A DNA stretch of 64,000 bases from Candidatus Methanoperedens sp. (GTDB taxonomy: Archaea > Halobacteriota > Methanosarcinia > Methanosarcinales > Methanoperedenaceae). The position numbers and the translations under genes were made by a program. Location of the stretch: NCBI GenBank assembly GCA_012026795.1, contig VEPM01000023.1:2455-66454 (forward strand), read 5' to 3'. How positions within the stretch are numbered: position 1 is the stretch's first letter; each line of letters begins with the position of its first letter. Below are positions 1-64,000 of this stretch, piece by piece. The notes beneath the pieces were generated by a model. The model worked only from the letters and a program-made list of their open reading frames with translations. It did not search any database and was not told the origin of the DNA.

Positions 1-26
1 TTTAGACCCACCCCGCAAGGAATAAT

Positions 27-335
27 TTATATTTTGATCTGTTCCGGCAAAAATCCTTTCTTAATAAGAACTTCTTTCATTCTGCTTTTATGATTTCCCT
101 GAAGTTCGATAACATTATCTTTTATAGTACCACCGCATGCGAATTTTGATTTGAGATAAGATGTTAATTCCTGCAAATTAATCTCGCTTGGATTAAGACC
201 ATCGATCACAGTTACTTCTTTTTTATATTTTCGTGTATCTACCTTAATTACTATTCTCTGTTGTTCTTTTGCTACTTCTTCGCAGATGCAAAGCTCTTTT
301 GGCAAACCGCATACAGCACACATTTCTGAACTCAT
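27..335 (-). CDS. sui1: Translation initiation factor aIF1 (SUI1)
   Basis: N-terminal CxxC..C.C ([13 protein letters not shown]), [22 protein letters not shown] motifs of archaeal SUI1. Confidence 0.95.
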
Positions 336-391
336 TTATTGGATTAATACCTCCATTCTTATATTACACAAGATTGTTATATAGCTACTTG

Positions 392-757
392 ATGCTTCCC
401 GTATTAAAATATGATGGTGTAATGATAGCGAATAACATTGAGTTTGCACGAACAATGGCAAAACAGGCAATAGGATTGATGTTCAGGAGAAGTATCCTGC
501 CGGATTATTCAATGATATTTATCTTAAAAAAACCATCCGGGGTCAATGTTCATATGTTCTTTGTATTTTTCCCGATCGATGTAATATTCCTGAATAACGA
601 AAAAAAAGTCATGGGATTTTCAGGATTAAAACCCTGGGTTGGATATAAAGCAATGAAGGACATCAAGTATGTTCTTGAAATGAAAGCAGGAACAATCGTA
701 AAGTTCAATCTGTCTATAGGCGGACAAATGGAATTTGATGAGAATTTAAATAGATAG
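392..757 (+). CDS. DUF192 family protein
   Basis: GLMFRRS, VHMFFVFFPIDVIFLN, YVLEM motifs. Start moved to ATG 392 because the longer ORF overlaps sui1. Confidence 0.85.
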   Translation: MLPVLKYDGVMIANNIEFARTMAKQAIGLMFRRSILPDYSMIFILKKPSGVNVHMFFVFFPIDVIFLNNEKKVMGFSGLKPWVGYKAMKDIKYVLEMKAGTIVKFNLSIGGQMEFDENLNR

Positions 758-789
758 AATATAACCCGAATAGAACATTAACTAATATT

Positions 790-1845
790 ATGACACTCAA
801 AGGAAAATTAACTGGAGATAATGTATTACTTGAAAAAAATGCAATTGAAGAATTGCATAATAAGAGTTATTATGGGCGGCCTAAAGGTGACAACCTCGAA
901 GTTTCTCTTACAGAAACCGCCTTTCTCATTTATATGGGAAAAATAAAAGTTGAATTTGGGGGAAAAGAAATTGGTTTTGAGGATTTTTTCCTGAAAGCAT
1001 CCTCACTACTAAAAAATTTTGAATTATTTTATATCGTTTATAAAGATATGAGGGAACGCGGATATTATGTCCAGCCAGGGGTAACTGGCTTTCGTGTTTA
1101 TCCACGTGGCGGACACCCCGGAAAAACACCTGCTGAGTTTTTCATATTTGTAACATCAGAAAGGATACCTTTATTACTATCCCAGTTAAGGACCCATCTG
1201 GAGACAGTCGAGAACCTTAAAAAACGCCTGGTTCTTGCTATAGTTGACGAAGAAAGTGATATTACATATTACGAAGTGAAAAAAACAGCTCTAACAGGCA
1301 CTTATGAATTAAGATTGGGCAAAAAGTTATCAACTGCGATCCTGCTTGAAGACAGGGTGATGGTCTGGAACCCCGATGCTTCTTTAGCACTTCAAAAAAA
1401 TGGTTTTTTTGGTAAACCTATGGATGAAGGCCACCTGCAACTATCACTTATTGAGTCATGTTATCTTTTAAAAAAAGGGATACTGGACATTGAGAACAAG
1501 AATAAGGAAGTGCTTGATTTTGATAGTTTTTCAAAATCAGCTTCCGATATAGAATCAAATTTCATGGTAAAATATTCTGTGTATGAAAAACTAAGGAATG
1601 ACGGGCTCTTTCCGAAGACAGGATTCAAATTCGGAACACACTTTCGGGTCTATAAGAAAATTGATGATATGACAAAACTGCCCCATTCAGATTATCTTGT
1701 TCATGCAATTGAAGAGGATCATATTTTTTCTCTGCAGCAGCTTTCACGCGCAGTGCGCCTGGCCAACAGCGTAAGAAAAGAAATGATATTTGGTACAGTC
1801 GATTCGCATGTTGATTTTTTTATGATAGGGCGGATGCGACTGTAA
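790..1845 (+). CDS. endA: tRNA-intron endonuclease, internally duplicated (homodimeric alpha2 type)
   Basis: Two repeats; catalytic repeat has KTGFKFGTHFRVY...HS and RLANSVRK. Confidence 0.95.
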   Translation: MTLKGKLTGDNVLLEKNAIEELHNKSYYGRPKGDNLEVSLTETAFLIYMGKIKVEFGGKEIGFEDFFLKASSLLKNFELFYIVYKDMRERGYYVQPGVTGFRVYPRGGHPGKTPAEFFIFVTSERIPLLLSQLRTHLETVENLKKRLVLAIVDEESDITYYEVKKTALTGTYELRLGKKLSTAILLEDRVMVWNPDASLALQKNGFFGKPMDEGHLQLSLIESCYLLKKGILDIENKNKEVLDFDSFSKSASDIESNFMVKYSVYEKLRNDGLFPKTGFKFGTHFRVYKKIDDMTKLPHSDYLVHAIEEDHIFSLQQLSRAVRLANSVRKEMIFGTVDSHVDFFMIGRMRL

Positions 1846-1852
1846 CCTGTAT

Positions 1853-2059
1853 TTATTCTTCTTCTTCTTTCTGTTTTCTTTTTACTACTTTTTCGAGTTT
1901 CTTAGCCCACATATCCTCTACTTTTGTATATTCACACTCAAGGTAATGAGAGACTGCTTTTGCAATTGCATCTTTGGTGCTTGTCTCCCCTGTTTTTTGT
2001 TTAAGGGCTTCAATATCATCTTCTGTAAGAACCGTTTGTGCGTGCATTATTTTTGCCAT
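1853..2059 (-). CDS. Small conserved protein (DUF5371-like)
   Basis: HAQTVLTEDDIEALKQKTGETSTKDAIAKAVSHYLEC; ATG 2059 follows a GGAG SD. Confidence 0.7.
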   Translation of the reverse strand: MAKIMHAQTVLTEDDIEALKQKTGETSTKDAIAKAVSHYLECEYTKVEDMWAKKLEKVVKRKQKEEEE

Positions 2060-2169
2060 TTTATAACTCCTTAAAAAAAAAGCAATGCCACCACATAGAG
2101 GCATACTTTTAATTACTACCTCATTATCATAGGATAGTATTTAAACATTACTGATAAAAATAAAAAACG

Positions 2170-3189
2170 CTATGGTTTAGACCTGATTATCCTCAACATC
2201 ATAAAAGAACTTATAATCATAAGAATCAGGCTAACTGCACCAAAACCAGGAGTTTTGTTATTATCATTTGTTTCTTCTGTAGCTGTAGCTTTGATTTCCG
2301 TCTTTCCTGATATAGCAAAACTCTTTTCAGCAAGATTTAATTCATTCTCGGCATATCCGATGAATTCAAGAGCAGATGTGCCATCTTTTTTCCAGAACGA
2401 AGATAGGGCTGAATTTGCATTATTTGTATTATAATCTTCAGCTTGCTTAAGGTGTGCTTCAGATTCTGTGACATCAATACCTTTCATTTTTGCTTCTTTT
2501 ATTTGTTTGGATAATGTCTTTGATCTTTCATCGATATCTGCTATTTTTTTCAATATTTCTGAAAATGAGCCTTTTAATATAATAGTGTCCTTTATATGAA
2601 GATTTTCCGGGGTCCATGTCGGAACCATATGACTATTCTGGAAAAGTATCCTGAATGGTTTGGGTGTTACTGATATCACTTCAATTCCTTTTGGCAAGAA
2701 CACCTGGCTCCTGATATCTGCGTCCTGAGAAACCCCGATATCCGCAGTTTTCCCGGCTATTATTGCCTGCGGCATATCAATGGGAATTTCAATTGAATAA
2801 TCGCCGGCTTCTTTCCTGGCAAAATTCTCTGCCCTGAAACCGATACGCCCGTTCCATGTTTCACCGGTTTTTATAGACGCATTGAAACTCACTGTCAATT
2901 TTATCCCATTTCCAACAATCTGCTGTTCTACTACCTGGCCTTTTGAGCTGAAAGTATGTTCGAAATCATATATAACTATAATATTCGATGCAGGGACTAC
3001 GAATGAAATACCATCAAGAGGTGATGGGCCGCTATTTGCAACCTCAACCTGTATTAATTCATCCACCATGCCGTCTTCATTCACAGTTACGTTCAATATC
3101 CAGCGGTTAAGGCTTATATCTGCTGCCGATGCCGGAAAAACCATCAATAAGACAATAATAAAACAAACAAGAACTTTTTTTATGGACAT
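2170..3189 (-). CDS. Secreted surface protein with PGF-CTERM sorting signal
   Basis: Signal peptide ending PASAA; C-terminal KTPGF, then a TM helix and basic tail. Confidence 0.8.
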   Translation of the reverse strand: MSIKKVLVCFIIVLLMVFPASAADISLNRWILNVTVNEDGMVDELIQVEVANSGPSPLDGISFVVPASNIIVIYDFEHTFSSKGQVVEQQIVGNGIKLTVSFNASIKTGETWNGRIGFRAENFARKEAGDYSIEIPIDMPQAIIAGKTADIGVSQDADIRSQVFLPKGIEVISVTPKPFRILFQNSHMVPTWTPENLHIKDTIILKGSFSEILKKIADIDERSKTLSKQIKEAKMKGIDVTESEAHLKQAEDYNTNNANSALSSFWKKDGTSALEFIGYAENELNLAEKSFAISGKTEIKATATEETNDNNKTPGFGAVSLILMIISSFMMLRIIRSKP

Positions 3190-3255
3190 ATAAAATCTCC
3201 AGCCTATTGTTGACTTTTAGAACTAATAACGTTTGCGTTATGCAAATAATTTTTG

Positions 3256-5178
3256 TTATTTAATAATTTGTTCTACCACTTGTACTACTTCCCCTGTTCT
3301 TTCGTATGCCTTTAGCCCCGAAGGTAAATTATCAATGAGCTCTTGCGATCTTAGCCCTTTCAGGAATTTCTTAATCTCATGATATTCCATAATCCTTTTT
3401 GGAATCACAAAATCATATTCCTCATCAGCTATTTTTATGAATTTCAAACCATTCATTTCTGCAACTGTACGAATTCCTACCCCGACATCGGCTTTACCCA
3501 GTTTTACCGCAGCAGCGACCGCACTGTGGGTTTTTGCTTCAGTATGATAACCTTTAATCGAATTAGCGAGTTCTTCGAAAGATATTCCACGCTGCCTTGC
3601 GACTTCCTTTAGCCTGAGATCGGTCATGACTCTTGTTCCCGAACCTGTATTCCTGTTAATGAACCTGGCATTGATCAAATCCTCAAACTCCTTTATTTTG
3701 CTGTCCTTTCGTATTATCAGGCCCTGTTCCCTCAGGTATCCTTTAACAAGAACAACATCAAAAAGCCCGATCCTTTCAAGAAAAGGAATGTTATAGGCAC
3801 CGGATTCATCAAGGAGATGCACTCCGGCTATATCGGCAATACCGTTTTTGACAGCATTTATTCCGCCGGATGAACCCACATTTATTATCCGCATTTTAAG
3901 CCCGGTTATGTCCGCGAGTATATCAAGGCCAAGACAGTGGCTGCCAACAAAGAATATATCAGGGTTTTCAGGTTCACCATACAATGTGACTTCAACATTA
4001 TCACCTGCTTCTATTATCTCAACTGTTGACGGGATCTCTATAAAACCATCGGCCTCAGAAAGCGTTGTAATAGCTCCCGACCCTTTTTCTATAGGATAGG
4101 CGATGCCCCTTATAAGACCTACAGGAAGAAGCTGGCTTCTGCCCTCGGAACGTATCCTGATAGCCGCTCTTGCATGTATTTTATTATTTATGCTTGTTTT
4201 TCCGGTCATTTTCCTGATCAGTGGTGCCACAAATTCATTGAAAATCGTAAGGGATGAAGCAGGATATCCAGGTAGCCCAAAAACAGGTTTTCCAAAGATC
4301 TTCCCGATAATTGCGGGTTTTCCGGGTTTTATATCGATCCCATGGGCAAGGACTATGCCGTTTTCTTCAATTATCCTGTACATTATGTCGCCAGAACCTG
4401 CTGATGTGCTTCCCGACGTGATAATAAGATCACAGTTTTTTGAGAGTTCATTTAATGCTTTTTTGATCTTTGTCTCATCATCCTTTACATTACAGTAACG
4501 GATAGGTGTGCCCCCGCACTCACTGACCGCGCATGAGAGTGAAAAAGAATTTACATCATATATCTCACCTGAGTTGAGTGAGCAGCCCGGTGCTTTCAGC
4601 TCATTTCCTGTTGAGATTATTCCGACTGTAAGCCCGAAGATGCTTATTTTTTGTTTACCGATCGCACAAAGAACACCTATTTCCCGTGCACCGAGGCAGG
4701 TTCCCTTTTTTAAAATCCGCTCTCCGGCCATTATATCCGAGCCTGCCTGCATGACATTTTCATTAATGGAGACAGGACGGTGGATGAAAATATCTTTATC
4801 AAAATGCGTATATTCAACCATGACGACGGAATCAGCCCCTTCCGGCATTACCGCACCGGTTGCGATCTCAGCAGCCTCTCCCTTTTGAAGAAAAATACCA
4901 GGATCGATTCCCGCCGGGATAGATCCAATAATTTTAAGCCGGACCGGCCTGTCCTCACGCGCAGTATAAGTGTCAGAAGCATAAACTGCATAACCATCCA
5001 TCGATGCCCTGGTAAAAGGAGGAACATCCACCTGCGAAATAACATCCATTGCAAGGATATGTCCTGAAGCATCTTCTATGTTTACTTCGAATATCTGAGG
5101 TTTAATATCAAGGCTGTTGATGATCTGCCTTGCTTCATCACGGGTTACAAGTTTCCTGAATTCTTTTCTCACAGGCAT
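3256..5178 (-). CDS. moeA: Molybdopterin molybdenumtransferase MoeA fused to a periplasmic-binding-protein-like domain
   Basis: PPFTRASMDGYAV, IATGAVMPEGADSVVMVE, GLPGYPAS; C-terminal REQGL..FINRNTGSGTR domain. Confidence 0.93.
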   Translation of the reverse strand: MPVRKEFRKLVTRDEARQIINSLDIKPQIFEVNIEDASGHILAMDVISQVDVPPFTRASMDGYAVYASDTYTAREDRPVRLKIIGSIPAGIDPGIFLQKGEAAEIATGAVMPEGADSVVMVEYTHFDKDIFIHRPVSINENVMQAGSDIMAGERILKKGTCLGAREIGVLCAIGKQKISIFGLTVGIISTGNELKAPGCSLNSGEIYDVNSFSLSCAVSECGGTPIRYCNVKDDETKIKKALNELSKNCDLIITSGSTSAGSGDIMYRIIEENGIVLAHGIDIKPGKPAIIGKIFGKPVFGLPGYPASSLTIFNEFVAPLIRKMTGKTSINNKIHARAAIRIRSEGRSQLLPVGLIRGIAYPIEKGSGAITTLSEADGFIEIPSTVEIIEAGDNVEVTLYGEPENPDIFFVGSHCLGLDILADITGLKMRIINVGSSGGINAVKNGIADIAGVHLLDESGAYNIPFLERIGLFDVVLVKGYLREQGLIIRKDSKIKEFEDLINARFINRNTGSGTRVMTDLRLKEVARQRGISFEELANSIKGYHTEAKTHSAVAAAVKLGKADVGVGIRTVAEMNGLKFIKIADEEYDFVIPKRIMEYHEIKKFLKGLRSQELIDNLPSGLKAYERTGEVVQVVEQIIK

Positions 5179-5210
5179 TATTATGGGTCATGTGGTTAAA
5201 TCGTTTTCCG

Positions 5211-5228
5211 GAATTTTTAGAAAAATTC
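5211..5228. promoter_or_regulatory. Inverted repeat in the moeA/MBL divergent intergenic region (possible operator)
   Basis: GAATTTTT-AG-AAAAATTC with 8-bp perfect arms; AT-rich, so it may be chance. Confidence 0.3.
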
Positions 5229-5270
5229 TTCAGATATTTTTTTGTACAACTTATACATTTATAATAATAT

Positions 5271-6047
5271 ATGTCAAGTGTAACCTTTCTCGGAACTGGC
5301 GGCGGAAGGATGGTCGTTCTTAACCAGTTGCGAAAAAGCGGCGGGTTCTGGTTAAAACTTGATGACCTGAATATCCTCCATGATCCGGGTCCTGGTTCCC
5401 TTGTAATGATGCACCAGCTTGGCCTTAAACCAAGAGAACTTGATGCTATTATTTTATCCCACAGGCATATAGATCATTCATGTGATGTAAATGTACTAAC
5501 GGAAGCAATGACAGGTGGAGGATTTACTCCAAGAGGGCGCTTGATCGCACCTTCTGATTGCTTTAATACTGACCCTGTTATACTCCAATATGTGAGGCCT
5601 TTTGTTGAAATAAATGAAATTAAAAAAGGAATGGAGATAACTATTAAGGATATCAAAATGAAGTTCCCTGTTGAAAATATGCATCCTGTGGAGACTTACG
5701 GCGTCATTTATACCTTCAGGTCCGGGCGCCTTGGATATATTCCTGATACTGAATATTTTCCAGGACTTGCAGATGCTTATGAGGGTATTGATTACCTGAT
5801 ACTTAATGTTGTGCGGATGAAGACCGATAAAAGGATCCGTCACCTGAACATAGATGAGGCATCAGAGTTGATCAACAGGATAAGACCGAAAAAGGCCATA
5901 CTGACACATTTCGGTTTACAGGTATTGAAATCATCCCCGGAGCACCAGGCAAAGCTCATATCAGAAAAAACCGGTGTGAATGTCATTGCTGCCCGGGATG
6001 GCATGACAGTGAATTTTAAGAACGGGAATATAAAGAAATGGTTTTAG
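5271..6047 (+). CDS. MBL-fold metallo-hydrolase
   Basis: FLGTGGG, DPGPG, SHRHIDH (HxHxDH), THF motifs. Confidence 0.9.
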   Translation: MSSVTFLGTGGGRMVVLNQLRKSGGFWLKLDDLNILHDPGPGSLVMMHQLGLKPRELDAIILSHRHIDHSCDVNVLTEAMTGGGFTPRGRLIAPSDCFNTDPVILQYVRPFVEINEIKKGMEITIKDIKMKFPVENMHPVETYGVIYTFRSGRLGYIPDTEYFPGLADAYEGIDYLILNVVRMKTDKRIRHLNIDEASELINRIRPKKAILTHFGLQVLKSSPEHQAKLISEKTGVNVIAARDGMTVNFKNGNIKKWF

Positions 6048-6129
6048 AGCTGTCACATCTCATTTTTTTTTATCATGATCATTGAAATAGCAATGTTTAA
6101 TGCTATTAATGTGCTAAAACAGATTTATT

Positions 6130-6873
6130 ATGAAGGATATTACTGCTGAATTAAGAACTGCCTTATATGGCAGGAGCAGTGTTTTTATGGGCTCTGCAGA
6201 GACGCCCACTGAGCGTATCGTATATCATATATTGTATGAAACTGTCATTGCGAAAAAAAACGTTATATGGATATGCCTCAGGGACACACCAAATACAATA
6301 TTTTCCAAATTTTCCTCTTATGAGTTGCCCCTGGCAGGATCGATTGAGAATATATGGTTTGTCGATGCCACCATCATCGGAGACAAAACAATTGCGCATC
6401 AGACCTCCAGGTGCAATCCCATGGACTACACGTGTATGATTATGGAAGTAGTTAAACTGCTGAAAAAATATCCTGCATCCCTGGTTATGCTTGATAACAT
6501 TGGCATGATGGCGCTGCTTGATCGTCTGGATGTTATTGTGCGTCCATTGAAATATCTGGATACAAGAATACGGGCGGAAGGAGGGGGTTTTGTGACAATG
6601 CTGGCAAATAAAGCACTACCGGGAAGCGTTGAATCTGAACTTCTTGGGCTTATCGATGTTATCATCAGCGTTGAACAAAACGAAATTCATGCACAGGTGG
6701 GAAGCAAGGAACTGAGTATTCCTTTTTGCTTCACGGGTAGTGAGCTTATCCTTGGTAGCGTTAATGCGGATAAAGATTTACAGGAATTATTCAGCCTGAC
6801 CACTGAAGAAAAGAAAAAACTGGAGCTTGAAGTAGAGGAGAAAGCGCATCTTTACGGGGAACCGGTTGATTGA
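6130..6873 (+). CDS. KaiC/RAD55-like RecA-fold protein with degenerate Walker A
   Basis: Pattern VFMGSAETPT / WICLRDTP / WFVDA / LVMLDNI / LIDVII matches KaiC-like strand order but lacks GKT/S. Confidence 0.6.
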   Translation: MKDITAELRTALYGRSSVFMGSAETPTERIVYHILYETVIAKKNVIWICLRDTPNTIFSKFSSYELPLAGSIENIWFVDATIIGDKTIAHQTSRCNPMDYTCMIMEVVKLLKKYPASLVMLDNIGMMALLDRLDVIVRPLKYLDTRIRAEGGGFVTMLANKALPGSVESELLGLIDVIISVEQNEIHAQVGSKELSIPFCFTGSELILGSVNADKDLQELFSLTTEEKKKLELEVEEKAHLYGEPVD

Positions 6874-7601
6874 TTGATCCGTTCCCAGAGTTGTGCTATC
6901 TGTTTACTGTATTCCGAATTGGGATATGCATGTACCATGATCTTTCTTGACCAGGCGCCTGCAATTGCTTCATCATACAGGATAACGCCTATAGGTTCAA
7001 GACCTAATTTCCGGCTCAGTTCTTCAAGTGTTTTTTTTGAAGCCTCATATTTATTTTTAGGAAGCTTGTTGAAAAGGATATGTGGCCTGGATTTCAAACG
7101 CTGGGCCACACCGGAAATAACATAGGTTCCCCGGATATCCTGTTTGTCCAGTGTACATACTACGATGCTGATTTCAGTCGTACCCATGATAAGGAGGCTT
7201 GACCTGTTAAGTCCCGGACTGCAATCAAATATTATATGGTCGGGATTATACATGGTCTGGAAATCCCGCAGTAACACCTGAAGCTTTTCTTTTGCCTGGG
7301 CAGGGTCTTTTGAGAAACTCACAATATCTTCCTCAGTTGCATACGATGGAATGATATAAAGCTCTCCCTCATCTCTCTTATGTATGATCTCTTCAAGTGC
7401 TGCCTTGTTCTGGACGTAATCTACTAATGTCTTATTGGTCTTCAGGCTAAAAAGCGCATGAATGCCAGGGCCTGAAAAATCAGTATCTACCAGTCCGACT
7501 TTATAACCCTTGCTGACAAGATAGCAGGCAAGGTTCCCTGATATATTCGTCTTGCCTGTCCCGCCTTTATAAGAATGAAAGCTTATCCACATTTCTTGCA
7601 C
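6852..7601 (-). CDS. MinD/ParA family ATPase
   Basis: Deviant Walker A KGGTGKT, DTDF, FDCSPG, LFNK, VILYDEAI. Confidence 0.9.
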   Translation of the reverse strand: MQEMWISFHSYKGGTGKTNISGNLACYLVSKGYKVGLVDTDFSGPGIHALFSLKTNKTLVDYVQNKAALEEIIHKRDEGELYIIPSYATEEDIVSFSKDPAQAKEKLQVLLRDFQTMYNPDHIIFDCSPGLNRSSLLIMGTTEISIVVCTLDKQDIRGTYVISGVAQRLKSRPHILFNKLPKNKYEASKKTLEELSRKLGLEPIGVILYDEAIAGAWSRKIMVHAYPNSEYSKQIAQLWERINQSTGSP

Positions 7602-7624
7602 CTTAAATAAATAATTCCATAATC

Positions 7625-8029
7625 TTAACCCAGTATTTCCTCAAGTTTCTTATCCAGCTCATCTATTGACCCAATCATTTCAGGGGACTCTTCCTCGTTC
7701 TTTTTTCGTGATGAATAGTATACTTTTTTTCCGACCCGTTCCCGTTTTAGCCAGCCCTCCCTGACAAGTTCATTAAGGTATTTGTTCTCAATTGACCTGT
7801 GGCGGCCTGTCCGGATGCATACTTCATCCGCAGTGGCCTTTGATAATTCTGATACTGCAAAAAGTGATTTTCTTAAACTGTCAGGAATCGTGAGGTATAA
7901 AGCAATCTGGTCTTCTACAACCGGGTGAAGACGCGATTCAATCTCTCCTACCCTGCGTTCAAGTGACTGAAGCCTTTTCTCAAAGACCTTCATATTATCG
8001 TTTGAGTTTGTTCTCATATCTGAATTCAT
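7625..8029 (-). CDS. Coiled-coil plus winged-HTH DNA-binding protein
   Basis: LQSLERRVGEIESRL coil; ATADEVCIRTGRHRSIENKYLNELVREGWLKRERVGKKVYY wHTH. Start shortened to ATG 8029. Confidence 0.8.
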   Translation of the reverse strand: MNSDMRTNSNDNMKVFEKRLQSLERRVGEIESRLHPVVEDQIALYLTIPDSLRKSLFAVSELSKATADEVCIRTGRHRSIENKYLNELVREGWLKRERVGKKVYYSSRKKNEEESPEMIGSIDELDKKLEEILG

Positions 8030-8040
8030 TTTATTTCCAA

Positions 8041-8236
8041 TGCACAAATGCAAGTCGCATAACCTGGAATATGATGAGCAACGTTTGCACATTACAGTAT
8101 ACTGTGCAAGCACATATATATACCTAACCGATGTATTGCGAAAAACAATATGAAATATACATGTAAATGTTGTTTTTTGCACAATAGTTATATACTGGTA
8201 TGAGCATATTATGCAATTGTGAGGAAGTTGCACAAT
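8041..8236. promoter_or_regulatory. Cluster of five TGCACA hexamers in the wHTH/mqnB divergent intergenic region
   Basis: TGCACA at 8041, 8086, 8178 and 8229, and TGTGCA at 8103. Confidence 0.45.
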
Positions 8237-8370
8237 AACGCCTCTTCATCCACCCCTCCATGTTGCAACTTCCCTCAATTTTGATAATAAAGATGAATCA
8301 AATTGTTGAAAATGTTAACATATTGCTAACATATAAAAGCTATATCCAATGAAACAAATATGGCTTCTAT

Positions 8371-9084
8371 ATGGCAAACATCGGGCTTATCACACCTACT
8401 CCTTTAGAATCAGAAGATTTGAGATGCCAGATCGACCCCTCGCCTTATGAAGAACAGGGGATTATTACGAAGGGTTATTTACATGGGAATCATGTTATTT
8501 TTTCCCATTGCGGCGTAGGCAAGGTGAACGCGGCGCACACTACAACCCTTATTCTTGAAAACAACGAAATAGATTTCCTGGTACTTTTCGGTATTGCTGG
8601 CGCGTATCCGGATGCGGATGCAGCTATCGGGGATGTTGTGGTCGCACAGAGTGAGAATTACGGGGAAGAAGGAGTAATGACCGGCGATGGATGGAAGCCT
8701 ATGGATTTCACAGGTTTTACGCTTGTGAAAAATAAGATCGGATATTTCAATACTTTCCCGATGGACCGGAAATTATCGCAGCTTGCAATAAATGCTTCAA
8801 AAGATGCAGGATTAAACACGCATGCAGGTCATTTCATAACAGTATCGCAGTGTTCCGGAACACGCATTAGCGGTGATATCATGCAAAAGCGTTTTAATGG
8901 CTTATGTGAAAACATGGAAGGGGCCGCAGTTGCTCATATTTGTTCCATGTACGCTGTCCCGGTGATCGAGGTCAGGGGAATAAGCAATATTATTGAGGAC
9001 AGGGATATGAAAAAATGGAACATTCCTCTTGCGGTATCGAATTGTAATAAGGCAGTCAGTGAACTGATCAGGAAGATGGAATGA
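8371..9084 (+). CDS. mqnB: Futalosine hydrolase
   Basis: PNP/UDP fold: GVGKVNAA, GIAGAY, ENMEGAAVAH, RGISN; overlaps mqnD. Confidence 0.88.
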   Translation: MANIGLITPTPLESEDLRCQIDPSPYEEQGIITKGYLHGNHVIFSHCGVGKVNAAHTTTLILENNEIDFLVLFGIAGAYPDADAAIGDVVVAQSENYGEEGVMTGDGWKPMDFTGFTLVKNKIGYFNTFPMDRKLSQLAINASKDAGLNTHAGHFITVSQCSGTRISGDIMQKRFNGLCENMEGAAVAHICSMYAVPVIEVRGISNIIEDRDMKKWNIPLAVSNCNKAVSELIRKME

Positions 9085-9905
9085 AAATATCTACAGGTTA
9101 TTCACCATGTCCCAATGATACATTTATTTTCTATGCCATGACACATAATAAACTATCTCCCGATCTTGAATTCAGTGAGACTTTAAAAGATGTGGAAACT
9201 CTTAACCGTCTGGCCTTGCAAAAAGTTTTTGATGTAACAAAAGCGTCATTCCATGGATTTGGTTTTTTAAGGGACGATTATTGTCTCCTGCATTCGGGAA
9301 GCGCTCTCGGTAGAGGTTGCGGGCCTCTGATAGTGGCCAGGAACGGAACAGGTCAGCAGGAACTCAGTTCGAAAAAAATTGCCATTCCCGGTAAGATGAC
9401 CACTGCTTACCTGCTGCTTCAATTGTTCGCGCCCGATGCGAAAAATATTGTCGAGATGCCTTTTGACAGGATCATGAATGCGGTTAGCATGGGTGCCGTT
9501 GATGCAGGCTTGATAATCCATGAGAGCCGTTTCACTTATCCCCGATATAATCTTGTAAAGGTAATGGACCTGGGTGAGTGGTGGGAAAATGAAACCGGTT
9601 TACCTATCCCGCTTGGAGGAATTCTAGCAAGAAGAGATCTGGGAGCAACCGTGATCGGGAAAATCGATGGTCTCATCAGGCAGAGCCTGGAATATGCAAT
9701 CCGGAATCCTGAAGAAACAGTGAAGTATATCAAAAAGAACGCACAGGAGCTTGATGACGATGTGATTGAGCAGCACATCAGGCTATATGTAAATGATTAT
9801 ACGAGGGATTTAGGGGACGGCATAGCAGCAGTAGAAAAATTGCTGAAAACTGCGGAGGATTTGAAACTGATTCCTCATTCTGAAAAAACGATTTTTGTTG
9901 ATTAA
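9081..9905 (+). CDS. mqnD: 1,4-dihydroxy-6-naphthoate synthase
   Basis: SPCPNDTFIFYA, GSALGRGCGP, IIHESRFTY, LPIPLGG, HIRLYVN. Confidence 0.95.
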   Translation: MKISTGYSPCPNDTFIFYAMTHNKLSPDLEFSETLKDVETLNRLALQKVFDVTKASFHGFGFLRDDYCLLHSGSALGRGCGPLIVARNGTGQQELSSKKIAIPGKMTTAYLLLQLFAPDAKNIVEMPFDRIMNAVSMGAVDAGLIIHESRFTYPRYNLVKVMDLGEWWENETGLPIPLGGILARRDLGATVIGKIDGLIRQSLEYAIRNPEETVKYIKKNAQELDDDVIEQHIRLYVNDYTRDLGDGIAAVEKLLKTAEDLKLIPHSEKTIFVD

Positions 9906-10219
9906 AGGAAATTCTTTATCAGATCGTCGCTTGACTGTCTGTTGTTGCCCTCATTTATTTTAATAATTTTCTGTGCTTTCCTTTTTGCCGGAGGACAACC
10001 TGAACATTCATATATAAAATGGATAAAACCTGTTTCCGGATTTTCTACCGTATTTTTGTGCTCATATTCTGTGTTACAATCCGAACATATTCCGACTATA
10101 GGGACTATTTCATTGCAATGATGGCATTTACGAACAACAACATTGATCACTTCATTTTTTGTATTGATAGCAGATAATGAATATTCGTCATCGCTCTTGA
10201 TTTTTAATTCTGTAGCCAT
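9902..10219 (-). CDS. Small Cys-rich putative zinc-binding protein
   Basis: Three CxxC pairs (CHHC, CSDC, CSGC); start inferred at ATG 10219. Confidence 0.6.
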   Translation of the reverse strand: MATELKIKSDDEYSLSAINTKNEVINVVVRKCHHCNEIVPIVGICSDCNTEYEHKNTVENPETGFIHFIYECSGCPPAKRKAQKIIKINEGNNRQSSDDLIKNFL

Positions 10220-10349
10220 ATTCCATTTCAACTTAATAATAACAGGATATATTAAAACTTTACGGGTTTTTTGCGATAATTCCAAAATCATGCAAAACGG
10301 AACGTTTATTTTTAGAGACGTTATCATATGATAGACAGAGGTGAACAGT

Positions 10350-10511
10350 TTGACTGAAATATTTACATCTAAAATAGACTATCTATGCGCTATTGAAAAA
10401 GGTTGCTTACATTGTGGTGATAAACATCAACCGGATTGCCCCGTGGGAATGGCAAAAGCGCAAATCAGCTGTACCAACGATTTATTAACCGAATTTTATA
10501 AACGCAAATAA
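10350..10511 (+). CDS. 53-aa Cys-rich small protein (not in ORF track)
   Basis: GAGGTGA SD just upstream of TTG; MTEIFTSKIDYLCAIEKGCLHCGDKHQPDCPVGMAKAQISCTNDLLTEFYKRK. Confidence 0.6.
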   Translation: MTEIFTSKIDYLCAIEKGCLHCGDKHQPDCPVGMAKAQISCTNDLLTEFYKRK

Positions 10512-10551
10512 ACCAAAACCTATTATATTCCTGAAGGTATAAAGGCATCCT

Positions 10552-11157
10552 GTGACCAGAATAGCAGTGCTTGCTTCAGGAAGAGGTTCGAACCTCCAGG
10601 CTATCATAGATAGTATTGAAAATGGCTATCTGAAAGCTCAAATCTGTGTTGTGGTAAGCGATATTGGAGATGCTTACGCACTGGAACGCGCCAGAAAACA
10701 CGGAATAAATTCTTTTCACGTAGATCCGAAGGGATTCGGATCAAAGGACTTATACGAGGAAGAGATTCTGAGAGTTTTGAAAAACAATAATGTTCAACTC
10801 GTGCTTCTTGCAGGATACATGAAAATTCTCGGAAAGACACTGCTTACAGCTTATAAGGACCGGATACTCAATATCCACCCTGCGCTGCTTCCTGCTTTCC
10901 CCGGCCTTCATGCACAGGAACAGGCATTCAGGTATGGTGTAAAAGTTGCGGGATGCACAGTTCATTTTGTGGATGAAGAACTTGACTGCGGACCCATAAT
11001 ACTGCAAAAATGCGTGGAAGTGAAAGAAGACGACACAGACCAGACTCTTGCGGAAAGGATACTTGAGCAGGAGCACAAGATTTATCCCGAAGCGGTTAAA
11101 TTATTCGTCGAAAATAGGCTGCGTTTTGAAGGACGGAAAGTGAAAATCATAAGATAA
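10552..11157 (+). CDS. purN: Phosphoribosylglycinamide formyltransferase
   Basis: SGRGSNLQA, LAGYMKIL, NIHPALLP, GCTVHFVDEELDCGPII. Confidence 0.97.
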   Translation: MTRIAVLASGRGSNLQAIIDSIENGYLKAQICVVVSDIGDAYALERARKHGINSFHVDPKGFGSKDLYEEEILRVLKNNNVQLVLLAGYMKILGKTLLTAYKDRILNIHPALLPAFPGLHAQEQAFRYGVKVAGCTVHFVDEELDCGPIILQKCVEVKEDDTDQTLAERILEQEHKIYPEAVKLFVENRLRFEGRKVKIIR

Positions 11158-11222
11158 ATCACAAATAAATCAAAATAAAGCACGATAGGTCATGATAACA
11201 GAATAAATTAAGAGGAATTATT

Positions 11223-12458
11223 ATGCCGTTAAAAACAATAGATCCTGAAATTTATGAAATAATGAGACATGAAATTGAAAGGCAAAGAACCAAACTGAAT
11301 TTGATAGCCTCTGAGAACTATGCAAGCCGTGCAGTTCTGCAGGCTCAGGGCTCTGTAATGACGAATAAATATGCTGAAGGATATCCGGGTAAGAGATACT
11401 ACGGAGGCTGCGAGTTTGTGGATGCCGCAGAAAACCTTGCAGTGGACAGGGCAAAGAAATTATTTAAGGCAGAACATATCAACGTGCAGCCGCATTCAGG
11501 GTCGCAGGCGAATATGGCGGTTTATTTTACGATGCTCAAGTACGGGGATACGATAATGAGCATGGATCTGTCTCACGGCGGTCATCTTTCGCATGGCAGC
11601 CCTGTGAATTTTTCAGGAAAATTATTTAAGATAGTCCCGTATGGTGTTTCAAGGGAGACAAGAACCTTAGATTATGATGAATTATCAAAAATCGCAAAGG
11701 AACATAAACCAAAAATTATTGTTGCGGGAGCAAGCGCGTATCCACGAGAACTTGATTTCAAAAGATTCAGGGAAATTGCGGATGAGGTAGGAGCACTGCT
11801 GCTTTCGGATATCGCGCATATTGCAGGATTGGTTGTTGCAGGGGTACACTGTGACCCTGTGCCATATTCGGATTTTGTTACAACGACAACGCATAAGACC
11901 TTGCGTGGACCGCGCGGAGGCATGATCATGTGCAGGGAAGAATATGCAAAAGATATAGATAAGACGGTTTTTCCGGGGATGCAGGGCGGGCCTCTTATGC
12001 ATGTAATAGCAGCAAAGGCAGTGGCATTTAAAGAAGCGATGAGTAAGGAATTCAATGATTACCAGAAGCAAATCGTTAAAAATGCAAAAAAAGTTGCTGG
12101 TGAACTGACGATGCGGGGCAATGAACTTGTATCGGGCGGCACGGATAACCATCTTATGCTTGTTGACCTGAATCCTATTGGCATAACAGGCAAGGAAGCT
12201 GAAGCAAAACTTCAGGAAGCAGGTATTATCCTAAACAAGAATACTATTCCTTTTGAGACAAAGAGCCCCTTCATCACAAGCGGTATCCGGATAGGCACGC
12301 CTGCCGCAACAACGCGGGGAATGAAAGAAAAGGAAATGATTATTATTGCAGAGGCAATCGACGAGGTCATCAGGAACATTAATGATGTAAATAAGATCAA
12401 GGAAGTAAGGAGAAGCATTCTTGAGCTTTGCAACCAGTTCCCGATCCCGTACGAGTGA
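11223..12458 (+). CDS. glyA: Serine hydroxymethyltransferase
   Basis: [44 protein letters not shown]. Confidence 0.98.
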
Positions 12459-12464
12459 GTAGCT

Positions 12465-13337
12465 ATGGAGCCGCTTCCTGAAGTTACAGATCCCAGGGTA
12501 ATAGATGGGAGAAAAATAGCACAGGATATTGAAGCTAAGGTGAAGAACGAAGTTGAGGTGTTTGTAAAAGAGCATGGCATAAAGCCGGCTCTTGCCACAA
12601 TTCTTGTAGGAGAACATCCCCCGTCAAAACTGTATGTAAAACTTAAACACTGGGCTGCAAAACGTGTGGGAATCATATCTGAAGACCACAAATTTCCACA
12701 GGAAACAAAACAGGAAGAGATAATCGAACTTATCGAGACCCTGAACAGGCGTCGGGAAATACACGGCATACTTGTACAACTGCCTTTACCCAGACATATC
12801 GATGAACGCGCAGTAATGATGAAAATCGCGCCACAAAAGGATGTAGATGGTTTTAACCCGCTCAATATGGGTAAAATGCTCATCGGAAGCGAAGGTTTTG
12901 TTCCCTGTACGCCCAAAGGGATAATAAGGGCGCTTTCCAATTTCAATATCGACCCGAAGGGAATGGAAGTTGTTGTTGTCGGGCACAGCAATGTTGTGGG
13001 AAAGCCTGCCGCGATTATGCTTTTAAACCGCAATGCAACCGTGAAGATATGTCATGTTTTTTCAAAAGATCTTAAAAGTCAGACACAAAAAGCAGATATA
13101 CTCATTGTCGCGACCGGTGTGAAGGGACTGATCAAAGCTGATATGGTGAAGGAAGATGCGATCGTTTTTGATGTTGGTATTACCTGGCAGGATGAAAAGG
13201 TCTATGGGGATGTTGATTTTGAAGATGTTTTGCCAAAAGTTAAATTGATCTCACCTGTTCCCGGAGGCGTGGGCCCCATGACAATAGCCATCCTTATGGA
13301 GCATACGCTGCAGGCAGCGAAGATACAGTGCGAGTAG
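12465..13337 (+). CDS. folD: Methylenetetrahydrofolate dehydrogenase/cyclohydrolase
   Basis: GILVQLPLP, KDVDGF, PCTPKG, GHSNVVGKP, PVPGGVGPMT. Confidence 0.97.
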   Translation: MEPLPEVTDPRVIDGRKIAQDIEAKVKNEVEVFVKEHGIKPALATILVGEHPPSKLYVKLKHWAAKRVGIISEDHKFPQETKQEEIIELIETLNRRREIHGILVQLPLPRHIDERAVMMKIAPQKDVDGFNPLNMGKMLIGSEGFVPCTPKGIIRALSNFNIDPKGMEVVVVGHSNVVGKPAAIMLLNRNATVKICHVFSKDLKSQTQKADILIVATGVKGLIKADMVKEDAIVFDVGITWQDEKVYGDVDFEDVLPKVKLISPVPGGVGPMTIAILMEHTLQAAKIQCE

Positions 13338-13353
13338 ATTTAAATTAAAAAAC

Positions 13354-13467
13354 AGAAGGGTGCAGGCCATCAAGCGAGCGCCCCGGCAGTCTGGTAACTG
13401 ATATCTGATAATTCCAAATCGCAGGTGAACTCGTTCCTCGGCACTTCTTAACCACGATTGAAGCCCC
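13354..13467. ncRNA. Candidate structured RNA of unknown family
   Basis: GC-rich island in AT-rich intergenic DNA; by-eye rod pairing GUGC/GCAC, AGG/CCU, AGCGAG/CUCGUU, CGCC/GGUG. Confidence 0.3.
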
Positions 13468-13538
13468 AAATTTATTAGCCGATAAGCGAACAAAGAAGAT
13501 ATATAGAAAAATGGATCAGAGAAAAAGCTAAAGCTACG

Positions 13539-13694
13539 TCACATCTGAGCTAATTTTTTGAGAGCTTTGTCATGCCTACTCATAGTTTCTTCCAGGAATT
13601 TCTCTTGCTTGGGAGTTAACCTTTTTTCCTTTTCTTTTTCAACAACAGGCAGCTCTGATTCATCAGCATAGGATTCTTTTCGAGCATATCTCAT
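13539..13694 (-). CDS. 51-aa antitoxin-like small protein (not in ORF track)
   Basis: MRYARKESYADESELPVVEKERKKRLTPKQEKFLEETMSRHDKALKKLAQM; C-terminus resembles short antidotes paired with Doc/Fic toxins (recall). Confidence 0.5.
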   Translation of the reverse strand: MRYARKESYADESELPVVEKEKEKRLTPKQEKFLEETMSRHDKALKKLAQM

Positions 13695-13706
13695 TGTGAG
13701 TATTAA

Positions 13707-14555
13707 TTAGACATCATCATATTTAGCTTTAAGCTGTATCGAATTTGGAAGAAATCTCTCACACCCCACTCCCTTCTCCTCGCATCTCCTCAAAAACGTC
13801 TCAAAAATCTCGCTATAATAATCCTCACCCCTCAAGAAAATCCTTTCATAATCGCCAAGCAGATCAGGCTTAAACCCTGAAATAAACTCCCGAACCCTCT
13901 CCCGGACTCCTTCCTTCAGTCTCAACCTATCAACAAGCACATATTTCGGCTTCACCCGAGCGATGGCATCGATCAGCGCATCAACATCAGTAATATGTGG
14001 CATTACCGGCCCCAAAAAAACCCATGTATTGATCCCATTTTTCGAAAGTTCCTTCAGCGCGTGCAGCCTTTCCTCAACAGCCGATGCGCCAGGTTCAAGT
14101 TTTTCCCTCACCCTCTCATCAAGCGCCGTCAGGGTTACCCCCACTTCAATATTTGAAAAACTCTTCAGCAAATCCATATCCCTCAATACAAGTGACGATT
14201 TTGTCTGGATGCAAACCGGGAAATCATGCAATGACAGCAGTTCGAGGCACCGGCGTGTAATCTCATATTTCTTCTCAGCCGGCTGGTATGGATCAGTAAC
14301 CGTCCCAAGCCCCACAACACCTTTTTTCTTTATCCTGAGTTCTTTTGAAAGTATCCGCGGCAGATTCACTTTTGCTTCTACAAGCTCGCCCCACGCCCCC
14401 TTCTCCTTATCCCAATAAATGACCGAGGGCGCGTAGCAATAAACGCAGGCGTGTTCACAGCCCCTGTAGGGATTGAGGGAATAGTCAAGTCCGGGAAGTT
14501 TTGAGGGTGAGAGAGCAGTTTTTACTTTTACTTCTTTTATCATATTCTTTTTCAT
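13707..14555 (-). CDS. Radical SAM protein, SplB-like DNA-repair family
   Basis: LNPYRGCEHACVYCYA (CxxxCxxC), GTVTDPYQPAE, QTKS. Confidence 0.9.
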   Translation of the reverse strand: MKKNMIKEVKVKTALSPSKLPGLDYSLNPYRGCEHACVYCYAPSVIYWDKEKGAWGELVEAKVNLPRILSKELRIKKKGVVGLGTVTDPYQPAEKKYEITRRCLELLSLHDFPVCIQTKSSLVLRDMDLLKSFSNIEVGVTLTALDERVREKLEPGASAVEERLHALKELSKNGINTWVFLGPVMPHITDVDALIDAIARVKPKYVLVDRLRLKEGVRERVREFISGFKPDLLGDYERIFLRGEDYYSEIFETFLRRCEEKGVGCERFLPNSIQLKAKYDDV

Positions 14556-14569
14556 TTACTGTTCCCAAC

Positions 14570-15823
14570 TTATGTAAAAAAATCCTCCAGTCCTCTCTGG
14601 TATAATGTATTTTTCAAGACCATACTCTCCTTGATCCACCTCGCTTTCGGAATAACAAGCCTGGTGGAGATATATGAAAAAGCATCATCAAGTGATGAGA
14701 ACTTTTTAGGTGATGCAGCAAGAGCGGCTCTCACATTCTCCCTCACATTCCACACGCCTACTGGCATGATATAACCTGGATGGGCTTCCCTCAGGATCAC
14801 AACACGCGCCTGCCGCCTTTCTTTTATGAGATATTCATTCACAGCAAGCCGGGCGGCATAATAACAGCCCCCTATTTCAGCATACGTCGTTCGCCCTTCA
14901 TAACCTTCAGATGATGACATTATTGCCACATCTTTCCCGAACGGGTTCCATACAGTATTCGGATACCATGCCTCTATCAGCTCATAGCTCCAGGCGCGGG
15001 GTATCATCATGACCACAAACCTGTTATCAAGCTGCCACGACTCAAAAACAAGAAACTCATTGATGAGGGGAAAATCCTTCATTTTCTCCATAAGATTTGC
15101 GCCAATCATGCTGTCAACTGCTGTTATGCTCCAGCGCGTAGGAACAAAGCGGCGCGCTTTTCCTTCCCCGAATGCACCTACAGAAAATGCTTTCTGGATG
15201 CTTGATATGATCGTATCTTTTTTATAAAGTTCAAGGACTGCATCCTTTGCTTTGAGGTCAGTATCATTATATGCTTTTTCCATCCTCCGGTCGAATTTTG
15301 TGTTCCCAACGTCGATCTTCTTAAGAGGTGCGGTGGGGCCGAAAGGCTGGACCTCGTCATCAAGTACAAGCCTTGTATGTGGTTTTTTCAGGAATTGCGC
15401 CTCTACATCAATAGGGGATGCACAAAGAGCCATCTCGCGGGTAGCTTCTACGATGCGGCTGCTGTCAAGGTCTCTTATATGGACAAGATGTTTTCCCCGG
15501 ACAAGCTGCGAGCGAAAATCAACTATCTCATCGATACTTTTCCCGATCCACATTTCAGGGGTATCAAGAAGGGTGGTATTCCCGTGTGTCGGGGGAATAA
15601 GGGGCCCGATAGAAACATACGGATAGCCGATCCTTCCTATAAACACGCCTGGCGGGGAAGAGCCATCAATATTCAGGCTATCTGTCAGCGGTTTGACCTT
15701 TACGTTCGAATAGAATTTGACAAGAACAGGACACCTCTGCTTGCCGCATAATAATTTTGAACCGCGACACAGGATGCACAGGGCATCGCTTGTCCCGCTG
15801 AATAGCGAATCCGGGCTTTCCAT
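14570..15823 (-). CDS. nreA: Nre family DNA repair protein
   Basis: CILCRGSKLLCGKQRCP, GSSPPGVFIGRIGYP, PTRWSITAVD, GGCYYAARLA; C-terminal PIP box QRGLEDFF. Confidence 0.9.
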   Translation of the reverse strand: MESPDSLFSGTSDALCILCRGSKLLCGKQRCPVLVKFYSNVKVKPLTDSLNIDGSSPPGVFIGRIGYPYVSIGPLIPPTHGNTTLLDTPEMWIGKSIDEIVDFRSQLVRGKHLVHIRDLDSSRIVEATREMALCASPIDVEAQFLKKPHTRLVLDDEVQPFGPTAPLKKIDVGNTKFDRRMEKAYNDTDLKAKDAVLELYKKDTIISSIQKAFSVGAFGEGKARRFVPTRWSITAVDSMIGANLMEKMKDFPLINEFLVFESWQLDNRFVVMMIPRAWSYELIEAWYPNTVWNPFGKDVAIMSSSEGYEGRTTYAEIGGCYYAARLAVNEYLIKERRQARVVILREAHPGYIMPVGVWNVRENVRAALAASPKKFSSLDDAFSYISTRLVIPKARWIKESMVLKNTLYQRGLEDFFT

Positions 15824-16325
15824 GTATCAGTTGATGATATAAAGGGATATAAAATAAATGCAAGCTATGTGAAAGTGATTGCCCATAAAGTGTTGATCGT
15901 CTTTAATAAATGAAGCTCTCTACTCTGAAAAATTAGAAGATATTGTTAATGAGTTTCAGAAAAGAGGGTCGAAGCCTGCGAAGGTACAGCTTACGAGTCA
16001 ATCTTCATGCGTCGTCGTTATCCGTGCTCATGCCGGCCTAATCGTTCATTTCCCTTGCTCACGGCTTCTACGAAAGCGCACGTCTGTTTCGCGGAGAAGC
16101 GTGAAACGGTTGCGTTCGTCCTGCGTTTGTTTATATTTATGATAATTACAATTCAACAACGTCCCATAGTTCTTCGTTTTTTACGGTATCACACATCTTA
16201 GTTGGCTCGGCTCATTTACAGTAATTGACATTGATGCTATGAAATGAATTTTTATGAGAAAAATATATACCATTATAGAAATATAATACCATAGAATATG
16301 GCTAAACTGAGTATTTCTAACATAT

Positions 16326-17864
16326 ATGACAGATGATGGAAAATCAGATGGATTTAATTTTGCAATAATTGCGGTTACTGCCCTATTGGGTTTTCTATCA
16401 GCAATTTATATATATTTTTCAAATTACTCGATTGAAGAGAATTGGTATTCTTATGCTTCTCTTCTAATTCCAATCACATTTGTTTCTATTTTATATTTTC
16501 TTATATATACTACATTACATGGTATTTCGATAAAAATGCGAGATGACATTAAAATGCGGATAGAAATGGTAGCTGATATCGTTTACAATTCTGCTTTTTT
16601 ATTTTTCTTAATAATTTTAGCATACTTTTCAAGTCTAATCTTATCTTACACAAATCCAGATAAATATGTTATAATTGTAATATTTATTTATATAGTAATA
16701 TTCTTATTAATATGGATAATAACTTTGCGCTATTTTTCGTTTTTGTTTTGCTGGGATAAAATTCCAGGAAGAGATACAGAAAAACTGATTGAATTTCTGG
16801 TAGCAAGGAAAAATATTAGGTGGGCAAAAACGGCAGTGGTCGAAAAAATCGATAACGGTTCAACCATAAAGCTATCTGCCGCTGATAACCAGCTTTATCT
16901 AAGACTTAACAAAAAAGAAACCAGGGCCAACTTAAGTATCAATAACGATAGGTATTCGTTTAGCTGGAACGATGTTCCTGGGAACGATAGCGGAAGACTA
17001 AAAAAATTCCTGACACGTAGCTTTGGTATTGATTGGATAAAAGCAGCAAAAATTGAAAAAACAGATGCGGATAGGCTCATAATTATATCTACTAACATGA
17101 AATATCTTTTGTTAAAACTTAATGATGACAAAACCAAGGTAGATTTAATAATCAATGGCGAACGGACCCATGAATTCACCGTGAATAAAATAAACAATTT
17201 GCGAAATATATACGACATCAATTTCAAAGGAAAATCATTTCTTCTTAGATTTGGGATTATTTTAATATCGATTGTGTCTCTTGTTTTGGGGATTTTTTTA
17301 TATAAGTCTTTATATATGCTTGGTTTATTTTTGCTTTCATTTTCCTTAATAATTGCAATTATCCTCTATCAATTCATCGTTCCAAGAGGATATTCCAAAT
17401 GGGGATATGTAATTGCCTCATTTTTTATCTTATTTGGACTAATTATTTGGTCTATATCATTTGTTCCTTTTTCAAATATCGCCAGTGGAGATATTACAAC
17501 CGATATCAATAGCGTTTATTATAAGAATGGTGGTCCAATTCCTGTAACTATTCATGTCACAGGTCCGAATTCGTATATATCAATAGAATTATCGAAATCA
17601 GATAGAGAGAATAATTTATCTAAAATAGATTCGATAGAACGTATAGAACCTAATCACAAGTCAAATATAATTATATCTGGTAATCTTTCTGCCAATTCAT
17701 TTGAAAATGGAAAGTATGGACTTTTTATCAATCCAACGAATTTGAGTCCAGGATATTATGAATTGAATGCTACTCGTCCTCGTTTAAATAATATGAAAAT
17801 AGCTATAAGTGGATTCTATTTATTGAATGATAGTAAGAGTAACTACAATTCACCATCGAATTGA
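16326..17864 (+). CDS. Multi-pass membrane protein with two tandem copies of an 87-aa inserted module and a C-terminal soluble domain
   Basis: About 4 N-terminal TM helices, FxWxxIPGxD repeats at 16740 and 16953, 3 more TM helices, then a beta-rich tail; AT-rich. Confidence 0.75.
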   Translation: MTDDGKSDGFNFAIIAVTALLGFLSAIYIYFSNYSIEENWYSYASLLIPITFVSILYFLIYTTLHGISIKMRDDIKMRIEMVADIVYNSAFLFFLIILAYFSSLILSYTNPDKYVIIVIFIYIVIFLLIWIITLRYFSFLFCWDKIPGRDTEKLIEFLVARKNIRWAKTAVVEKIDNGSTIKLSAADNQLYLRLNKKETRANLSINNDRYSFSWNDVPGNDSGRLKKFLTRSFGIDWIKAAKIEKTDADRLIIISTNMKYLLLKLNDDKTKVDLIINGERTHEFTVNKINNLRNIYDINFKGKSFLLRFGIILISIVSLVLGIFLYKSLYMLGLFLLSFSLIIAIILYQFIVPRGYSKWGYVIASFFILFGLIIWSISFVPFSNIASGDITTDINSVYYKNGGPIPVTIHVTGPNSYISIELSKSDRENNLSKIDSIERIEPNHKSNIIISGNLSANSFENGKYGLFINPTNLSPGYYELNATRPRLNNMKIAISGFYLLNDSKSNYNSPSN

Positions 17865-17912
17865 AACAATCCCAAACTTAAGCAAAGCTATATAAATCCT
17901 GAACCACCATTC

Positions 17913-19151
17913 ATGAATATGGGTTCAGAAATTATATACAGGGATGAGTCCGATGAAATAAAAAAATTAAATGGTTGGATATTAATTTATGGAAGAAGAA
18001 AAGTAGGAAAAACATTTTTGATAAAGAACTTCCTGGATTACGATGTCTTTTTCAGGGTAAACAGGGATGGCAGCATTCTAGCCGAAAAGTTCGTCATCAG
18101 CACAATAAACAATATGGATGATTTTTCAAGGGCAGTATCGGAGCTGCTTCTTGCTGATAAAAAAGTGGTGATAGATGAATTCCAGAGGCTTCCTGAATCC
18201 GTTATTGAGCGAATATCCACTCTTCATCCAAAAGGAAAAATTATTCTTTCCGGCTCCAGTATGAGAGTGATAAAAAAGCTCTTTGGAAGCAAATCACCGC
18301 TCCTTGGACTGGCTATGCAGTACAAGCTTGGGCTGATAAGGCCGAATAACATATTACGGGAGCTTTCAAAAAAAATGGATGCAATGCAAGCAATTGAGCT
18401 TGCCCCATATCTTGCAGATGCATGGACTATCCCCTTTTTCATGAAAGAAAGCGATAGTGAGAGGGTCATATATGATCTCTTGAAATATTCCAAATTCACG
18501 GTTCCTTCGCTTGTCGGGGAAATATTTACGGAAGAGGAAAGAGAGTTCACGAAGGTATACGAGGCTATTTTGAGACTTATAGGAGCTGGCGAATTGGATT
18601 ACAAAAATATTGCCTCGATCCTTGCCAGCAGAAAGGTGATCGAGCGGGCAGACAGCTCTTTGATAATTCCTTACATAAAAAATATGGAAGGCATGGGGCT
18701 GGTTGAATCCCTGCCGATATATTCCTCAAAAAAAAAAATGTACCGCTTGTCTTCACCTATGATGGAGGCTTTTTTCTATCTTGCTGATCGATATAATTTT
18801 GAAGATAGAGACGTAAGCTTTGAAGAAGCAAGGCCGACTATAGAAAAACTAAGAAATTTTGCAGTGCAAAACTTTATAGGGGATTTGTTCGCCAGCGCCT
18901 ACCATGGAAAAAAAGAATATTATGTAACGCCCTCAAAAGAGCTGGACTTCATTATAACCGTAAGAAACAAGGCGGTTATCGTTGGAGAAGTAAAATGGGG
19001 AAAATACGATAGCAACGACCTAAGAAAATTCGTGGAAAAAACAACTTTTACCAAAGCAGATAAAATATTCATAACAAAAAATAAAAATGAGACAAAAATT
19101 GATAATGTTAAAATAATGGACATAGATGATATTTTGGCTATGGTTAATTAA
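17913..19151 (+). CDS. Archaeal ATPase (ATPase_2/DUF234-type) with C-terminal PD-(D/E)xK-like domain
   Basis: IYGRRKVGKT, VIDEFQ, SGSS; C-terminal ELDFII...GEVKW. Confidence 0.88.
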   Translation: MNMGSEIIYRDESDEIKKLNGWILIYGRRKVGKTFLIKNFLDYDVFFRVNRDGSILAEKFVISTINNMDDFSRAVSELLLADKKVVIDEFQRLPESVIERISTLHPKGKIILSGSSMRVIKKLFGSKSPLLGLAMQYKLGLIRPNNILRELSKKMDAMQAIELAPYLADAWTIPFFMKESDSERVIYDLLKYSKFTVPSLVGEIFTEEEREFTKVYEAILRLIGAGELDYKNIASILASRKVIERADSSLIIPYIKNMEGMGLVESLPIYSSKKKMYRLSSPMMEAFFYLADRYNFEDRDVSFEEARPTIEKLRNFAVQNFIGDLFASAYHGKKEYYVTPSKELDFIITVRNKAVIVGEVKWGKYDSNDLRKFVEKTTFTKADKIFITKNKNETKIDNVKIMDIDDILAMVN

Positions 19152-19214
19152 GAAAATTGCATTTATTCAGACATTGAGAAAAGATTATACTTACATGGGT
19201 ACTTAAGCAACCTC

Positions 19215-19694
19215 ATGTTCATTGAAATAGACGGCTGGATGGCAAAACTAAGATTTTCAGCATGCCATTTCATCCCCAATCACCCAAAATGCGGATGCCT
19301 TCACGGTCATACATATGCTATCAGTGTCAGGATCGAGGGCGAACAGAAAGGTGAGTTCATTATTGATTTTGAGACCGTAAAAGGAATAGTTAACAGGATT
19401 TGCGACAGGCTTGATCACAAGATCCTGATTGCAGAAAAAGACCCGCGTCTCATTATAAAGAAAAGCGATAGTGTATCGATTGAGATCATTGATAGCAAAA
19501 AAAAATATGTGCTTCCACTTGAAGATATTATGTTCCTTCCCACAGCTTCCGTAAGTGCCGAAGACCTGTGCAAATACTTCACATCCAATCTGGCAAAGGG
19601 CCTCAAATCCAGTGGAGCAGATAATATCACGAAGATCCATGTGCGGGTGGACGAGGGGATAGGACAGGGCGCAGGCTGCGAACATCAGTTATAG
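19215..19694 (+). CDS. queD: 6-carboxytetrahydropterin synthase (PTPS family)
   Basis: FSACH, LHGHTY, IDF, LDH, SAEDL. Confidence 0.88.
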   Translation: MFIEIDGWMAKLRFSACHFIPNHPKCGCLHGHTYAISVRIEGEQKGEFIIDFETVKGIVNRICDRLDHKILIAEKDPRLIIKKSDSVSIEIIDSKKKYVLPLEDIMFLPTASVSAEDLCKYFTSNLAKGLKSSGADNITKIHVRVDEGIGQGAGCEHQL

Positions 19695-19764
19695 TCTTTT
19701 CTACTCAGATCCATTTTGTTATTTTTCAGCGATTTGAGCAAATGTTGCGCTTTTAGATACTTTT

Positions 19765-19807
19765 ATATACCTTAAGGTATATTGTCATATTGTGCATAAA
19801 TTGCACA
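19765..19807. promoter_or_regulatory. TATA-overlapping perfect 18-bp palindrome plus TGTGCA-N5-TGCACA inverted repeat
   Basis: ATATACCTTAAGGTATAT at 19765-19782; TGTGCATAAATTGCACA at 19791-19807; upstream of two small ORFs. Confidence 0.55.
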
Positions 19808-19837
19808 GTATATTAAAATATATCAGGAGGTTCACAT

Positions 19838-19963
19838 ATGTTTGGAATAAATGAATTGAGCGTTATAATAGTTCTTTTATCTTTCTGCCTTACGAAGTTA
19901 ATATCGTTGCCAGCAGCATTTCAAGTTGTGCAAAAATTGCATATAAAATATGAGGAGATTTAA
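19838..19963 (+). CDS. 41-aa hydrophobic small protein (not in ORF track)
   Basis: AGGAGG SD; MFGINELSVIIVLLSFCLTKLISLPAAFQVVQKLHIKYEEI. Confidence 0.5.
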   Translation: MFGINELSVIIVLLSFCLTKLISLPAAFQVVQKLHIKYEEI

Positions 19964-19965
19964 AT

Positions 19966-20157
19966 ATGTATATTAAACTAAATAATTTTTGTTTTATAAT
20001 AATTTTTCTGTCTCTGGGCATAATTGCAGGTTATGCTTCTATACAAACGGCATTTATGACAGGATTAGTAACAGCCCTTGTAGCCCCACCAGCTGCTGTC
20101 TTAGTAGGCATGGCGCATGCTGGTAAAAAGTTTCAATCGGAAATTAAAAAATCATAA
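19966..20157 (+). CDS. 63-aa two-helix membrane protein
   Basis: GAGGAG SD within the previous ORF's end; two hydrophobic segments and a basic tail. Confidence 0.5.
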   Translation: MYIKLNNFCFIIIFLSLGIIAGYASIQTAFMTGLVTALVAPPAAVLVGMAHAGKKFQSEIKKS

Positions 20158-20312
20158 TTGCATCATAAATTGGCCATCATTCTTTTTTTTTGACTCATAT
20201 TTTTGATTTTATCCAAAATTTCTTGCTCCAATTACATATTATTTTATATCAGCTTCTCGTAATATAACGCGTTTGATGAGTCAGAACCAGGATCAAGAAA
20301 AAGGAATAAATA

Positions 20313-23243
20313 ATGGCCAGCAGAATTGAAGTCGGTTTTAAAAAAGGGATAAAAGATGCGCTGGGAGACAGCACGAGAAAAAGGATAGCTGAAGACCTGC
20401 ATATAAATGTGGAGAGTGTCAGGACACTTGATGTTTATACCATCGATGCAGATATTTCCAATGAACAGGTAAAGATTCTCGGTGAAGAATTGTTTGCAGA
20501 TCCCGTAATACAGGAATATTCCCCTGAACCGCTTGCAAAGGATTTTTCATGGCTCATTGAAGTTGGCTTCAAGCCTGGTGTTACTGATAACGTCGGAACT
20601 ACTGCAAAAAAAGCATCTGAAGATATTATTAAAACCACAATAAAGGGAGTATATTTTTCAAGACAATATCTGATAAAAGGGAAGATCACAAAAGAAGATG
20701 CTGAAAAGATAGCTGGCGGACTTCTTGCAAATACCCTTATTGAACGATGGATAATAATCAATAGTATTGACTGGGATAAACAAAAAGGTGTATGTCTGCC
20801 GCTTCCTGTCATAAAAGGAAAACATAAACCTTCAGTTATGGAAATTGACCTTAATACCAGTGATGAAAAATTAAAGGAATTAAGCATACAGAGACTTCTT
20901 GCTCTGAATCACAGGGAAATGATCGCTCTTAAGGAATATTTTAATTCGCAAGAAACGAAAACTCAGAGGAAATATCTTGGACTAACCCTTCCTACGGATG
21001 TGGAAATAGAAGTGCTTGCCCAGACATGGTCTGAGCACTGCAAACATAAAATATTCAACAGCCGGATAACTTATTCAGACGATAAAGGAAGCCTTGTAAT
21101 AAATTCGCTTTTTAATACTTTCATAAAGCGCGCCACAAAGGAAATAAATAAACCATGGCTTGTTTCTGTTTTCACCGATAATGCAGGCGTGATCAAATTT
21201 AATGATGACTATAATCTTGTCATGAAGGTGGAAACGCACAATACGCCTTCTGCTCTTGATCCGTACGGCGGCGCCATAACAGGTATTGTTGGTGTAAACC
21301 GCGACCCTATGGGTACGGGGATAGGTGCAAGACTGATATTTAACACTGATGTCTTTTGTTTTGCATCCCCTTTTTATGATAAAGAGCTTCCACCGCGACT
21401 TCTTCATCCCAAGAGGATATTTGAAGGCGTAAGGCGCGGCGTCGAACATGGCGGGAATAAATCCGGTATTCCCACGGTGAACGGGTGTATAGTTTTTGAT
21501 GTGCGGTATCTTGGAAAACCTCTAGTATATTGCGGAACGGGTGGAATAATGCCTTCAGTGATCAATGGAAAACCCTCCCATATAAAGGAAATCCATAGTG
21601 GTGACCTCATAGTAATGGCCGGGGGGCGCATCGGGAAAGACGGCATCCACGGCGCAACTTTCTCATCACTGCAACTTGATGAGGATTCACCTGTTACCGC
21701 TGTACAGATCGGAGATCCTATAACCCAGAAGAAGATGCTTGATTTCCTGCTTGAAGCTCGTGATAAGGGATTATATGGATCAATAACAGATAACGGCGCA
21801 GGCGGCCTTTCGTCATCGGTTGGTGAGATGGCGCAGCTCTGCGGAGGATGCCTGATCGAACTTGATAAATGCCCCCTGAAATATCCTGGCCTTGACCCCT
21901 GGGAAATCCTTGTTTCCGAGTCGCAGGAGAGAATGACGCTCGCGGTTTCTCCCGAAAAAATTGATGAATTCCTGAATCTTGCTAAAACAAGAGACGTTGA
22001 GGCCACTGTTATCGGAACATTTACAGATTCGGGCAAATTCCATGTAAAATACGGAAATAAAAATGTGGCTTACCTGGATATGGAGTTTTTGCATAATGGT
22101 CTTCCAGCCATGAAATTGAATGCGCGATGGGTACAGCGCAAGTTTGAAGAGCCTGTTCTTGGTGTTGTGGATTCGACCGCAATTCTTAAAAATCTTCTTT
22201 CGCGCCTCAATATATGTTCAAAAGAATATGTCATCAGACAGTATGACCATGAAGTCCAGGCAGGATCTGTCATCAAGCCATTAACCGGGGATGGCCCGAG
22301 TGATGCAGCGGTTATCCGCCCTCTGCTTGATAGCATGGAAGGAGTTGTTGTTGCAAACGGCATCTGCCCGAGGTACGGTGATGTTGATACATACCACATG
22401 ACGGCCTGCGCCATCGATGAGGCGGTACGAAATCACATTGCAGTGGGCGGTTCATTTGATCATCTTGCAGGTCTTGATAATTTCTGCTGGTGTGATCCTG
22501 AAAAATCAGAAAAAACACCTGACGGCGAATATAAGCTCGGGCAGCTTGTGAGAGCCAACATGGCGCTGTATGATTATACAAAAGCATACGGTGTCCCCTG
22601 CATTTCAGGAAAGGACAGCATGAAGAACGATTACCAGATAGGGGGCAGGAAGATATCCATTCCCCCAACTGTTCTTTTTTCAACGATCGGGAAAATTGAA
22701 GATGTGCGAAGAGCAGTGACAATGGATGCGAAGTGTCCAGAGGACAGGGTTTACATCCTCGGAATGACGAAAGATGAACTTGGAGCTTCAGAATATTATG
22801 CATCTCTGGGATTTATCGGGAACGATGTGCCGCGTGTGAATGCCAGTTCAGCGAGAAAATTGTATATCGCCCTTGAAAAAGCGATCAGCGAAGGTGTTGT
22901 CGCTTCATGTCATGACTGCTCTGACGGTGGTCTTGCCGTGGCGCTGGCTGAAAGTGCATTTTCAGGCGATCTTGGAATGATAATCGAACTGACAAAAGTA
23001 CCTGTTGAGAACATCAAGCGTTCAGATACGATATTATTCTCAGAATCCCAGAGCCGCTTTGTTGTCACAGTGGCGCCTAGAAATGTGAAAAGATTCGAGG
23101 CGCTCATGAAAGGTAATGTGTTTGCGGATGTTGGCGCAGTCACAGCGCGGCAGGAATTTATTGTGATGGACGGGGAGAAAGTGGTGCTCAGAGAAAGGAT
23201 CGATGTGCTTAAGAATGCATGGCAGAAGACGTTAAGATGGTAA
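20313..23243 (+). CDS. purL: Phosphoribosylformylglycinamidine synthase PurL with fused PurS-like N-terminal domains
   Basis: QTWSEHCKH, KVETHNTPS, DNGAGGL, SESQERM, ISGKDSMKN, HDCSDGG; no glutaminase domain. Confidence 0.95.
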   Translation: MASRIEVGFKKGIKDALGDSTRKRIAEDLHINVESVRTLDVYTIDADISNEQVKILGEELFADPVIQEYSPEPLAKDFSWLIEVGFKPGVTDNVGTTAKKASEDIIKTTIKGVYFSRQYLIKGKITKEDAEKIAGGLLANTLIERWIIINSIDWDKQKGVCLPLPVIKGKHKPSVMEIDLNTSDEKLKELSIQRLLALNHREMIALKEYFNSQETKTQRKYLGLTLPTDVEIEVLAQTWSEHCKHKIFNSRITYSDDKGSLVINSLFNTFIKRATKEINKPWLVSVFTDNAGVIKFNDDYNLVMKVETHNTPSALDPYGGAITGIVGVNRDPMGTGIGARLIFNTDVFCFASPFYDKELPPRLLHPKRIFEGVRRGVEHGGNKSGIPTVNGCIVFDVRYLGKPLVYCGTGGIMPSVINGKPSHIKEIHSGDLIVMAGGRIGKDGIHGATFSSLQLDEDSPVTAVQIGDPITQKKMLDFLLEARDKGLYGSITDNGAGGLSSSVGEMAQLCGGCLIELDKCPLKYPGLDPWEILVSESQERMTLAVSPEKIDEFLNLAKTRDVEATVIGTFTDSGKFHVKYGNKNVAYLDMEFLHNGLPAMKLNARWVQRKFEEPVLGVVDSTAILKNLLSRLNICSKEYVIRQYDHEVQAGSVIKPLTGDGPSDAAVIRPLLDSMEGVVVANGICPRYGDVDTYHMTACAIDEAVRNHIAVGGSFDHLAGLDNFCWCDPEKSEKTPDGEYKLGQLVRANMALYDYTKAYGVPCISGKDSMKNDYQIGGRKISIPPTVLFSTIGKIEDVRRAVTMDAKCPEDRVYILGMTKDELGASEYYASLGFIGNDVPRVNASSARKLYIALEKAISEGVVASCHDCSDGGLAVALAESAFSGDLGMIIELTKVPVENIKRSDTILFSESQSRFVVTVAPRNVKRFEALMKGNVFADVGAVTARQEFIVMDGEKVVLRERIDVLKNAWQKTLRW

Positions 23244-23343
23244 TATCAATTTCGCGCATTTATTGCGAGAAGAAGCGCCTGAAATTCCCGACCTTTTCAT
23301 GAGAAATAGAAAAGCGCTAACAAAAAATCAACCATTCTCAATC

Positions 23344-23928
23344 CTATTTCACCCACACCACTTCAGGCTCTCTCCTTTCAGGCATTTCGGTATCGCCTCT
23401 CGGATACCCGAATATCAATGGCGCAACAATAATGTATCCTTCAGGTATGCCAAGTTCTTTCATGATTTTTTCATCCATCAGGGCACGCTGGACGCCTCCT
23501 ATCCAGCAGCTTCCGATTCCTATGGAATGGGCAGCAAGCATCATTGTCTGGGCTGCCATTGAGCAATCATAAGCTGCCGTAGGTGCTTTATTATTCCCGA
23601 GGATGATCACCATAACAGGTGCATTATAGAACATGTCTGAACCTTCTGTTTTAAGAAATGCAAGAAAATCAGCAGCCCCCTGTGAGTTATCTTTAAATTG
23701 TTCCAGCAGCGGGATCATGGATTTTTTTCCAAATTCCGAAAGCCGCCGCAAAACGTCCTTATTTTTTATCACCATAAAACCCCATGGCTGCATGTTCAAA
23801 CCTGAAGGAGTATACCCGGCGCAGTCGATCAGGAATTTAATATCCTCATCAGGGATCTGGTCTTCTTTGTAATTACGGACACATCGCCGTGTTTTTATTA
23901 TTTCAATAATGTCTTTCATGCGGTTCAC
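23344..23928 (-). CDS. Nitroreductase family protein
   Basis: TRRCVRNY, PSGLNMQPW, DCSMAAQTMMLAAHSIGIGSCWIG. Confidence 0.92.
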   Translation of the reverse strand: MNRMKDIIEIIKTRRCVRNYKEDQIPDEDIKFLIDCAGYTPSGLNMQPWGFMVIKNKDVLRRLSEFGKKSMIPLLEQFKDNSQGAADFLAFLKTEGSDMFYNAPVMVIILGNNKAPTAAYDCSMAAQTMMLAAHSIGIGSCWIGGVQRALMDEKIMKELGIPEGYIIVAPLIFGYPRGDTEMPERREPEVVWVK

Positions 23929-24030
23929 CTATTATTGAATGTTGTTTCTTATTAGAATAGATTTCCGGATAATATAAAGAATTTCAGTAAAAATGAAAAA
24001 AGGAAAATAAAGGGGGAATTCACCCCTTGT

Positions 24031-24924
24031 TTAAATGAGGTCTTTAAGGTAGAATTTATGCGGGCCCAGCGTACCGCCATAGTTCCCTGCGCTTATCTTC
24101 TTGACACCAGGGACCCTTACAGCCGCAGCGATACCGGCTTTCATGGATCTGCTTATTGATTCCGCATCAAGGCCATTGATAACGATCTCATATATGGCAT
24201 TTACATCAGCAGGCACATGAGTATCTTTTATCTTTGCTTTTATCGAAGGGCTGAATTTTTCATTTGTTGTTGCCTTCATGAATTTATAATTTGTAAATCC
24301 GACCTTTGATCCGCTTGCCACAACGCCGCCAGGGAAAGGAGTGATCGTACCTGTCAGCATCATTATTGCATCAACCGCATTTTCAGCAGCGGTAAGAGCC
24401 GTCATCTGCGTATCTGCCATAATAAAGAAATTGCCCCCTGCAATGCCTTCCTGCGCTCCGATACCGTGCTCAGTAATGAAGTCACCCTGCATCATGGGGA
24501 TCTTATATGCTTTCCTTCCACCAATATTGGTTTCGGATTCAAACCCGTCTCCGAAGAACTTGAGCTTGAATCCGGTATCAAATTGTTTCTCAGCGTTCGG
24601 AAGCCCATTCCACATTGCAGCAGTCGGGGCAGTCAGGACACACTGGCCCAGACGTTTTAATAACTGTTCTTCCAGGGCTTTATAGCCAAATGTGCATATA
24701 TAAATATACACACCAGGCCTTCCATCAGGTGTTTCGCTGCCATCAACAACCTTTTCAATGCCGGCCTCGGCTGGGCACATTATTACAGAGGTTCCAAAGC
24801 CTGTGGCTTCCTGTGCCGCAACCATGGCCCATCGCCGTGTTGCGCCTGTGATCAATATTCTTGCTATCTTTATCGGAAATGCTTCCGCAAATGTGTCTTC
24901 TATCTCTACTCCATTGAGTTCCAT
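24031..24924 (-). CDS. ftr: Formylmethanofuran--H4MPT formyltransferase
   Basis: IEDTFAEAF, TPDGRPG, GIAGGNF, PFPGGVVASGSKVG, SAGNYGG. Confidence 0.97.
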   Translation of the reverse strand: MELNGVEIEDTFAEAFPIKIARILITGATRRWAMVAAQEATGFGTSVIMCPAEAGIEKVVDGSETPDGRPGVYIYICTFGYKALEEQLLKRLGQCVLTAPTAAMWNGLPNAEKQFDTGFKLKFFGDGFESETNIGGRKAYKIPMMQGDFITEHGIGAQEGIAGGNFFIMADTQMTALTAAENAVDAIMMLTGTITPFPGGVVASGSKVGFTNYKFMKATTNEKFSPSIKAKIKDTHVPADVNAIYEIVINGLDAESISRSMKAGIAAAVRVPGVKKISAGNYGGTLGPHKFYLKDLI

Positions 24925-25056
24925 AAATATCCCTCACATGATGACCCAAAAATATCAATTACGGGTCATCAAACAATCCGTCATTTTTATTGTAGTACCT
25001 AATATATGCTTCGAAATGTTTCGAAAGCTTAAAAAAAGAGACGTTTTTTTACTTTT

Positions 25057-25332
25057 TTAATGCATTATTTCATCAACAGCGCGGCTTGCAAGTTCCTGCA
25101 TTCTCACCTGTGTTCTTCCCGGTCCTGAGAATTCATCAAGTGTCATCACGGAAGCTATCTCTTTACCAAGAATAAAGATTGCATGTTTATGTTCGGCTTT
25201 GCTTCGATGTACATGTATGGGGCTTATCTGAAGGGACTGGTATTGTACAAATTCTCCATGGCCATTTTCCTCGAAGAACTTCTTCATTTGCACCATTAGT
25301 GTATGTAGCTGGATTAACTCTTCTTTGTGTAT
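25057..25332 (-). CDS. UPF0058 family protein, apparent ATA start
   Basis: ISPIHVHRSKAEHKHAIFILG; frame extends upstream as (ATA)HKEELIQLHTL behind GGAGG. Confidence 0.85.
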   Translation of the reverse strand: MHKEELIQLHTLMVQMKKFFEENGHGEFVQYQSLQISPIHVHRSKAEHKHAIFILGKEIASVMTLDEFSGPGRTQVRMQELASRAVDEIMH

Positions 25333-25421
25333 AAAACCGCCTCCTATCTCTTATTTAGCTGTTTACTGCTAAGCAGTAATGCTATTCTATTCACATCAAT
25401 CCGATACTAAAATGATTTTGT

Positions 25422-25439
25422 TAGGAAGTGCATTTCCTA
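25422..25439. promoter_or_regulatory. GGAA-N6-TTCC palindrome (NrpR-type operator candidate)
   Basis: TAGGAA-GTGCAT-TTCCTA just downstream (minus strand) of a TTTAAA box upstream of the UPF0058 gene. Confidence 0.35.
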
Positions 25440-25520
25440 TGTTTTACATTTAAAGTTTACGAATTAATCTTCATGATTCATAATGATTAATTCGTTTAAA
25501 ATTATTTTTTGGTTTTTACT

Positions 25521-26021
25521 TCAAGGATTCACGATGATTTTCTGATGAGTCACTTTTGGGAACTCCTTTATATAAACCTCATAATTTCCAGGATTGTTAA
25601 ATGTATAATTGAACCAGCTCAAATAATACCTCAGCCTGGAACTGGAATTATCCCATAAGTTCTCCTGGCTTACGACCGTTAAGCTGTAATTCGCGTCTGT
25701 TACACTTATCCATTTGACTGTATCACCTGAATTAATTGTAAGTGTACGATTAGTATAATTTGATGAAACATTTGTTGTAGTAACCTTGCGAAACCCATAT
25801 AAGTCATCAACTTCAGAAATATATAATCTCTGTGTTCTGGCAATCGTCGGGATAGGGGTTGGCTGCACAGTTGTCGGAACCACTGTGGGCGCTGGAGTCG
25901 GTGTAGCAGTCGACGTTGCCGTTGGTGTCGGAACCGGAGTTACGCCAGTTTTCTCATCAACGCATCCCAGGAAAATCAAAGATAATGCCATGATAAATAT
26001 TGAAATAATTTTAAAGTTCAT
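25521..26021 (-). CDS. Lipoprotein with Pro/Thr linker and cupredoxin-like domain
   Basis: Lipobox FLGC, PT-rich stalk, LTINSGDTVKW...YTFNNPGNYEVY; GGTGAG SD before ATG 26021. Confidence 0.75.
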   Translation of the reverse strand: MNFKIISIFIMALSLIFLGCVDEKTGVTPVPTPTATSTATPTPAPTVVPTTVQPTPIPTIARTQRLYISEVDDLYGFRKVTTTNVSSNYTNRTLTINSGDTVKWISVTDANYSLTVVSQENLWDNSSSRLRYYLSWFNYTFNNPGNYEVYIKEFPKVTHQKIIVNP

Positions 26022-26133
26022 TATACTCACCAACGGCATAAATGGCATAACTTATAAATAATATTATCTATTTGTTCTCTGATAATGATTAATATTATGG
26101 ATTTATTATTGATGCCTTCCATCAGGACATTGA

Positions 26134-27360
26134 ATGGATACTGAGCCCATGAAGGAAAAGAAATGGATATATGAAGAGATCGTTGGCAGAATACCTCCTT
26201 TTTCTCTACTGTCCTATAAATACAGCATCCTTCTCCAGTTTTTATTTCTTCTTATAATTGGCATAACCCTCGGTTTTATCTTTGACCTGGGGCAGATTTC
26301 CCTGCTATATGGCTCACTTGCCATCTTTGTAGCAGTATCATGGAGCCTTCTGATCCTGCAACTTGCGCCAACGCTTCGTAAATTCAGGGCCCCGTTAAGT
26401 AAGGATGAAAATGAATTACTTGAGAGATATAAAGAGATACTTTTCCATAAAAACCATTATGAGGCTGTGCCAGGGCTGGTTATTTTCATCCCTTTTATGT
26501 TTTATCTTTACTATTTTGGCACGGATTTACTGGATATGTGGCTTGGAAAAGCTCCCCATCCGGTTTTATTATTATTCGTAAGTCTCCTGATATGGGATAT
26601 TTGCTACAGGATGGGGCTTGGGTTATGGACATCAGTCCTTGCTTTGTGGAGATCCTTAAGACTTAAAAAACTTGCGGAAAAGAGAAGCGAGCTTGAACAT
26701 ACACCATATACTGAACTTCGATACCTTCAAAAACTTGATATCAACAATGTCTTTTTCGGACTGATTTCGCTTTTTTTACTGCCCCTTTTCAAGACAGATA
26801 ATTTTTTAGTTGTTATTACGTTGCTTTTCATGTGTTTTGTAACCCTTACCTCGCTTTACTCAGCATACATAATCTCCATAGTGCCATGGCTTCCTCCCGA
26901 CATCTATAATCTGGTAAATGAATCAAGTTTTGCATATATCGGTACTTCCCTGAAAGGAAAAACCCATGTAACCCCGGTTGTTTATGTTTTTGACGGGCAG
27001 AAAATCTTTTTTAATACATCTAAAGAAGCAAAAAAACTAAAAATCATGCAGGAGAACAACAAGGTCGCTTTCCTGATAGATAGAAGGGACATGAGTAATA
27101 TATATGAAAATAAAGCCGTTCTTTTTACCGGGGAAGTCAAAATCTACGGAATGACAGATGTTCCAATACATTTAATAAATATGCTTGCTGCCCTTAAGTT
27201 ATTCATGAAAAAATATCCCGAATATACAAAAAAATATTCAACTTCGGAATTACCAAAAGCATGGCAACTGACACCAATTATTGCAAGGATACTTGTGGAA
27301 GTGAAACCAGTTAAAATAATCTATTGGAGAGGCGCAAAACAAATAAGCGTGCCTGTGTAA
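26134..27360 (+). CDS. Multi-TM membrane protein fused to a PNPOx-like split-barrel domain
   Basis: About 6 TM helices, then AYIGT..GKTHVTPVVY...KKLKIMQENNKVAFLID. Confidence 0.8.
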   Translation: MDTEPMKEKKWIYEEIVGRIPPFSLLSYKYSILLQFLFLLIIGITLGFIFDLGQISLLYGSLAIFVAVSWSLLILQLAPTLRKFRAPLSKDENELLERYKEILFHKNHYEAVPGLVIFIPFMFYLYYFGTDLLDMWLGKAPHPVLLLFVSLLIWDICYRMGLGLWTSVLALWRSLRLKKLAEKRSELEHTPYTELRYLQKLDINNVFFGLISLFLLPLFKTDNFLVVITLLFMCFVTLTSLYSAYIISIVPWLPPDIYNLVNESSFAYIGTSLKGKTHVTPVVYVFDGQKIFFNTSKEAKKLKIMQENNKVAFLIDRRDMSNIYENKAVLFTGEVKIYGMTDVPIHLINMLAALKLFMKKYPEYTKKYSTSELPKAWQLTPIIARILVEVKPVKIIYWRGAKQISVPV

Positions 27361-27362
27361 AT

Positions 27363-27848
27363 ATGCGGATCCCTGAGGAAATACGTAATATCCTGTACGG
27401 TAATTATTTCGGTTATGTATGCACAAGCGATAAAAATGACCAGCCGCATCTGACCCCGGTCTTTTTCATATACGATGAGAATTCACAGAAACTTTTTTTC
27501 ATCACAAATGATCGATCAAAAAAGGTCAAGAACCTGTCTGAAAATCCCAATATCAGTATTACAATCGATATCCGTGATCCTGTAAACCCTTTCAATAATG
27601 AAGGGGTTATGGCCCAGGGTACAGCTGCTATTACAGATAAAGCACCAATATATTTCCTGTCTGAAGAAACGCTGCAATTATACTATGATATCTATCAGGA
27701 ATTTAAAAGCAAATACCAGAAAGTAATAGAGAATAAGCCCCTTGGCGAGAACGATGTGATCATACAGATAAATGTTGAGAAGATGGTATACTGGAAAGGC
27801 CCGCATTTCAAATCACTGAAGTTCAAAAAAGACGAATGGGTTTCTTGA
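27363..27848 (+). CDS. PNPOx-like (pyridoxamine 5'-phosphate oxidase family) protein
   Basis: GYVCTSDKNDQPHLTPVFF, SKKVKNLSENPNISITID. Confidence 0.85.
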   Translation: MRIPEEIRNILYGNYFGYVCTSDKNDQPHLTPVFFIYDENSQKLFFITNDRSKKVKNLSENPNISITIDIRDPVNPFNNEGVMAQGTAAITDKAPIYFLSEETLQLYYDIYQEFKSKYQKVIENKPLGENDVIIQINVEKMVYWKGPHFKSLKFKKDEWVS

Positions 27849-27907
27849 TAAATCTGACAAGCGACTGTCCGGGTTAGACTCTATCCGGATTATTTTGGTT
27901 AAAGCAG

Positions 27908-28552
27908 TTATTTTGACTTCCCGGTGATATTGCTATTGCTTTTGTTATTGCTTTTGTTATTGCCTTTGCTCTTGTCCCTTCGGGCTGCTTTTTTTATCTT
28001 TATATTTTGGTCCATAATATCCATAAATATCTTTTGTCTCATCATTTCTTTCCGGTTATCAAAAAACGATTTTTCAAGCTCCCTTATCTTTTCCTTCAGA
28101 TCCTCAATTTCCGCATACTTTTCCTCCAGTTCCTGCTCAAGATTATTGATGGTTACTTCGCGGCGGTGTATACTGATCTCCATCTTCTTTTTTTCAACCG
28201 GGTGAATATGTTCTGCTGACTTTATCAGGATTTTTTTCTCAACATCAGGTTTCGCTTTTCCTGAAAAAGGAACATTTAGAAGAGAATCGTTTATATCCTC
28301 CCCTTTTAACTTCTCAATAAAAAGCCTTGATATTCTCTGTTCTTCGGCAGAAAGGGTCCATGAAGCCCCTTTGTAGCGTTTCTCCAGGCCTGCGATATCG
28401 AGTAGTTTTTCAGCCGCTGATCCACTGATCCAGCCTATGCTCTGGTAGTAATTAAAAAGCTTCGGGAGATTGTTATGGCCGACCCTTGCAAGAAGGAATT
28501 TCAGCCATTTCCTCTGGGTTTCAATTGTTGTGTCAGTAAGTCTTTCCAGCAT
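27908..28552 (-). CDS. ArlD/E (FlaD/E)-domain protein with coiled coil
   Basis: WLKFLLARVGHNNLPKLFNYYQSIGWIS...LSAEEQRISRLFIEKLKG resembles the FlaD/E C-terminal domain; then an E/K heptad coil. Confidence 0.7.
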   Translation of the reverse strand: MLERLTDTTIETQRKWLKFLLARVGHNNLPKLFNYYQSIGWISGSAAEKLLDIAGLEKRYKGASWTLSAEEQRISRLFIEKLKGEDINDSLLNVPFSGKAKPDVEKKILIKSAEHIHPVEKKKMEISIHRREVTINNLEQELEEKYAEIEDLKEKIRELEKSFFDNRKEMMRQKIFMDIMDQNIKIKKAARRDKSKGNNKSNNKSNSNITGKSK

Positions 28553-29608
28553 CTATGCAGTTTGCCAGAATTCAGGCGGCATATCCTGTGCCAGTTTCAG
28601 TGCTCCATTAGCACCGCTAAAAACCGGGTCTGTATCTTTGAAGACCTTTCCGCCATCTATCAATTCAAGCTCCTTGGTCAGAACAGCATCGATGTTCCTG
28701 ATCTGGCTTCCTCCGCCTGCCAGCCAGATATTATTGCGCAGATATTCCTGGAAGTCAGGATCATATGTGGATATCAGTTTGGATATACCGGACATTATAT
28801 CCGGAATAATGGATTCACATGCCATTCTTATATCTTTTGTAATTGATAATTTAAGTATAGAAGAATCAACAGGTACATCAACAACAATTTCTTCCTGAGA
28901 CTCACCAACGAATGAACTCTGTTCTTTCCATTTTTTTGCTACCTCATTTGTTACCCTGACATTGGTATATTCTTCGGAGATCAACCTCACTAATTCAGCA
29001 TCAATATAATCACCTGCTTTATTGCTGCTTATCTGGTCATCAGGTTCCGGAAGCGTACCATGTACCCTGCATATATCCGTGGTCCCTGCCCCTATGTCCA
29101 CGACCAGGGAATGTTCCATCTCTCCCAGGTTATATGCGACACAAAAAGGTTCGCTTGCAACCATTACGCCATCAAAGAAACCCTTTGCCATTTCTGTAAT
29201 GATCTTTTTATTAAGTACGCTGGCCTGGGACGGAACTCCTATAATGGCATACTTTTTTACATTGTGGTTAGCATCCACAAGTCCCATTATATGTTGAAGA
29301 AGGCCCTTTGCAGCCTCAAGATCCTCTCTCTGGTTCTTTAATAACCCGGACTCGACAGGTTTGAACATATTTAGCGCAACCCTGTGTTTTAATGCTTCAT
29401 CACCATACAGGCGCTCTTTTTTCAGGAATTTTGATGCTACTGCATCTTTCGGAATACCGACAATGCTAAGAATACTCTTTTTTTTCCCTTCACTTGTCGA
29501 TATTGCAGTATGGTTTGTTCCAAGATCAATTCCTATATATAATGCCTTATTTTCTTTTACACGGGTTGCACCCGTCTTTTTGATCAGTACTTTTTTCTTA
29601 TTTGCCAA
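28553..29608 (-). CDS. MamK-like actin-family ATPase
   Basis: GIDLGTNHT, IGVP, SEPF, VDIGAGTTDIC, KAGDYID, LAGGGSQI, LAQDMPPEFW; TTG start. Confidence 0.85.
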   Translation of the reverse strand: MANKKKVLIKKTGATRVKENKALYIGIDLGTNHTAISTSEGKKKSILSIVGIPKDAVASKFLKKERLYGDEALKHRVALNMFKPVESGLLKNQREDLEAAKGLLQHIMGLVDANHNVKKYAIIGVPSQASVLNKKIITEMAKGFFDGVMVASEPFCVAYNLGEMEHSLVVDIGAGTTDICRVHGTLPEPDDQISSNKAGDYIDAELVRLISEEYTNVRVTNEVAKKWKEQSSFVGESQEEIVVDVPVDSSILKLSITKDIRMACESIIPDIMSGISKLISTYDPDFQEYLRNNIWLAGGGSQIRNIDAVLTKELELIDGGKVFKDTDPVFSGANGALKLAQDMPPEFWQTA

Positions 29609-29714
29609 AATTATCCCTCATGATGATTATGTATATCATACAAATGCATTACTTAAATATATACTTTACCTCGTGTAAATGTACATTTACATGCTGGGAT
29701 AATATAGAATTTTC

Positions 29715-29772
29715 AACCGCAAAAACTCAAAGATCGCAAAGATTTTGCTGTTACGCTTTGCGAACTTTTCGA
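29715..29772. repeat. Degenerate CGCAAAGA/CTTTGCG intergenic inverted repeat
   Basis: AACCGCAAAAACTCAAAGATCGCAAAGA ... CTTTGCGAACTTTTCGAA. Confidence 0.35.
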
Positions 29773-29804
29773 ACTAATTTTGTCATGTGATATTAATATA
29801 TCAC

Positions 29805-30749
29805 TCAATTATTGATTTCCTGCCTCAATTCCCCAAGCGTTGATTTCCTTTCCGCGAATGCATTATGCCTGTGGATGCTCTCTTCATTTATCTGTTTTAC
29901 CACAATAACAGAATCATCCGGCAGTTCAGGGAATTGATTGATGATTTTCTGGGCCATTGTCCGCACGCAATCTTCTACAAATTTGGGATTCTTGTGTGCC
30001 CTTTCAACGATCATAACCTCATCGGCCCGCTTCAATAATTCAAACATCTGCGAACTCATGGAATTCTCGATGATATTTATGATCTTTTCAAGTGAAACAA
30101 AATGACTGTCATGAGTTTCTATCGAAATTACCCCCCGCCCTCTCTGGTTATGTGTGGGCATAGGCACATTATTCAGGAATTTCTTAATTACATCTGATTC
30201 CACGCCAAGCGTCTTTAATTCCTTTCGTGCTTTATCAACCATTATTTCTTGGGCGCATGGGCATGCAGTGATGCCAAGCACCTCAGCGCCTACAAGTTTT
30301 CTTATGGTTAGTGTTTCACCGCGTATCGCTTTTGCCTCGGCAAAAATATTCACCACTTCCTGGCAATTCAATTTAGTCGCAGGTGTTTCCCTTTTAAGGA
30401 TATATTCGCTTTTCATCCTTACTTCAGCGATCAAAGCATATTCATGCCTGTCGATCAGCCTTTTTGCGACTTCGCTGCATAAATCTTCTATTTCATAAAC
30501 AGGGGATGCGATCATTTCTTCAAGAACTTCGTCTATGGCCTCAAAATTCCTCGATAAATTCGCGCCCTTCCTGTCAGAAGGAAGGTCAACAAAGATATCA
30601 AACGTAGATACAAGCACGATAGGGCGCTTATCCTTTCTTGCCACTTCTACAAGTTTCTTGACATCCGTTACCCCCACGCGGGTCAATGTTATAGCTATAT
30701 CAGGCTGGTTCGCCTGTATGTCTGGTAGATGAACTACAGGAAGTTTCAT
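29805..30749 (-). CDS. mptA: GTP cyclohydrolase IV
   Basis: [55 protein letters not shown]. Confidence 0.95.
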
Positions 30750-30912
30750 TCTTGATTATCTCCGAATGTTTATTAATTAAATAATTTTACACTCTTAACA
30801 GAGCACAATAACAGTTCTTGTATTATTAAATTATTGCTATTTGAGTTTTGATTCTTAATTGCATCAAATTGTTTAAATACCCTTAATTATATTTTGTTTT
30901 CAGAGGGATACT

Positions 30913-31716
30913 ATCAAATTCAAATCAAATGATTTTACCAGGATACTGGCGATTGTAGCCGGAATTGCATTTATAATGATCTCTGTTGCCTATGGGCTCA
31001 CATATATTTTCCAGACCGGTAACATCGTTTTTCCCTATGAGCCATATTATTTCCTGTTCATATTCTCTATAGGGTTCGTGATTTTCACGATATATTTTGA
31101 ACGGGAGAAAAAAGCTTTTTTTCAAAGGGAGCTTATCGGTGGCGCGATAGCATCCGCATGTTTGACTTTCCTGATAATAGCGTGTCTGGCTGGAATAAAA
31201 TATATATGGGAAAAGGGGTTGTCAGGCATTGGCATCGAGACCCTTGCGTATGCATTCTCCATATCCATGATACTGAGCCTTATTTTATATTTTGTCATAG
31301 GTAAAATAGAATTTAAATTCGTCCCCGGGGATTTTACCAGGGTACTTTCGATAGTCCTTGGGATCGCGATCCTTATAATGGTAACAGTGGTCTATGGGAT
31401 AAATTATATTATTAAGATCAATCCATTTCCGGTCAAGCCTTACGTTCTATTTTTCATGTTCGCGATACTTTTCGTCCTTGCTTCCGTTTTTTATGAAAAA
31501 AGAGGGGCGCTGTATCCCTGGTTCCTTCTTGGAGGCGCCGTGGCTTCAGCCTGTCTTGTTTTCATCATTGCGGCAATCATCGGGGGATTGAGGTATGTAT
31601 TAGAAAAAGGATTTACAGACCTTGGCACTGATACTGTATTCTATTCTTTGTCAATATGTATAATCCTGAGTATGATTTTATATAAGCAGTATGATATTAT
31701 AATGGAAAAGCTTTGA
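30913..31716 (+). CDS. Membrane protein of two tandem ~130-aa 4-TM repeats, apparent ATC start
   Basis: KFKSNDFTRILAIVAGIA...GGAIASAC repeated as KFVPGDFTRVLSIVLGIA...GGAVASAC; first ATG (30976) lies inside repeat 1. Confidence 0.75.
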   Translation: MKFKSNDFTRILAIVAGIAFIMISVAYGLTYIFQTGNIVFPYEPYYFLFIFSIGFVIFTIYFEREKKAFFQRELIGGAIASACLTFLIIACLAGIKYIWEKGLSGIGIETLAYAFSISMILSLILYFVIGKIEFKFVPGDFTRVLSIVLGIAILIMVTVVYGINYIIKINPFPVKPYVLFFMFAILFVLASVFYEKRGALYPWFLLGGAVASACLVFIIAAIIGGLRYVLEKGFTDLGTDTVFYSLSICIILSMILYKQYDIIMEKL

Positions 31717-31767
31717 AGATAACAAAACAGAATACAATAGAATAAAAATGAATTTCAGGTTGATAAA

Positions 31768-33513
31768 ATGGGAAAAATCCAGATCCTTGATGAAGCATCG
31801 ATAAACAAGATAGCAGCAGGTGAAGTGATCGAGCGCCCTGCTTCTGTTGTCAAGGAGCTGATCGAGAACTCAATAGATGCAGGTGCGGATACGATAAGGA
31901 TCGAGGTTACAAAAAGCGGTAAAAGCTCTATCCGCATCACTGATAACGGCTGCGGGATGAACAAGGATGATGCTGCGCTGTCTTATGTGAAACACGCTAC
32001 AAGCAAGATCAGGAAAATCGAAGATATAGAAACTGTGAGAACAATGGGATTCAGGGGTGAGGCTTTATCATCTATTTCTGCAATTGCCAATGTCGAGATC
32101 ATTACAAAAACAAAAGATGAACTATCCGGTACAAGAGTTATAATCCAGGGCGGGAAACTGGTAAGCATTGCAGAAACCGGAGCCTCGGATGGGACGACAA
32201 TTGTAGTAAATGACCTCTTCTACAATACACCTGTCAGGAAAAAATATCTGAAATCCGATGCAGTTGAACTTACTCATATCATCGATATAGTTTCAAGGAT
32301 AGCTCTTGGACATAACAACATTTCTTTTTCTCTTTTCAACAATGGGAAAGAGTTGCTGCGTTCACCCGCAGCAGAACTTAAAGATACGATAATTCACATT
32401 TATGGCCAGGAAGTCGCACGGGAAATGCTTCCGGTGGATCTTGAATCTGCTATTGTGCGAATAACAGGTTTTGTCTCAAGACCTTCCCTGACGCGGGGCA
32501 GTCTTGATTACCAGTCATTCTATATAAATGACAGGAGTATCAATTCAAAAGCGATCGGTTTTGCGCTAAGGGATGCCTATGGTACCCTTATGCCAAGAGG
32601 GCGTTTTCCGATAGCGATATTAAAGATATATGTTGACCCGCGGGAAGTGGATGTAAATGTCCATCCTACCAAGAACCAGGTGCGCCTCGACCATGAGAGG
32701 GATATTTGCGATATGGTTACGCAGGCTGTGAAGAATGCACTTGCTCACAGAAATCTTATTCCTGATATAAAGATACCAATGCAGCAGACATTTTACGAAA
32801 CTCCGGCTGCCGGATCTTTCCAGGTAAAAGAGATTGTCACTGATTTCAGGCAGTCTGTAAAAGACACAGAAAGAAGATTGAGACAATCAGAAAGAGCAGG
32901 CATGGAAAAGGAAATTGCAGGGGCTGCTGAGGTGACTGCTGTGGTGCCTGATGTAAAAGTATTGGGACAGGTGGATAGCCTGTATATCCTTGCAGAAACA
33001 AAGAACGGTCTGATGATCGTAGACCAGCATGCAGCGCATGAACGTATATTTTTTGACCTTATCCGGGAATCAAAGAGGGATGATTCCCAGGAGTTGATCG
33101 TTCCAATTAACATTGAACTTGATTCCAGGGAGAAGATATTAATGAAAGATACTATTCCCTATCTTGAAGAGTTCGGCTTTCGGATATCAGAATTCGGGCA
33201 TGATTCATTTGCAGTAACGGCTGTCCCTGTTGTCCTGGGAAAGCTTGAAGACCCCGGGATGGTGCATGACATAATATCTGATATTCTTTCAGAAGGAAAA
33301 GTAAAAGAAGAAACCGGGATATTTGAGCGGGTAACCAAAAGCATCGCATGCAGAAGCGCCATCAAGGCCGGAGCTGATTGTTCCGGCTCCCAGATGGAAA
33401 GCCTCATCAAACAGCTTTTCAAGACACAGAATCCATATACATGCCCGCATGGAAGGCCAACGATGGTATCTTTTAACAGGCAGGAACTGGATAAGCTATT
33501 CAAAAGAGTGTGA
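31768..33513 (+). CDS. mutL: DNA mismatch repair endonuclease MutL
   Basis: IAAGEVIERPASVVKELIENSIDAG, HATSKI, GFRGEAL, DQHAAHERI, CPHGRP. Confidence 0.98.
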   Translation: MGKIQILDEASINKIAAGEVIERPASVVKELIENSIDAGADTIRIEVTKSGKSSIRITDNGCGMNKDDAALSYVKHATSKIRKIEDIETVRTMGFRGEALSSISAIANVEIITKTKDELSGTRVIIQGGKLVSIAETGASDGTTIVVNDLFYNTPVRKKYLKSDAVELTHIIDIVSRIALGHNNISFSLFNNGKELLRSPAAELKDTIIHIYGQEVAREMLPVDLESAIVRITGFVSRPSLTRGSLDYQSFYINDRSINSKAIGFALRDAYGTLMPRGRFPIAILKIYVDPREVDVNVHPTKNQVRLDHERDICDMVTQAVKNALAHRNLIPDIKIPMQQTFYETPAAGSFQVKEIVTDFRQSVKDTERRLRQSERAGMEKEIAGAAEVTAVVPDVKVLGQVDSLYILAETKNGLMIVDQHAAHERIFFDLIRESKRDDSQELIVPINIELDSREKILMKDTIPYLEEFGFRISEFGHDSFAVTAVPVVLGKLEDPGMVHDIISDILSEGKVKEETGIFERVTKSIACRSAIKAGADCSGSQMESLIKQLFKTQNPYTCPHGRPTMVSFNRQELDKLFKRV

Positions 33514-34109
33514 AAACCATGACAGACTGTTTCTTCTGCGGCAAGCCTTCCCGTAAAACTTATAAATATTACACCCTGGATATATGTCAGAGATGTTATC
33601 TCAAGCTTAAATTAAAAAAACTGGAGAAGAAATCTATTCCAGATGATATATACTTAAAATCACTTGTTGGTAGTAAAGAACAGCCATACGTGGATGCACT
33701 GGACCACTTTGCCACATTTTTCCCAAAATCCCTTTCAGAAGACCTGCTTGGAATGATACTCTTCTCTTCTGATAAGAATGGTGATATCGATCCTATATTT
33801 GCAAATTCCATGATAATTGCAGCACATTCGGTATCGCTTTTCGGGGAAGGTGTGAAGGCAAATAAAAACGCAAGTGAAGTACATGCGCTTTACGCCCTTG
33901 GAAACCTTGTAGGTATTTCTATTATAGGAAACCTGACATATTCCCACAGGAATGCAAATATGGATGAAGAAGCAATCATGTCTGCTGTTTCTAAAGAAAT
34001 TGACAGGACTATGATCGATATCTTAAATGACATAGGTAAAAACGATGGGGCTTTGCATGATCTTATTGTGGATACTATTGATTTGATAAAAGCATGGGAA
34101 GAATCATGA
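33510..34109 (+). CDS. Hypothetical protein with N-terminal CxxC..CxxC zinc finger
   Basis: CFFC...CQRC; overlaps both mutL and cgi121. Confidence 0.65.
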   Translation: MKTMTDCFFCGKPSRKTYKYYTLDICQRCYLKLKLKKLEKKSIPDDIYLKSLVGSKEQPYVDALDHFATFFPKSLSEDLLGMILFSSDKNGDIDPIFANSMIIAAHSVSLFGEGVKANKNASEVHALYALGNLVGISIIGNLTYSHRNANMDEEAIMSAVSKEIDRTMIDILNDIGKNDGALHDLIVDTIDLIKAWEES

Positions 34110-34603
34110 TCAGAATCCTGGAAGGTACGATATTTATCGAGGATATTGAAATTTTCCTTTCAAAAATTAAAGAAATGAGGAACTGCAAAGATACTGTCAT
34201 CCTGGCGCTTGATGCAGATAAACTTGCAGGGAAAGAGCATCTTATGTTCGCTATTGAAAAAGCGATTGATTCATTCAAAACAGGGAGAAATATCGCAAAC
34301 GACCTCGGGAAAGAAATAATGCTTTATGCATCAGGCACGCGCCAGATAAACCGTGCCATGAAAATCGGTGTGCATAACGGAAAGAACAATATTGTACTTG
34401 TGGCTATTGGTGATGATGTTGACCAATATGTATTTGATGAGATAGAAATAAAGCCAGAGGATGTTATGCGCTACGAGGAATCAAAGAACAGGGTTTTGAT
34501 GGACATTTTCAATATTACTGATGAAGAGATCAAAGCTGCTGGTATTGAAAAGATCCCTGAACTTGTCCTTGAGAGGGTTGCGCTTGTGGATGTTTTGAAA
34601 TAG
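34106..34603 (+). CDS. cgi121: KEOPS complex subunit Cgi121
   Basis: IANDLGKEIMLYASGTRQINRAMKIG, LVLERVALVDVLK. Confidence 0.92.
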   Translation: MIRILEGTIFIEDIEIFLSKIKEMRNCKDTVILALDADKLAGKEHLMFAIEKAIDSFKTGRNIANDLGKEIMLYASGTRQINRAMKIGVHNGKNNIVLVAIGDDVDQYVFDEIEIKPEDVMRYEESKNRVLMDIFNITDEEIKAAGIEKIPELVLERVALVDVLK

Positions 34604-34763
34604 TTATGTTCGCTACATTAAGCCGTAACCCAGCATGTTTTGCTTAATAATAACTGGCAATAAATGATTTCTCCTGATTTCATCCACAGCCGTAATACGA
34701 AAAAGATTTATAGCATATCAGAAATAGGAGCATACGGAGTTTAACTAAAAAGTGGTATATAAT

Positions 34764-35945
34764 ATGAAACTATATTTATGTATTAGTATTATTATAATTA
34801 CAGGATTACTTTTTGTTCAATCTGCTTCTGCTCTGGAAGAAAGTCAGTTTGATATTAGTGTAATTAAATATGATCCCCAGCCTGTGGAGCCGGGTCAGAA
34901 TTTTGATATATGGGTTAGAGTGAAAAACATAGGAAATTCAGACGCTAAAGATGTAAATATCGAGATTCCCGGTAAGTTTCCTTTTCAGCCCCAGACCGGG
35001 GAAACAGGGGTCAGAACTGCGCCCTTGATAATAAAAGGCGACAGCTATACTTACCGTTTCAGCATGAAAGCTGATGATAACTCTGTAAAAGGAAATAATA
35101 AAATTGCCATCGGATACCGGCAAAATAACTATTTAACATCGCGGGATTTCGATATTCAGATAGGTTATTCAGTTACTGATGTGAAAGGCGTTATTGAATT
35201 GGAAAAATATGTGGTGAGCCCTGAAGCCCTCATGCCTGGCGATACAGGGCAGGTAACATTGACATTTAGAAATGCTGCCTCAGGTTCTTCATTAAAATTT
35301 GATGGAAAAGACTACAGCACTAACGCTCAGATCCAATCAATAACAATGCTCGATAATCCAATGATCAAAGTATTGAGTGATTCTTATAATAATGTGGGTA
35401 TAATCGGGCCAGGCAGCGAATTCGATGCACGTTATACAATTAAAGTGGATAATAACACACAAAATGGTATATATTTTATTGAATTTGATGTTGTTGGAAG
35501 TTCGAATTTGCGTGGAAAAATACCTATGAAAATAGAAGATTCGGTTGTTGAAATTATTCCCGTTGAGATTTCCGGCAGTAGCATATCCTTGAATATTGCA
35601 AACCAGAGGCCCAATAATATCGAAGCAGTCTCAATTATTCCTTATGCGAATAACACGATTTTCAAGCCAACCCAGTATTTCATAGGTACGATGCAGCCAA
35701 ATGAGGTATCCACAATAAAATTTGAAAAATCCAGCAATGAGAATGAAAACATAATGCTAAAAGCCCGATTCAAGAATGATGCAAACTGGCACGAGTCCGA
35801 AATTAAAATAGCATCACAAGTTAAGGGTAATTTAGTGGTACAATCTAATGCTGGTGGAATTAGCGGATCAATATTCCTGGTCACAACTATCTTTCTTATC
35901 GGTTTCTATACATATATGAAACAGAAGAGAAGGAAAATTTCATGA
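34764..35945 (+). CDS. COG1361-type secreted multi-Ig-like protein with C-terminal TM anchor
   Basis: Signal peptide; YDPQPVEPGQ, PEALMPGD, YFIGTMQPNE repeats typical of the family; TM helix and KQKRRK tail. Confidence 0.8.
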   Translation: MKLYLCISIIIITGLLFVQSASALEESQFDISVIKYDPQPVEPGQNFDIWVRVKNIGNSDAKDVNIEIPGKFPFQPQTGETGVRTAPLIIKGDSYTYRFSMKADDNSVKGNNKIAIGYRQNNYLTSRDFDIQIGYSVTDVKGVIELEKYVVSPEALMPGDTGQVTLTFRNAASGSSLKFDGKDYSTNAQIQSITMLDNPMIKVLSDSYNNVGIIGPGSEFDARYTIKVDNNTQNGIYFIEFDVVGSSNLRGKIPMKIEDSVVEIIPVEISGSSISLNIANQRPNNIEAVSIIPYANNTIFKPTQYFIGTMQPNEVSTIKFEKSSNENENIMLKARFKNDANWHESEIKIASQVKGNLVVQSNAGGISGSIFLVTTIFLIGFYTYMKQKRRKIS

Positions 35946-37132
35946 AGCTGTCTGATACATTCGAATATATATATATAAGCTTTTTAAGCAATAAATTCAA
36001 GACGATTTTATCGAGTTTAGGAATAATAATAGGTGTTATAGCAATTGTAGTAATGCTATCTGTGGGCGAAGGTCTTTATGTAAATGTCAAAGGAGCCATG
36101 GGAAATCTGGATTTAAACACACTGACAATCACTCCCGGAGGCTTGTCACCGGGGCAGTTTAAGAAAAACGCAGAACTTACCGAAAAAGATGTTAAGACTA
36201 TAGAAAGTATTCCCGGAGTAAAATTTGTCTCACCAAGAAAAACCATAAGTGCTACCATTATTTCCAAAGAAACTGAAAGAACAATAACGCTTGTGGGTAT
36301 TTATCCGTCAAAGGAGCAGAAACTTGGAGAGGGAATAATGCTTGGCAGGTTTCTCACGGAATCAGACCAGAACGGTATAGTTCTAAAAGAGCAGTCTGCG
36401 CAGAATATGTTTAGAATGCCATTGAACCCGGGTAGTATCGTGAAAATAAAGAACAACGAAAATGGCAAAGAGGCAGGATTTAAAATTGTAGGTTTGCTCG
36501 CCGAAGCAAAACAATCTTATTTTGGGGGTGTAGCTAATGCAGAGGTATATACAAGCCTCAAAAGTCTGGAGGAAATTTCTAATGGAAGTTCATATTCAAT
36601 GATTCAGGTAACTGTTGAAGAATCAGAGGACGTTGAGGAAATGGGGGTACTGATCCAAGAATCTCTTGAACGCTCACATAGAAACGAAGCATTGTCAATT
36701 ATAGCTATGAAAACTTTCCTGGAAATGGTAAATAATGTAATGGGCATGATCAAAATTGCGCTGGGAGGGATAGGTGTTATCTCCCTTGTGGTAGGGGGGA
36801 TTGGAATTGTTAACGTGATGATGCTTACAGTGAATGAAAGAGTGAGAGAAATAGGCACTATGAAAGCTATGGGAGCAACAGAAGCTGATATCAGGACTCT
36901 ATTTGTATTTGAATCGGGATTTCTGGGTCTTATTAGCGGGCTTATAGGTGTTGTGCTGGGCTCAGGTATCGCATTATTAATCTCAGCGATTGGAGCATTC
37001 CCACTTGATGTGACATTGAGTTCAGTATTGGTCGGGTTGGGTTTCGGGGTCATAACCACAATGGCGGCGGGAATATATCCAGCAAGCAGAGCTGCGAGAC
37101 TTGACCCTATAGAGGCATTCAGGGCTGAATAG
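35942..37132 (+). CDS. MacB/FtsX-type ABC transporter permease
   Basis: LSSLGIIIGVIAIVVMLSVGEG, GGIGIVNVMMLTVNERVREIGTMKAMGA, YPASRAARLDPIEA. Confidence 0.95.
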   Translation: MKLSDTFEYIYISFLSNKFKTILSSLGIIIGVIAIVVMLSVGEGLYVNVKGAMGNLDLNTLTITPGGLSPGQFKKNAELTEKDVKTIESIPGVKFVSPRKTISATIISKETERTITLVGIYPSKEQKLGEGIMLGRFLTESDQNGIVLKEQSAQNMFRMPLNPGSIVKIKNNENGKEAGFKIVGLLAEAKQSYFGGVANAEVYTSLKSLEEISNGSSYSMIQVTVEESEDVEEMGVLIQESLERSHRNEALSIIAMKTFLEMVNNVMGMIKIALGGIGVISLVVGGIGIVNVMMLTVNERVREIGTMKAMGATEADIRTLFVFESGFLGLISGLIGVVLGSGIALLISAIGAFPLDVTLSSVLVGLGFGVITTMAAGIYPASRAARLDPIEAFRAE

Positions 37133-37142
37133 GAGAAAGAAT

Positions 37143-37757
37143 ATGGGTTTCATAAAAAGAATAATAGATACTTTGAAAAGACCTAAAGAAGCGATGCGGG
37201 AAATTTCAAATATTCCTCTAATAGAGGAGGCTGTTATGATAGTGGGAATATATGCCCTCTTTTCTGCAGCTGACCTGTACGTGCGATCTTCCAGAATTGT
37301 GCTGGTCACTGAAACAAATCTTGAATTTGCGCAAATAATAGGAGTGATAACCGGGATACTTGCGGCATTTATAACATGGTTAATATTGACAGGTATTATC
37401 CATAATATTTCTCTTGCCATCGGTGGAAAGGGTAGATTTTATCCTCATATGATGGTTCTTGTAGGATATGCCATGCTGCCACTAACTTTTTCTGCAATCC
37501 TCAGCACGCTTATCATTTATTCGACCGGGTCAAATATTGTTAATGTAAATCCATTTAATAGTCAGCAGATGCTTGAGGAAATCCAGAATAGTACACCTTA
37601 CGTAGCTTCTGAATTCATAAGTTATATAGCATGGATATGGTCGTTTTTAATTATATCTTTTGGGATTCAGCTTCATCAAAAGTTATCAAAAAAAAGCGCA
37701 TTGATTACAGTTGCAATACCGCTTGGTTTATGGTTGGGTTTATCTCTATTATTTTAA
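37143..37757 (+). CDS. Yip1 domain membrane protein
   Basis: TLKRPKEAMREI, WLILTGIIH..SLAIGGKG, GYAMLP, W..LIISFGIQ..QKLSKKSA. Confidence 0.85.
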   Translation: MGFIKRIIDTLKRPKEAMREISNIPLIEEAVMIVGIYALFSAADLYVRSSRIVLVTETNLEFAQIIGVITGILAAFITWLILTGIIHNISLAIGGKGRFYPHMMVLVGYAMLPLTFSAILSTLIIYSTGSNIVNVNPFNSQQMLEEIQNSTPYVASEFISYIAWIWSFLIISFGIQLHQKLSKKSALITVAIPLGLWLGLSLLF

Positions 37758-37778
37758 TTATTGGCATGGGTGATTGGA

Positions 37779-38390
37779 ATGGAAAATCAATTAATAAATA
37801 GGTTTATTCGAGATATTAAAAATGTAATGACAAGGGAAAACTTAAAGGAAAAACTGAAACTTCCAATATACATTTATATATTAAGTTTTTTTATCGGTTT
37901 GATAATTGTAGGGGTTATTGGCCTTTTGAAACCTGATATGTCAATGGAAGCAATAAATCCTGAAAAATTCCAGATGAATTCATCTTCAACATGGTGGTTT
38001 ATCATCACAAATAATACCAAGGTAGTTATTTCGCTATTTATTAGTGGGATACTCCTATATATAGGCCCTCTATTGGGTATGGGTGCCAACGGTTTTATCC
38101 AGGGGCTTTTATTGTGGGCATCAATCCAGAGCAGTGGTGCAATGGGAATAGTGAAATATTTGATCCTGATAGTTCCACATGGAATGTTTGAAGTGCCTGC
38201 CTTATTATTGAGTGGGGGTGCCGGAATTATCCTTTCTCATGAACTCAGGAATTTGATAATTTGGAGGGTGATTAATAAGAGCAAGCTATATGAGGCATTT
38301 ATTTTTCTTTTCATCGCTTTTTGTTTGTTTCTGGTCGCATCAGTTATTGAAACACAAATCAGCTTCAGATTTGCAAATTTCATCAAATGA
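37779..38390 (+). CDS. SpoIIM/DUF95 family membrane protein
   Basis: IITNN..V, NGF..G, LIVPHGMFEVPA (PHG..E), 5 TM helices. Confidence 0.88.
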   Translation: MENQLINRFIRDIKNVMTRENLKEKLKLPIYIYILSFFIGLIIVGVIGLLKPDMSMEAINPEKFQMNSSSTWWFIITNNTKVVISLFISGILLYIGPLLGMGANGFIQGLLLWASIQSSGAMGIVKYLILIVPHGMFEVPALLLSGGAGIILSHELRNLIIWRVINKSKLYEAFIFLFIAFCLFLVASVIETQISFRFANFIK

Positions 38391-38557
38391 TTGCTTTTTA
38401 TTTAACTATGCCTGCAACAAACCCTGTTAATATAAAATGATCTCAATAAAAAGAAACTAAATTATGAAATAGTGTTTCTTTCTTTTTTATATAGCTTTGT
38501 GTGAATGTTAAGTTAGTGGATCTAGGGTGGTCCAACTCATAAATTGGAGGTGAAAGA

Positions 38558-38677
38558 ATGATAGCATCAGTAATAGGTTTCCTGAACACTGTGGGAGCAC
38601 CAGCACTTGTAGTTGAAATACTCAAACAGTTATCAGCAGTATATGCAAAACTTGGCTTACTCTTGATTGTAGGTTAA
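38558..38677 (+). CDS. 39-aa hydrophobic amphipathic peptide, candidate exported/cyclised precursor (not in ORF track)
   Basis: Perfect GGAGGTGA SD 4 nt before ATG; TTTTATAT box about 70 nt upstream; MIASVIGFLNTVGAPALVVEILKQLSAVYAKLGLLLIVG. Confidence 0.75.
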   Translation: MIASVIGFLNTVGAPALVVEILKQLSAVYAKLGLLLIVG

Positions 38678-38773
38678 GATACCAAGACAGTTACTCGGCG
38701 TTAATATTCAGAAAATACAAATGGGCATTTTGGCTTATTGCCTTATGCATCTTTTTTAGGATTAAATATATCA

Positions 38774-39451
38774 TCAACTATTAACTATCTTTCCATCTTC
38801 AATCCTTATTGTCCTGTCAGCATACTGAGCAGTCCTGATATCATGAGTGACAAGAATTATTGATCTCCCCTGGTCATGCAGGTTTTTGAAAATCTTCATT
38901 ATCTGATCTCTGGCCTTTGTATCAAGATTTCCAGTTGGTTCATCCGCAAGGATAATGGATGGTTCATTTGCAAGTGCCCTTGCTATAGAAACTCTCTGTC
39001 TCTCTCCACCTGATAGCTCCGTAGGCCTGTGCAGTATTCTATCTTCCAGTCCCACATCCCTCAAGAGGACTTTTGCCCGCTCGATCCTTTTTTGTTTCGG
39101 GATTTCCTGGTAAATCATAGGAAGCTCAACGTTCCTCAGGGCATTCAATCTGGCAAGAAGATTAAAATTCTGAAAAACAAAACCTATTTTTCGTCCTCTG
39201 ATCTTTGCCAGCTCGTCATCGGATAAATTTGAGGTGTCAGTATCATCAATAAATATTTTTCCTGTTGAAGGCCTATCAAGGCATCCTATAAGATTCAATA
39301 ACGAACTCTTACCACTCCCGGAAGGCCCCATTATTGCCACAAACTCTTTTTTTTTAATAGCTAAATATACATCTTTAAGAACAGGCACAGCCATATCTCC
39401 AAGTTGATATACTTTATTAATATTTTCAACCACAACCACATTACCAGACAT
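38774..39451 (-). CDS. ABC transporter ATP-binding protein (LolD/MacB type)
   Basis: GPSGSGKS, LSGGERQRV, ILADEPTGNLD, LVTHD. Confidence 0.96.
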   Translation of the reverse strand: MSGNVVVVENINKVYQLGDMAVPVLKDVYLAIKKKEFVAIMGPSGSGKSSLLNLIGCLDRPSTGKIFIDDTDTSNLSDDELAKIRGRKIGFVFQNFNLLARLNALRNVELPMIYQEIPKQKRIERAKVLLRDVGLEDRILHRPTELSGGERQRVSIARALANEPSIILADEPTGNLDTKARDQIMKIFKNLHDQGRSIILVTHDIRTAQYADRTIRIEDGKIVNS

Positions 39452-39659
39452 ATAGCTTTTTCATAGAATCAATAGTTTAAAAGTTTTCCGCATACTTCTT
39501 AATAACTAAAATAAAAAACTTCATATATCATGAACATTATGTTTGAACTGAGTGTGAATGGAATAATCCGGAAAAGGGGATGCAAAAATGGTATTATGTT
39601 TCGTGACTCATGATTGGATTACCTTTTCTGATTGAAGAATTCCTGACGGAGTTGATGGT

Positions 39660-39920
39660 ATGAAAAGAACTAGAAGAACATCGATGGAACTTATCGTTGA
39701 GATTCTAAGAGCTTGCTGCAATGGTGGTGTAAATAAAACAAAAATTGTTTGTTCGACAAACTTAAATTCTAAAATCACAAATGAATATCTGAAGTTTCTA
39801 ATTGAAAAGGAATATATAACCAATGGGAACCATATATTTCAAATTTCTAATAATGGTAAGAAATTCCTGACCCAGGTTAATGAAATAACCCCATTACTAA
39901 ATATTAAAAGATTAAAATAG
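39660..39920 (+). CDS. Winged-HTH transcriptional regulator, copy 1
   Basis: RRTSMELIVEILRAC..GVNKTKIV..TNLN...YL..LIEKEYI. Confidence 0.85.
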   Translation: MKRTRRTSMELIVEILRACCNGGVNKTKIVCSTNLNSKITNEYLKFLIEKEYITNGNHIFQISNNGKKFLTQVNEITPLLNIKRLK

Positions 39921-40193
39921 TATAATTAAAATATTATTTTATTTTTCTGTGTTATGTGTATAAAAATAATCATAGGTATATTTGAAAAACGATAAATATA
40001 TATGCAAAGAAGCTGTTAAATAAATTCTTAATAAAAACGGTATGGGATTGTGGTGCTTATATGATTGAAAGTGTGGATTAAATCATATCTCTGACCAGTA
40101 AATCTGGAAAAAAGGGGAATTGTAACAACAAGTAAAACATTAATGTGAACCACATCCCGGGAGAATTTGGTATTATTAGTTGGTGGTGGTATC

Positions 40194-40445
40194 ATTAAAC
40201 GAATTAGAAGAACAAAAATGGAACTTATGATTGAAATTCTAAGAGCTTGCTGTAATGGTGGTGTAAACAAGACTAAAATTAGTTATTCTTCGAACTTAAA
40301 TTCTAAAATCACAAATGAATATCTGAAGTTTCTGATCGAAAAGGAATATATTATCAATGGAAATGATAAATATCAAATTTCCAAAAATGGTCTGGAGTTC
40401 CTGAATAAGATCATTAATATACAAACATTACTTAAAAAACAATAA
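40194..40445 (+). CDS. Winged-HTH transcriptional regulator, copy 2 (ATT aligns with the ATG of copy 1)
   Basis: Near-identical paralog, including identical NLNSKITNEYLKFLIEKEYI; alternative TTG start at 40167. Confidence 0.85.
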   Translation: MKRIRRTKMELMIEILRACCNGGVNKTKISYSSNLNSKITNEYLKFLIEKEYIINGNDKYQISKNGLEFLNKIINIQTLLKKQ

Positions 40446-40580
40446 TACAATCAGATTTAATATAATGAGCATAACAATGATAATTATTATATTTAAAAAG
40501 CGATAAAGATATATGCAAGAAACGCTTGTATGTTGTATCCTCAAACCAATGAGGAAAAAAAGGAGTATGGTGAATGGTTT

Positions 40581-43500
40581 ATGATTAGAAATGGAATTAG
40601 GAAAACATTTATTATTATTGTTATTTTAATATTAATTGGACAGGTCGCTCAATCTACCGAGGAATATAATTTAAGCGGCTATGTATCAAATATTAATGGC
40701 GATGTATTAGGTGGGGTGCAGGTAAATAATGGCTTTTATAAGAATACCACATCAACAAATGGATTTTATTTGATCACCGGTCTGCCGAATGGTACTTATA
40801 ACTTCAGTTATTATAAAAAAGGATATTATATTAGTTATTTACCAGTTACAATCAGCGGTAAAGATAATACGACTGCTAACCTTAAATTGCAGGCGGAACC
40901 TGTGGCTAAGGATACCGTCGCACCGGTCATCACCCTACGAGGCCCGAATCCAGTATCTGTTGAAACAGGCTCCTCATATACCGATGCAGGTGCAACTGCA
41001 TTGGATGATGTTGACGGTAATATTACCTCTTCCATAATAACTGTCAATCATGTTAAAACAGCAGTCGTTGGCACATATACTGTCACCTATAATGTAAAAG
41101 ACTCAAACAACAATAATGCCGATCAGAAAACAAGAACGGTCAATGTGGTAGATACAAAAAAACCTGTCATCACCGTACTTGGCCCTAATCCAGCAACCGT
41201 TGAATCAGGCTCCTCATATACCGATGCAGGTGCAACTGCATCGGATAATGTTGATGGTAGTATCGCAGTTACAAAAACAGGTACTGTAAATACATCAAAA
41301 GTCGGAACATATACTATCACATACACAGCTACCGACTCCTCAAGCAATACTGCAACAGCATCAAGAACGGTAAATGTAAAGTATACGAATAAACCGCCTG
41401 TCCAGGCTCCAATCGGTCCTAAATCAGTTTCAGAGCAAAATATATTGAGTTTCACGGTATCAGCCACTGATCCGGAACATGATCCGATAACGTATAGTAC
41501 AAACGCCAAAGGATATCTGAATCCTTCCACAGGCCAGTTCACCTGGACGCCCACATATGGGGATCAAGGTATTTACACATGGACTTTCACTTCTACGGAT
41601 AGCTCTAAAGGGGCAGCAAGTGAAACGATAACGGTTACAGTGAATGATGTGCTATTGAATATAATATTTTCTGAACCTACTGCCAGTCCGACGACACAGA
41701 TAGGTCAAGGAATGTGGTTTAGGATATCCCTTAATAGAGCAGCCAATGTAACCTGGTATATAGATGATTCTATTGTTAATAAAAGTTCAAATGTAGCAGA
41801 ATCAGGCTACTATAACAAAACAATAGGTGTTGGGACACATACTGTTAAAGTAATTGCCTCTGATGGTTATGATTCAGTCTCAAGGACATGGGGCTGGGCT
41901 GTTGATGGTGGCACTGGAAAGATTCATAATAAAAATACAGGAATAAATTACAACACCATTCAGGCGGCAATAGATGATCCTTTAACTTTAGATGGGCATA
42001 CGATATTGGTAGACCCTGTTACCTATAATGAGAATGTGATAGTGGGAAAAAGACTGACTATAAGATCGGAGCCTGCTGGTGCAGCCATAACATCAAATAA
42101 GAACGATACGATCTTTAAAGTAACAGTGCCCTATGTAAATATCAGTGGATTCTCAATATCGGGTGCTAAGGATACAGGTTCAAAAATCGCAGGGATATAC
42201 CTTACTAATGCAGCACATCACAGCACTATTTCCAATAATGAAGTAACAACCAGCAACTACGGCATTTATCTGGATGCAAGCAGCAGCAACATCCTTGATC
42301 ATAACAATATTTCGAATAATCAAGGGGTACCAAATGAATTTTGTTTCCTGGATACTTGCATACCTCTATATGGAACCTCTTCAGGCCATGGCATATATCT
42401 AACCAACTCGAACAATAACAAGATAATACACAATAAAGCTAATTCGAATTATATCGACGGTATCTATCTGACTAATTCCCACAATAATACCTTAACTGAC
42501 AATAATGCAAACTCTAACACTGAAAATGGTATTTATCTGAACAATTCTAATAAAAACAATCTCACCAGCAACATAATGGATGGAAATAAATATAATTTCA
42601 AGCTGGATGCGAATTCTGATTCAGATCTTAATAACAAAATCGACACAAGCAATAAGGTGGACGGAAAACCAATCTATTACTTAAATGGAGCTATAAACAC
42701 AATTTATGATTCGTCTAAAAATGTTGGAACTTTCTATTGTATAAACTGTGCAAATATAACCATTAAAGAGCAGGATTTGAAGAATAACGGTGTTGGAATA
42801 TTATTATGGAATTCAAGTAATGCCAGAATATATAACAACAATCTAACTGGTAATCAGAAGCAGGCAATAGTAAACGGTGGAAATGGTAATGTCTTTAACC
42901 TCACATCAGAAACCGGAGGCAATTACTGGAGCGATTATACTGGCACAGATGCTAACAGTGACGGCATTGGCGATACACCATATGTAATAATTGCAGGGGT
43001 GCAGGATGCCTATCCTTATATCAAAGCGAATGGCTGGAAGCTTCCCAGGGAACTGTCGATTAAAATAAATGGTGGTGAAAGTTTAACTCTTGTTTCGAAT
43101 GTAACTCTAAATTTATCTGCAAAAAATGCAAATGAGATGAGGTTCAAGAACGAAAGTGGCGACTGGACCGGCTGGGAACCCTTTAATTCCACGAAACTAT
43201 GGACCCTATCCGGCGGCAGTGGCCTGAAAACCGTTTATTTTGAAGCCAATAATAGTGCGGGTACATCTGTCCCGGCAAAAGATGAGATTATGCTGGGAGG
43301 AAGTGGTGGCAACACTGGCAGTAGCGGCAGCAGTGGCAGCAGCGGCGGAAGCGGCGGGGGCGGTGGAGGAGGAGGTTCCGGTGAGAATTACTCCAATATC
43401 GAAGTAATTGAGAAATATGACCTGGCTATTTACAAGGATAAGCTCACATCATACATATTCAAAGACAATAGAAATCCAATAAGGTTTGTTAATATAACAG

Positions 43501-44039
43501 GTGATGTGAATGCAGGGGAAATTACCTCAATGATAGAAGTCCTGAGAGGCACTTCCACATTATTAGATGTCGCTGCGCCCGGGTTGGTTTATAAAAATGA
43601 AAATATCTGGATCGGCACAACCAGTTTCGCAGCCCGAAAGAGTATGAAGGATGCAGTCATAAGATTCCGGGTTGAGAACTCCTGGATGGCAGACAATAAT
43701 ATCCAGAGCGAGGATATTTCGATTTTTAAGTGGGGTGGAATATGGAACAAGCTGGAAACAAAAGAAGTTGGTGAAGATGACAGCTACCATTATTTCGAAG
43801 CAAAGACAGATTCCTTCTCCCATTTCGCAATAAGCGCACTTAAAGGTGGAGGAGGACCAGTAGGAGGCGGAATATTTCCGGTATCTGTGCCAAAGCAAAC
43901 ACCTGCTCAAGAAGTCAAAACCTATGTTCTGCCTTACAGAGGGACAACTGAAAAGGCACCCGGTGCAGAAGGATTTGAAGTTATTTTGACTGTAGCTGCA
44001 TTTTCAATGCTATATGTATTATGGCACAGAAGAAGGTAA
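40581..44039 (+). CDS. Large surface protein: carboxypeptidase-regulatory-like, two DUF5011 Ig repeats, cadherin-like, NosD/CASH beta-helix, PGF-pre-PGF, PGF-CTERM-like anchor
   Basis: Signal peptide; 240-bp DNA repeat (40921/41161) encoding YTDAGATA; N..GIYL..S.NN beta-helix; G/S linker; HFSHFAI-like end (FSHFAI); APGAEGF, TM helix, RRR. Confidence 0.88.
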   Translation: MIRNGIRKTFIIIVILILIGQVAQSTEEYNLSGYVSNINGDVLGGVQVNNGFYKNTTSTNGFYLITGLPNGTYNFSYYKKGYYISYLPVTISGKDNTTANLKLQAEPVAKDTVAPVITLRGPNPVSVETGSSYTDAGATALDDVDGNITSSIITVNHVKTAVVGTYTVTYNVKDSNNNNADQKTRTVNVVDTKKPVITVLGPNPATVESGSSYTDAGATASDNVDGSIAVTKTGTVNTSKVGTYTITYTATDSSSNTATASRTVNVKYTNKPPVQAPIGPKSVSEQNILSFTVSATDPEHDPITYSTNAKGYLNPSTGQFTWTPTYGDQGIYTWTFTSTDSSKGAASETITVTVNDVLLNIIFSEPTASPTTQIGQGMWFRISLNRAANVTWYIDDSIVNKSSNVAESGYYNKTIGVGTHTVKVIASDGYDSVSRTWGWAVDGGTGKIHNKNTGINYNTIQAAIDDPLTLDGHTILVDPVTYNENVIVGKRLTIRSEPAGAAITSNKNDTIFKVTVPYVNISGFSISGAKDTGSKIAGIYLTNAAHHSTISNNEVTTSNYGIYLDASSSNILDHNNISNNQGVPNEFCFLDTCIPLYGTSSGHGIYLTNSNNNKIIHNKANSNYIDGIYLTNSHNNTLTDNNANSNTENGIYLNNSNKNNLTSNIMDGNKYNFKLDANSDSDLNNKIDTSNKVDGKPIYYLNGAINTIYDSSKNVGTFYCINCANITIKEQDLKNNGVGILLWNSSNARIYNNNLTGNQKQAIVNGGNGNVFNLTSETGGNYWSDYTGTDANSDGIGDTPYVIIAGVQDAYPYIKANGWKLPRELSIKINGGESLTLVSNVTLNLSAKNANEMRFKNESGDWTGWEPFNSTKLWTLSGGSGLKTVYFEANNSAGTSVPAKDEIMLGGSGGNTGSSGSSGSSGGSGGGGGGGGSGENYSNIEVIEKYDLAIYKDKLTSYIFKDNRNPIRFVNITGDVNAGEITSMIEVLRGTSTLLDVAAPGLVYKNENIWIGTTSFAARKSMKDAVIRFRVENSWMADNNIQSEDISIFKWGGIWNKLETKEVGEDDSYHYFEAKTDSFSHFAISALKGGGGPVGGGIFPVSVPKQTPAQEVKTYVLPYRGTTEKAPGAEGFEVILTVAAFSMLYVLWHRRR

Positions 44040-44099
44040 TTTTAGAAAAATTTTATCACACGAAAGCAAATTATAAGCATTAATACAATATATCAGGAA

Positions 44100-45302
44100 G
44101 TGATGGGAACCCGGATAATACAGACTTCAAAATCTCTTAAAGAAATGACCATCGCTATCGGGATTACTGGCAGCATAGCCGCGGTCCGGTGTGTGGAGCT
44201 TGCGAGGGAACTACGAAGGCATGGCGCTGATGTCCATGCTGTAATGACTGATGCTGCCCGGAAGATCATACACCCTGAAGCAATGCGCTATGCTACAGAT
44301 AATCCTGTTATAACAGAAATAACAGGAAATGTAGAGCATGTAAATTTTTGCGGCATGGGCGGAAGGGCATCTTTACTTTTGATCGCTCCATGCACAGCGA
44401 ATACCATTGGAAAAATAGCACATGGGATCGATGATACAACTGTCACTACCTTTGCGACAACTGCTTTTGGTTCAGGTATCCCGATCATCATTGTTCCCGC
44501 CATGCATGAATCCATGTATGACCATCCCGTAGTCATTGAAAACATTGGAAAACTTACGGAACTCGGAGTTGAGTTTGTAAATCCCGTAACAGAGGAAGGT
44601 ACTGCAAAAATTGCCAGTATTGAAGAAATAGTACTCAGGGTTGAAAGGGCTGCCGGAAAAAAGACGCTTTCAGGCAAGCGGATAATTATCACAGGAGGCG
44701 CAACAGCCGAGACCATCGACCCGATCCGGATATTGACGAACCGCGCCTCGGGGAAAACAGGTATCGAAATGGCACTTGAAGCATTCAGGAGAGGCGCTGA
44801 TGTTACTCTTGTTCACAGGAATTGCCTTGGGATACAGGGGATCTGCGAGTTCTATGCAGAAAGCGCACAGGATATGATAGATGCTGTTATCGAAGAGCTT
44901 GGTAAAGGATATGATTTACTGATTAGTGCTGCTGCAATCTCTGATTTCACAGTAATTCCTTCAAAGGATAAAATAAAGTCCGAAAAAGAGTTCACCCTGG
45001 CATTGAGACCAGCGACTAAACTTATAAAGGAAGCGCGCTTTAAATTTCCGGATTTGAAAATAATAGGATTTAAAGCAGAAACAGGGATATCTGAAGAAGA
45101 GCTTATCAAGCGTGCCAGGAAGTCGATGGATTCATCAAATCTAAATATGGTTGTTGCAAACGATGTATCTTCCGGGGGTATGGGGACAGAAGAAAATAAT
45201 GTTTATCTGATCGATGGCTCTGTCAAACCTGTCTCTGGTACGAAGCGCCAGATAGCAATAGAGATCATGGATAAGGTCGAAGAGATTATGAGGAATAAAT
45301 GA
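44100..45302 (+). CDS. coaBC: Phosphopantothenoylcysteine decarboxylase/ligase
   Basis: GITGSIAA, APCTANT, PAMH, TNRASGKTG, SAAAISDF, GFKAET, VVANDV. Confidence 0.95.
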   Translation: MMGTRIIQTSKSLKEMTIAIGITGSIAAVRCVELARELRRHGADVHAVMTDAARKIIHPEAMRYATDNPVITEITGNVEHVNFCGMGGRASLLLIAPCTANTIGKIAHGIDDTTVTTFATTAFGSGIPIIIVPAMHESMYDHPVVIENIGKLTELGVEFVNPVTEEGTAKIASIEEIVLRVERAAGKKTLSGKRIIITGGATAETIDPIRILTNRASGKTGIEMALEAFRRGADVTLVHRNCLGIQGICEFYAESAQDMIDAVIEELGKGYDLLISAAAISDFTVIPSKDKIKSEKEFTLALRPATKLIKEARFKFPDLKIIGFKAETGISEEELIKRARKSMDSSNLNMVVANDVSSGGMGTEENNVYLIDGSVKPVSGTKRQIAIEIMDKVEEIMRNK

Positions 45303-45586
45303 AGATAATCACTATTGACCCATGCTTCACAAAAGGCGATGAGGACCTTTTCAGCGGCGAAGCTGAGCTTGGTGCTATAAAAATTACACCGCCTGCGATC
45401 GAAGAACTCAAAAAACAGTTTGACAGCGTGCAGGTTACACCTGGTAACGAGATGATAATACTTACAAATCCTCCGGTTGAAAAAATAATAATTTTCGATA
45501 CGGGGCGTGTAATAATCAGGCGAATCGCAAGTAAAGATCTTGCGATAAGCAGATTTGGGCTGATTGAAAATTTACTTGTAAAATAG
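45299..45586 (+). CDS. Hypothetical protein
   Basis: ATGA overlap with coaBC; 95 aa, beta-rich (IIFDTGRVIIR). Confidence 0.6.
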   Translation: MKIITIDPCFTKGDEDLFSGEAELGAIKITPPAIEELKKQFDSVQVTPGNEMIILTNPPVEKIIIFDTGRVIIRRIASKDLAISRFGLIENLLVK

Positions 45587-46555
45587 GAGATTCATTAATC
45601 CGAACGCAAGTACTCCAGCAAGAAGGGGAGAAACTACCCATGCGATCAATATTTTCTTAACGACATCACCTTTTACAACATGCATTCCGCTATTAGCGCA
45701 TCCAATGCCGATTATCCCAGCGGCGACGATTTCACCTAATGAAACCGGTATCCCTCTTATGGATGCTATATGGACTATGAAAGCTGATGTGAATTCCACG
45801 AATGTAGCTCTTATTACGCACAGTTCAGTGATTTCTTTCCCAACTGTATCAAGCACCCTCCCTCCCATAAGTAATGCGCCAAAGCCAATTGCAAGACCTG
45901 CGAAAATCGCTCCTGGAATGGATCCTATGATCCCTGCTCCCACAAAAGGACCAACTGCATTTGCAGCATTATTGGCGCCTGCGGAATATGCAACATAACA
46001 GCCTGAAATAGTCAAAAGAATATTGAGGGATTTCCTTATTGAAGCATCGGACTGATGGTGGTCTGCCAGCCAGATAAGGATATGGGTATAAAGATATTTC
46101 CCCATTAAATAAGCGAGCACCCATGCCAGGATTGGAGTGATGATCCACCAGCTTACAATATAACCAATAAAAGCTACATTTATTTTTGAAGCTCCATAGA
46201 AGAACCCGATCCCGACAACAGACCCGACTGCTGCCTGGCTTGTAGATATCGGAACTCTTAGAATATTGGCAAGAAAAACAGTAATTCCGGATGCAGCTAC
46301 TGCAATAATAGCGCCTTCCAGAACGATTGTTCCCGCCGGAAGAATCCCTGTCCCAAGTGACTTGATAACCTCACCCCCATCTATTACTGCACCAAGTACG
46401 GAAAATACGCCAATAAGTAATACAGCCTGGTATTTTGTCCTGACTTTTGCCCCGTATGCAGCACCCATTGATGCGGCAGCATTATTACCGCCGATATTAA
46501 GTCCCATGAAAAGAGAAACAGCAACTGCAATTATAAAAATAAATGAAAGATCCAT
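45572..46555 (-). CDS. PiT family inorganic phosphate transporter
   Basis: GLNIGGNNAAASMG and AGANNAANAVG signature repeats, PISTSQA. Confidence 0.92.
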   Translation of the reverse strand: MDLSFIFIIAVAVSLFMGLNIGGNNAAASMGAAYGAKVRTKYQAVLLIGVFSVLGAVIDGGEVIKSLGTGILPAGTIVLEGAIIAVAASGITVFLANILRVPISTSQAAVGSVVGIGFFYGASKINVAFIGYIVSWWIITPILAWVLAYLMGKYLYTHILIWLADHHQSDASIRKSLNILLTISGCYVAYSAGANNAANAVGPFVGAGIIGSIPGAIFAGLAIGFGALLMGGRVLDTVGKEITELCVIRATFVEFTSAFIVHIASIRGIPVSLGEIVAAGIIGIGCANSGMHVVKGDVVKKILIAWVVSPLLAGVLAFGLMNLLFYK

Positions 46556-46635
46556 AATATGTTTTTCAACTCAGGCTCAGTAAGGTAACATTATAATATA
46601 AAGTAATATTATCGGCAAAAATTGACACATCATTG

Positions 46636-47430
46636 TTATTCAACAATAATCCCTGCATATCCGACAACGGCCGAAAAATCCCCGGTTGCATCGCCGCTCG
46701 TACTGTAATTGAGTAATGTTGTTTTTTTTGCACCAAGTTCCTTTGAGGCCGTAAGCATTGCAGCAATCGGGCCATATCCGCAAACTGAGGCATTGCGTTC
46801 GTACAATTTCCGGTAAAAACCGGGAATATCCATTTCAAGAATTGAACTTATGAAATAAGTATCGTCCCAGCGCGCAACCTTATCCGGTTTATAATGGGAG
46901 AAATCACTTGATGCTATTATCACGATTTTTTTATTCACCTTGCGTACAGCTTCGGCAAGTTCCATCCCTACATCAAGAGCTGTTTCTTCATCCTGCATCC
47001 CCATACATATAGGAACTATTTTGAAATTACTGAACCTGTGCTGCAAGAAAGGAAGCTGTACTTCTATTGAATGCTCGTACTTATGAGCAGCTTCGTCAGT
47101 ATCGATGATCCTTCTGGGCAATGCCTTTATGAATTCCATATCTGAATCAATTTCACCCATAGGTGTGCTCCATTTTTCACTTGATACAGATACAGGGGAG
47201 CCATATCCTGTATGATTTGGCCCTAACAGGACAAAAGTGTCAGCCTCTGGCAGCGTTGAATATACATAAGCTGCGGTTTTTCCCGAATAGATATAACCCG
47301 CGTGAGGAACAACGGCTCCTAAAACCTGTTTCTTACCAGAGGGTACACCTTCAAAGCATCGGCTGATCTCCAGTTCCAGGTCGTTTTTATTACGCGGGTA
47401 AAATTGCCCCGAAACTGCCGGAGCCCTCAT
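46636..47430 (-). CDS. MEMO1 family protein (AmmeMemoRadiSam protein B)
   Basis: PAVSGQFYP, PHAGYIYSG, GPNH, EHSIEVQLPFLQ, ASSDFSHY, VCGYGPI. Confidence 0.95.
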   Translation of the reverse strand: MRAPAVSGQFYPRNKNDLELEISRCFEGVPSGKKQVLGAVVPHAGYIYSGKTAAYVYSTLPEADTFVLLGPNHTGYGSPVSVSSEKWSTPMGEIDSDMEFIKALPRRIIDTDEAAHKYEHSIEVQLPFLQHRFSNFKIVPICMGMQDEETALDVGMELAEAVRKVNKKIVIIASSDFSHYKPDKVARWDDTYFISSILEMDIPGFYRKLYERNASVCGYGPIAAMLTASKELGAKKTTLLNYSTSGDATGDFSAVVGYAGIIVE

Positions 47431-47442
47431 ATTCTCATCCTT

Positions 47443-48069
47443 TTAAAGCTCTGCTTCGAAATCCGCTACTGTATGGGTTATAGTGTCTCCTCTTTCCTCA
47501 AGGGTCTTTTTTGCAAGGAGCCAGTATATCAGAGCGAGCGCTTTCCTCCCTTTATTGTTTGTTGGAATTACAAGGTCAACATTACCTAATGAATTGTTGG
47601 TATCGCAAAGGCCAATCACAGGTATACCGATATTGACTGCTTCGTTTACTGCCTGCATATCCCCTGCTGGATCTGTTACCACAAGAATATCTGGTTCTAT
47701 GAACTTATGTAGTTTTGGGTTTGTCATTGTACCCGGGATAAACCTTCCTATTTCTGCTCTTGCGCCTATTACCTTTGCGAACATTTCCGAAGGATAATAA
47801 CCATATTGTCTTGCAGATACGACCAGGATCTTTTGCGGGTCATATTTTGCAAGCAATTTTGCTGCAAGTCTTATTCTCTGGTCGGTTGCCTGTATATCCA
47901 GCACATATAAGCCATCAGTCCTGACGCGATATACAAAGCGCATCATTTCTTTTGTTTTTTGCTGGGTACCAATATGTATCCCAGCAGTCAGATATTCGTC
48001 CTGCGGAATGATCGATTCATAACCAGTATCCTGTTTTACATCCTGTTTTATATCAATAATATCTTCCAT
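47443..48069 (-). CDS. rps2: 30S ribosomal protein uS2
   Basis: [33 protein letters not shown]. Confidence 0.97.
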
Positions 48070-48082
48070 TTAAACACACACC

Positions 48083-48286
48083 TTATGAAGCCATTTTTAA
48101 TTCTTTTTCTTTTACTGTTCTTTTCACTGTTATCGGGATTACTCCCTGTTCCAATTCTGCCAGAGCCAAATCTATAGGCTCACCTTTATCAATATCTATC
48201 AAAACCGGTGCCCCAAGGGAGATCTGAAGCGCCCTTGCACCGATAAGTCTTGCACGCTCATATCGAGTCAGCTTTATTTCTATCAC
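48083..48286 (-). CDS. rpoK: RNA polymerase subunit Rpo6
   Basis: [22 protein letters not shown]. Confidence 0.97.
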
Positions 48287-48408
48287 TAAATCACCTCAAA
48301 AATAACCTTAGTACCTTAAAGTTCAATGAATTCAATTGTTATGCATATTTTTCCCGGAGTCCCTCCGGGAGTGGTTCATGTTCTTTTCAATAGCCGTGTC
48401 CTGAGAAA

Positions 48409-48483
48409 TGGGGTTGCTGAGATTTGAACTCAGGTCACAGCGTCCCGAACGCTATAGGATGGACCAGGCTACCCTACAACCCC
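48409..48483 (-). tRNA. tRNA-Pro(CGG)
   Basis: GGGGTTG acceptor pairs with CAACCCC; anticodon loop TTCGGGA; GTTCAAATC T-loop; usual position between rpoN and rpoK. Confidence 0.95.
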
Positions 48484-48486
48484 TCC

Positions 48487-48672
48487 TTACTGGTACGGTG
48501 CCAGGAGGTCCACTAACTCTACATGGGTCAGCAGCATTCGCCTGCAGCAGTATCGTTCAATTCCAAGATCAGTGAGGACTTTACCTGCGTCCTCGGTCTG
48601 AATTCGTTTCTTGTATTCATCCCAGACACCTGAGACGACTTTACCGCATGAAAAGCATCGTACCGGTATCAT
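48487..48672 (-). CDS. rpoN: RNA polymerase subunit Rpo10
   Basis: [11 protein letters not shown]...[11 protein letters not shown]. Confidence 0.97.
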
Positions 48673-48675
48673 GTT

Positions 48676-49074
48676 TCACCTGTATGATTTCTGTCTCCTC
48701 TTTCTGGCTCCGCGACCGCCGAATTTCTTTGGTAGTTTGTAACGGGTGTCGTTCACAAGCAGACTCCTGTCATACGTTGCCATCGCATCTCTTAGTGCGG
48801 TGTCATTTGTCCATTCCACAAGTCCTCTTGCGATAGCTGTACGAACAGCACCTGCCTGGCCAAATATGCCGCCGCCATGGACATTTACATCAATATCGAC
48901 GGTGGAGATGACATTATTTGCAAAATCAAGAGGCTCTGACATTTTGAAACGGATCAATTCCGGTTCGAGTATTTCTATGGGTTTCTTGTTTACTCTTACA
49001 CGCCCCTTTCCTTCCCTTATGGTTGCCCGGGCGATTGCGGTTTTCCTTTTTCCTGATGAATTAACGATTTTCAT
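48676..49074 (-). CDS. rps9: 30S ribosomal protein uS9
   Basis: [35 protein letters not shown]; start ATG 49074 after AGGTG. Confidence 0.97.
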
Positions 49075-49083
49075 ATATAACAC

Positions 49084-49503
49084 CTAAAATTTTGATCCTA
49101 ATCTCTTGCTCAAGTCACCAAGCACAGTATAATTACTGGTGGATAGACGTGTAATACTTGCATCATCTATGGTGATCGCCTGTTCTTTACTCAGTTCAGC
49201 CGGAACGCCGACAAAGACCTTTAATAAGTTATAAGCATCTCTTCCTGAGGTTTTTGTATGCGGGATCATACCCCTGATCGTTCTTGCCACAATCTGGTCC
49301 GGCCTTCTTGGAAAACGAGGGCCGAATTCCCGTGAACCGCGGGCTACATAAGCATGGTATCGGTCGAATGTGGCATCTTTCCTGCCTGAGATGATCGCTT
49401 TTTCAGCGTTTATGATATTGATCTGTTCACCATTTAATATTCGCTGTGCTACCGTACTTGCCATTCTTCCCAGAATAAGATTATTTGCATCTATTACTGT
49501 CAT
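49084..49503 (-). CDS. rpl13: 50S ribosomal protein uL13
   Basis: VIDANNLILGRMAS, NAEKAIISG, RTIRGMIP. Confidence 0.97.
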   Translation of the reverse strand: MTVIDANNLILGRMASTVAQRILNGEQINIINAEKAIISGRKDATFDRYHAYVARGSREFGPRFPRRPDQIVARTIRGMIPHTKTSGRDAYNLLKVFVGVPAELSKEQAITIDDASITRLSTSNYTVLGDLSKRLGSKF

Positions 49504-49507
49504 GTTA

Positions 49508-49891
49508 TCACCCGATTATTCTTACCCTGGAGCCTTCCGGGTTTTTGTTCATCAGTTCCTCTATTGAGAGGCATGAGCCACCGGCTTCGATAATTTTGCT
49601 CCTTGCGCCTTCACTGAAACTTACAGCTGCAACAGTTAATTGATGATTCAATTCTCCGGCACCCAGGACCTTGCCAGGTACGAGTATCAGGTCTTTTTCT
49701 TTTGTGTACCTGTTTATCCTGCTGAGATTGACTTCAGTAGCTTCTCTTGTGGGGCGTTCAAGCCTTATCGCAATGTCACGCCATAGTGGAACCTGTTTGT
49801 TCCTGGATTGTTCTTTCAGACCTGAAATAAGGTCTAACAATCTTCCATTTGTCTTGTAATTATTTTTCATTCTTTTCCTCCGTAAGACCAT
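49508..49891 (-). CDS. rpl18e: 50S ribosomal protein eL18
   Basis: [39 protein letters not shown]. Confidence 0.96.
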
Positions 49892-49905
49892 TTAAGATCC
49901 GACTC

Positions 49906-49972
49906 ATGCAAACCTTTCAGGCTTTACTGCATTCGAATTGTTTCAATTCATACGCCGCAGGCCAAAGCCTGC
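49906..49972 (-). promoter_or_regulatory. Three-hairpin 5' leader of the rpl18e operon
   Basis: Hairpins at 49957-49972 (GCAGGC arms), 49935-49949 (GAATTG arms) and 49906-49932. Confidence 0.45.
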
Positions 49973-50095
49973 TACGGTTAATGTTGAACCAATAGCATTT
50001 GGTTCAGGTTGCCTTAATTCATTTTTAAATACATAAACCTACCTATCCCAAGACTTAATATAACTAAAACCAATAATGCGAGTGAAGGTGACTGA

Positions 50096-50968
50096 ATGGA
50101 TGAATTTCTGGATAAGCTAAAACAAACCAGGATTGAATTCCTTAGCAGGATGCGGATGCTTCTCATCCTTGATCTGATCGCTTTATTCAGCATTCTCTAT
50201 GCAATTTTTATTATTATAAATCTTGAATATCTTATAAACAAATTCTTACCTGTTACATCTATTCTGATCAAATTCATCCCTCCTGTTCTGGCAATTATAT
50301 TTGCTGTCTTTTCATCATTTTTATTGCATAGAAAAGATAATAAATTAAACATTATTAGAATTATTGAAAATAAGTATCCTGACCTGAATGAAAAACTCAG
50401 GACAGCCTACGATAACCGCGGTGAGAGCAATATAATAGTGGATTCATTAAAAACTATAGTTTCAGAATCCATGAAGGTTGTTTCACCTTCAAATCTTCTG
50501 GCTAAAAGCAGGATTATCTCAAAGGTCATTATAACGATCATTTTTATTGCAGGCATGGTTTTTATTTCAAATAACCCGGAAGAGTATCAGATACCGGAAA
50601 ACACGCTTTCAAATATTACAAAAACATTTACGGGAGAAGAAAATATTACCGGCCTGACCGACATCACCGGACGCCCTGAGAATAGTGAAGCCATCGGGAG
50701 AAACGGGTCAGGGGATATTTTCGGAAAGCCAAAGATCGCATCCATTGAAGGGAAGAATATCGACCTGACATTATATTCCGGGGTGGATACGGGCTTTGAT
50801 GTGGGGGATACGAGCCAGACAAGTAACCAGTTCATCAAATCAGCGGCATTCCCTGTCGATATCCTTGGTTCCAATGTTTCTGATGGCGGTTACAGTATGC
50901 TTATGCAAAAAACAGAAACAGAGAAGCAACTTATTAATAAATATGCAGTCGAAAGGAGTAAAATATGA
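50096..50968 (+). CDS. Membrane protein, first gene of the MoxR/vWA operon
   Basis: GGTGA SD; 3 TM helices and a soluble tail; 12 nt from moxR. Confidence 0.75.
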   Translation: MDEFLDKLKQTRIEFLSRMRMLLILDLIALFSILYAIFIIINLEYLINKFLPVTSILIKFIPPVLAIIFAVFSSFLLHRKDNKLNIIRIIENKYPDLNEKLRTAYDNRGESNIIVDSLKTIVSESMKVVSPSNLLAKSRIISKVIITIIFIAGMVFISNNPEEYQIPENTLSNITKTFTGEENITGLTDITGRPENSEAIGRNGSGDIFGKPKIASIEGKNIDLTLYSGVDTGFDVGDTSQTSNQFIKSAAFPVDILGSNVSDGGYSMLMQKTETEKQLINKYAVERSKI

Positions 50969-50980
50969 AAGAGGTTAAAA

Positions 50981-51928
50981 ATGAGTAATGAGACGTACGC
51001 AAGCTCGCCACGGATTTTCAAGGAGCTTCTTGATGAGATAGGGAAAGTTGTTGTTGGCCAGCATGAGGCGGTTGAACACATGATGATAGCGATCCTGTGC
51101 AACAGCCATGCTCTTGTCGAAAGCAACCCTGGCCTGGCCAAGACACTTACGATCAGCACAATTTCAAAAGCGCTTGACCTTAAGTTCAACAGGATACAGT
51201 GCACGCCTGACCTTATGCCATCGGATATCACAGGCACGTATATTATTGAGGATATCGCAGGGAAGAAACAGTACAGGTTTGAACCAGGCCCAGTGTTTGC
51301 CAATATCGTTCTTGCTGATGAGATAAACAGGGCATCGCCAAAGACCCAGAGCGCCCTGCTTGAAGCAATGCAGGAAAAACAGGTAACAGTAGGTAATAAG
51401 ACCTATCCTCTGGATAAGCCGTTCTTTATTCTTGCCACCCAGAACCCCATCGAGATGGAAGGTACATATCCACTCCCTGAAGCGCAGCTTGACCGGTTCC
51501 TCCTTAAGATCCTAATGGACTATCCAACGTTTGAGGATGAGAACGAGATCGTTAACAGATACACTAAAAATATTGTTCCCTCCGTAAAGAGCGTAGTCTC
51601 AAAAGCAGAAGTCCTTGAACTCCAGAAACTCACGCGTGATGTTCCCATAGCAGAAGATATCAAGGTCAGGGCGATTAAGATCGTTGGCGCTACAAGGGGA
51701 AAGAGTGAGCATATTGAATATGGGGCATCGCCAAGGGCTTCTATCGGTATAATACTTGCAGCAAAAGCGCGCTCACTTATGAAAGGCAGGAATTATGTAA
51801 GCAAGGAAGATATCGATGTAATGGCATATCCGGTGCTTCGCCACCGCATCATATTGACATTTGAGTCAGAACGCAAGGGGATGACAACTGATCAGGTCAT
51901 TTCGGATATTCTGAAAAATGTGAAATAG
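50981..51928 (+). CDS. MoxR family AAA+ ATPase
   Basis: ESNPGLAKT, RIQCTPDLMPSDITG, LADEINRASPKTQSALLEAMQE, ATQNPIE, LDRF. Confidence 0.96.
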   Translation: MSNETYASSPRIFKELLDEIGKVVVGQHEAVEHMMIAILCNSHALVESNPGLAKTLTISTISKALDLKFNRIQCTPDLMPSDITGTYIIEDIAGKKQYRFEPGPVFANIVLADEINRASPKTQSALLEAMQEKQVTVGNKTYPLDKPFFILATQNPIEMEGTYPLPEAQLDRFLLKILMDYPTFEDENEIVNRYTKNIVPSVKSVVSKAEVLELQKLTRDVPIAEDIKVRAIKIVGATRGKSEHIEYGASPRASIGIILAAKARSLMKGRNYVSKEDIDVMAYPVLRHRIILTFESERKGMTTDQVISDILKNVK

Positions 51929-51981
51929 ATGTGCATATTGAGACGGTTAAGCGTAAAAACAATTAGTATGGAAGATAACTT

Positions 51982-52833
51982 ATGCTAAACGTAGCTAATG
52001 AACTTTTGTTTAACCCGATGTTAAAGTATTCGGAAATAGGGTGGGATGATAATGAGGCTTTAATAGAGGCATTCAGTGATAGAGTTAAAGGATTTTATTT
52101 AGAGCCAGCCCAAAAATTGAACGATTGTGAAAAATATGCATTTGCGACAGGCGTATTATGCGTATCAACCATCGACTTACTTGCCTGTATAACAATATCT
52201 TGTAATTCAAGGACGGTTGGGACGAGGTTTAAACAATGGGTAAAAGAACACATAACGGCGTTCGATAATTCGAATCCTAATAGTGAAATACTTGCTGATA
52301 AATTTTATAATGAGTTTCGCAATGGACTTGTGCACGAAGGACGAACCAAAAATGTTGGGCAATTTTCGTACGACTACAAAAAAGAATTAGTCCATATAGT
52401 GAAGGAAATGTATTTATTTAACTGGGATAAAATTCCTGGAAACGATAATGAGAAACTTTTAAATTTTATATACAAGTTTTATGGAATTAATTGTGAGAGG
52501 ACGCCTACGATTGAAAAAATAGAAAGTGGTAATACTATAAGGGTTTCTACAGAAAATAACCGTATTTCGATAAAACATGACAATGGAAACAATAAGGCAA
52601 TCCTAACAATCAATGAGCTATTTACTGAAACACTCAGCATAAAGGCCGAAAGCGGTAATTTAAACATCTACAAAATAATGATTTTAGTTAATCCAAACTT
52701 TCTTCTAAAAGAAGTAAACATTGCCTTTGAGAGATATATAAGGAAGGTTAAAAGTGATAATTCTGAATTTTCTAAACTTAAAAAATATTTGGAAAGATTT
52801 AAAGGAGAAATCGAATATGCGAATAGCTGTTAA
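51982..52833 (+). CDS. HEPN-like protein (RNGLVH) with an 87-aa inserted module
   Basis: R-x4-H motif FRNGLVHEG; AT-rich gene between moxR and DUF58; module at 52411-52671. Confidence 0.65.
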   Translation: MLNVANELLFNPMLKYSEIGWDDNEALIEAFSDRVKGFYLEPAQKLNDCEKYAFATGVLCVSTIDLLACITISCNSRTVGTRFKQWVKEHITAFDNSNPNSEILADKFYNEFRNGLVHEGRTKNVGQFSYDYKKELVHIVKEMYLFNWDKIPGNDNEKLLNFIYKFYGINCERTPTIEKIESGNTIRVSTENNRISIKHDNGNNKAILTINELFTETLSIKAESGNLNIYKIMILVNPNFLLKEVNIAFERYIRKVKSDNSEFSKLKKYLERFKGEIEYANSC

Positions 52834-52852
52834 GGCTAAAAAATATAATAAG

Positions 52853-53116
52853 CCGCAGATAAACGCAGATGAACGCAGATTTATTTATCGGTTACATTTG
52901 CGCTTAATTGATTATATTACATTGCAAAAGGCGAAAAGCATAGCAGCGATGTTTTTTGAGACCTTTCTGGCCAGGTCAGGAAAAATTCCAAAATCACAAT
53001 ATAGAACACGGATGACGCGAATCGGATGGATTTTCACGGATCTGTGCGCATTCGCGTCATCCGTGCAATCCGTGTTCCATCTCAATCCATCTGCGTTTAT
53101 CTGCGTTCATCTGCGG
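52853..53116. repeat. Nested inverted-repeat element (MITE/REP-like)
   Basis: Outer arms 52853-52880 and 53089-53116 built from 10-bp RAACGCAGAT units; inner perfect 16-bp arms 53007-53022 and 53050-53065. Confidence 0.85.
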
Positions 53117-53207
53117 TTAATACTTTTAATACAAGAAAAAATATTTATATTTTTCTATAAGTTAAAGAATAAAGCTGATATTATTATTAATCATAAAAGT
53201 GGAATAA

Positions 53208-54068
53208 ATGATAGACACCTCATTCTTTAAAGAACTTGACCGCTTCTCATTCATGGTGCGTAAACGCGTATCCACTGCATACAGTGGAAGCAGGCGCTCT
53301 ATACTCAAAGGCAGGGGAATGGAGCCTGTAAGCTACCGTGAATACACGCAGGGAGACGATTTCAAGACCATAGACTGGAAAGTTTACGGGCGAACTGAAA
53401 AACTTTATGTAAAGGAATTCGAGGAAGAAAAAAGCTTAACCACACATATACTGCTTGATACCAGCAAGAGTATGGATTTTCGCAATAAATTCGAATATGC
53501 AGCGATGATGGCGCTTGGATTTGCATATCTTGTAACCAAGGATAATGAGAAATTCGCGGTTGCAACGTTTGCTGAAGAGATAAATATCACAAAACCCAAA
53601 CGGGGCAGAAAATATCTTTCACTTACAATTGATCTTCTTAACAGCATCCAGCTTCTTGGAAAAACACGTTTTGATTATTGCATGGAAAAATATGCAAGCG
53701 TTATAAGATCAAGGTCACTCGTCTTTATAATTTCTGATTTTATGACGGATATAGAAGCTATCAAGAATTCCATATTCAGGCTCGGTGATAATGAACTTGT
53801 GCTTATACAGGTGCTTGACCCTCTTGAGAGAAGTCTTGACCTTGGCGGAGAAGCAAAATTGATCGACCTTGAGACAGATGCAAAAATGGATATATACACA
53901 AGCCCCAGGCTTCGTGCCGAGTACCAGCAGAGATTAAATGACCATATTGCAAAGATCAGGGAAACCTGTATAACGGTAGGGGCTGATTTTCATATTGTGA
54001 CTGCTGATAAGCCGATCTTCGATTCAATATTTGAAGTTGTGAACTCCAGGGAAGCGGGGAAAATATAG
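53208..54068 (+). CDS. DUF58 family protein
   Basis: YREYTQGDDFKTIDWKVYGRT..LYVKEFEEE, LLDTSKSM, IISDF. Confidence 0.95.
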   Translation: MIDTSFFKELDRFSFMVRKRVSTAYSGSRRSILKGRGMEPVSYREYTQGDDFKTIDWKVYGRTEKLYVKEFEEEKSLTTHILLDTSKSMDFRNKFEYAAMMALGFAYLVTKDNEKFAVATFAEEINITKPKRGRKYLSLTIDLLNSIQLLGKTRFDYCMEKYASVIRSRSLVFIISDFMTDIEAIKNSIFRLGDNELVLIQVLDPLERSLDLGGEAKLIDLETDAKMDIYTSPRLRAEYQQRLNDHIAKIRETCITVGADFHIVTADKPIFDSIFEVVNSREAGKI

Positions 54069-54077
54069 AGGGATGTA

Positions 54078-55961
54078 ATGGCATTTTTAGATTCATTCTA
54101 CGCAAATCCGATGCAATTTGCCAACGAAACCGGACTGTACGCTCTTTTATCAATTATTCCGCTTATTATAATTTATCTTCTCAGGCCAAGAGCAAAAAAA
54201 ATAAAGATCCCTTCTGTCATGTTCCTCCTTGACATTGAAAAGAAAAAACGCCTCAATATTTTCAGGAAATTCCTGAAAGATCCGCTCTTTCTTATCCAGC
54301 TCCTTGCACTTATTATAATGTCACTTTCAGTTGCCGCCCCTTTCATTATGGCGACAGAAGAAGCAGGCGGAGGTTCAACCGTCATTGTCCTTGATGGCTC
54401 AGGAAGTATGCAGGCAGACGGAAAATTCACAAAAGCAGTGGCTGAAGCAAATAAATTCTTAAGCGCCAAAAATACCATCTTTCTTGCCCAGAGTGTTCCC
54501 TTAATGGTAATGAAAGAAGCTCCTGCAAGCAGTGCTACGGATGCTCTGTCAAAACTCAAGGCAAAAGCCACAGGCGTTGACCTGTCAAGTGCTATCCTCC
54601 AGGGGCGAAGGATGCTTCCTGAGGGCGGAAGGATCGTTGTAATATCGGATTTCATAAACTGGGACGGTGACAGTCCCGCAATAGCAAAGAAAGTCGCAGA
54701 AGCAAGCGGCATCAGGGTTGATTTTATCACCGTAAGCGGAAGGACTGATAATATAGGTATCGTTAATGGCTGGTTTGAATCGGGAGGGGATTACAAAGTA
54801 GTTATTAAGAACTTCAATAACGATGCACGGGATGTAAATATCGATGTTACGATAAATGATAAGAACGCAGTTAAGGATACGATCAATGTCAAAGGCATGT
54901 CAAGCGAATATTTCAGCATCAGCGACATCTCCCTTAATCCGGGAATTACGAAGATATCAATAGATTCCAATGACGCTCTTCCTGTTGACAACAACGCCTT
55001 CGTTTATATACCGCCATCAATGCAGCGTGATGTCCTTTATATTACGGATAATCCAAAATCGCCCTCTATTGTTGCTCTCGGTCTTATTCCCAATACAAAA
55101 GTCACAAAAGCAGGCCCGGAAAGCATACCTTCAATGTCGGGTAACATCGTTGTAGTAAGCGCCCCCCTCCCCCAGGATGCGGTTAAAAAACTTGAAGAGT
55201 ACGTCAGCAGCGGAGGGACGGCTGTAATAATTGCATCTCCGGGTCTTACGAATATGTCTCTCCTGCCAGTTGAACCGGGAGCACCCGGGAATAAGACATC
55301 GCTGAATATCGTCCGCCGGACAACCATAACAGATGGTATTGATATTGAGAAAACAGACGTCAGCAGATATTTCAAGGCACGTCTGAAAGAAAATGCAGTA
55401 GGTCTTGTTGAAAGCGGGGATAAAGAAAAATCAGCTATTCTTGCATACTGGAGATTCGGGAAAGGAACAGTTATCTATTCCGGCCTTGCCGATCCCCGGG
55501 GAAATAATATTTATGATCCGCTTAATGAACAGGTCTGGAATGACCTGCATACACTTCCCGATTATCCGCTTTTCTGGAAACAAATGCTTGAATGGATAAA
55601 GGGAAGCCTTGATGTGACTGAATATAATGCAATAACGGGGATGTTAATAAAATTCCCGGCATCTGTAAAAGTGGATACACCCACAGATAAGGTGACAACA
55701 GATACGTTGCTGCTTGATGAGGTCGGTATTTATGACATACCTGGAAAGAGCGTGGCTGTGAACATGTATAATGAACGGGAATCAAACCTTATCAGCAGCG
55801 GGCTTGCTGCCGAGGAATCAAATGTTTCAACTTCACAACATATCGCTTACTCACCTGAAACTATCCGAAAACAAAAGGATCTTGATATTTATTTCATAAT
55901 GGCTGCCATGTTCCTTATACTTCTTGAATTGTATTACCTGCGCTGGAGAGGTGAATTGTAA
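54078..55961 (+). CDS. BatA-domain/vWA membrane protein
   Basis: PLIIIYLLRPR...PSVMFL BatA motif; VLDGSGSM MIDAS; C-terminal TM helix. Confidence 0.88.
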   Translation: MAFLDSFYANPMQFANETGLYALLSIIPLIIIYLLRPRAKKIKIPSVMFLLDIEKKKRLNIFRKFLKDPLFLIQLLALIIMSLSVAAPFIMATEEAGGGSTVIVLDGSGSMQADGKFTKAVAEANKFLSAKNTIFLAQSVPLMVMKEAPASSATDALSKLKAKATGVDLSSAILQGRRMLPEGGRIVVISDFINWDGDSPAIAKKVAEASGIRVDFITVSGRTDNIGIVNGWFESGGDYKVVIKNFNNDARDVNIDVTINDKNAVKDTINVKGMSSEYFSISDISLNPGITKISIDSNDALPVDNNAFVYIPPSMQRDVLYITDNPKSPSIVALGLIPNTKVTKAGPESIPSMSGNIVVVSAPLPQDAVKKLEEYVSSGGTAVIIASPGLTNMSLLPVEPGAPGNKTSLNIVRRTTITDGIDIEKTDVSRYFKARLKENAVGLVESGDKEKSAILAYWRFGKGTVIYSGLADPRGNNIYDPLNEQVWNDLHTLPDYPLFWKQMLEWIKGSLDVTEYNAITGMLIKFPASVKVDTPTDKVTTDTLLLDEVGIYDIPGKSVAVNMYNERESNLISSGLAAEESNVSTSQHIAYSPETIRKQKDLDIYFIMAAMFLILLELYYLRWRGEL

Positions 55962-58453
55962 TGGCTTTCACGATACCCCAGTTTGAGAACCCTTATATCC
56001 TTTTACTTATCAGCCCCCTGATCCTTGCAGGGTTGTATTATATACGCAAAGGTGTTTCGAAGTGGATCATATTTTCACGCGTCATCATCCTGAGCCTTTT
56101 GGTTATTGCCCTTGCCTCGCCTTATTCGTTAGGCATAACTACGGTGCGTGACGATACACCAAGAATAACTGTGATTTCGGATAATACATTCAGCATGGAC
56201 CTTTTCAATAAAGATGCCGGGAAAAAGATATTTGATGCGCTACAGCCCAGGACACCCACGAAATTCAGGGAATTCGCAGGTATCAAATCACCAATAGGCG
56301 ATGAGGTGATAGGAGCCTCAGAAAACAATAATCTATTACTTGTAACAGATGGGAACGCCAATTACGGAAAAGACCTTTTCGATGCCATCTCACTTGTTTC
56401 CCAGGCAGGGACAAAAGTGTTTGCTGTGAAACAAAAACCAATCCATAATGATGCAAGTGTCGAGATTGTAAGCGCCAAGAATATCATTATCGGGAATGAA
56501 AATGTGTTTAATGTTGTTGTAAGGCAGGCAGGAACCTATATCGTTTACAGGCTTGATGTGGAGATAGATGGAAAATCAGTAATGAGCGAAACATTTTCGC
56601 AGACTGAACGGGAAAAAGTAATTCCTGTCACAGGTGCATTTAAAAATCTTGGTTCGCACAAAATGAAAGCAACCATTACGCCCAGCGGGGAAGACAGGTT
56701 CCAGTTAAACAATGTATTCTATAAATCCATATTCGTTGTGCCAAAACCAAAGTTACTTGCAGTAACGGGCGATACGGGATCGCCTCTTTATACAATTACG
56801 AATAGCCTATATGATGTTACTACCGTGAGCTCCCTGCCACCGGATCTTTCACCATATAAAACCGTGATAGTAGATAATAAGGGAGCGAATGAGTTACCTG
56901 CCGAAAACTTGCGGAATTATGTGGGAAATGGCGGCGGGCTTGTGGTTGTTGGCGGAGAATTATCATATGATCGTGGGGCTTACAATAATTCGCCGGTTGA
57001 AGCGATACTACCTATAATATCAAGGGCCGGGGAATTCAAAGGCGGAAGAAATGTTATTATCTTAATTGATTCATCGGGAAGCACTGGAATAGGGTCACCT
57101 TCGCCCATCAGTCTTATCGATGCTAATGCCATAAGCATCATCCGGGGCATTGGACAGGACAGTCGTGTCGGTGTGGTGGCATTCAGCGGTATAACAAAAC
57201 AGACTAATATATTATCGATGAGTTCAGAAGCGAATAAAGCAGAACTTGAGAGTTTCGTAAGTGAGATAGGACCCGGAACAAGGGGAGGGGAGAACCCTAC
57301 CGACCTTGATAAAGGACTCCGCGCTTCTGACGAATTATTGAATTCGGTGACCGGTACAAAAGAGATAATAGTCATATCTGATGGATTAATAGATCCTAAA
57401 GGTCTTACCCAGACCAAAAATACAGTATTAGATTTAGTAGCTAAAGAAACAAAAATACAATTCATTCAAATTCTCTTACCCACAAATGCAAAGATACCTA
57501 ACGATAACTATGATATACTGGCAAAAGCAGCCAGCACTGATGTAATACTTTTGTATCCCGATGAACGGGCAAGCACCTTAATAGGGGAAGGCCCGTCCTC
57601 CACTCCGGCACCTGCCCAAACTCCCTCCGTAACTTACGAATATCCCCTCACGATAGTAGACGCCAACCATTTCATAACAAAATACATCAATATTTCAGCC
57701 TCGATAACAGGATATAACGACGTAATTCCAAAACTGGGCACAGACCGCCTCGTAGCAACCTCGCGCGGGAAGCCTATCCTTACAACGTGGGGCTTTGGTC
57801 TTGGCCGGGTTGTTTCCTTCACAACAGATAACGGTAATCCATCCGGTGACCCATCCAGACCCTGGGCAAGCGAGATTTATAGCGGCGAGAACTCGCGCCT
57901 TATTTCATCAATGATAAACTGGGCGATCGGGGACCCGCGCCCGAAAGAAGGAGATGTGATTCAGGCAGAGGATATCTGGGCCGGAACAGCAGGCAGGGTC
58001 ATTGTCACATCAAACAAGCAACCTCCGGTCGTGCAACTTGACGGCGCGCCTCTTGATCTTTCAAGGACAGGGCCTACCACATACGAAACAACGATCAATC
58101 TTGAGACAGGGGATTTCCATGATATTTCAGGATATGGGATTGCTGTGAATTATCCCCTGGAATACAGGGAGATCGGGTTCAATGATAAACTGAATGACGT
58201 CATTGCATCAAACGGCGGACGTGTGTATAATGAAGATGAGGTCCAGGGGCTTATGTTCCTGGATATCAAGGAAAAAGCTGTGCGGACTGTGAATGAGCCA
58301 AAGAGTGAAAAAAAACCATATCTTCTTGCTGCGCTTGTGTTATTCCTGGCAGAAGTTGTGATCAGGAGGCTGAAAGATTACAGGAAAGACAGGCCTGTGA
58401 TAGAGGAGAATCCACCGAGAGTGGCGTCTGTGGCTGAAGAAGTTGTGCAATAG
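55961..58453 (+). CDS. vWA plus GATase-like membrane protein
   Basis: ISDNTFSM, TDGNANYG, GGGLVVVGGELSY, LIDSSGST, GLGRVVSFTTD. Confidence 0.85.
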   Translation: MAFTIPQFENPYILLLISPLILAGLYYIRKGVSKWIIFSRVIILSLLVIALASPYSLGITTVRDDTPRITVISDNTFSMDLFNKDAGKKIFDALQPRTPTKFREFAGIKSPIGDEVIGASENNNLLLVTDGNANYGKDLFDAISLVSQAGTKVFAVKQKPIHNDASVEIVSAKNIIIGNENVFNVVVRQAGTYIVYRLDVEIDGKSVMSETFSQTEREKVIPVTGAFKNLGSHKMKATITPSGEDRFQLNNVFYKSIFVVPKPKLLAVTGDTGSPLYTITNSLYDVTTVSSLPPDLSPYKTVIVDNKGANELPAENLRNYVGNGGGLVVVGGELSYDRGAYNNSPVEAILPIISRAGEFKGGRNVIILIDSSGSTGIGSPSPISLIDANAISIIRGIGQDSRVGVVAFSGITKQTNILSMSSEANKAELESFVSEIGPGTRGGENPTDLDKGLRASDELLNSVTGTKEIIVISDGLIDPKGLTQTKNTVLDLVAKETKIQFIQILLPTNAKIPNDNYDILAKAASTDVILLYPDERASTLIGEGPSSTPAPAQTPSVTYEYPLTIVDANHFITKYINISASITGYNDVIPKLGTDRLVATSRGKPILTTWGFGLGRVVSFTTDNGNPSGDPSRPWASEIYSGENSRLISSMINWAIGDPRPKEGDVIQAEDIWAGTAGRVIVTSNKQPPVVQLDGAPLDLSRTGPTTYETTINLETGDFHDISGYGIAVNYPLEYREIGFNDKLNDVIASNGGRVYNEDEVQGLMFLDIKEKAVRTVNEPKSEKKPYLLAALVLFLAEVVIRRLKDYRKDRPVIEENPPRVASVAEEVVQ

Positions 58454-58551
58454 GATTATTCTTTGTAAAATTTCGAATCAACGATTGCACCTGCAATATC
58501 TTATTACCCATAAAGTAATGCATAAATACTATTAAATCACTATATAATTAT

Positions 58552-58797
58552 ATGGCTGAAACAACATTGACACTTAAATTCAGAGGGATAGAAGCATCTC
58601 TGCTTAACCAGATGGTTGACATCGGTTTGTTCAATACAAAATCCGAAGCCATACGTGCTGCTCTGATCAAATATGCTATGGATCTAAACCTTCTTGACCG
58701 AAAAGCGATCTGGCGTGAGATACAGGCACATAAAAAGAGAAATATCAGTCCGGAACAGCTGGCGGCTGACATAAAGAGCATCCGGGATGAAATATAG
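58552..58797 (+). CDS. Ribbon-helix-helix antitoxin (VapB-like)
   Basis: LNQMVDIGLFNTKSEAIRAAL; overlaps the PIN gene. Confidence 0.85.
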   Translation: MAETTLTLKFRGIEASLLNQMVDIGLFNTKSEAIRAALIKYAMDLNLLDRKAIWREIQAHKKRNISPEQLAADIKSIRDEI

Positions 58798-59212
58798 GGT
58801 TTTTTTAGATACTAATGTTTTCATCTATGCCTATGAGTTTCAGGAATCAAACTCGGCAGAAATTATAGAACTCCTGAACGATGAGAAAATAGAAGCAGTG
58901 ATATCGGAGCGGGTGTTGAAAGAAGTATATAATTACTTCAGAAAATTTCACAACAAAAACCTTGCAGATACCTTTAGAAGATATCTTATTGAAACCTGCA
59001 CAATGATACTTGCAAGAGATGTTAAGGATTCTATGGACCTCTATCGAGGACAAATAAAGGAAAAAGACCTTGAGCAGTTGGCTGTAGTGAAAAAATATGG
59101 AATCAAATATCTGATAGCTCTTGATCGAGATTTTAACAAATTTGAAGAATATAGAACACCACATGAGTTCATAGGGCTGATTTGCGAACAAGGGAAAGAA
59201 AGTGAGTTTTGA
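58787..59212 (+). CDS. PIN-domain toxin (VapC-like)
   Basis: VFLDTNVFI, ISERVLKEV, KEKDLEQL, IALDRDF. Confidence 0.9.
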   Translation: MKYRVFLDTNVFIYAYEFQESNSAEIIELLNDEKIEAVISERVLKEVYNYFRKFHNKNLADTFRRYLIETCTMILARDVKDSMDLYRGQIKEKDLEQLAVVKKYGIKYLIALDRDFNKFEEYRTPHEFIGLICEQGKESEF

Positions 59213-59375
59213 GAGATTTTTTAAAAAATTTATATGAAGGTTTAATATGTTTTCATCGGATAGCTATCGCAGGTGTTGTGAATGAGGCTATTGCTATCGA
59301 AGTTATTGGTCGTTATCTCCTGATAGTCTTCAAGTGGCCGTTATCTCCTGATGACCTTGAGATTTTCTTCCCCTG

Positions 59376-59802
59376 TCAAATCTCGAATCCATAATCACCT
59401 ATTTTTACTCCCAGAATATCCATAAAATCTTTAATTTTAAATTTAGAAAGATATGCAGAGAATATCTCATATAAATATGCTGCATCCTCAATATCCTTAT
59501 CGCTTCCCAGATATAGTTTAAAAGCAATTTGAAGTTCAATTGGTGATATATTGATACCATACCTGTCCAATTGAGCTACCTTATGTTCCTTCAGGGAAAT
59601 CCTATCAAGCTGGCTCTTGATGAACTTGATCTCTATGTTCGGGATAACATTATCTTTTACAGCGTATTGAAACATATCCGCTGACAACGACATAATCCAT
59701 GTATTTTTTCAGGATATTAATAAAATCTACTACAAAGATATCTAATTTTGAGACAACTTTGTTTTTTAAATATATATTTTCCCCTTTAATTTCAATATCC
59801 AT
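59376..59802 (-). pseudogene. Nucleotidyltransferase-fold protein with internal deletion and frameshift
   Basis: 5' frame MDIEIKG...YMDYVVVSGYVSI stops soon after about 59665; second frame AVKDNVIPNIEIKF...SPIELQIAFKLYLGSDKDIEDA continues; the central GRxRxTEDxD segment expected from recall is absent. Confidence 0.65.
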
Positions 59803-59939
59803 ATTAATAGAACAAATTATTTTACACTATATTAAATATATAGTCTGGCTCATAATGAATGAAGTTTTACTTAGAAGGGTTTTTATTTCTCTAAACTATC
59901 AAGTATACTCTAATCCGGAAAATTCAAAGGTGATATTCA

Positions 59940-61184
59940 TTGTTTATTGACCACATCCATGCAAGGGAAATCTTAGATTCACGGGGAAATCCCACGGTAG
60001 AGGTTGACGTTTTTACAGAAAGCGGATTCGGGCGCGCAAGCGTTCCTTCCGGCGCATCGACAGGAACGAACGAAGCTCTTGAATTAAGGGATAAGGATAA
60101 GCGTTATCTTGGAAAAGGCGTCACGAAAGCTGTAAGCAACGTAAATACAGAGATCCAGGAAGCACTTCTGGGAATGGATGTGCGCGACCAGCGCGAAATC
60201 GACGCAATAATGCTTGAACTTGACGGGACAGAGAATAAATCAAAGCTTGGCGCCAATGCCATTCTTGGAGTTTCGCTTTCCGTGGCTCACGCAGCAGCGG
60301 ATTCACTGGGAATATCACTATACCGCTATCTTGGCGGGACAAATGCATTCACGCTTCCTGTTCCTACGATGAACGTCATAAACGGGGGCAAACATGCAGG
60401 AAACGAGCTTGCCATACAGGAATTCATGCTCCAGCCAGGCGGCGCAAAGACTTTTTCCGAAGCCCTTCGCATGGGGGCTGAGACATACCATACTCTCGGC
60501 ACAATACTTGTAAAAAAATACGGGAATTCTGCGGTCAATGTGGGCTATGAAGGCGGTTATGCCCCGCCGCTTAAGAATACTACTGATGCACTTGATGCGC
60601 TGACTGATGCAATTGAGGAAGCAGGATATAATAAAAAAGTAACAATCGGTCTTGATTCTGCTGCAACTGAGTTCTATAAGGATGGCAAATACAAAGTAGA
60701 TGGCAGGAAATTATCGAGCGGGGAATTGGTGGATTTCTATTCTGGCCTTGTTAAAACATACCCTATCCTCTCAATCGAAGACCCCTTTGAGGAAGAATCA
60801 TTCGAAGATTTTGCTGAACTGACAAAAAAATTAAAAGATACGATAATCATAGGCGACGACCTTTTCGTGACAAATGTGAAGCGGCTTGAACAGGGAATAA
60901 AAATGAATGCTGGAAATGCGCTGCTCCTTAAGGTGAACCAGATCGGCACGCTCTCCGAGGCATTTGACGCGGCGCGGCTTGCCCAGAAGAACAAGTTCAA
61001 GGTCGTTGTGAGCCACAGGTCAGCAGAGACCGAAGATACGACTATTGCTGATATTTCAGTTGCCATCGGCGCCGAGTTAATAAAGACAGGGGCGCCAGCA
61101 AGGAGCGAGAGGAACGCGAAGTATAACCAGCTGCTCAGGATAGAAGAGGAATTGGGGAAGGCGGGGCGGTTTGTGGGGATATGA
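59940..61184 (+). CDS. eno: Enolase
   Basis: ILDSRGNPTVEV, VPSGASTG, GDDLFVTN, LLKVNQIG, SHRSAETED, RNAKYNQLLRIEE. Confidence 0.98.
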   Translation: MFIDHIHAREILDSRGNPTVEVDVFTESGFGRASVPSGASTGTNEALELRDKDKRYLGKGVTKAVSNVNTEIQEALLGMDVRDQREIDAIMLELDGTENKSKLGANAILGVSLSVAHAAADSLGISLYRYLGGTNAFTLPVPTMNVINGGKHAGNELAIQEFMLQPGGAKTFSEALRMGAETYHTLGTILVKKYGNSAVNVGYEGGYAPPLKNTTDALDALTDAIEEAGYNKKVTIGLDSAATEFYKDGKYKVDGRKLSSGELVDFYSGLVKTYPILSIEDPFEEESFEDFAELTKKLKDTIIIGDDLFVTNVKRLEQGIKMNAGNALLLKVNQIGTLSEAFDAARLAQKNKFKVVVSHRSAETEDTTIADISVAIGAELIKTGAPARSERNAKYNQLLRIEEELGKAGRFVGI

Positions 61185-61248
61185 TTTTAAAAAAATAGGC
61201 GAAATATCTTAATATTTGAAACCCTGTCTATATAAAAGGAAGTAACGA

Positions 61249-61470
61249 ATGGAAAAATTACATCTGCCAATAATAATTGAAATAGACGAGGATGGTTATT
61301 ACATAGTAAGTTGCCCTGTATTCAAAGGTTGCCATTCCTACGGTGATACTGTAGACGAGGCAATGGAGAATATAAAAGAAGTCATAGAGATGTGCCTCGA
61401 AGAGAATAAAGTCGAAGAGTTGAATAAATTTGTAGGGTTTAGAGAATTGGAAGTTGCTCAGAATGCCTAA
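61249..61470 (+). CDS. hicB: HicB family antitoxin
   Basis: IEIDEDGYYIVSCPVFKGCHSYGDTVDEAMENIKEVIE. Confidence 0.9.
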   Translation: MEKLHLPIIIEIDEDGYYIVSCPVFKGCHSYGDTVDEAMENIKEVIEMCLEENKVEELNKFVGFRELEVAQNA

Positions 61471-61711
61471 ACTTCCTGTAATCAAAAGCAAAGAACTTAT
61501 AAAGTTCTTAGAATATTTAGACTTTAAAGTTACCAGGACTAAAGGTTCTCATTCAAGATTGATTTCAGAAGATGAAAGGGCGACAAGTGTTCCTGTGCAT
61601 GGAAATAAGGATATCCCTAAAGGGCTTCTGCGTAAGATAATACGAGAATATCTGGAAATGAGTTTAGAGGATTTTACTGAACAGTATTCAAAATTCAGGG
61701 GAACCAAATAA
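61463..61711 (+). CDS. hicA: HicA family toxin
   Basis: ELIKFLEYLDF..RTKGSH...VPVHGNKDIPKGLLRKII. Confidence 0.9.
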   Translation: MPKLPVIKSKELIKFLEYLDFKVTRTKGSHSRLISEDERATSVPVHGNKDIPKGLLRKIIREYLEMSLEDFTEQYSKFRGTK

Positions 61712-61890
61712 AAACTGTTTTTAAGGAAATCCAGCGCCTAGCAAGAAAAGCAAAAGCCAAAAAAACAGATAAGATGTCTAAACCATGAGTATCCTCCTTG
61801 TTCCTATATTCTATTACGGTCGAATGAATTATACAGATCGCTCGATTACAGTCGAATGTTTCTCTTTATTTCGATATGTTACCCATACCA

Positions 61891-61959
61891 ACAATCGCTG
61901 ATATTTCAGTTGCTATCGGCGCCGAGCTTATCAAGACAGGAGCGCCTGCAAGGAGTGAG
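61891..61959 (+). repeat. Displaced 69-bp copy of the eno 3' region (att-like direct repeat of 61041-61109)
   Basis: 60/69 nt identical; all differences synonymous in the eno frame (TIADISVAIGAELIKTGAPARSE). Confidence 0.9.
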
Positions 61960-62127
61960 CTATTCTAGTATTTACTTTCAGAACATTATTTAAATAGAAT
62001 TTCATATTCATGTTTCGAGTTCTGCAATTCTTTTTTGTATTTAGTGTTAAATTTAGGACTATTATTATATTATGTAACTAAAAATATTACAAAAAGTTTA
62101 ATATGATAGAATAACTGTGGATTAGAT

Positions 62128-64000
62128 ATGTCTGATATAAATGTGTGGTATAAGTGGTTTGGACTAAATAAAAATCCTTTTAACACAGCTCCTATAACCA
62201 AAAATCAAATTGAATTTTTTTATAAGACATCCGAGATCGCAAAAAAAATAGATCCTTTACTTTCAGAGCTTTCTACCAACGTACCAACTATAAAGTTAAT
62301 TATTGGTCCAAGAGGTTTGGGGAAAACATCAATTTTCCATTATATCGGATGGAAAGCAGATGAAATACCCAACTTAATACCTATTTATATAGATGCAGCT
62401 TATGAAAGTACCAAAATAGAGAATCCTTCAATACTTATAGCTCAATCCATACTTACTAACTTTTTAGAAGAACTTTTTAATTATTTGTTTTTGCATAATT
62501 TTGAAATTTGGAATAAATACAAATCTAGTATTGATATTTATATGAATAATATAGGATTTGTCATGGATCACAGTGGTGTTCTTAAAAATCCCTCAAGTAC
62601 TCCATTAGAAGCCCATTTTGTTAATCTTAGGCGTATAACAGAAAATATGTTAAGGATATGTCAAAATAACGACATTAGATTTTTATTGTTAATCGATAAT
62701 ATAGATAAAGGTAACTTAGAACCCGCTTTAATTTTCTTTAGAGAATCGATAGCTCAATCTCTTTTTGAAGATTTTAATACCATTTTTAAGTCTACTGTTT
62801 ATATATCTGGGAAAAATGAATTACGAAATGAGATGTTAAGTAGCAAGTATTCTGCAGAGTACAGTTATTTACAGGACGTAATAATTTTAAACAAATTGAC
62901 TCCGATTGAATCCTATAAAATAATTGAACAAAGAATTACAACTTCTTGCAGCACACCCACAAAAATACCATTCGAGCCAGAAGTCATTCATGAAATTTGG
63001 ATAAAAAATCAAGGAATAACACGAGATATTATAATCGATGTAAAAAATTTATTAGAGAAAGCATTCAAATTTAAAGTTCCATTTGTAACATTAGCATTAT
63101 ATAAATCAAGGAAATTCAATGCAAAAGAAAATTCGGATATACTCTCTAGACTTTTAGAAGAGGATATACCCAGTCGTAAAGGTTCTGAAGCTCTAATGGG
63201 ATTATATACATACCTTAATTGCAATGCCAATAAGTTCAAGATAGCTATTAATTTGTTATTAAATGTATATAATAAAAAACAATTATCTAAAGAAAATGAA
63301 ATATATTTGAGTGAATTGGTAGAAAGAAAATTTTTAATATTTGAGGCAAAAAATAAATATTTTCTAATTAGAGAAGATATAACACACTTATTCAATAAAT
63401 TAATTGAAAACGGAATGGAATTATCCGAATTTATGGATTGGTTTATAAGTGACCATTTAGAAGTAATACCAATCGAAATTGATAAAATTTTGCCTGAAGA
63501 TAAATTATCCGAGCTAAGAGAGCAAAGCAAAAAGCATAATTGGGGTAAAGTCATAATTAGTAAACCAGATAACTATTATTCTTTAACTGATGCTGTACTG
63601 AAAAATAAAGTGGATAAATTTTTTGAATCTGCTTTAAAAAGTTACTTACGTCTTAGTAGTGATGATTGGGATGAGATAGATAATTCAATAATTTTTGATG
63701 AAATGTGGAGTATTATATTTAATGTATGTAAGGCAATTACATATCTGCTGGCTTCTTACCTTGATGATGATATTAAATATGGTATTGGTGATCGAAACAA
63801 CGATTGGAATAATATATATTATTTTATTATACAAAAAGGTCAAAATGAATTCTTTTATTTAGAGAATTGGCATTTTATCAAAAAATTATATGGTCTTAGA
63901 AAAAAAGTCCTTGTTGAGAAATCTTACGTGCCTTCCAGAGAAGAATTAATGGAATGGTATTCTAATATAGACAAAACTATTGATGAACTTTATAACTTCT
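62128..64000 (+). CDS. AT-rich P-loop NTPase (AAA+/STAND-like) with helical C-terminal domain; runs off the window end (not in ORF track)
   Basis: Frame read by hand and open for at least 624 codons; WFGLNKNPF, Walker A IIGPRGLGKT, Walker B FLLLIDNID, NQGITRDII. Confidence 0.85.
   Translation, partial: MSDINVWYKWFGLNKNPFNTAPITKNQIEFFYKTSEIAKKIDPLLSELSTNVPTIKLIIGPRGLGKTSIFHYIGWKADEIPNLIPIYIDAAYESTKIENPSILIAQSILTNFLEELFNYLFLHNFEIWNKYKSSIDIYMNNIGFVMDHSGVLKNPSSTPLEAHFVNLRRITENMLRICQNNDIRFLLLIDNIDKGNLEPALIFFRESIAQSLFEDFNTIFKSTVYISGKNELRNEMLSSKYSAEYSYLQDVIILNKLTPIESYKIIEQRITTSCSTPTKIPFEPEVIHEIWIKNQGITRDIIIDVKNLLEKAFKFKVPFVTLALYKSRKFNAKENSDILSRLLEEDIPSRKGSEALMGLYTYLNCNANKFKIAINLLLNVYNKKQLSKENEIYLSELVERKFLIFEAKNKYFLIREDITHLFNKLIENGMELSEFMDWFISDHLEVIPIEIDKILPEDKLSELREQSKKHNWGKVIISKPDNYYSLTDAVLKNKVDKFFESALKSYLRLSSDDWDEIDNSIIFDEMWSIIFNVCKAITYLLASYLDDDIKYGIGDRNNDWNNIYYFIIQKGQNEFFYLENWHFIKKLYGLRKKVLVEKSYVPSREELMEWYSNIDKTIDELYNF

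Follow-up and report, generated by a model that had tools for sequence, protein, structure and literature searches.

The window, by which we mean the whole 64-kb stretch of Candidatus Methanoperedens DNA that was analysed, contains two genes carrying copies of the same module. Host gene 1 (ORF1; 16326..17864, forward strand) codes for a 512-aa membrane protein with a soluble C-terminal part following the last TM segments. In hydropathy scan, hydrophobic 19-mers number four on the N-terminal side of the modules (aa 12-133) and three on the C-terminal side (aa 305-380). The modules themselves (aa 139-296) occupy the TM4-TM5 loop, in agreement with the first-pass annotation, which had located them between TM blocks. 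This protein matches no Pfam or NCBIfam family. Host gene 2 (ORF2; 51982..52833, forward strand), with a MoxR ATPase gene on one side and a DUF58/vWA gene on the other, codes for 283 aa that comprise a ~190-aa helical family, the element and a duplication. Its product had been called HEPN-like. The motif R113-x4-H118 is indeed invariant in 44 homologues and the predicted structure is helical, but the assignment finds no backing in Pfam, NCBIfam (no match in either) or Foldseek (no match below E 1e-2). The window otherwise encodes housekeeping genes.

Three related copies had been reported from the sequence at 16740-16952 (71 aa), 16953-17213 (87 aa) and 52411-52671 (87 aa), and both these positions and the translations quoted with them proved correct. 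Alignment of the two full copies needs no gaps and gives 26/87 identities, exactly as counted before (BLASTP E = 1e-11), and the truncated copy is 40% identical to the ORF2 copy (BLASTP E = 3e-17), similarities that far exceed chance. Six-frame HMM scan revealed no further copies in the 64-kb window.

Exhaustive HMM search identified the module in 1,978 representative protein clusters (E <= 1e-3), mainly from Ca. Methanoperedens, other ANME lineages and Altiarchaeales; IMG/VR viral contigs contained no copies of the element. Host contexts comprise at least 66 Pfam families among 76 host proteins, including Baseplate_J, Tail_P2_I, RAMP, KAP, pentapeptide and TPR families, and some proteins carry arrays of up to 12 module copies. 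Insertions are found within unrelated catalytic domains, for example RFC AAA+ and KAP NTPase. The module itself has no family match in Pfam or NCBIfam and no fold match in Foldseek-PDB or Foldseek-BFVD. It is thus not a characterised domain confined to a single architecture.

At the DNA level, nhmmer and inverted-repeat analysis define a unit of 262 bp that starts one base (G) before the first codon, at 16952 and 52410 in the two full copies. Of the 261-nt unit proposed by the first-pass annotation, the 87 codons are real, but the DNA unit begins one base earlier. Its ends are formed by 14-bp imperfect terminal inverted repeats (TIRs), 5'-GTATWTGTTTAGCT ... AGCTAAACATATAC-3'. At many loci this exact 14-mer occurs on opposite strands 262 bp apart. 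Mean TIR complementarity reaches 10.8/14 in register versus 3-5 out of register, with a sharp end at position 15. The size is exactly 262 bp in 41/43 perfect-end elements, and at the protein level 134 of 206 full copies measure exactly 87 aa.

The flanks were checked for target-site duplications (TSDs), as had been proposed along with the initial description, and an 8-bp duplication was found. In 64 copies, eight consecutive flank positions match at 56-72%, compared with a background of ~30%, and the ninth at 17%. Among 43 elements retrieved from metagenomes and chosen solely by perfect TIRs, the two flanks agree at 8/8 positions in 20, at 7/8 in 6 and at 6/8 in 7, the chance expectation for 8/8 being 0.005. 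The TSD consensus is RAN-RAN-RN. The duplication is also visible in protein sequences: in 212 full copies, the three residues preceding the module equal the three following it at 33, 28 and 23% per position, versus 5-17% in other registers or with other assumed lengths (binomial P 2e-54). Since element and duplication together measure 262 + 8 = 270 bp, or 90 codons, insertion never shifts the host frame. The first G of the element completes a host codon and the 87-residue peptide runs from its second base. The two end motifs of the peptide, YLFSW and KLNIY, are translated TIRs, and the tripeptide on either side of each module comes from translation of the duplication.

Of the six frames, the sense frame is uninterrupted in 64/64 copies; four of the others are closed throughout (64/64), and the remaining one, an antisense frame, is open in 14/64. 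Mean information per codon position amounts to 1.14/1.19/0.75. Third-codon positions are conserved at both ends of the element (1.0-1.4 bits) and not in its interior, codon 4 varies among AGC, TGC, AAC and ACC (S/C/N/T), Y1 is TAT and Y87 is TAC. Read codon by codon, these constraints on the ends (third positions, codon 4 and the two tyrosines) are of DNA-level rather than protein-level nature. With MITEs the element shares small size with sharp ends, TIRs, fixed-length TSD, dispersed copies accompanied by empty sites, and lack of an encoded transposase. It is highly probable that the module represents a 262-bp MITE-like, non-autonomous DNA transposon translated in frame, the body of which is entirely ORF. 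The initial suggestion of a mobile, loop-tolerated domain or selfish coding element is thereby supported, with a DNA transposon bounded by 14-bp TIRs and 8-bp TSD as its mechanism.

Copies in the window bear these features in eroded form. Copy A (16739..16951, forward strand) consists of the first 213 bp of the element, corresponding to module residues 1-71 (nhmmer model positions 1-213, E 1.1e-36), and its left TIR, GTTTTTGTTTTGCT, is degenerate with 2 mismatches. Copy B (16952..17213, forward strand) is complete at 262 bp, with the leading G followed by 87 codons (nhmmer 1-262, E 3.8e-52). Its left TIR, GTATTCGTTTAGCT, has 1 mismatch and the right one, at 17200-17213, has 3. The 8-mers flanking copy B, AACGATAG and GACATCAA, are identical at 3/8 positions, which we take as a decayed TSD. 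Copy C (52410..52671, forward strand) is likewise complete (nhmmer positions 1-262, E 3.3e-44), with 2 mismatches in the left TIR, GTATTTATTTAACT, and 3 in the right one at 52658-52671. The left TSD of copy C, AAGGAAAT (52402..52409, forward strand), together with the G of the element encodes K-E-M; the right one, AAAATAAT (52672..52679, forward strand), is identical to it at 5/8 positions and encodes K-I-M. All three are old, fixed, degenerate insertions, assigned by family membership, their TIRs and TSDs having decayed (TSD 5/8 and 3/8). Both ORF1 copies are present in all the related strains of runs X6-X8, and no ORF1 homologues without the module were found in metagenome scan.

The two ORF1 copies had been described as a tandem of a truncated and a full copy. 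They do adjoin, but nested insertion fits better: the layout [1..k][1..87][k..87] is shared by about 25 of the best 150 proteins, one of which is doubly nested, and two other proteins contain nested pairs that break at the same point as ORF1. A full copy has thus probably inserted into an older one at residue ~71. The tail of the outer copy is nearly lost in ORF1. A possible, weak remnant, DINFKGK (17214..17234, forward strand), runs into the following TM helix, and in silico excision of copy B extends the HMM alignment of copy A from residue 71 to 78 with a gain of only 2.6 bits. Unequal crossing-over in tandem arrays was rejected, because it cannot yield such a layout with a 3-aa overlap. 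Across the family, nesting break points cluster at residues 8-10, 25-32, 37-42, 48-50, 55-61, 68-71 and 80-83, which coincide with loops of the module as modelled by AF2.

Homologues lacking the module exist, as is apparent from two empty sites. About 100 homologues of ORF2, ~190 aa in length, have no insert: they read ...ELVxxxKGxMLVNP..., with a single K-x-x-M, where the window protein has ...KEM|module|KIM.... In archaeal RFC small subunit, host protein P0055 aligns with 2chq_A in two blocks, residues 4-181 and 387-529, and chain residues 177-181 are aligned twice, with ESI|...|ESI around the insert.

The family comprises recent insertions as well. Five copies of 91-95% identity, all of them with perfect TSDs, occupy separate loci, and 3/5 of them are intergenic. 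Copies not internal to an ORF make up 7/19 of those with perfect TSD versus 0/19 of those with decayed TSD (P = 0.008). Among the young, perfect-TSD copies, 12/19 are genic and in frame and 5/19 are intergenic, the latter having TSDs CTTTTTTT, ATTCTTTT, CGTTTTTC, GAAAAATG and AAAAAAAT, T-rich or A-rich in either orientation. One intergenic copy with perfect TSD has an internal stop. As some of the youngest copies are intergenic, insertion is not confined to ORFs; and as the five other frames almost always contain stops, only sense, in-phase copies survive within genes. The in-frame genic excess among the youngest copies is nevertheless greater than random insertion combined with tolerance predicts, and target bias or positive benefit may contribute to it.

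Codons 6-82 display dN/dS of 0.33-0.44 (about 0.35), below 1 in all divergence classes, which indicates that the element interior is under purifying selection. The module alone is modelled by AF2 with pLDDT 94 and pTM 0.84. In the model of whole ORF2 (pLDDT 91), long strands at residues 137-147 and 226-236 lead from host to module and from module back to host. According to secondary-structure strings, rather than coordinates, these terminal strands are predicted to pair side by side. One contig (X24) spans the right junction of copy C, its library being labelled 'WGA' and hence ambiguous, and the RNA run (X23) provides almost no coverage. Most likely, the mature protein still contains the module.

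No transposase gene occurs in the 64-kb window. In 122 loci, as in the window, no transposase lies between TIRs 0.6-5 kb apart, and TIR pairs spaced 0.3-6 kb apart proved to be nested composites or fortuitous matches throughout; the 87-aa product itself has no transposase match. We infer the enzymatic step from TIR/TSD anatomy alone. A putative DDE-type transposase, supplied in trans, would cut at the TIRs and insert the element at A- or T-rich 8-mers regardless of genomic location. Genic insertions in wrong phase or orientation would truncate the protein and be purged, while intergenic copies would be neutral and erode. An element landing in a surface loop in sense orientation and phase 0 would add a compact beta-alpha-beta6 domain, whose two terminal strands would exit the host loop together, so that the host protein would still fold. 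Purifying selection acting on the peptide would preserve such tolerated copies for a long time. Between element lineages, selection would favour a self-folding body, which would open coding sequence as a safe landing zone. We lean, if only slightly, towards the view that the whole body of the element family is a 'stealth' domain, an 87-residue fold with its termini together, the insertion of which into a surface loop is harmless in almost any protein, the element itself and essential replication proteins included. The duplicated tripeptides may form a beta stalk with the terminal strands, and the DNA duplication may thus be part of the structural solution.

An ordinary promiscuous domain serving in interaction, localisation or sensing, spread by duplication, recombination or shuffling and useful to each host, would also be expected to have a confident fold, purifying selection (dN/dS ~0.35), old copies kept in relatives and arrays of up to 12 copies. 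Shuffling, however, produces neither a fixed 8-bp duplication at every junction nor 14-bp inverted repeats that are conserved at synonymous sites. It also leaves unexplained the clean nesting and the intergenic perfect-duplication copies, one with an internal stop, and it is at odds with insertions inside unrelated catalytic domains. We hold this explanation to be very improbable; the role of an interaction or localisation tag, raised by the first-pass annotation, is possible but not needed to account for the data. Alternatively, the element could be a transposon of which in-gene copies have been domesticated as a beneficial domain, for instance as a shared surface recruiting many proteins to one partner or structure. 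dN/dS below 1 in every divergence class, the in-frame excess already present among young insertions (12/19), possibly conserved surface-facing residues and enrichment of hosts for conflict and surface systems (the Pfam families named above) are compatible with this. Yet hosts are extremely heterogeneous, frequent self-nesting would break a functional surface, the moderate constraint is what fold maintenance alone predicts, and no common partner or context was seen. Domestication is considered unlikely. The same excess could arise if insertion itself was directed into coding sequence, sense-oriented and in phase, for example by a strand-specific, A-rich target or by being coupled with transcription. 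The TSD consensus does fit Lys/Glu/Asn codons of the sense strand, and even perfect-TSD elements are more often in frame than intergenic. Against targeting stand the 5/19 young copies that are intergenic, with T-rich or A-rich TSDs in both orientations, and we know of no means by which transposases acting as symmetric complexes could read codon phase. We regard targeting as decidedly improbable.

It might finally be supposed that the selfish element is removed after transcription or translation, as a new type of intron or intein, and that the host protein never carries the module. Its occurrence in proteins as essential and conserved as RFC small subunit would fit this view, the termini are predicted to be adjacent and the TIRs could pair in RNA. 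The first-pass annotation was nonetheless right in noting absence of intein motifs. Protein splicing was rejected, with no match to Pfam Hint/intein models and no junction nucleophiles: the consensus YLFSW...KLNIY has no N-terminal Cys/Ser, block B TxxH, C-terminal His-Asn or +1 Cys/Ser/Thr, its position 1 is Y/F/C/H and its end N-I-Y, and the +1 residue is variable, being set by the duplication. BHB or any other intron was rejected too, for removal of 262 nt shifts the frame and loop-specific nesting implies retention. Insertion points follow fold loops, which would be irrelevant unless the module was retained, and the sparse RNA data contain no skipping joints. Removal is hardly credible, and the transposon retained as a tolerated domain is the reading we adhere to.

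The closest precedent, as a functional analogue and by comparison of descriptions rather than sequences, would be Rickettsia palindromic elements (RPEs), reportedly introduced by Ogata et al. in 2000 (Science 290:347) as in-frame selfish DNA in Rickettsia protein genes. RPEs are palindromic, ~100-150 bp long, confined to Rickettsia and encode short segments; transposition with fixed TIR and TSD is not known to belong to their description. Like the ANME element, they are short multi-copy selfish DNA located in frame in many unrelated genes and translated, the host fold tolerating the peptide. Unlike RPEs, the archaeal element is 262 bp long, has 14-bp TIRs and 8-bp TSD, nests in itself, occurs in ~2,000 host clusters and codes for 87 aa that form a self-folding alpha/beta domain subject to purifying selection. 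In a 2024 review of MITEs (PMC10969869), which includes no ANME archaea, RPEs are the sole frequent in-frame case. Classical MITEs (Correia/NEMIS, ERIC, Nezha, Sulfolobus SM) are likewise small, non-autonomous, multi-copy elements with TIRs and fixed-length TSD, presumably mobilised in trans. They are, however, mainly intergenic and non-coding, and their in-frame fusions are incidental, whereas the archaeal element is one open frame, old copies of which are nearly all genic. With inteins and mini-inteins it shares selfish in-frame insertion in conserved proteins including RFC, a classic intein host, as well as adjacent termini and selection on the peptide; in contrast to them, it lacks Hint motifs, junction nucleophiles and homing endonuclease and possesses TIR and TSD. 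Transposon sequence also enters host coding sequence in exonised eukaryotic elements (Alu, MITE), but these are splicing-dependent, rare accidents of non-coding elements, while the archaeal element is translated directly and is seemingly shaped for translation. No published description of the archaeal element was found in literature search.

These results explain a very abundant unannotated 'domain' (~2,000 clusters) of methane-oxidising archaea that would otherwise be assigned a cellular function, and they call for caution in annotation: what look like tandem or nested 'repeat proteins' in these archaea are transposon pile-ups. Together, nested copies and 8-bp duplications constitute an insertion clock and record. 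The element is a natural experiment revealing which protein loops, including those of essential RFC, tolerate 87 residues, and together with its transposase it could serve in in-frame domain-insertion mutagenesis. If our interpretation is true, mobile DNA can come under selection for how well its own translation folds, and transposition, besides recombination, can drive domain insertion in prokaryotic proteins on a large scale. Coding sequence represents about 88% of an archaeal genome. If the element body indeed acts as a stealth domain, coding sequence would be a safe harbour for a mobile element, and the family would represent a natural domain-insertion engine in ANME archaea and Altiarchaeales.

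Both ORFs in which the first-pass annotation had placed the 87-aa module are present: 16326-17864 (+; ORF1, a membrane protein of 512 aa) and 51982-52833 (+; ORF2, 283 aa). The three module segments translate as written there, and 26/87 ungapped identities between the two 87-residue copies were recovered. These two copies are related in BLASTP at E = 1e-11, and the truncated copy matches that of ORF2 at E = 3e-17 (40% identity). On the DNA level, nhmmer delimits copy A (16739-16951, +) as the first 213 bp of the element that encodes the module, and copies B (16952-17213, +) and C (52410-52671, +) as complete elements. HMM built from the three copies detected no others in six-frame translation of the window. 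Copies A and B span aa 139-296 of ORF1. Four hydrophobic segments precede them (aa 12-133) and three follow (aa 305-380), in agreement with the loop location proposed earlier. Neither the module nor ORF1 nor ORF2 has a match in Pfam or NCBIfam. The window belongs to Ca. Methanoperedens, as ORF2 has 97% identity with an NCBI Methanoperedens MAG protein and the DNA is present in bioreactor metagenomes.

Exhaustive profile search over 1.84 billion representative proteins retrieved 1,978 module-bearing clusters at E <= 1e-3, of which 1,388 remain at E <= 1e-10. Hosts are 85 to 5,223 aa long and carry 1-12 copies each; 134/206 full copies have exactly 87 residues. Altogether 66 different Pfam families were matched by 76 hosts, including Baseplate_J, pentapeptide and TPR repeats, RAMP, KAP NTPase, GAF, YEATS, S-layer and replication factor C.

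The three residues preceding the module are identical with those following it at 33, 28 and 23% per position (212 full copies), compared with 5-17% in shifted registers and at other assumed lengths (binomial P 2e-54 for the true register). In 13 copies this duplication is perfect (e.g. KNG, KQL, EKT, KGE, ETP, SKE, QKA, EIP, ERS, KEG). In DNA flanks of 64 copies from genome loci, eight consecutive positions match in 56-72% versus background of about 30%, whereas the ninth, which immediately precedes the first codon, matches in only 17%; G occupies it in 73% of copies. Eight matching positions and an unmatched G thus define a unit of 262 bp (G + 261) with 8-bp target-site duplication (TSD), 270 bp in total.

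Consensus ends of the unit are G TAT TTG TTT AGC T... and ...A GCT AAA CAT ATA C. They constitute a 14-bp terminal inverted repeat (TIR), GTATWTGTTTAGCT, in which one T:T mismatch, that of position 5, is conserved. Per position, complementarity is 67-95% at 1-14; it stops at position 15 and averages 10.8/14 in register versus 3-5 out of register; the exact 14-mer is found on opposite strands 262 bp apart at many loci. TIRs of the window copies have 1-3 mismatches. YLFSW and KLNIY, the conserved motifs of the peptide, are thus translated TIRs. Information in third codon positions is 1.0-1.4 bits at the ends, while its interior mean is 0.75, compared with 1.14 in first and 1.19 in second positions. 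This conservation, together with variation of codon 4 (AGC/TGC/AAC/ACC) and the different codons of Tyr1 (TAT) and Tyr87 (TAC), shows that constraint at the ends acts on DNA.

Metagenome contigs were scanned with a single criterion, two perfect TIRs separated by 225-245 nt. The scan yielded 43 elements at 41 loci, 41/43 of them exactly 262 bp long. Their 8-bp flanks agree at 8/8 positions in 20 elements (0.005 expected by chance among 43), at 7/8 in 6 and at 6/8 in 7. Five elements (loci L093, L094, L099, L116 and L118) are 91-95% mutually identical, lie at different loci and each have perfect duplication, which points to recent transposition. Interiors of other perfect-TIR elements are only about 65% identical, the ends thus being held far tighter than the body. 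One contig of 10 kb (L111) contains a single element with identical flanks twice in inverted orientation (1746-2007, +; 7987-8248, -), probably a palindromic assembly artefact.

The annotated absence of intein motifs was borne out, and the element is not an intein. Nor does domain shuffling produce the layout observed in domain maps of several hosts, where a partial module [1..k] directly adjoins a full one [1..87], after which the remainder [k..87] resumes. Hosts P0033 (2-47, 1-87, 47-87), P0036 (1-40, 1-87, 40-87) and P0101 (2-27, 1-87, 27-87) are nested in this manner, P0022 displays the pattern twice and P0017 is doubly nested. Forty such junctions were listed, with three residues repeated on both sides of the insert (e.g. 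NSK/NSK, FCV/FCV, VGK/VEK). Modules are interrupted at residues 8-10, 25-32, 37-42, 48-50, 55-61, 68-71 and 80-83, which are loops in the AlphaFold2 model; this is intelligible only if the module is retained in the protein after insertion and has to spare the fold. Copy B probably entered copy A at residue ~71, to judge from P0005 and P0146, which share the break point. In the flanks of copy B only 3/8 positions match, and excision of B extends the alignment of A by 7 residues only (+2.6 bits); the rest of the copy A tail now forms the start of a TM helix. The ORF1 arrangement is identical in related strains.

Empty sites were found for ORF2: bacteria and archaea have about 100 homologues, ~190 aa long, that lack the module, and in these ...FSYxxxELVxxxKGxMLVNP... 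corresponds to ...ELVHIVKEM / 87 aa / KIMILVNP... of the window. K-x-M is duplicated around copy C (AAGGAAAT vs AAAATAAT, 5/8). The insertion is common to only three Methanoperedens relatives (97, 75 and 72% identity) and is thus old yet lineage-specific. The whole ORF2 is modelled as a helical protein (pLDDT 91.3). In its predicted secondary structure, strand 137-147 runs from host into the first module strand and strand 226-236 from the last module strand into host, consistent with a host hairpin from which both module termini emerge next to each other. An empty site was also found for replication factor C (RFC): residues 4-181 of small subunit P0055 (535 aa) align with Archaeoglobus RFC-S (2chq_A), as do residues 387-529. 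Residues 177-181 of the chain are aligned twice, and perfect ESI/ESI duplication surrounds a nested double insert. This double copy adds 207 residues to the AAA+ module, in the loop that follows residue 181. RFC small subunit is an essential clamp-loader subunit.

ORF2 itself lies in a gene row MoxR (AAA_3) - DUF58 - BatA/vWA - vWA (50981-58453). Its ~190-aa family occurs widely among bacteria and archaea, with FRNGLVHEGR as an invariant motif. Pfam has no model for this family, an uncharacterised partner of MoxR/vWA systems. A different MITE-like element (52848-53121), present once in the window, occupies the spacer that separates ORF2 from the DUF58 gene. Its ~38-nt imperfect inverted repeats lie 198 nt apart and are composed of CGCAGATRAA sub-repeats. 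The element is read through by spurious ORF 52754-53230 and, in relative P0155, by a C-terminal extension, and both its arms, from another locus, occur in RNA contigs of sequencing runs X25 and X26.

All of 64 copies have an open sense frame, and four of the other five frames bear stops in 64/64, so that genic insertion is readable in one orientation and one phase only. Genes are not the only targets: of 19 distinct perfect-TSD elements, 12 are in frame within long ORFs, 2 near a C-terminus and 5 intergenic (L094, L097, L101, L116 with internal stop, and L118). All 19 distinct elements with decayed TSDs are inside ORFs (Fisher P = 0.008), and in 490 kb of genome loci 133/133 DNA-level matches are sense copies with open frames, as a survivorship filter predicts. 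Since the duplicated 8-mers tend to RAN-RAN-RN in genes and are A- or T-rich outside, some target bias may add to this filter. The remaining, antisense frame is open in 14/64 copies; antisense ORFs overlapping the modules (16895-17227, -, 110 aa; 52479-52667, -, 62 aa) are therefore most likely by-products of element composition.

Pairwise dN/dS of codons 6-82 is 0.33-0.44 in every divergence class. AlphaFold2 prediction from the ORF2 copy with 43 diverse copies (pLDDT 94, pTM 0.84) comprises short strand 3-4, helix 13-24 and strands 33-37, 42-46, 51-57, 62-67, 71-80 and 83-86. Foldseek returned nothing significant for the module (best E 0.13 in PDB, 0.04 in BFVD).

In a taxonomic scan with one genome per species, the majority of copies reside in Ca. 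Methanoperedens. Other carriers are ANME-2 HR1, Methanophagales (ANME-1), Ca. Methanovorans (ANME-3), Altiarchaeales/Altarchaeum and a few differently labelled bins; IMG/VR viral contigs contain no copies. Copies on contigs binned as Patescibacteria (L041), Anaerolineales (L042) and Halobacteria (L054/L058) could reflect mis-binned ANME contigs or real horizontal spread. Comparison of copies from Methanophagales and several bins labelled Methanobacteriota or Halobacteria showed two peptide subfamilies with the same TIRs: NSLSLKLNDEKTKV, dominant in Methanoperedens, and NSAEIMIDEKKEKA, commoner in ANME-1 and some marine bins. Extra segments in L076 (a 103-aa copy) and L006 (3001-3306; 15 residues TFHLLQQTHTPQDRV ahead of GKLNIY) are secondary insertions or indels inside the element. 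L002 (407-809) carries a frameshifted copy. The free-standing 90-aa ORF of L001 (484-756) is the element alone, with perfect TIRs at 480-493 and 728-741, and is probably an intergenic insertion called as gene.

Structurally, the element is a MITE by all criteria bar an identified autonomous partner; no transposase with its ends was found in 122 loci or the window (TIR pairs 0.6-5 kb apart). No published description was found in the literature searched, and one may exist elsewhere. Rickettsia palindromic elements are a known case of selfish DNA inserted in frame in many genes (PMC10969869), and represent the nearest functional likeness. In contrast to them, the archaeal element has clear TIR and TSD, measures 262 bp / 87 aa, nests in itself, encodes a product that is under selection and predicted to fold alone, and occurs in archaea on a much larger scale.

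What the first reader, a model, noticed from the sequence alone, without database searches (positions are those of the whole stretch)
34764..39451. Candidate archaeal circular-bacteriocin-like (head-to-tail peptide) locus with a hidden 39-aa precursor
Seen: an operon of COG1361 surface protein, MacB-type permease, Yip1 and SpoIIM/DUF95. Next comes a 39-aa ORF missing from the ORF track (38558-38677: MIASVIGFLNTVGAPALVVEILKQLSAVYAKLGLLLIVG) with its own TATA-like box and a perfect GGAGGTGA SD, then a convergent LolD-type ABC ATPase. The peptide is mostly A/V/L/I/G, has no Cys, is net +1, and E20/K23/Q24/K31 fall on one helix face. Known: circular bacteriocin loci (enterocin AS-48, carnocyclin A, leucocyclicin Q) encode a DUF95/SpoIIM protein implicated in maturation/immunity, and AS-48-type loci add an EFGH exporter (Yip1-like, adaptor, ABC ATPase, MacB-like permease). 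Here COG1361 could replace the adaptor. Inference: an exported, possibly cyclised, membrane-active peptide from an anaerobic methanotroph. The strong SD implies high expression. At 39 aa it is shorter than typical 58-70-aa circular bacteriocins, so it could be a new class, or a cyclic pilin-like or signalling peptide.
Basis: partly seen in the sequence, partly recalled or inferred. Interest (0 to 1): 0.85.

Follow-up and report, generated by a model that had tools for sequence, protein, structure and literature searches.

The report
Archaeal bacteriocin-like small peptide cassette
The unannotated 39-codon ORF is a real, very highly transcribed gene for a tiny hydrophobic peptide, present in 1-3 tandem copies, and it co-diverges with the neighbouring Yip1 and SpoIIM membrane proteins inside a conserved MacB-type ABC transporter operon; that is the layout of a bacteriocin production/immunity locus, seen here in an archaeon, but nothing yet shows that the peptide is circular or antimicrobial.

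Summary
**Verdict: observation confirmed; interpretation partly supported.**

- **Real gene:** the ORF alone is not beyond chance. However, every orthologous locus with sequence downstream of SpoIIM carries a small ORF behind GGAGGTG; most encode 38-40-aa hydrophobic "MI..." peptides.
- **Copy number:** read graphs and one resolved contig show the ORF as a tandem unit. It is single-copy in the window and in one run, and 2-3 copies elsewhere.
- **Expression:** in RNA-Seq contigs it reaches ribosomal-protein-gene depth, while the rest of the operon is near zero.
- **Variable cassette:** against a close relative, CARDB, MacB and the ATPase are ~95% identical (dS ~0.14). The Yip1 membrane part, SpoIIM and the peptide are 67-75% identical (dS 0.5-0.7).
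- **Best reading:** a self-produced membrane-active peptide whose cognate Yip1/SpoIIM pair and a MacB extruder mature it, clear it from the membrane or export it.
- **Against circular-bacteriocin membership:** 39 aa against cores of 58 aa or more, two predicted helices, no family hit, and no AS-48B-like protein or immunity gene.
- **Untested:** cyclisation and antimicrobial activity.

The parts
34752..35945 (+). COG1361/CARDB-type surface protein with an N-terminal signal-like segment and a C-terminal TM anchor; first gene of the operon; belongs to the conserved 'engine' part
   Evidence: ORF. Pfam CARDB 4.6e-06. 93.9% aa identity to L034, dS 0.146.
35942..37132 (+). MacB-type (type VII) ABC permease with an extracytoplasmic MacB_PCD domain; conserved engine
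   Evidence: Pfam MacB_PCD 4e-26 and FtsX 1.5e-21. NCBIfam MacB/LolCE-like. 95.5% identity to L034, dS 0.145.
37143..37757 (+). Yip1 / YknW-like polytopic membrane protein; from about codon 55 onward it is part of the variable cassette
   Evidence: Pfam Yip1 5.7e-17. NCBIfam YknW_fam 5.7e-09, below cut-off. Codons 1-55 are 90.9% identical to L034 (dS 0.20); codons 56-end are 69.1% identical (dS 0.48).
37761..38390 (+). SpoIIM/DUF95 membrane protein; part of the variable cassette; the PHGxxE motif and several intramembrane polar residues are invariant
   Evidence: Pfam SpoIIM 5.3e-23. 74.5% identity to L034, dS 0.61. Invariant P139 H140 G141 E144 N84 N85 E197 Q199 among 8 orthologues.
37300..38700 (+). 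Variable cassette: Yip1 membrane part + SpoIIM + peptide gene(s). It is 73-85% nt identical to L034, while the flanks are 93-99% identical.
   Evidence: Sliding-window identity. dS is 3-5x higher than in the flanks.
38486..38493 (+). TATA-like box TTTATATA, about 65 nt upstream of the ATG; conserved in relatives; proposed own promoter of the peptide gene(s)
   Evidence: Sequence. The same box is seen upstream of the small ORFs in L030, L034, L027/L028 and L031. RNA contig depth rises only over the peptide unit.
38546..38553 (+). Shine-Dalgarno GGAGGTGA, 4 nt before the ATG
   Evidence: It is the only occurrence in the window. GGAGGTG precedes every orthologous small ORF.
38558..38677 (+). 39-aa hydrophobic peptide gene (MIASVIGFLNTVGAPALVVEILKQLSAVYAKLGLLLIVG); predicted helix 2-12, G-A-P kink, helix 16-38
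   Evidence: Homologues P0008-P0013 and loci L019, L024, L025, L027, L030, L034. AF2 pLDDT 79. dN/dS 0.44-0.46 against L034. RNA contigs.
38557..38678 (+). 122-nt tandem repeat unit (ORF plus 1 nt each side). In other runs it recurs after a 77-nt spacer that carries its own AGGAG SD. Copy number is 1-3.
   Evidence: A separate unitig at 2.3-2.9x flank depth. A 137-nt junction unitig consists of ORF end + 77 nt + ORF start. The single-copy path is in X4. Two copies are resolved in L034.
38774..39451 (-). MacB/LolD-type ABC ATPase, convergent with the operon; conserved engine
   Evidence: Pfam ABC_tran 1e-32. NCBIfam MacB 7.3e-75 and LolD 1.8e-70, both below cut-offs. 95.6% identity to L034, dS 0.128. 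Same position in L019 and L034.
39660..40445 (+). Two paralogous HTH_45 winged-helix genes (39660-39920 and 40167-40445); possible regulators; membership of the system is uncertain
   Evidence: Pfam HTH_45 9.8e-20 and 2.4e-20. Duplicated 273-nt unit. Same two genes follow the ATPase in L034.

Best explanation
**What it is.** A bacteriocin-like (archaeocin-like) peptide production and self-protection locus.

**Shown**
- The 39-aa ORF is a real gene with its own promoter-like box and a conserved perfect SD.
- It occurs as 1-3 tandem, near-identical copies.
- It is transcribed at about ribosomal-protein-gene level, at least 10 times above the adjoining operon genes.
- It co-diverges with the Yip1 membrane part and SpoIIM as one replaceable cassette, set between conserved MacB permease/CARDB genes and a conserved ATPase gene.

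**Inferred**
- The peptide is a helix-kink-helix whose variable residues lie on the polar face of helix 2. It enters the producer's membrane in large amounts.
- The allele-matched Yip1 and SpoIIM proteins recognise it. They either mature it or shield the cell from it.
- The generic MacB/ATPase engine works from the extracytoplasmic side by mechanotransmission, as AS-48EFGH and YknWXYZ are proposed to do. It extracts the peptide from the outer leaflet and releases it, possibly onto or past the CARDB surface protein.
- Old, divergent cassette alleles sitting in otherwise near-identical operons suggest frequency-dependent selection between strains, as with toxin/immunity pairs.

**Not decided.** Whether the released peptide kills competitors, signals, or is cyclised.
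For: **The ORF is a gene**
- SD-led small ORFs lie downstream of SpoIIM in every evaluable orthologous locus: L019, L020-23, L024, L025/L032, L027/L033, L028, L030, L031 and L034.
- Where the ORF is complete, the 38-40-codon length is kept at only 26-31% identity. dN/dS is 0.44-0.46.

**Tandem copies**
- The ORF is its own unitig at 2.3-2.9x flank depth, and junction unitigs exist.
- Two copies are resolved in L034, 117 of 120 nt identical.
- Second copies are seen in L024 and L025.

**Expression**
- The X25 RNA-Seq junction contig has depth 43.9, against 0-3.4 for the rest of the operon, 11-107 for ribosomal-protein genes and 3-5 for enolase.
- The ORF is also present in very small metatranscriptome assemblies, X26 and X27.

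**Co-diverging cassette**
- Nucleotide identity to L034 is 93-99% in the flanks and 73-85% over 37300-38700.
- dS is 0.13-0.15 in the flanks and 0.48-0.68 in the cassette.
- L032 shows the same trend: MacB 94%, Yip1 80%, SpoIIM 75%, peptide 26%.

**Architecture precedent**
- DUF95 + peptide + ABC define circular-bacteriocin clusters. Yip1 plus a three-gene accessory ABC set is common there, and multiple precursor copies occur (PMC8659200, PMC8534725, PMC6131525).
- AS-48EFGH and YknWXYZ are MacB-type pumps that protect against an endogenous peptide (PMC5985334, PMC4887032).

**Variable positions**
- Residues 16, 20, 23, 24 and 31 lie on the polar face of helix 2.
Against: - There is no evidence of translation, export or any activity.
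- RNA contigs carry no strand information.
- The peptide is much more hydrophobic (GRAVY 1.2-1.6) and less charged (net -2 to +3, mostly about 0) than typical bacteriocins. It could simply stay in the membrane.
- No separate immunity gene, AS-48B-like maturation protein or dedicated C1D-type exporter is present.
- SpoIIM-family genes are common in archaea in unrelated housekeeping contexts, so SpoIIM alone is weak evidence.
- The family is tiny: 6 called members among 1.84 billion representatives. Generality is therefore unknown.
- The elevated cassette divergence could reflect a single recombination import rather than sustained diversifying selection.
- One sub-lineage (L027, L028, L031, L033) places a different 54-aa acidic small protein first. 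This shows the cargo is not uniform.
Confidence: 0.5

Rival explanations
1. True circular peptide: the 39-aa product (or its des-Met form) is joined head to tail with help from SpoIIM. This would give a very small two-helix cyclic archaeocin. It is the first reader's preferred reading and a special case of the best explanation.
For: - SpoIIM/DUF95 is called the class-defining protein of circular bacteriocin clusters (PMC11580447, PMC13289728).
- The minimal triad is present.
- Leaders can be as short as 2 residues (PMC6131525).
- Both termini are hydrophobic. Joining them would create a continuous ~21-residue apolar stretch, LGLLLIVG-MIASVIGFLNTVG.
- The termini are the best-conserved parts among close variants.
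Against: - Known mature circular bacteriocins are 58-82 aa with 4-5 helices. This peptide has 39 aa and 2 predicted helices.
- There is no Pfam, NCBIfam or PDB similarity.
- The C-termini of orthologues vary in length and residue: G, N, R, A, L, K.
- There is no AS-48B-type protein.
- The role of DUF95 in cyclisation itself is unproven. An lcyD (DUF95) knockout still made the circular peptide (PMC6131525).
Confidence: 0.13
2. Non-antagonistic abundant membrane or surface peptide. The product would be a structural, proteolipid-like or signalling peptide of the cell envelope. Yip1, SpoIIM and MacB would insert, chaperone or extract it, with no role in competition between cells.
For: - GRAVY of 1.2-1.6 and near-neutral charge are typical of integral membrane segments.
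- Helix 2 has 23 residues, enough to span a bilayer.
- Expression at ribosomal-protein level and gene amplification fit a stoichiometrically abundant component.
- The locus sits among core housekeeping genes, not in an obvious mobile island.
- MacB-type systems also do non-toxin work, for example Lol, FtsEX and HrtAB (PMC5985334).
Against: - A structural component would not be expected to diverge to 26-31% identity while MacB stays at 76-94%.
- It would also not be expected to sit in an allele-replaced cassette with dS 3-5x that of the flanks, or to vary in copy number between samples of one reactor study.
Confidence: 0.27
3. The small ORF is the immunity or accessory membrane peptide (like As-48D1 or CclI), or a type I toxin-like stress peptide. 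The real effector would be elsewhere or absent.
For: - Immunity proteins of circular-bacteriocin clusters are small and hydrophobic (PMC6131525).
- In L027, L028, L031 and L033 a different 54-aa amphipathic ORF precedes the 40-aa one or takes its place. It could be the effector there.
Against: - Immunity peptides are described as cationic; this one is about neutral.
- Tandem amplification, a perfect SD and transcript levels far above every other gene of the locus are what is expected of a product gene, not an immunity gene.
- The window, L019 and L034 contain no other candidate effector ORF between SpoIIM and the ATPase.
- Type I toxins are normally tightly repressed.
Confidence: 0.07
4. Not a protein gene: a highly expressed tandem non-coding RNA, or an assembly or chance ORF.
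For: - A 39-codon ORF has P of about 0.07 by chance.
- RNA contigs do not prove translation and have no strand.
- No gene caller recorded this exact product.
Against: - The repeat boundaries coincide with the start and stop codons to within 1 nt.
- ORF length, the 'MI' start and the SD are kept in orthologues whose nucleotide sequence is largely unalignable.
- Indels are in frame, and dN/dS is below 1.
- There is no Rfam family.
- The same sequence is seen in many independent runs.
Confidence: 0.03

Closest known systems
Circular (head-to-tail cyclised) bacteriocin gene clusters of Bacillota (enterocin AS-48, carnocyclin A, leucocyclicin Q, cerecyclin, pumilarin/altitudin)
   Same: - A small hydrophobic peptide gene lies next to a SpoIIM/DUF95 membrane protein and ABC transporter genes.
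- A Yip1 protein and a MacB-type accessory pump are present.
- Several copies of the peptide gene can occur.
- The peptide gene is the most strongly expressed unit of the locus.
   Different: - The host is an archaeon.
- The peptide has 39 aa against precursor cores of 58-82 aa, with two predicted helices rather than a 4-5-helix saposin-like bundle.
- There is no recognisable leader, no sequence-family match and an essentially uncharged peptide.
- There is no AS-48B-type large membrane protein, no C1D-type exporter, no separate small cationic immunity gene and no MFP adaptor; a CARDB surface protein is present instead.
- This SpoIIM gave no tblastn match to any plasmid-borne gene.
MacB-type self-protection pumps AS-48EFGH (Enterococcus) and YknWXYZ (Bacillus, against the SDP toxin)
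   Same: - It combines a Yip1/YknW-like four-or-more-TM protein, a MacB-fold permease with an extracytoplasmic domain, and a separate LolD/MacB-type ATPase.
- It is genetically associated with an endogenous membrane-active peptide.
   Different: - There is no membrane-fusion (YknX / As-48F) adaptor.
- The ATPase gene is convergent rather than co-transcribed.
- Here the Yip1 protein co-diverges with the peptide, pointing to direct recognition. The role of YknW/As-48E is called enigmatic in the literature (PMC5985334).
Leaderless bacteriocins (aureocin A53 / lacticin Q-like; multi-peptide operons)
   Same: - The peptide is short with no leader.
- Several peptide genes lie in a row.
- ABC transporter and Yip1-domain proteins are present in the cluster (PMC11580447).
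   Different: - Leaderless bacteriocins are cationic and amphipathic, and their clusters lack a class-defining DUF95 protein (PMC11580447).
- This peptide is about neutral, far more hydrophobic, and is linked to SpoIIM.
Polymorphic toxin/immunity cassettes and bacteriocin-immunity allele replacement in bacteria
   Same: - A short segment holding the effector and its cognate membrane proteins is much more divergent than the conserved flanking genes, at both synonymous and non-synonymous sites.
- This is consistent with old alleles exchanged by recombination.
   Different: No toxin domain and no demonstrated antagonism. The 'immunity' role of Yip1/SpoIIM is inferred only.

Membership tests
Circular (head-to-tail cyclised) bacteriocin cluster | SpoIIM/DUF95 membrane protein encoded in the cluster (class-defining) | tested here: met
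   Pfam PF01944 at 5.3e-23, 82 bits against a cut-off of 26.9. Defining role per PMC6131525, PMC8659200 and PMC13289728.
Circular (head-to-tail cyclised) bacteriocin cluster | ABC transporter / ATP-binding protein in the cluster | tested here: met
   MacB permease and ABC ATPase. They are of the accessory EFGH/YknYZ type, not the C1D production type.
Circular (head-to-tail cyclised) bacteriocin cluster | Precursor with an N-terminal leader (2-48 aa) and a mature core of about 58-82 aa | tested here: not met
   The whole ORF is 39 aa and orthologues are 38-40 aa.
Circular (head-to-tail cyclised) bacteriocin cluster | Sequence membership of a known circular-bacteriocin family (e.g. Pfam BacteriocIIc_cy, TIGR03651) | tested here: not met
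   No Pfam or NCBIfam hit at E <= 0.01-1 for the window peptide or three homologues. No PDB sequence hit below E 0.9.
Circular (head-to-tail cyclised) bacteriocin cluster | Compact 4-5-helix (saposin-like) fold of the mature peptide | tested here: not met
   The AF2 model gives helix 2-12, a kink and helix 16-38 at pLDDT 79. This is a prediction from a shallow 5-sequence alignment.
Circular (head-to-tail cyclised) bacteriocin cluster | Small cationic hydrophobic immunity protein and a large polytopic maturation protein (As-48B/CclB type) | tested here: not met
   No further ORF of that kind lies between 34752 and 39451 or in L034 and L019.
Circular (head-to-tail cyclised) bacteriocin cluster | Peptide bond between the N- and C-terminal residues of the mature product | not testable with these tools
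   Needs mass spectrometry. Expected masses are 3975.36 Da cyclic against 3993.37 Da linear.
MacB-type peptide self-protection pump (AS-48EFGH / YknWXYZ) | MacB-fold permease (4 TM + extracytoplasmic PCD) with a separate MacB/LolD-type NBD | tested here: met
   MacB_PCD 4e-26 and FtsX 1.5e-21. ATPase best NCBIfam hits are MacB 7.3e-75 and LolD 1.8e-70.
MacB-type peptide self-protection pump (AS-48EFGH / YknWXYZ) | Co-encoded Yip1/YknW/As-48E-type membrane protein | tested here: met
   Pfam Yip1 5.7e-17. NCBIfam YknW_fam 5.7e-09, 35.8 bits, below the equivalog cut-off of 110.
MacB-type peptide self-protection pump (AS-48EFGH / YknWXYZ) | Membrane-fusion-protein adaptor (YknX / As-48F) | tested here: not met
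   No HlyD/MFP-family hit in any operon protein. A CARDB/COG1361 protein occupies the first position.
MacB-type peptide self-protection pump (AS-48EFGH / YknWXYZ) | Confers protection against an endogenous membrane-active peptide | not testable with these tools
   Only indirect evidence: Yip1/SpoIIM co-diverge with the peptide.
Leaderless bacteriocins | Short, leaderless, cationic amphipathic peptide active as translated; no class-defining accessory protein | tested here: inconclusive
   Short and apparently leaderless. However, net charge runs from -2 to +3, GRAVY is 1.2-1.6, and a DUF95 gene is linked, which PMC11580447 says is not a feature of this class.

The most novel reading that the evidence does not exclude
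A new class of ribosomal peptide in archaea. It would be a ~39-residue, two-helix, head-to-tail cyclised membrane-active peptide matured by an allele-matched SpoIIM/Yip1 pair and extruded by a MacB-type pump. The peptide + SpoIIM + Yip1 cassette would act as a strain-specific weapon/immunity or kin-recognition determinant in an environmentally important archaeal lineage. It would be the smallest SpoIIM-dependent cyclic peptide and the first from Archaea. It would also offer a minimal system for working out what DUF95 proteins do.
Probability: 0.12. Interest if true: 0.9.

Novelty: new variant of a known kind. Interest (0 to 1): 0.68.

Why it matters
- **Few archaeal precedents.** Ribosomal antagonistic or signalling peptides of archaea are barely known outside haloarchaea and Sulfolobales. 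None of the circular-bacteriocin genome-mining papers I could read mentions archaea.
- **Strong indirect evidence of importance.** The peptide family is unannotated and almost invisible to gene callers. Yet it is transcribed at ribosomal-protein level, amplified in tandem, variable in copy number between samples, and embedded in a recombining specificity cassette.
- **If it is a weapon or recognition system,** it would bear on strain competition in methane- and bioreactor-associated archaeal enrichments.
- **A test bed for SpoIIM and Yip1.** The tight co-divergence of SpoIIM and Yip1 with a 39-aa peptide gives a compact, testable hypothesis for the long-unresolved function of DUF95/SpoIIM and YknW/As-48E proteins: direct, allele-specific recognition of the peptide.
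- **A practical lesson.** These genes break short-read assemblies. Most related contigs end inside them, so they are systematically lost from MAGs.

Tried and rejected
1. **Genome-contig scan with the SpoIIM protein.** It returned only 28-38% identical SpoIIM genes, mostly from ANME-1/Methanophagales. They sit in housekeeping contexts (thermosome, DnaK, MBL-fold hydrolase) with no Yip1, MacB or small ORF. They are paralogous contexts and were not used. In hindsight the conserved MacB or ATPase would have been the better bait, because SpoIIM lies in the variable cassette.
2. **Exact look-ups.** The peptide and the TTG-start SpoIIM are not on record.
3. **Direct peptide search.** An alignment query and an exhaustive HMM search found only 6 members.
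4. **tblastn of SpoIIM against 72,556 plasmids:** no match.
5. **Viral-contig scan with the SpoIIM alignment:** nothing.
6. **AlphaFold of SpoIIM.** pLDDT was 56, too poor for fold search, so none was run.
7. **Consensus promoter/terminator scan.** It found nothing. It looks for sigma-70-type patterns, which do not apply to archaea.
8. **Rfam:** only one tRNA in the window and nothing at the peptide.
9. **Run X2.** It is labelled 'metatranscriptomic WGA', but its depth follows DNA copy number, so it was not used as expression evidence.
10. **My interim reading that the window collapsed a 3-copy array.** I softened it after X4 showed a clean single-copy path. Copy number is polymorphic.
11. **Literature and long reads.** Makarova et al. 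2019 (mBio, archaeal antimicrobial peptides) is not held, so prior description there could not be excluded. No Nanopore run could be listed.
12. **Taxonomy.** It could not be verified, because cluster look-ups return no names.

Full report
**1. The observation**

- Pfam assigns CARDB (weak, 4.6e-06) to 34752-35945.
- It assigns MacB_PCD + FtsX to 35942-37132, Yip1 to 37143-37757, SpoIIM to 37761-38390 and ABC_tran to 38774-39451 on the minus strand.
- NCBIfam places the ATPase nearest MacB/LolD. It gives the Yip1 protein a sub-threshold YknW-family hit.
- The 39-aa ORF at 38558-38677 reads exactly as quoted.
- GGAGGTGA lies 4 nt upstream of the ATG, and TTTATATA lies at 38486-38493.
- Charge, lack of Cys and the single polar helix face (E20, K23, Q24, K31 at 140-240 degrees) are confirmed.

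Taken alone the ORF is not significant.
- A 39-codon open frame has P of about 0.07 at 39.8% GC.
- GGAGGTGA occurs once in the window against 1.16 expected.
- Its reality therefore had to be shown from outside the window.

**2. Relatives**

A scan of species-representative genomes with SpoIIM found only distant ANME-1-type SpoIIM genes in unrelated housekeeping neighbourhoods. These are not orthologous loci.

A protein search found seven true orthologues at 51-93% identity. Their contigs, together with one metagenome hit to Yip1, gave the comparison set.

Wherever sequence downstream of SpoIIM is available, a short ORF follows behind GGAGGTG. In most loci it encodes a 38-40-aa hydrophobic peptide beginning MI:

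| Locus | Small ORF downstream of SpoIIM |
|---|---|
| L019 | MALLSLITGAIDTTPEVLLVFGLIPWLQANFVVGLGLLL |
| L024 | MITVLINYLNAIPVNAQLVVLLTDFLTNHPSLLPGVVA, plus a second SD-ATG at the contig end |
| L025/L032 | [40 protein letters not shown], plus a second diverged copy |
| L027/L033 | MIRAIIAALASSNLAPIAILRFLQGIANLYQSLGL(S/I)VLAR |
| L030 | MIASVIKFLMTIGAPSLVIG... (cut by the contig end) |
| L034 | two copies of MIASVIGFLKTIGAPNLVIALLGT(I/L)TAVYAGLGLTVIVA |

- In L027/L033 a different 54-aa acidic ORF precedes the 40-aa one. In L028 and L031 only that 54-aa-type ORF is visible before the contig ends.
- L018, L026 and L029 end too early to judge.
- Several members share a Y-x-x-(L/I)-G-L motif.
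- A TATA-like box about 60-70 nt upstream recurs.
- An exhaustive profile search of 1.84 billion representative proteins found only six members. The family is narrow and almost never annotated.
- It matches no Pfam, NCBIfam or PDB sequence.
- AlphaFold predicts helix 2-12, a G-A-P kink and helix 16-38 (pLDDT 79, shallow alignment).

**3. A tandem, copy-number-variable unit**

Four Logan contigs of a 93-98% identical strain all stop at the same base inside the ORF. Laying assembly graphs on the window explains this.
- Positions 38557-38678, the ORF plus one base each side, form a separate 122-nt unitig at 2.3-2.9 times the depth of both flanks in X1, X3, X7 and X9.
- A 137-nt unitig consists of the last 30 nt of the ORF, 77 nt of spacer and the first 30 nt of the ORF.
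- The spacer ends in ...AAATAGGAGTTGAATAA(A)ATG, so it carries its own weaker SD.
- No other flanks are seen, so the copies are in tandem at this locus.
- X5 carries a contig that spans the junction plus a whole ORF.
- X4, from the same study as X3, has one clean contig through the region at depth 123, which is the single-copy form found in the window.
- Copy number is therefore polymorphic, from 1 to about 3.
- L034, a 10.9-kb contig with the same gene order as the window, resolves two copies that are 117/120 nt identical and 89 nt apart.
- Within a strain the copies are identical or nearly so, whereas strains differ (window E20/K23, X7 Q20/M23, X26 Q20/A23). This indicates recent amplification or concerted evolution.

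**4. Expression**

- In a genuine RNA-Seq metatranscriptome from the same study as X1 (run X25), only two contigs fall in 34400-39800.
  - One is a 175-nt piece of the CARDB gene at depth 3.4.
  - The other is a 229-nt contig at depth 43.9 that runs from the ORF end across the 77-nt spacer into the next ORF.
- In the same run the ribosomal-protein/RNAP-subunit cluster at 47.4-50 kb has depths of 11-107. Enolase has about 3-5, and most genes have 0-8.
- Two very small metatranscriptome assemblies of about 4,700 contigs each (X26, X27), and also X30, contain the ORF.
- The peptide unit is therefore transcribed, co-transcribed across copies, and far more abundant than the operon it follows. This fits the conserved promoter-like box.
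- Contigs carry no strand information, and translation is not shown.

**5. A co-diverging cassette**

| Gene (window against L034) | aa identity | dS | dN/dS |
|---|---|---|---|
| CARDB | 93.9% | 0.146 | 0.18 |
| MacB | 95.5% | 0.145 | 0.15 |
| ATPase | 95.6% | 0.128 | 0.17 |
| HTH_45 (first copy) | 91.9% | 0.185 | 0.19 |
| Yip1, whole | 75.4% | 0.390 | 0.34 |
| Yip1, codons 56-end | 69.1% | 0.484 | not computed |
| SpoIIM | 74.5% | 0.609 | 0.24 |
| Peptide | 64-68% | 0.676 | 0.44-0.46 |

- A sliding window puts the break points at about 37300, inside Yip1 after the N-terminal ~55 codons, and about 38700-38800.
- Because dS is also 3-5 times higher inside the cassette, these are old, divergent alleles placed by recombination into a nearly identical operon. 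It is not merely relaxed constraint.
- L032 shows the same gradient: MacB 94%, CARDB 81%, Yip1 80%, SpoIIM 75%, peptide 26%.
- Among close peptide variants the termini and the AVYA-LGL motif are fixed. Changes concentrate on the polar face of helix 2, at positions 16, 20, 23, 24 and 31.
- This is the strongest evidence that the peptide, SpoIIM and the membrane part of Yip1 act together and recognise one another. MacB, CARDB and the ATPase would be a generic engine.

**6. Mechanism**

Shown: gene reality (by conservation), amplification, high transcription and cassette co-divergence.

From established knowledge:
- MacB-type transporters do not carry substrates across their own membrane. They use ATP-driven mechanotransmission to do work on the outside (PMC5985334).
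- AS-48EFGH and YknWXYZ, each with a Yip1-like partner, protect producers against their own membrane-active peptide (PMC5985334, PMC4887032).
- All circular-bacteriocin clusters carry a DUF95/SpoIIM gene whose role (maturation, secretion or immunity) is unresolved (PMC6131525).

Inference:
- The peptide is made in bulk and partitions into the membrane.
- The matched Yip1/SpoIIM pair binds it, for maturation and/or shielding.
- MacB/ATPase expels it from the outer leaflet, possibly with the CARDB protein as an extracellular partner.
- Old alleles maintained in near-identical backgrounds suggest strain-level antagonism or recognition.

I put this at about 0.5. Cyclisation is a subset of it at about 0.13. 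A non-antagonistic abundant membrane or surface peptide is the main rival at about 0.27, because of the extreme hydrophobicity (GRAVY 1.2-1.6) and near-zero charge.

**7. Comparison with known systems**

- The locus works like a circular-bacteriocin cluster with an AS-48EFGH-type pump, but it does not pass membership.
- Features met: a SpoIIM gene, ABC genes and multiple peptide copies.
- Features tested and not met: core size (58 aa or more), helix-bundle fold, sequence family, and AS-48B-type and immunity genes.
- Not testable here: the N-to-C peptide bond.
- Leaderless bacteriocins share the short leaderless peptide, tandem genes and Yip1. However, they are cationic and lack DUF95 (PMC11580447).
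- None of the genome-mining papers I could read mentions archaea. The key archaeal survey (Makarova et al. 2019) is not held, so I cannot exclude prior mention there.

**8. Verdict**

- It is a new variant of a known kind: a bacteriocin-type peptide/immunity-pump architecture with a new, much shorter peptide family in Archaea.
- Interest is 0.68. The locus is unannotated, strongly expressed and polymorphic. It also offers a compact handle on SpoIIM/Yip1 function.
- Activity, export and cyclisation all remain to be shown.

Noticed in passing
L027 1383-1547, L028 976-end, L031 785-end, L033 571-735: A second, unrelated small-ORF family occupies the first position after SpoIIM in one sub-lineage. 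It is about 54 aa, acidic and amphipathic, for example (M)IEVLSRIAAERSMDLKTALETGAIALDPATGDAILKLVIAAKDSGALDLVLAL. It has a TTG start behind AAGGAGGTGA and the same TATA-like box. In L027/L033 the 40-aa hydrophobic peptide follows it. There is no Pfam hit. It could be an alternative cargo, a partner peptide or a regulator.
   Followed up: partly
window 52854-53115: A MITE-like element: 27-nt terminal inverted repeats (CGCAGATAAACGCAGATGAACGCAGAT / ATCTGCGTTTATCTGCGTTCATCTGCG) flank about 208 bp of intergenic DNA. Contigs of runs X25 and X30 skip 203-208 bp exactly here, so the insertion is absent in other strains or samples.
   Followed up: partly
window 39660-40518: A duplicated ~530-bp unit. 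Two HTH_45 winged-helix genes (273-nt repeat, 77% identical) are each followed by a similar 54-nt AT-rich segment (80% identical). The same pair follows the ATPase in L034, so they may regulate the peptide locus or the large surface protein downstream.
   Followed up: partly
window 40530-44039; L019 2482-4014 (-): A large secreted surface protein of 1169 aa carries a poly-Gly/Ser linker and a C-terminal domain (…SGENYSNIEVIEKYDLAIYKDK…). That domain recurs in the 510-aa protein next to the ATPase in L019. The corresponding genes in L034 carry CarboxypepD_reg and NosD/Beta_helix domains. Surface-protein genes seem to accompany the locus.
   Followed up: no
L020 3889-4236 (-), L021 473-820 (-), L034 138-452 (-): In related strains a truncated FtsX/MacB-like gene fragment (58-61% identical to the C-terminus of the operon's MacB) lies on the opposite strand just upstream of the CARDB gene. 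The window has the CGI-121 gene there instead, so the upstream boundary of the locus has been rearranged.
   Followed up: no
window 47443-49891 (-): An ordinary archaeal ribosomal-protein/RNA-polymerase-subunit cluster (S2, RpoK- and RpoN-like, S9, L13, L18e) with a tRNA at 48409-48483. It was used here only as an expression yardstick.
   Followed up: yes
window 38687 and 38709 (relative to runs X7, X9): The 93-98% identical strain has an 18-nt insertion (CTTACGCGAGAAACGTTT) and a 2-nt insertion just downstream of the last peptide copy. The region between the array and the ATPase 3' end is therefore also indel-variable.
   Followed up: no
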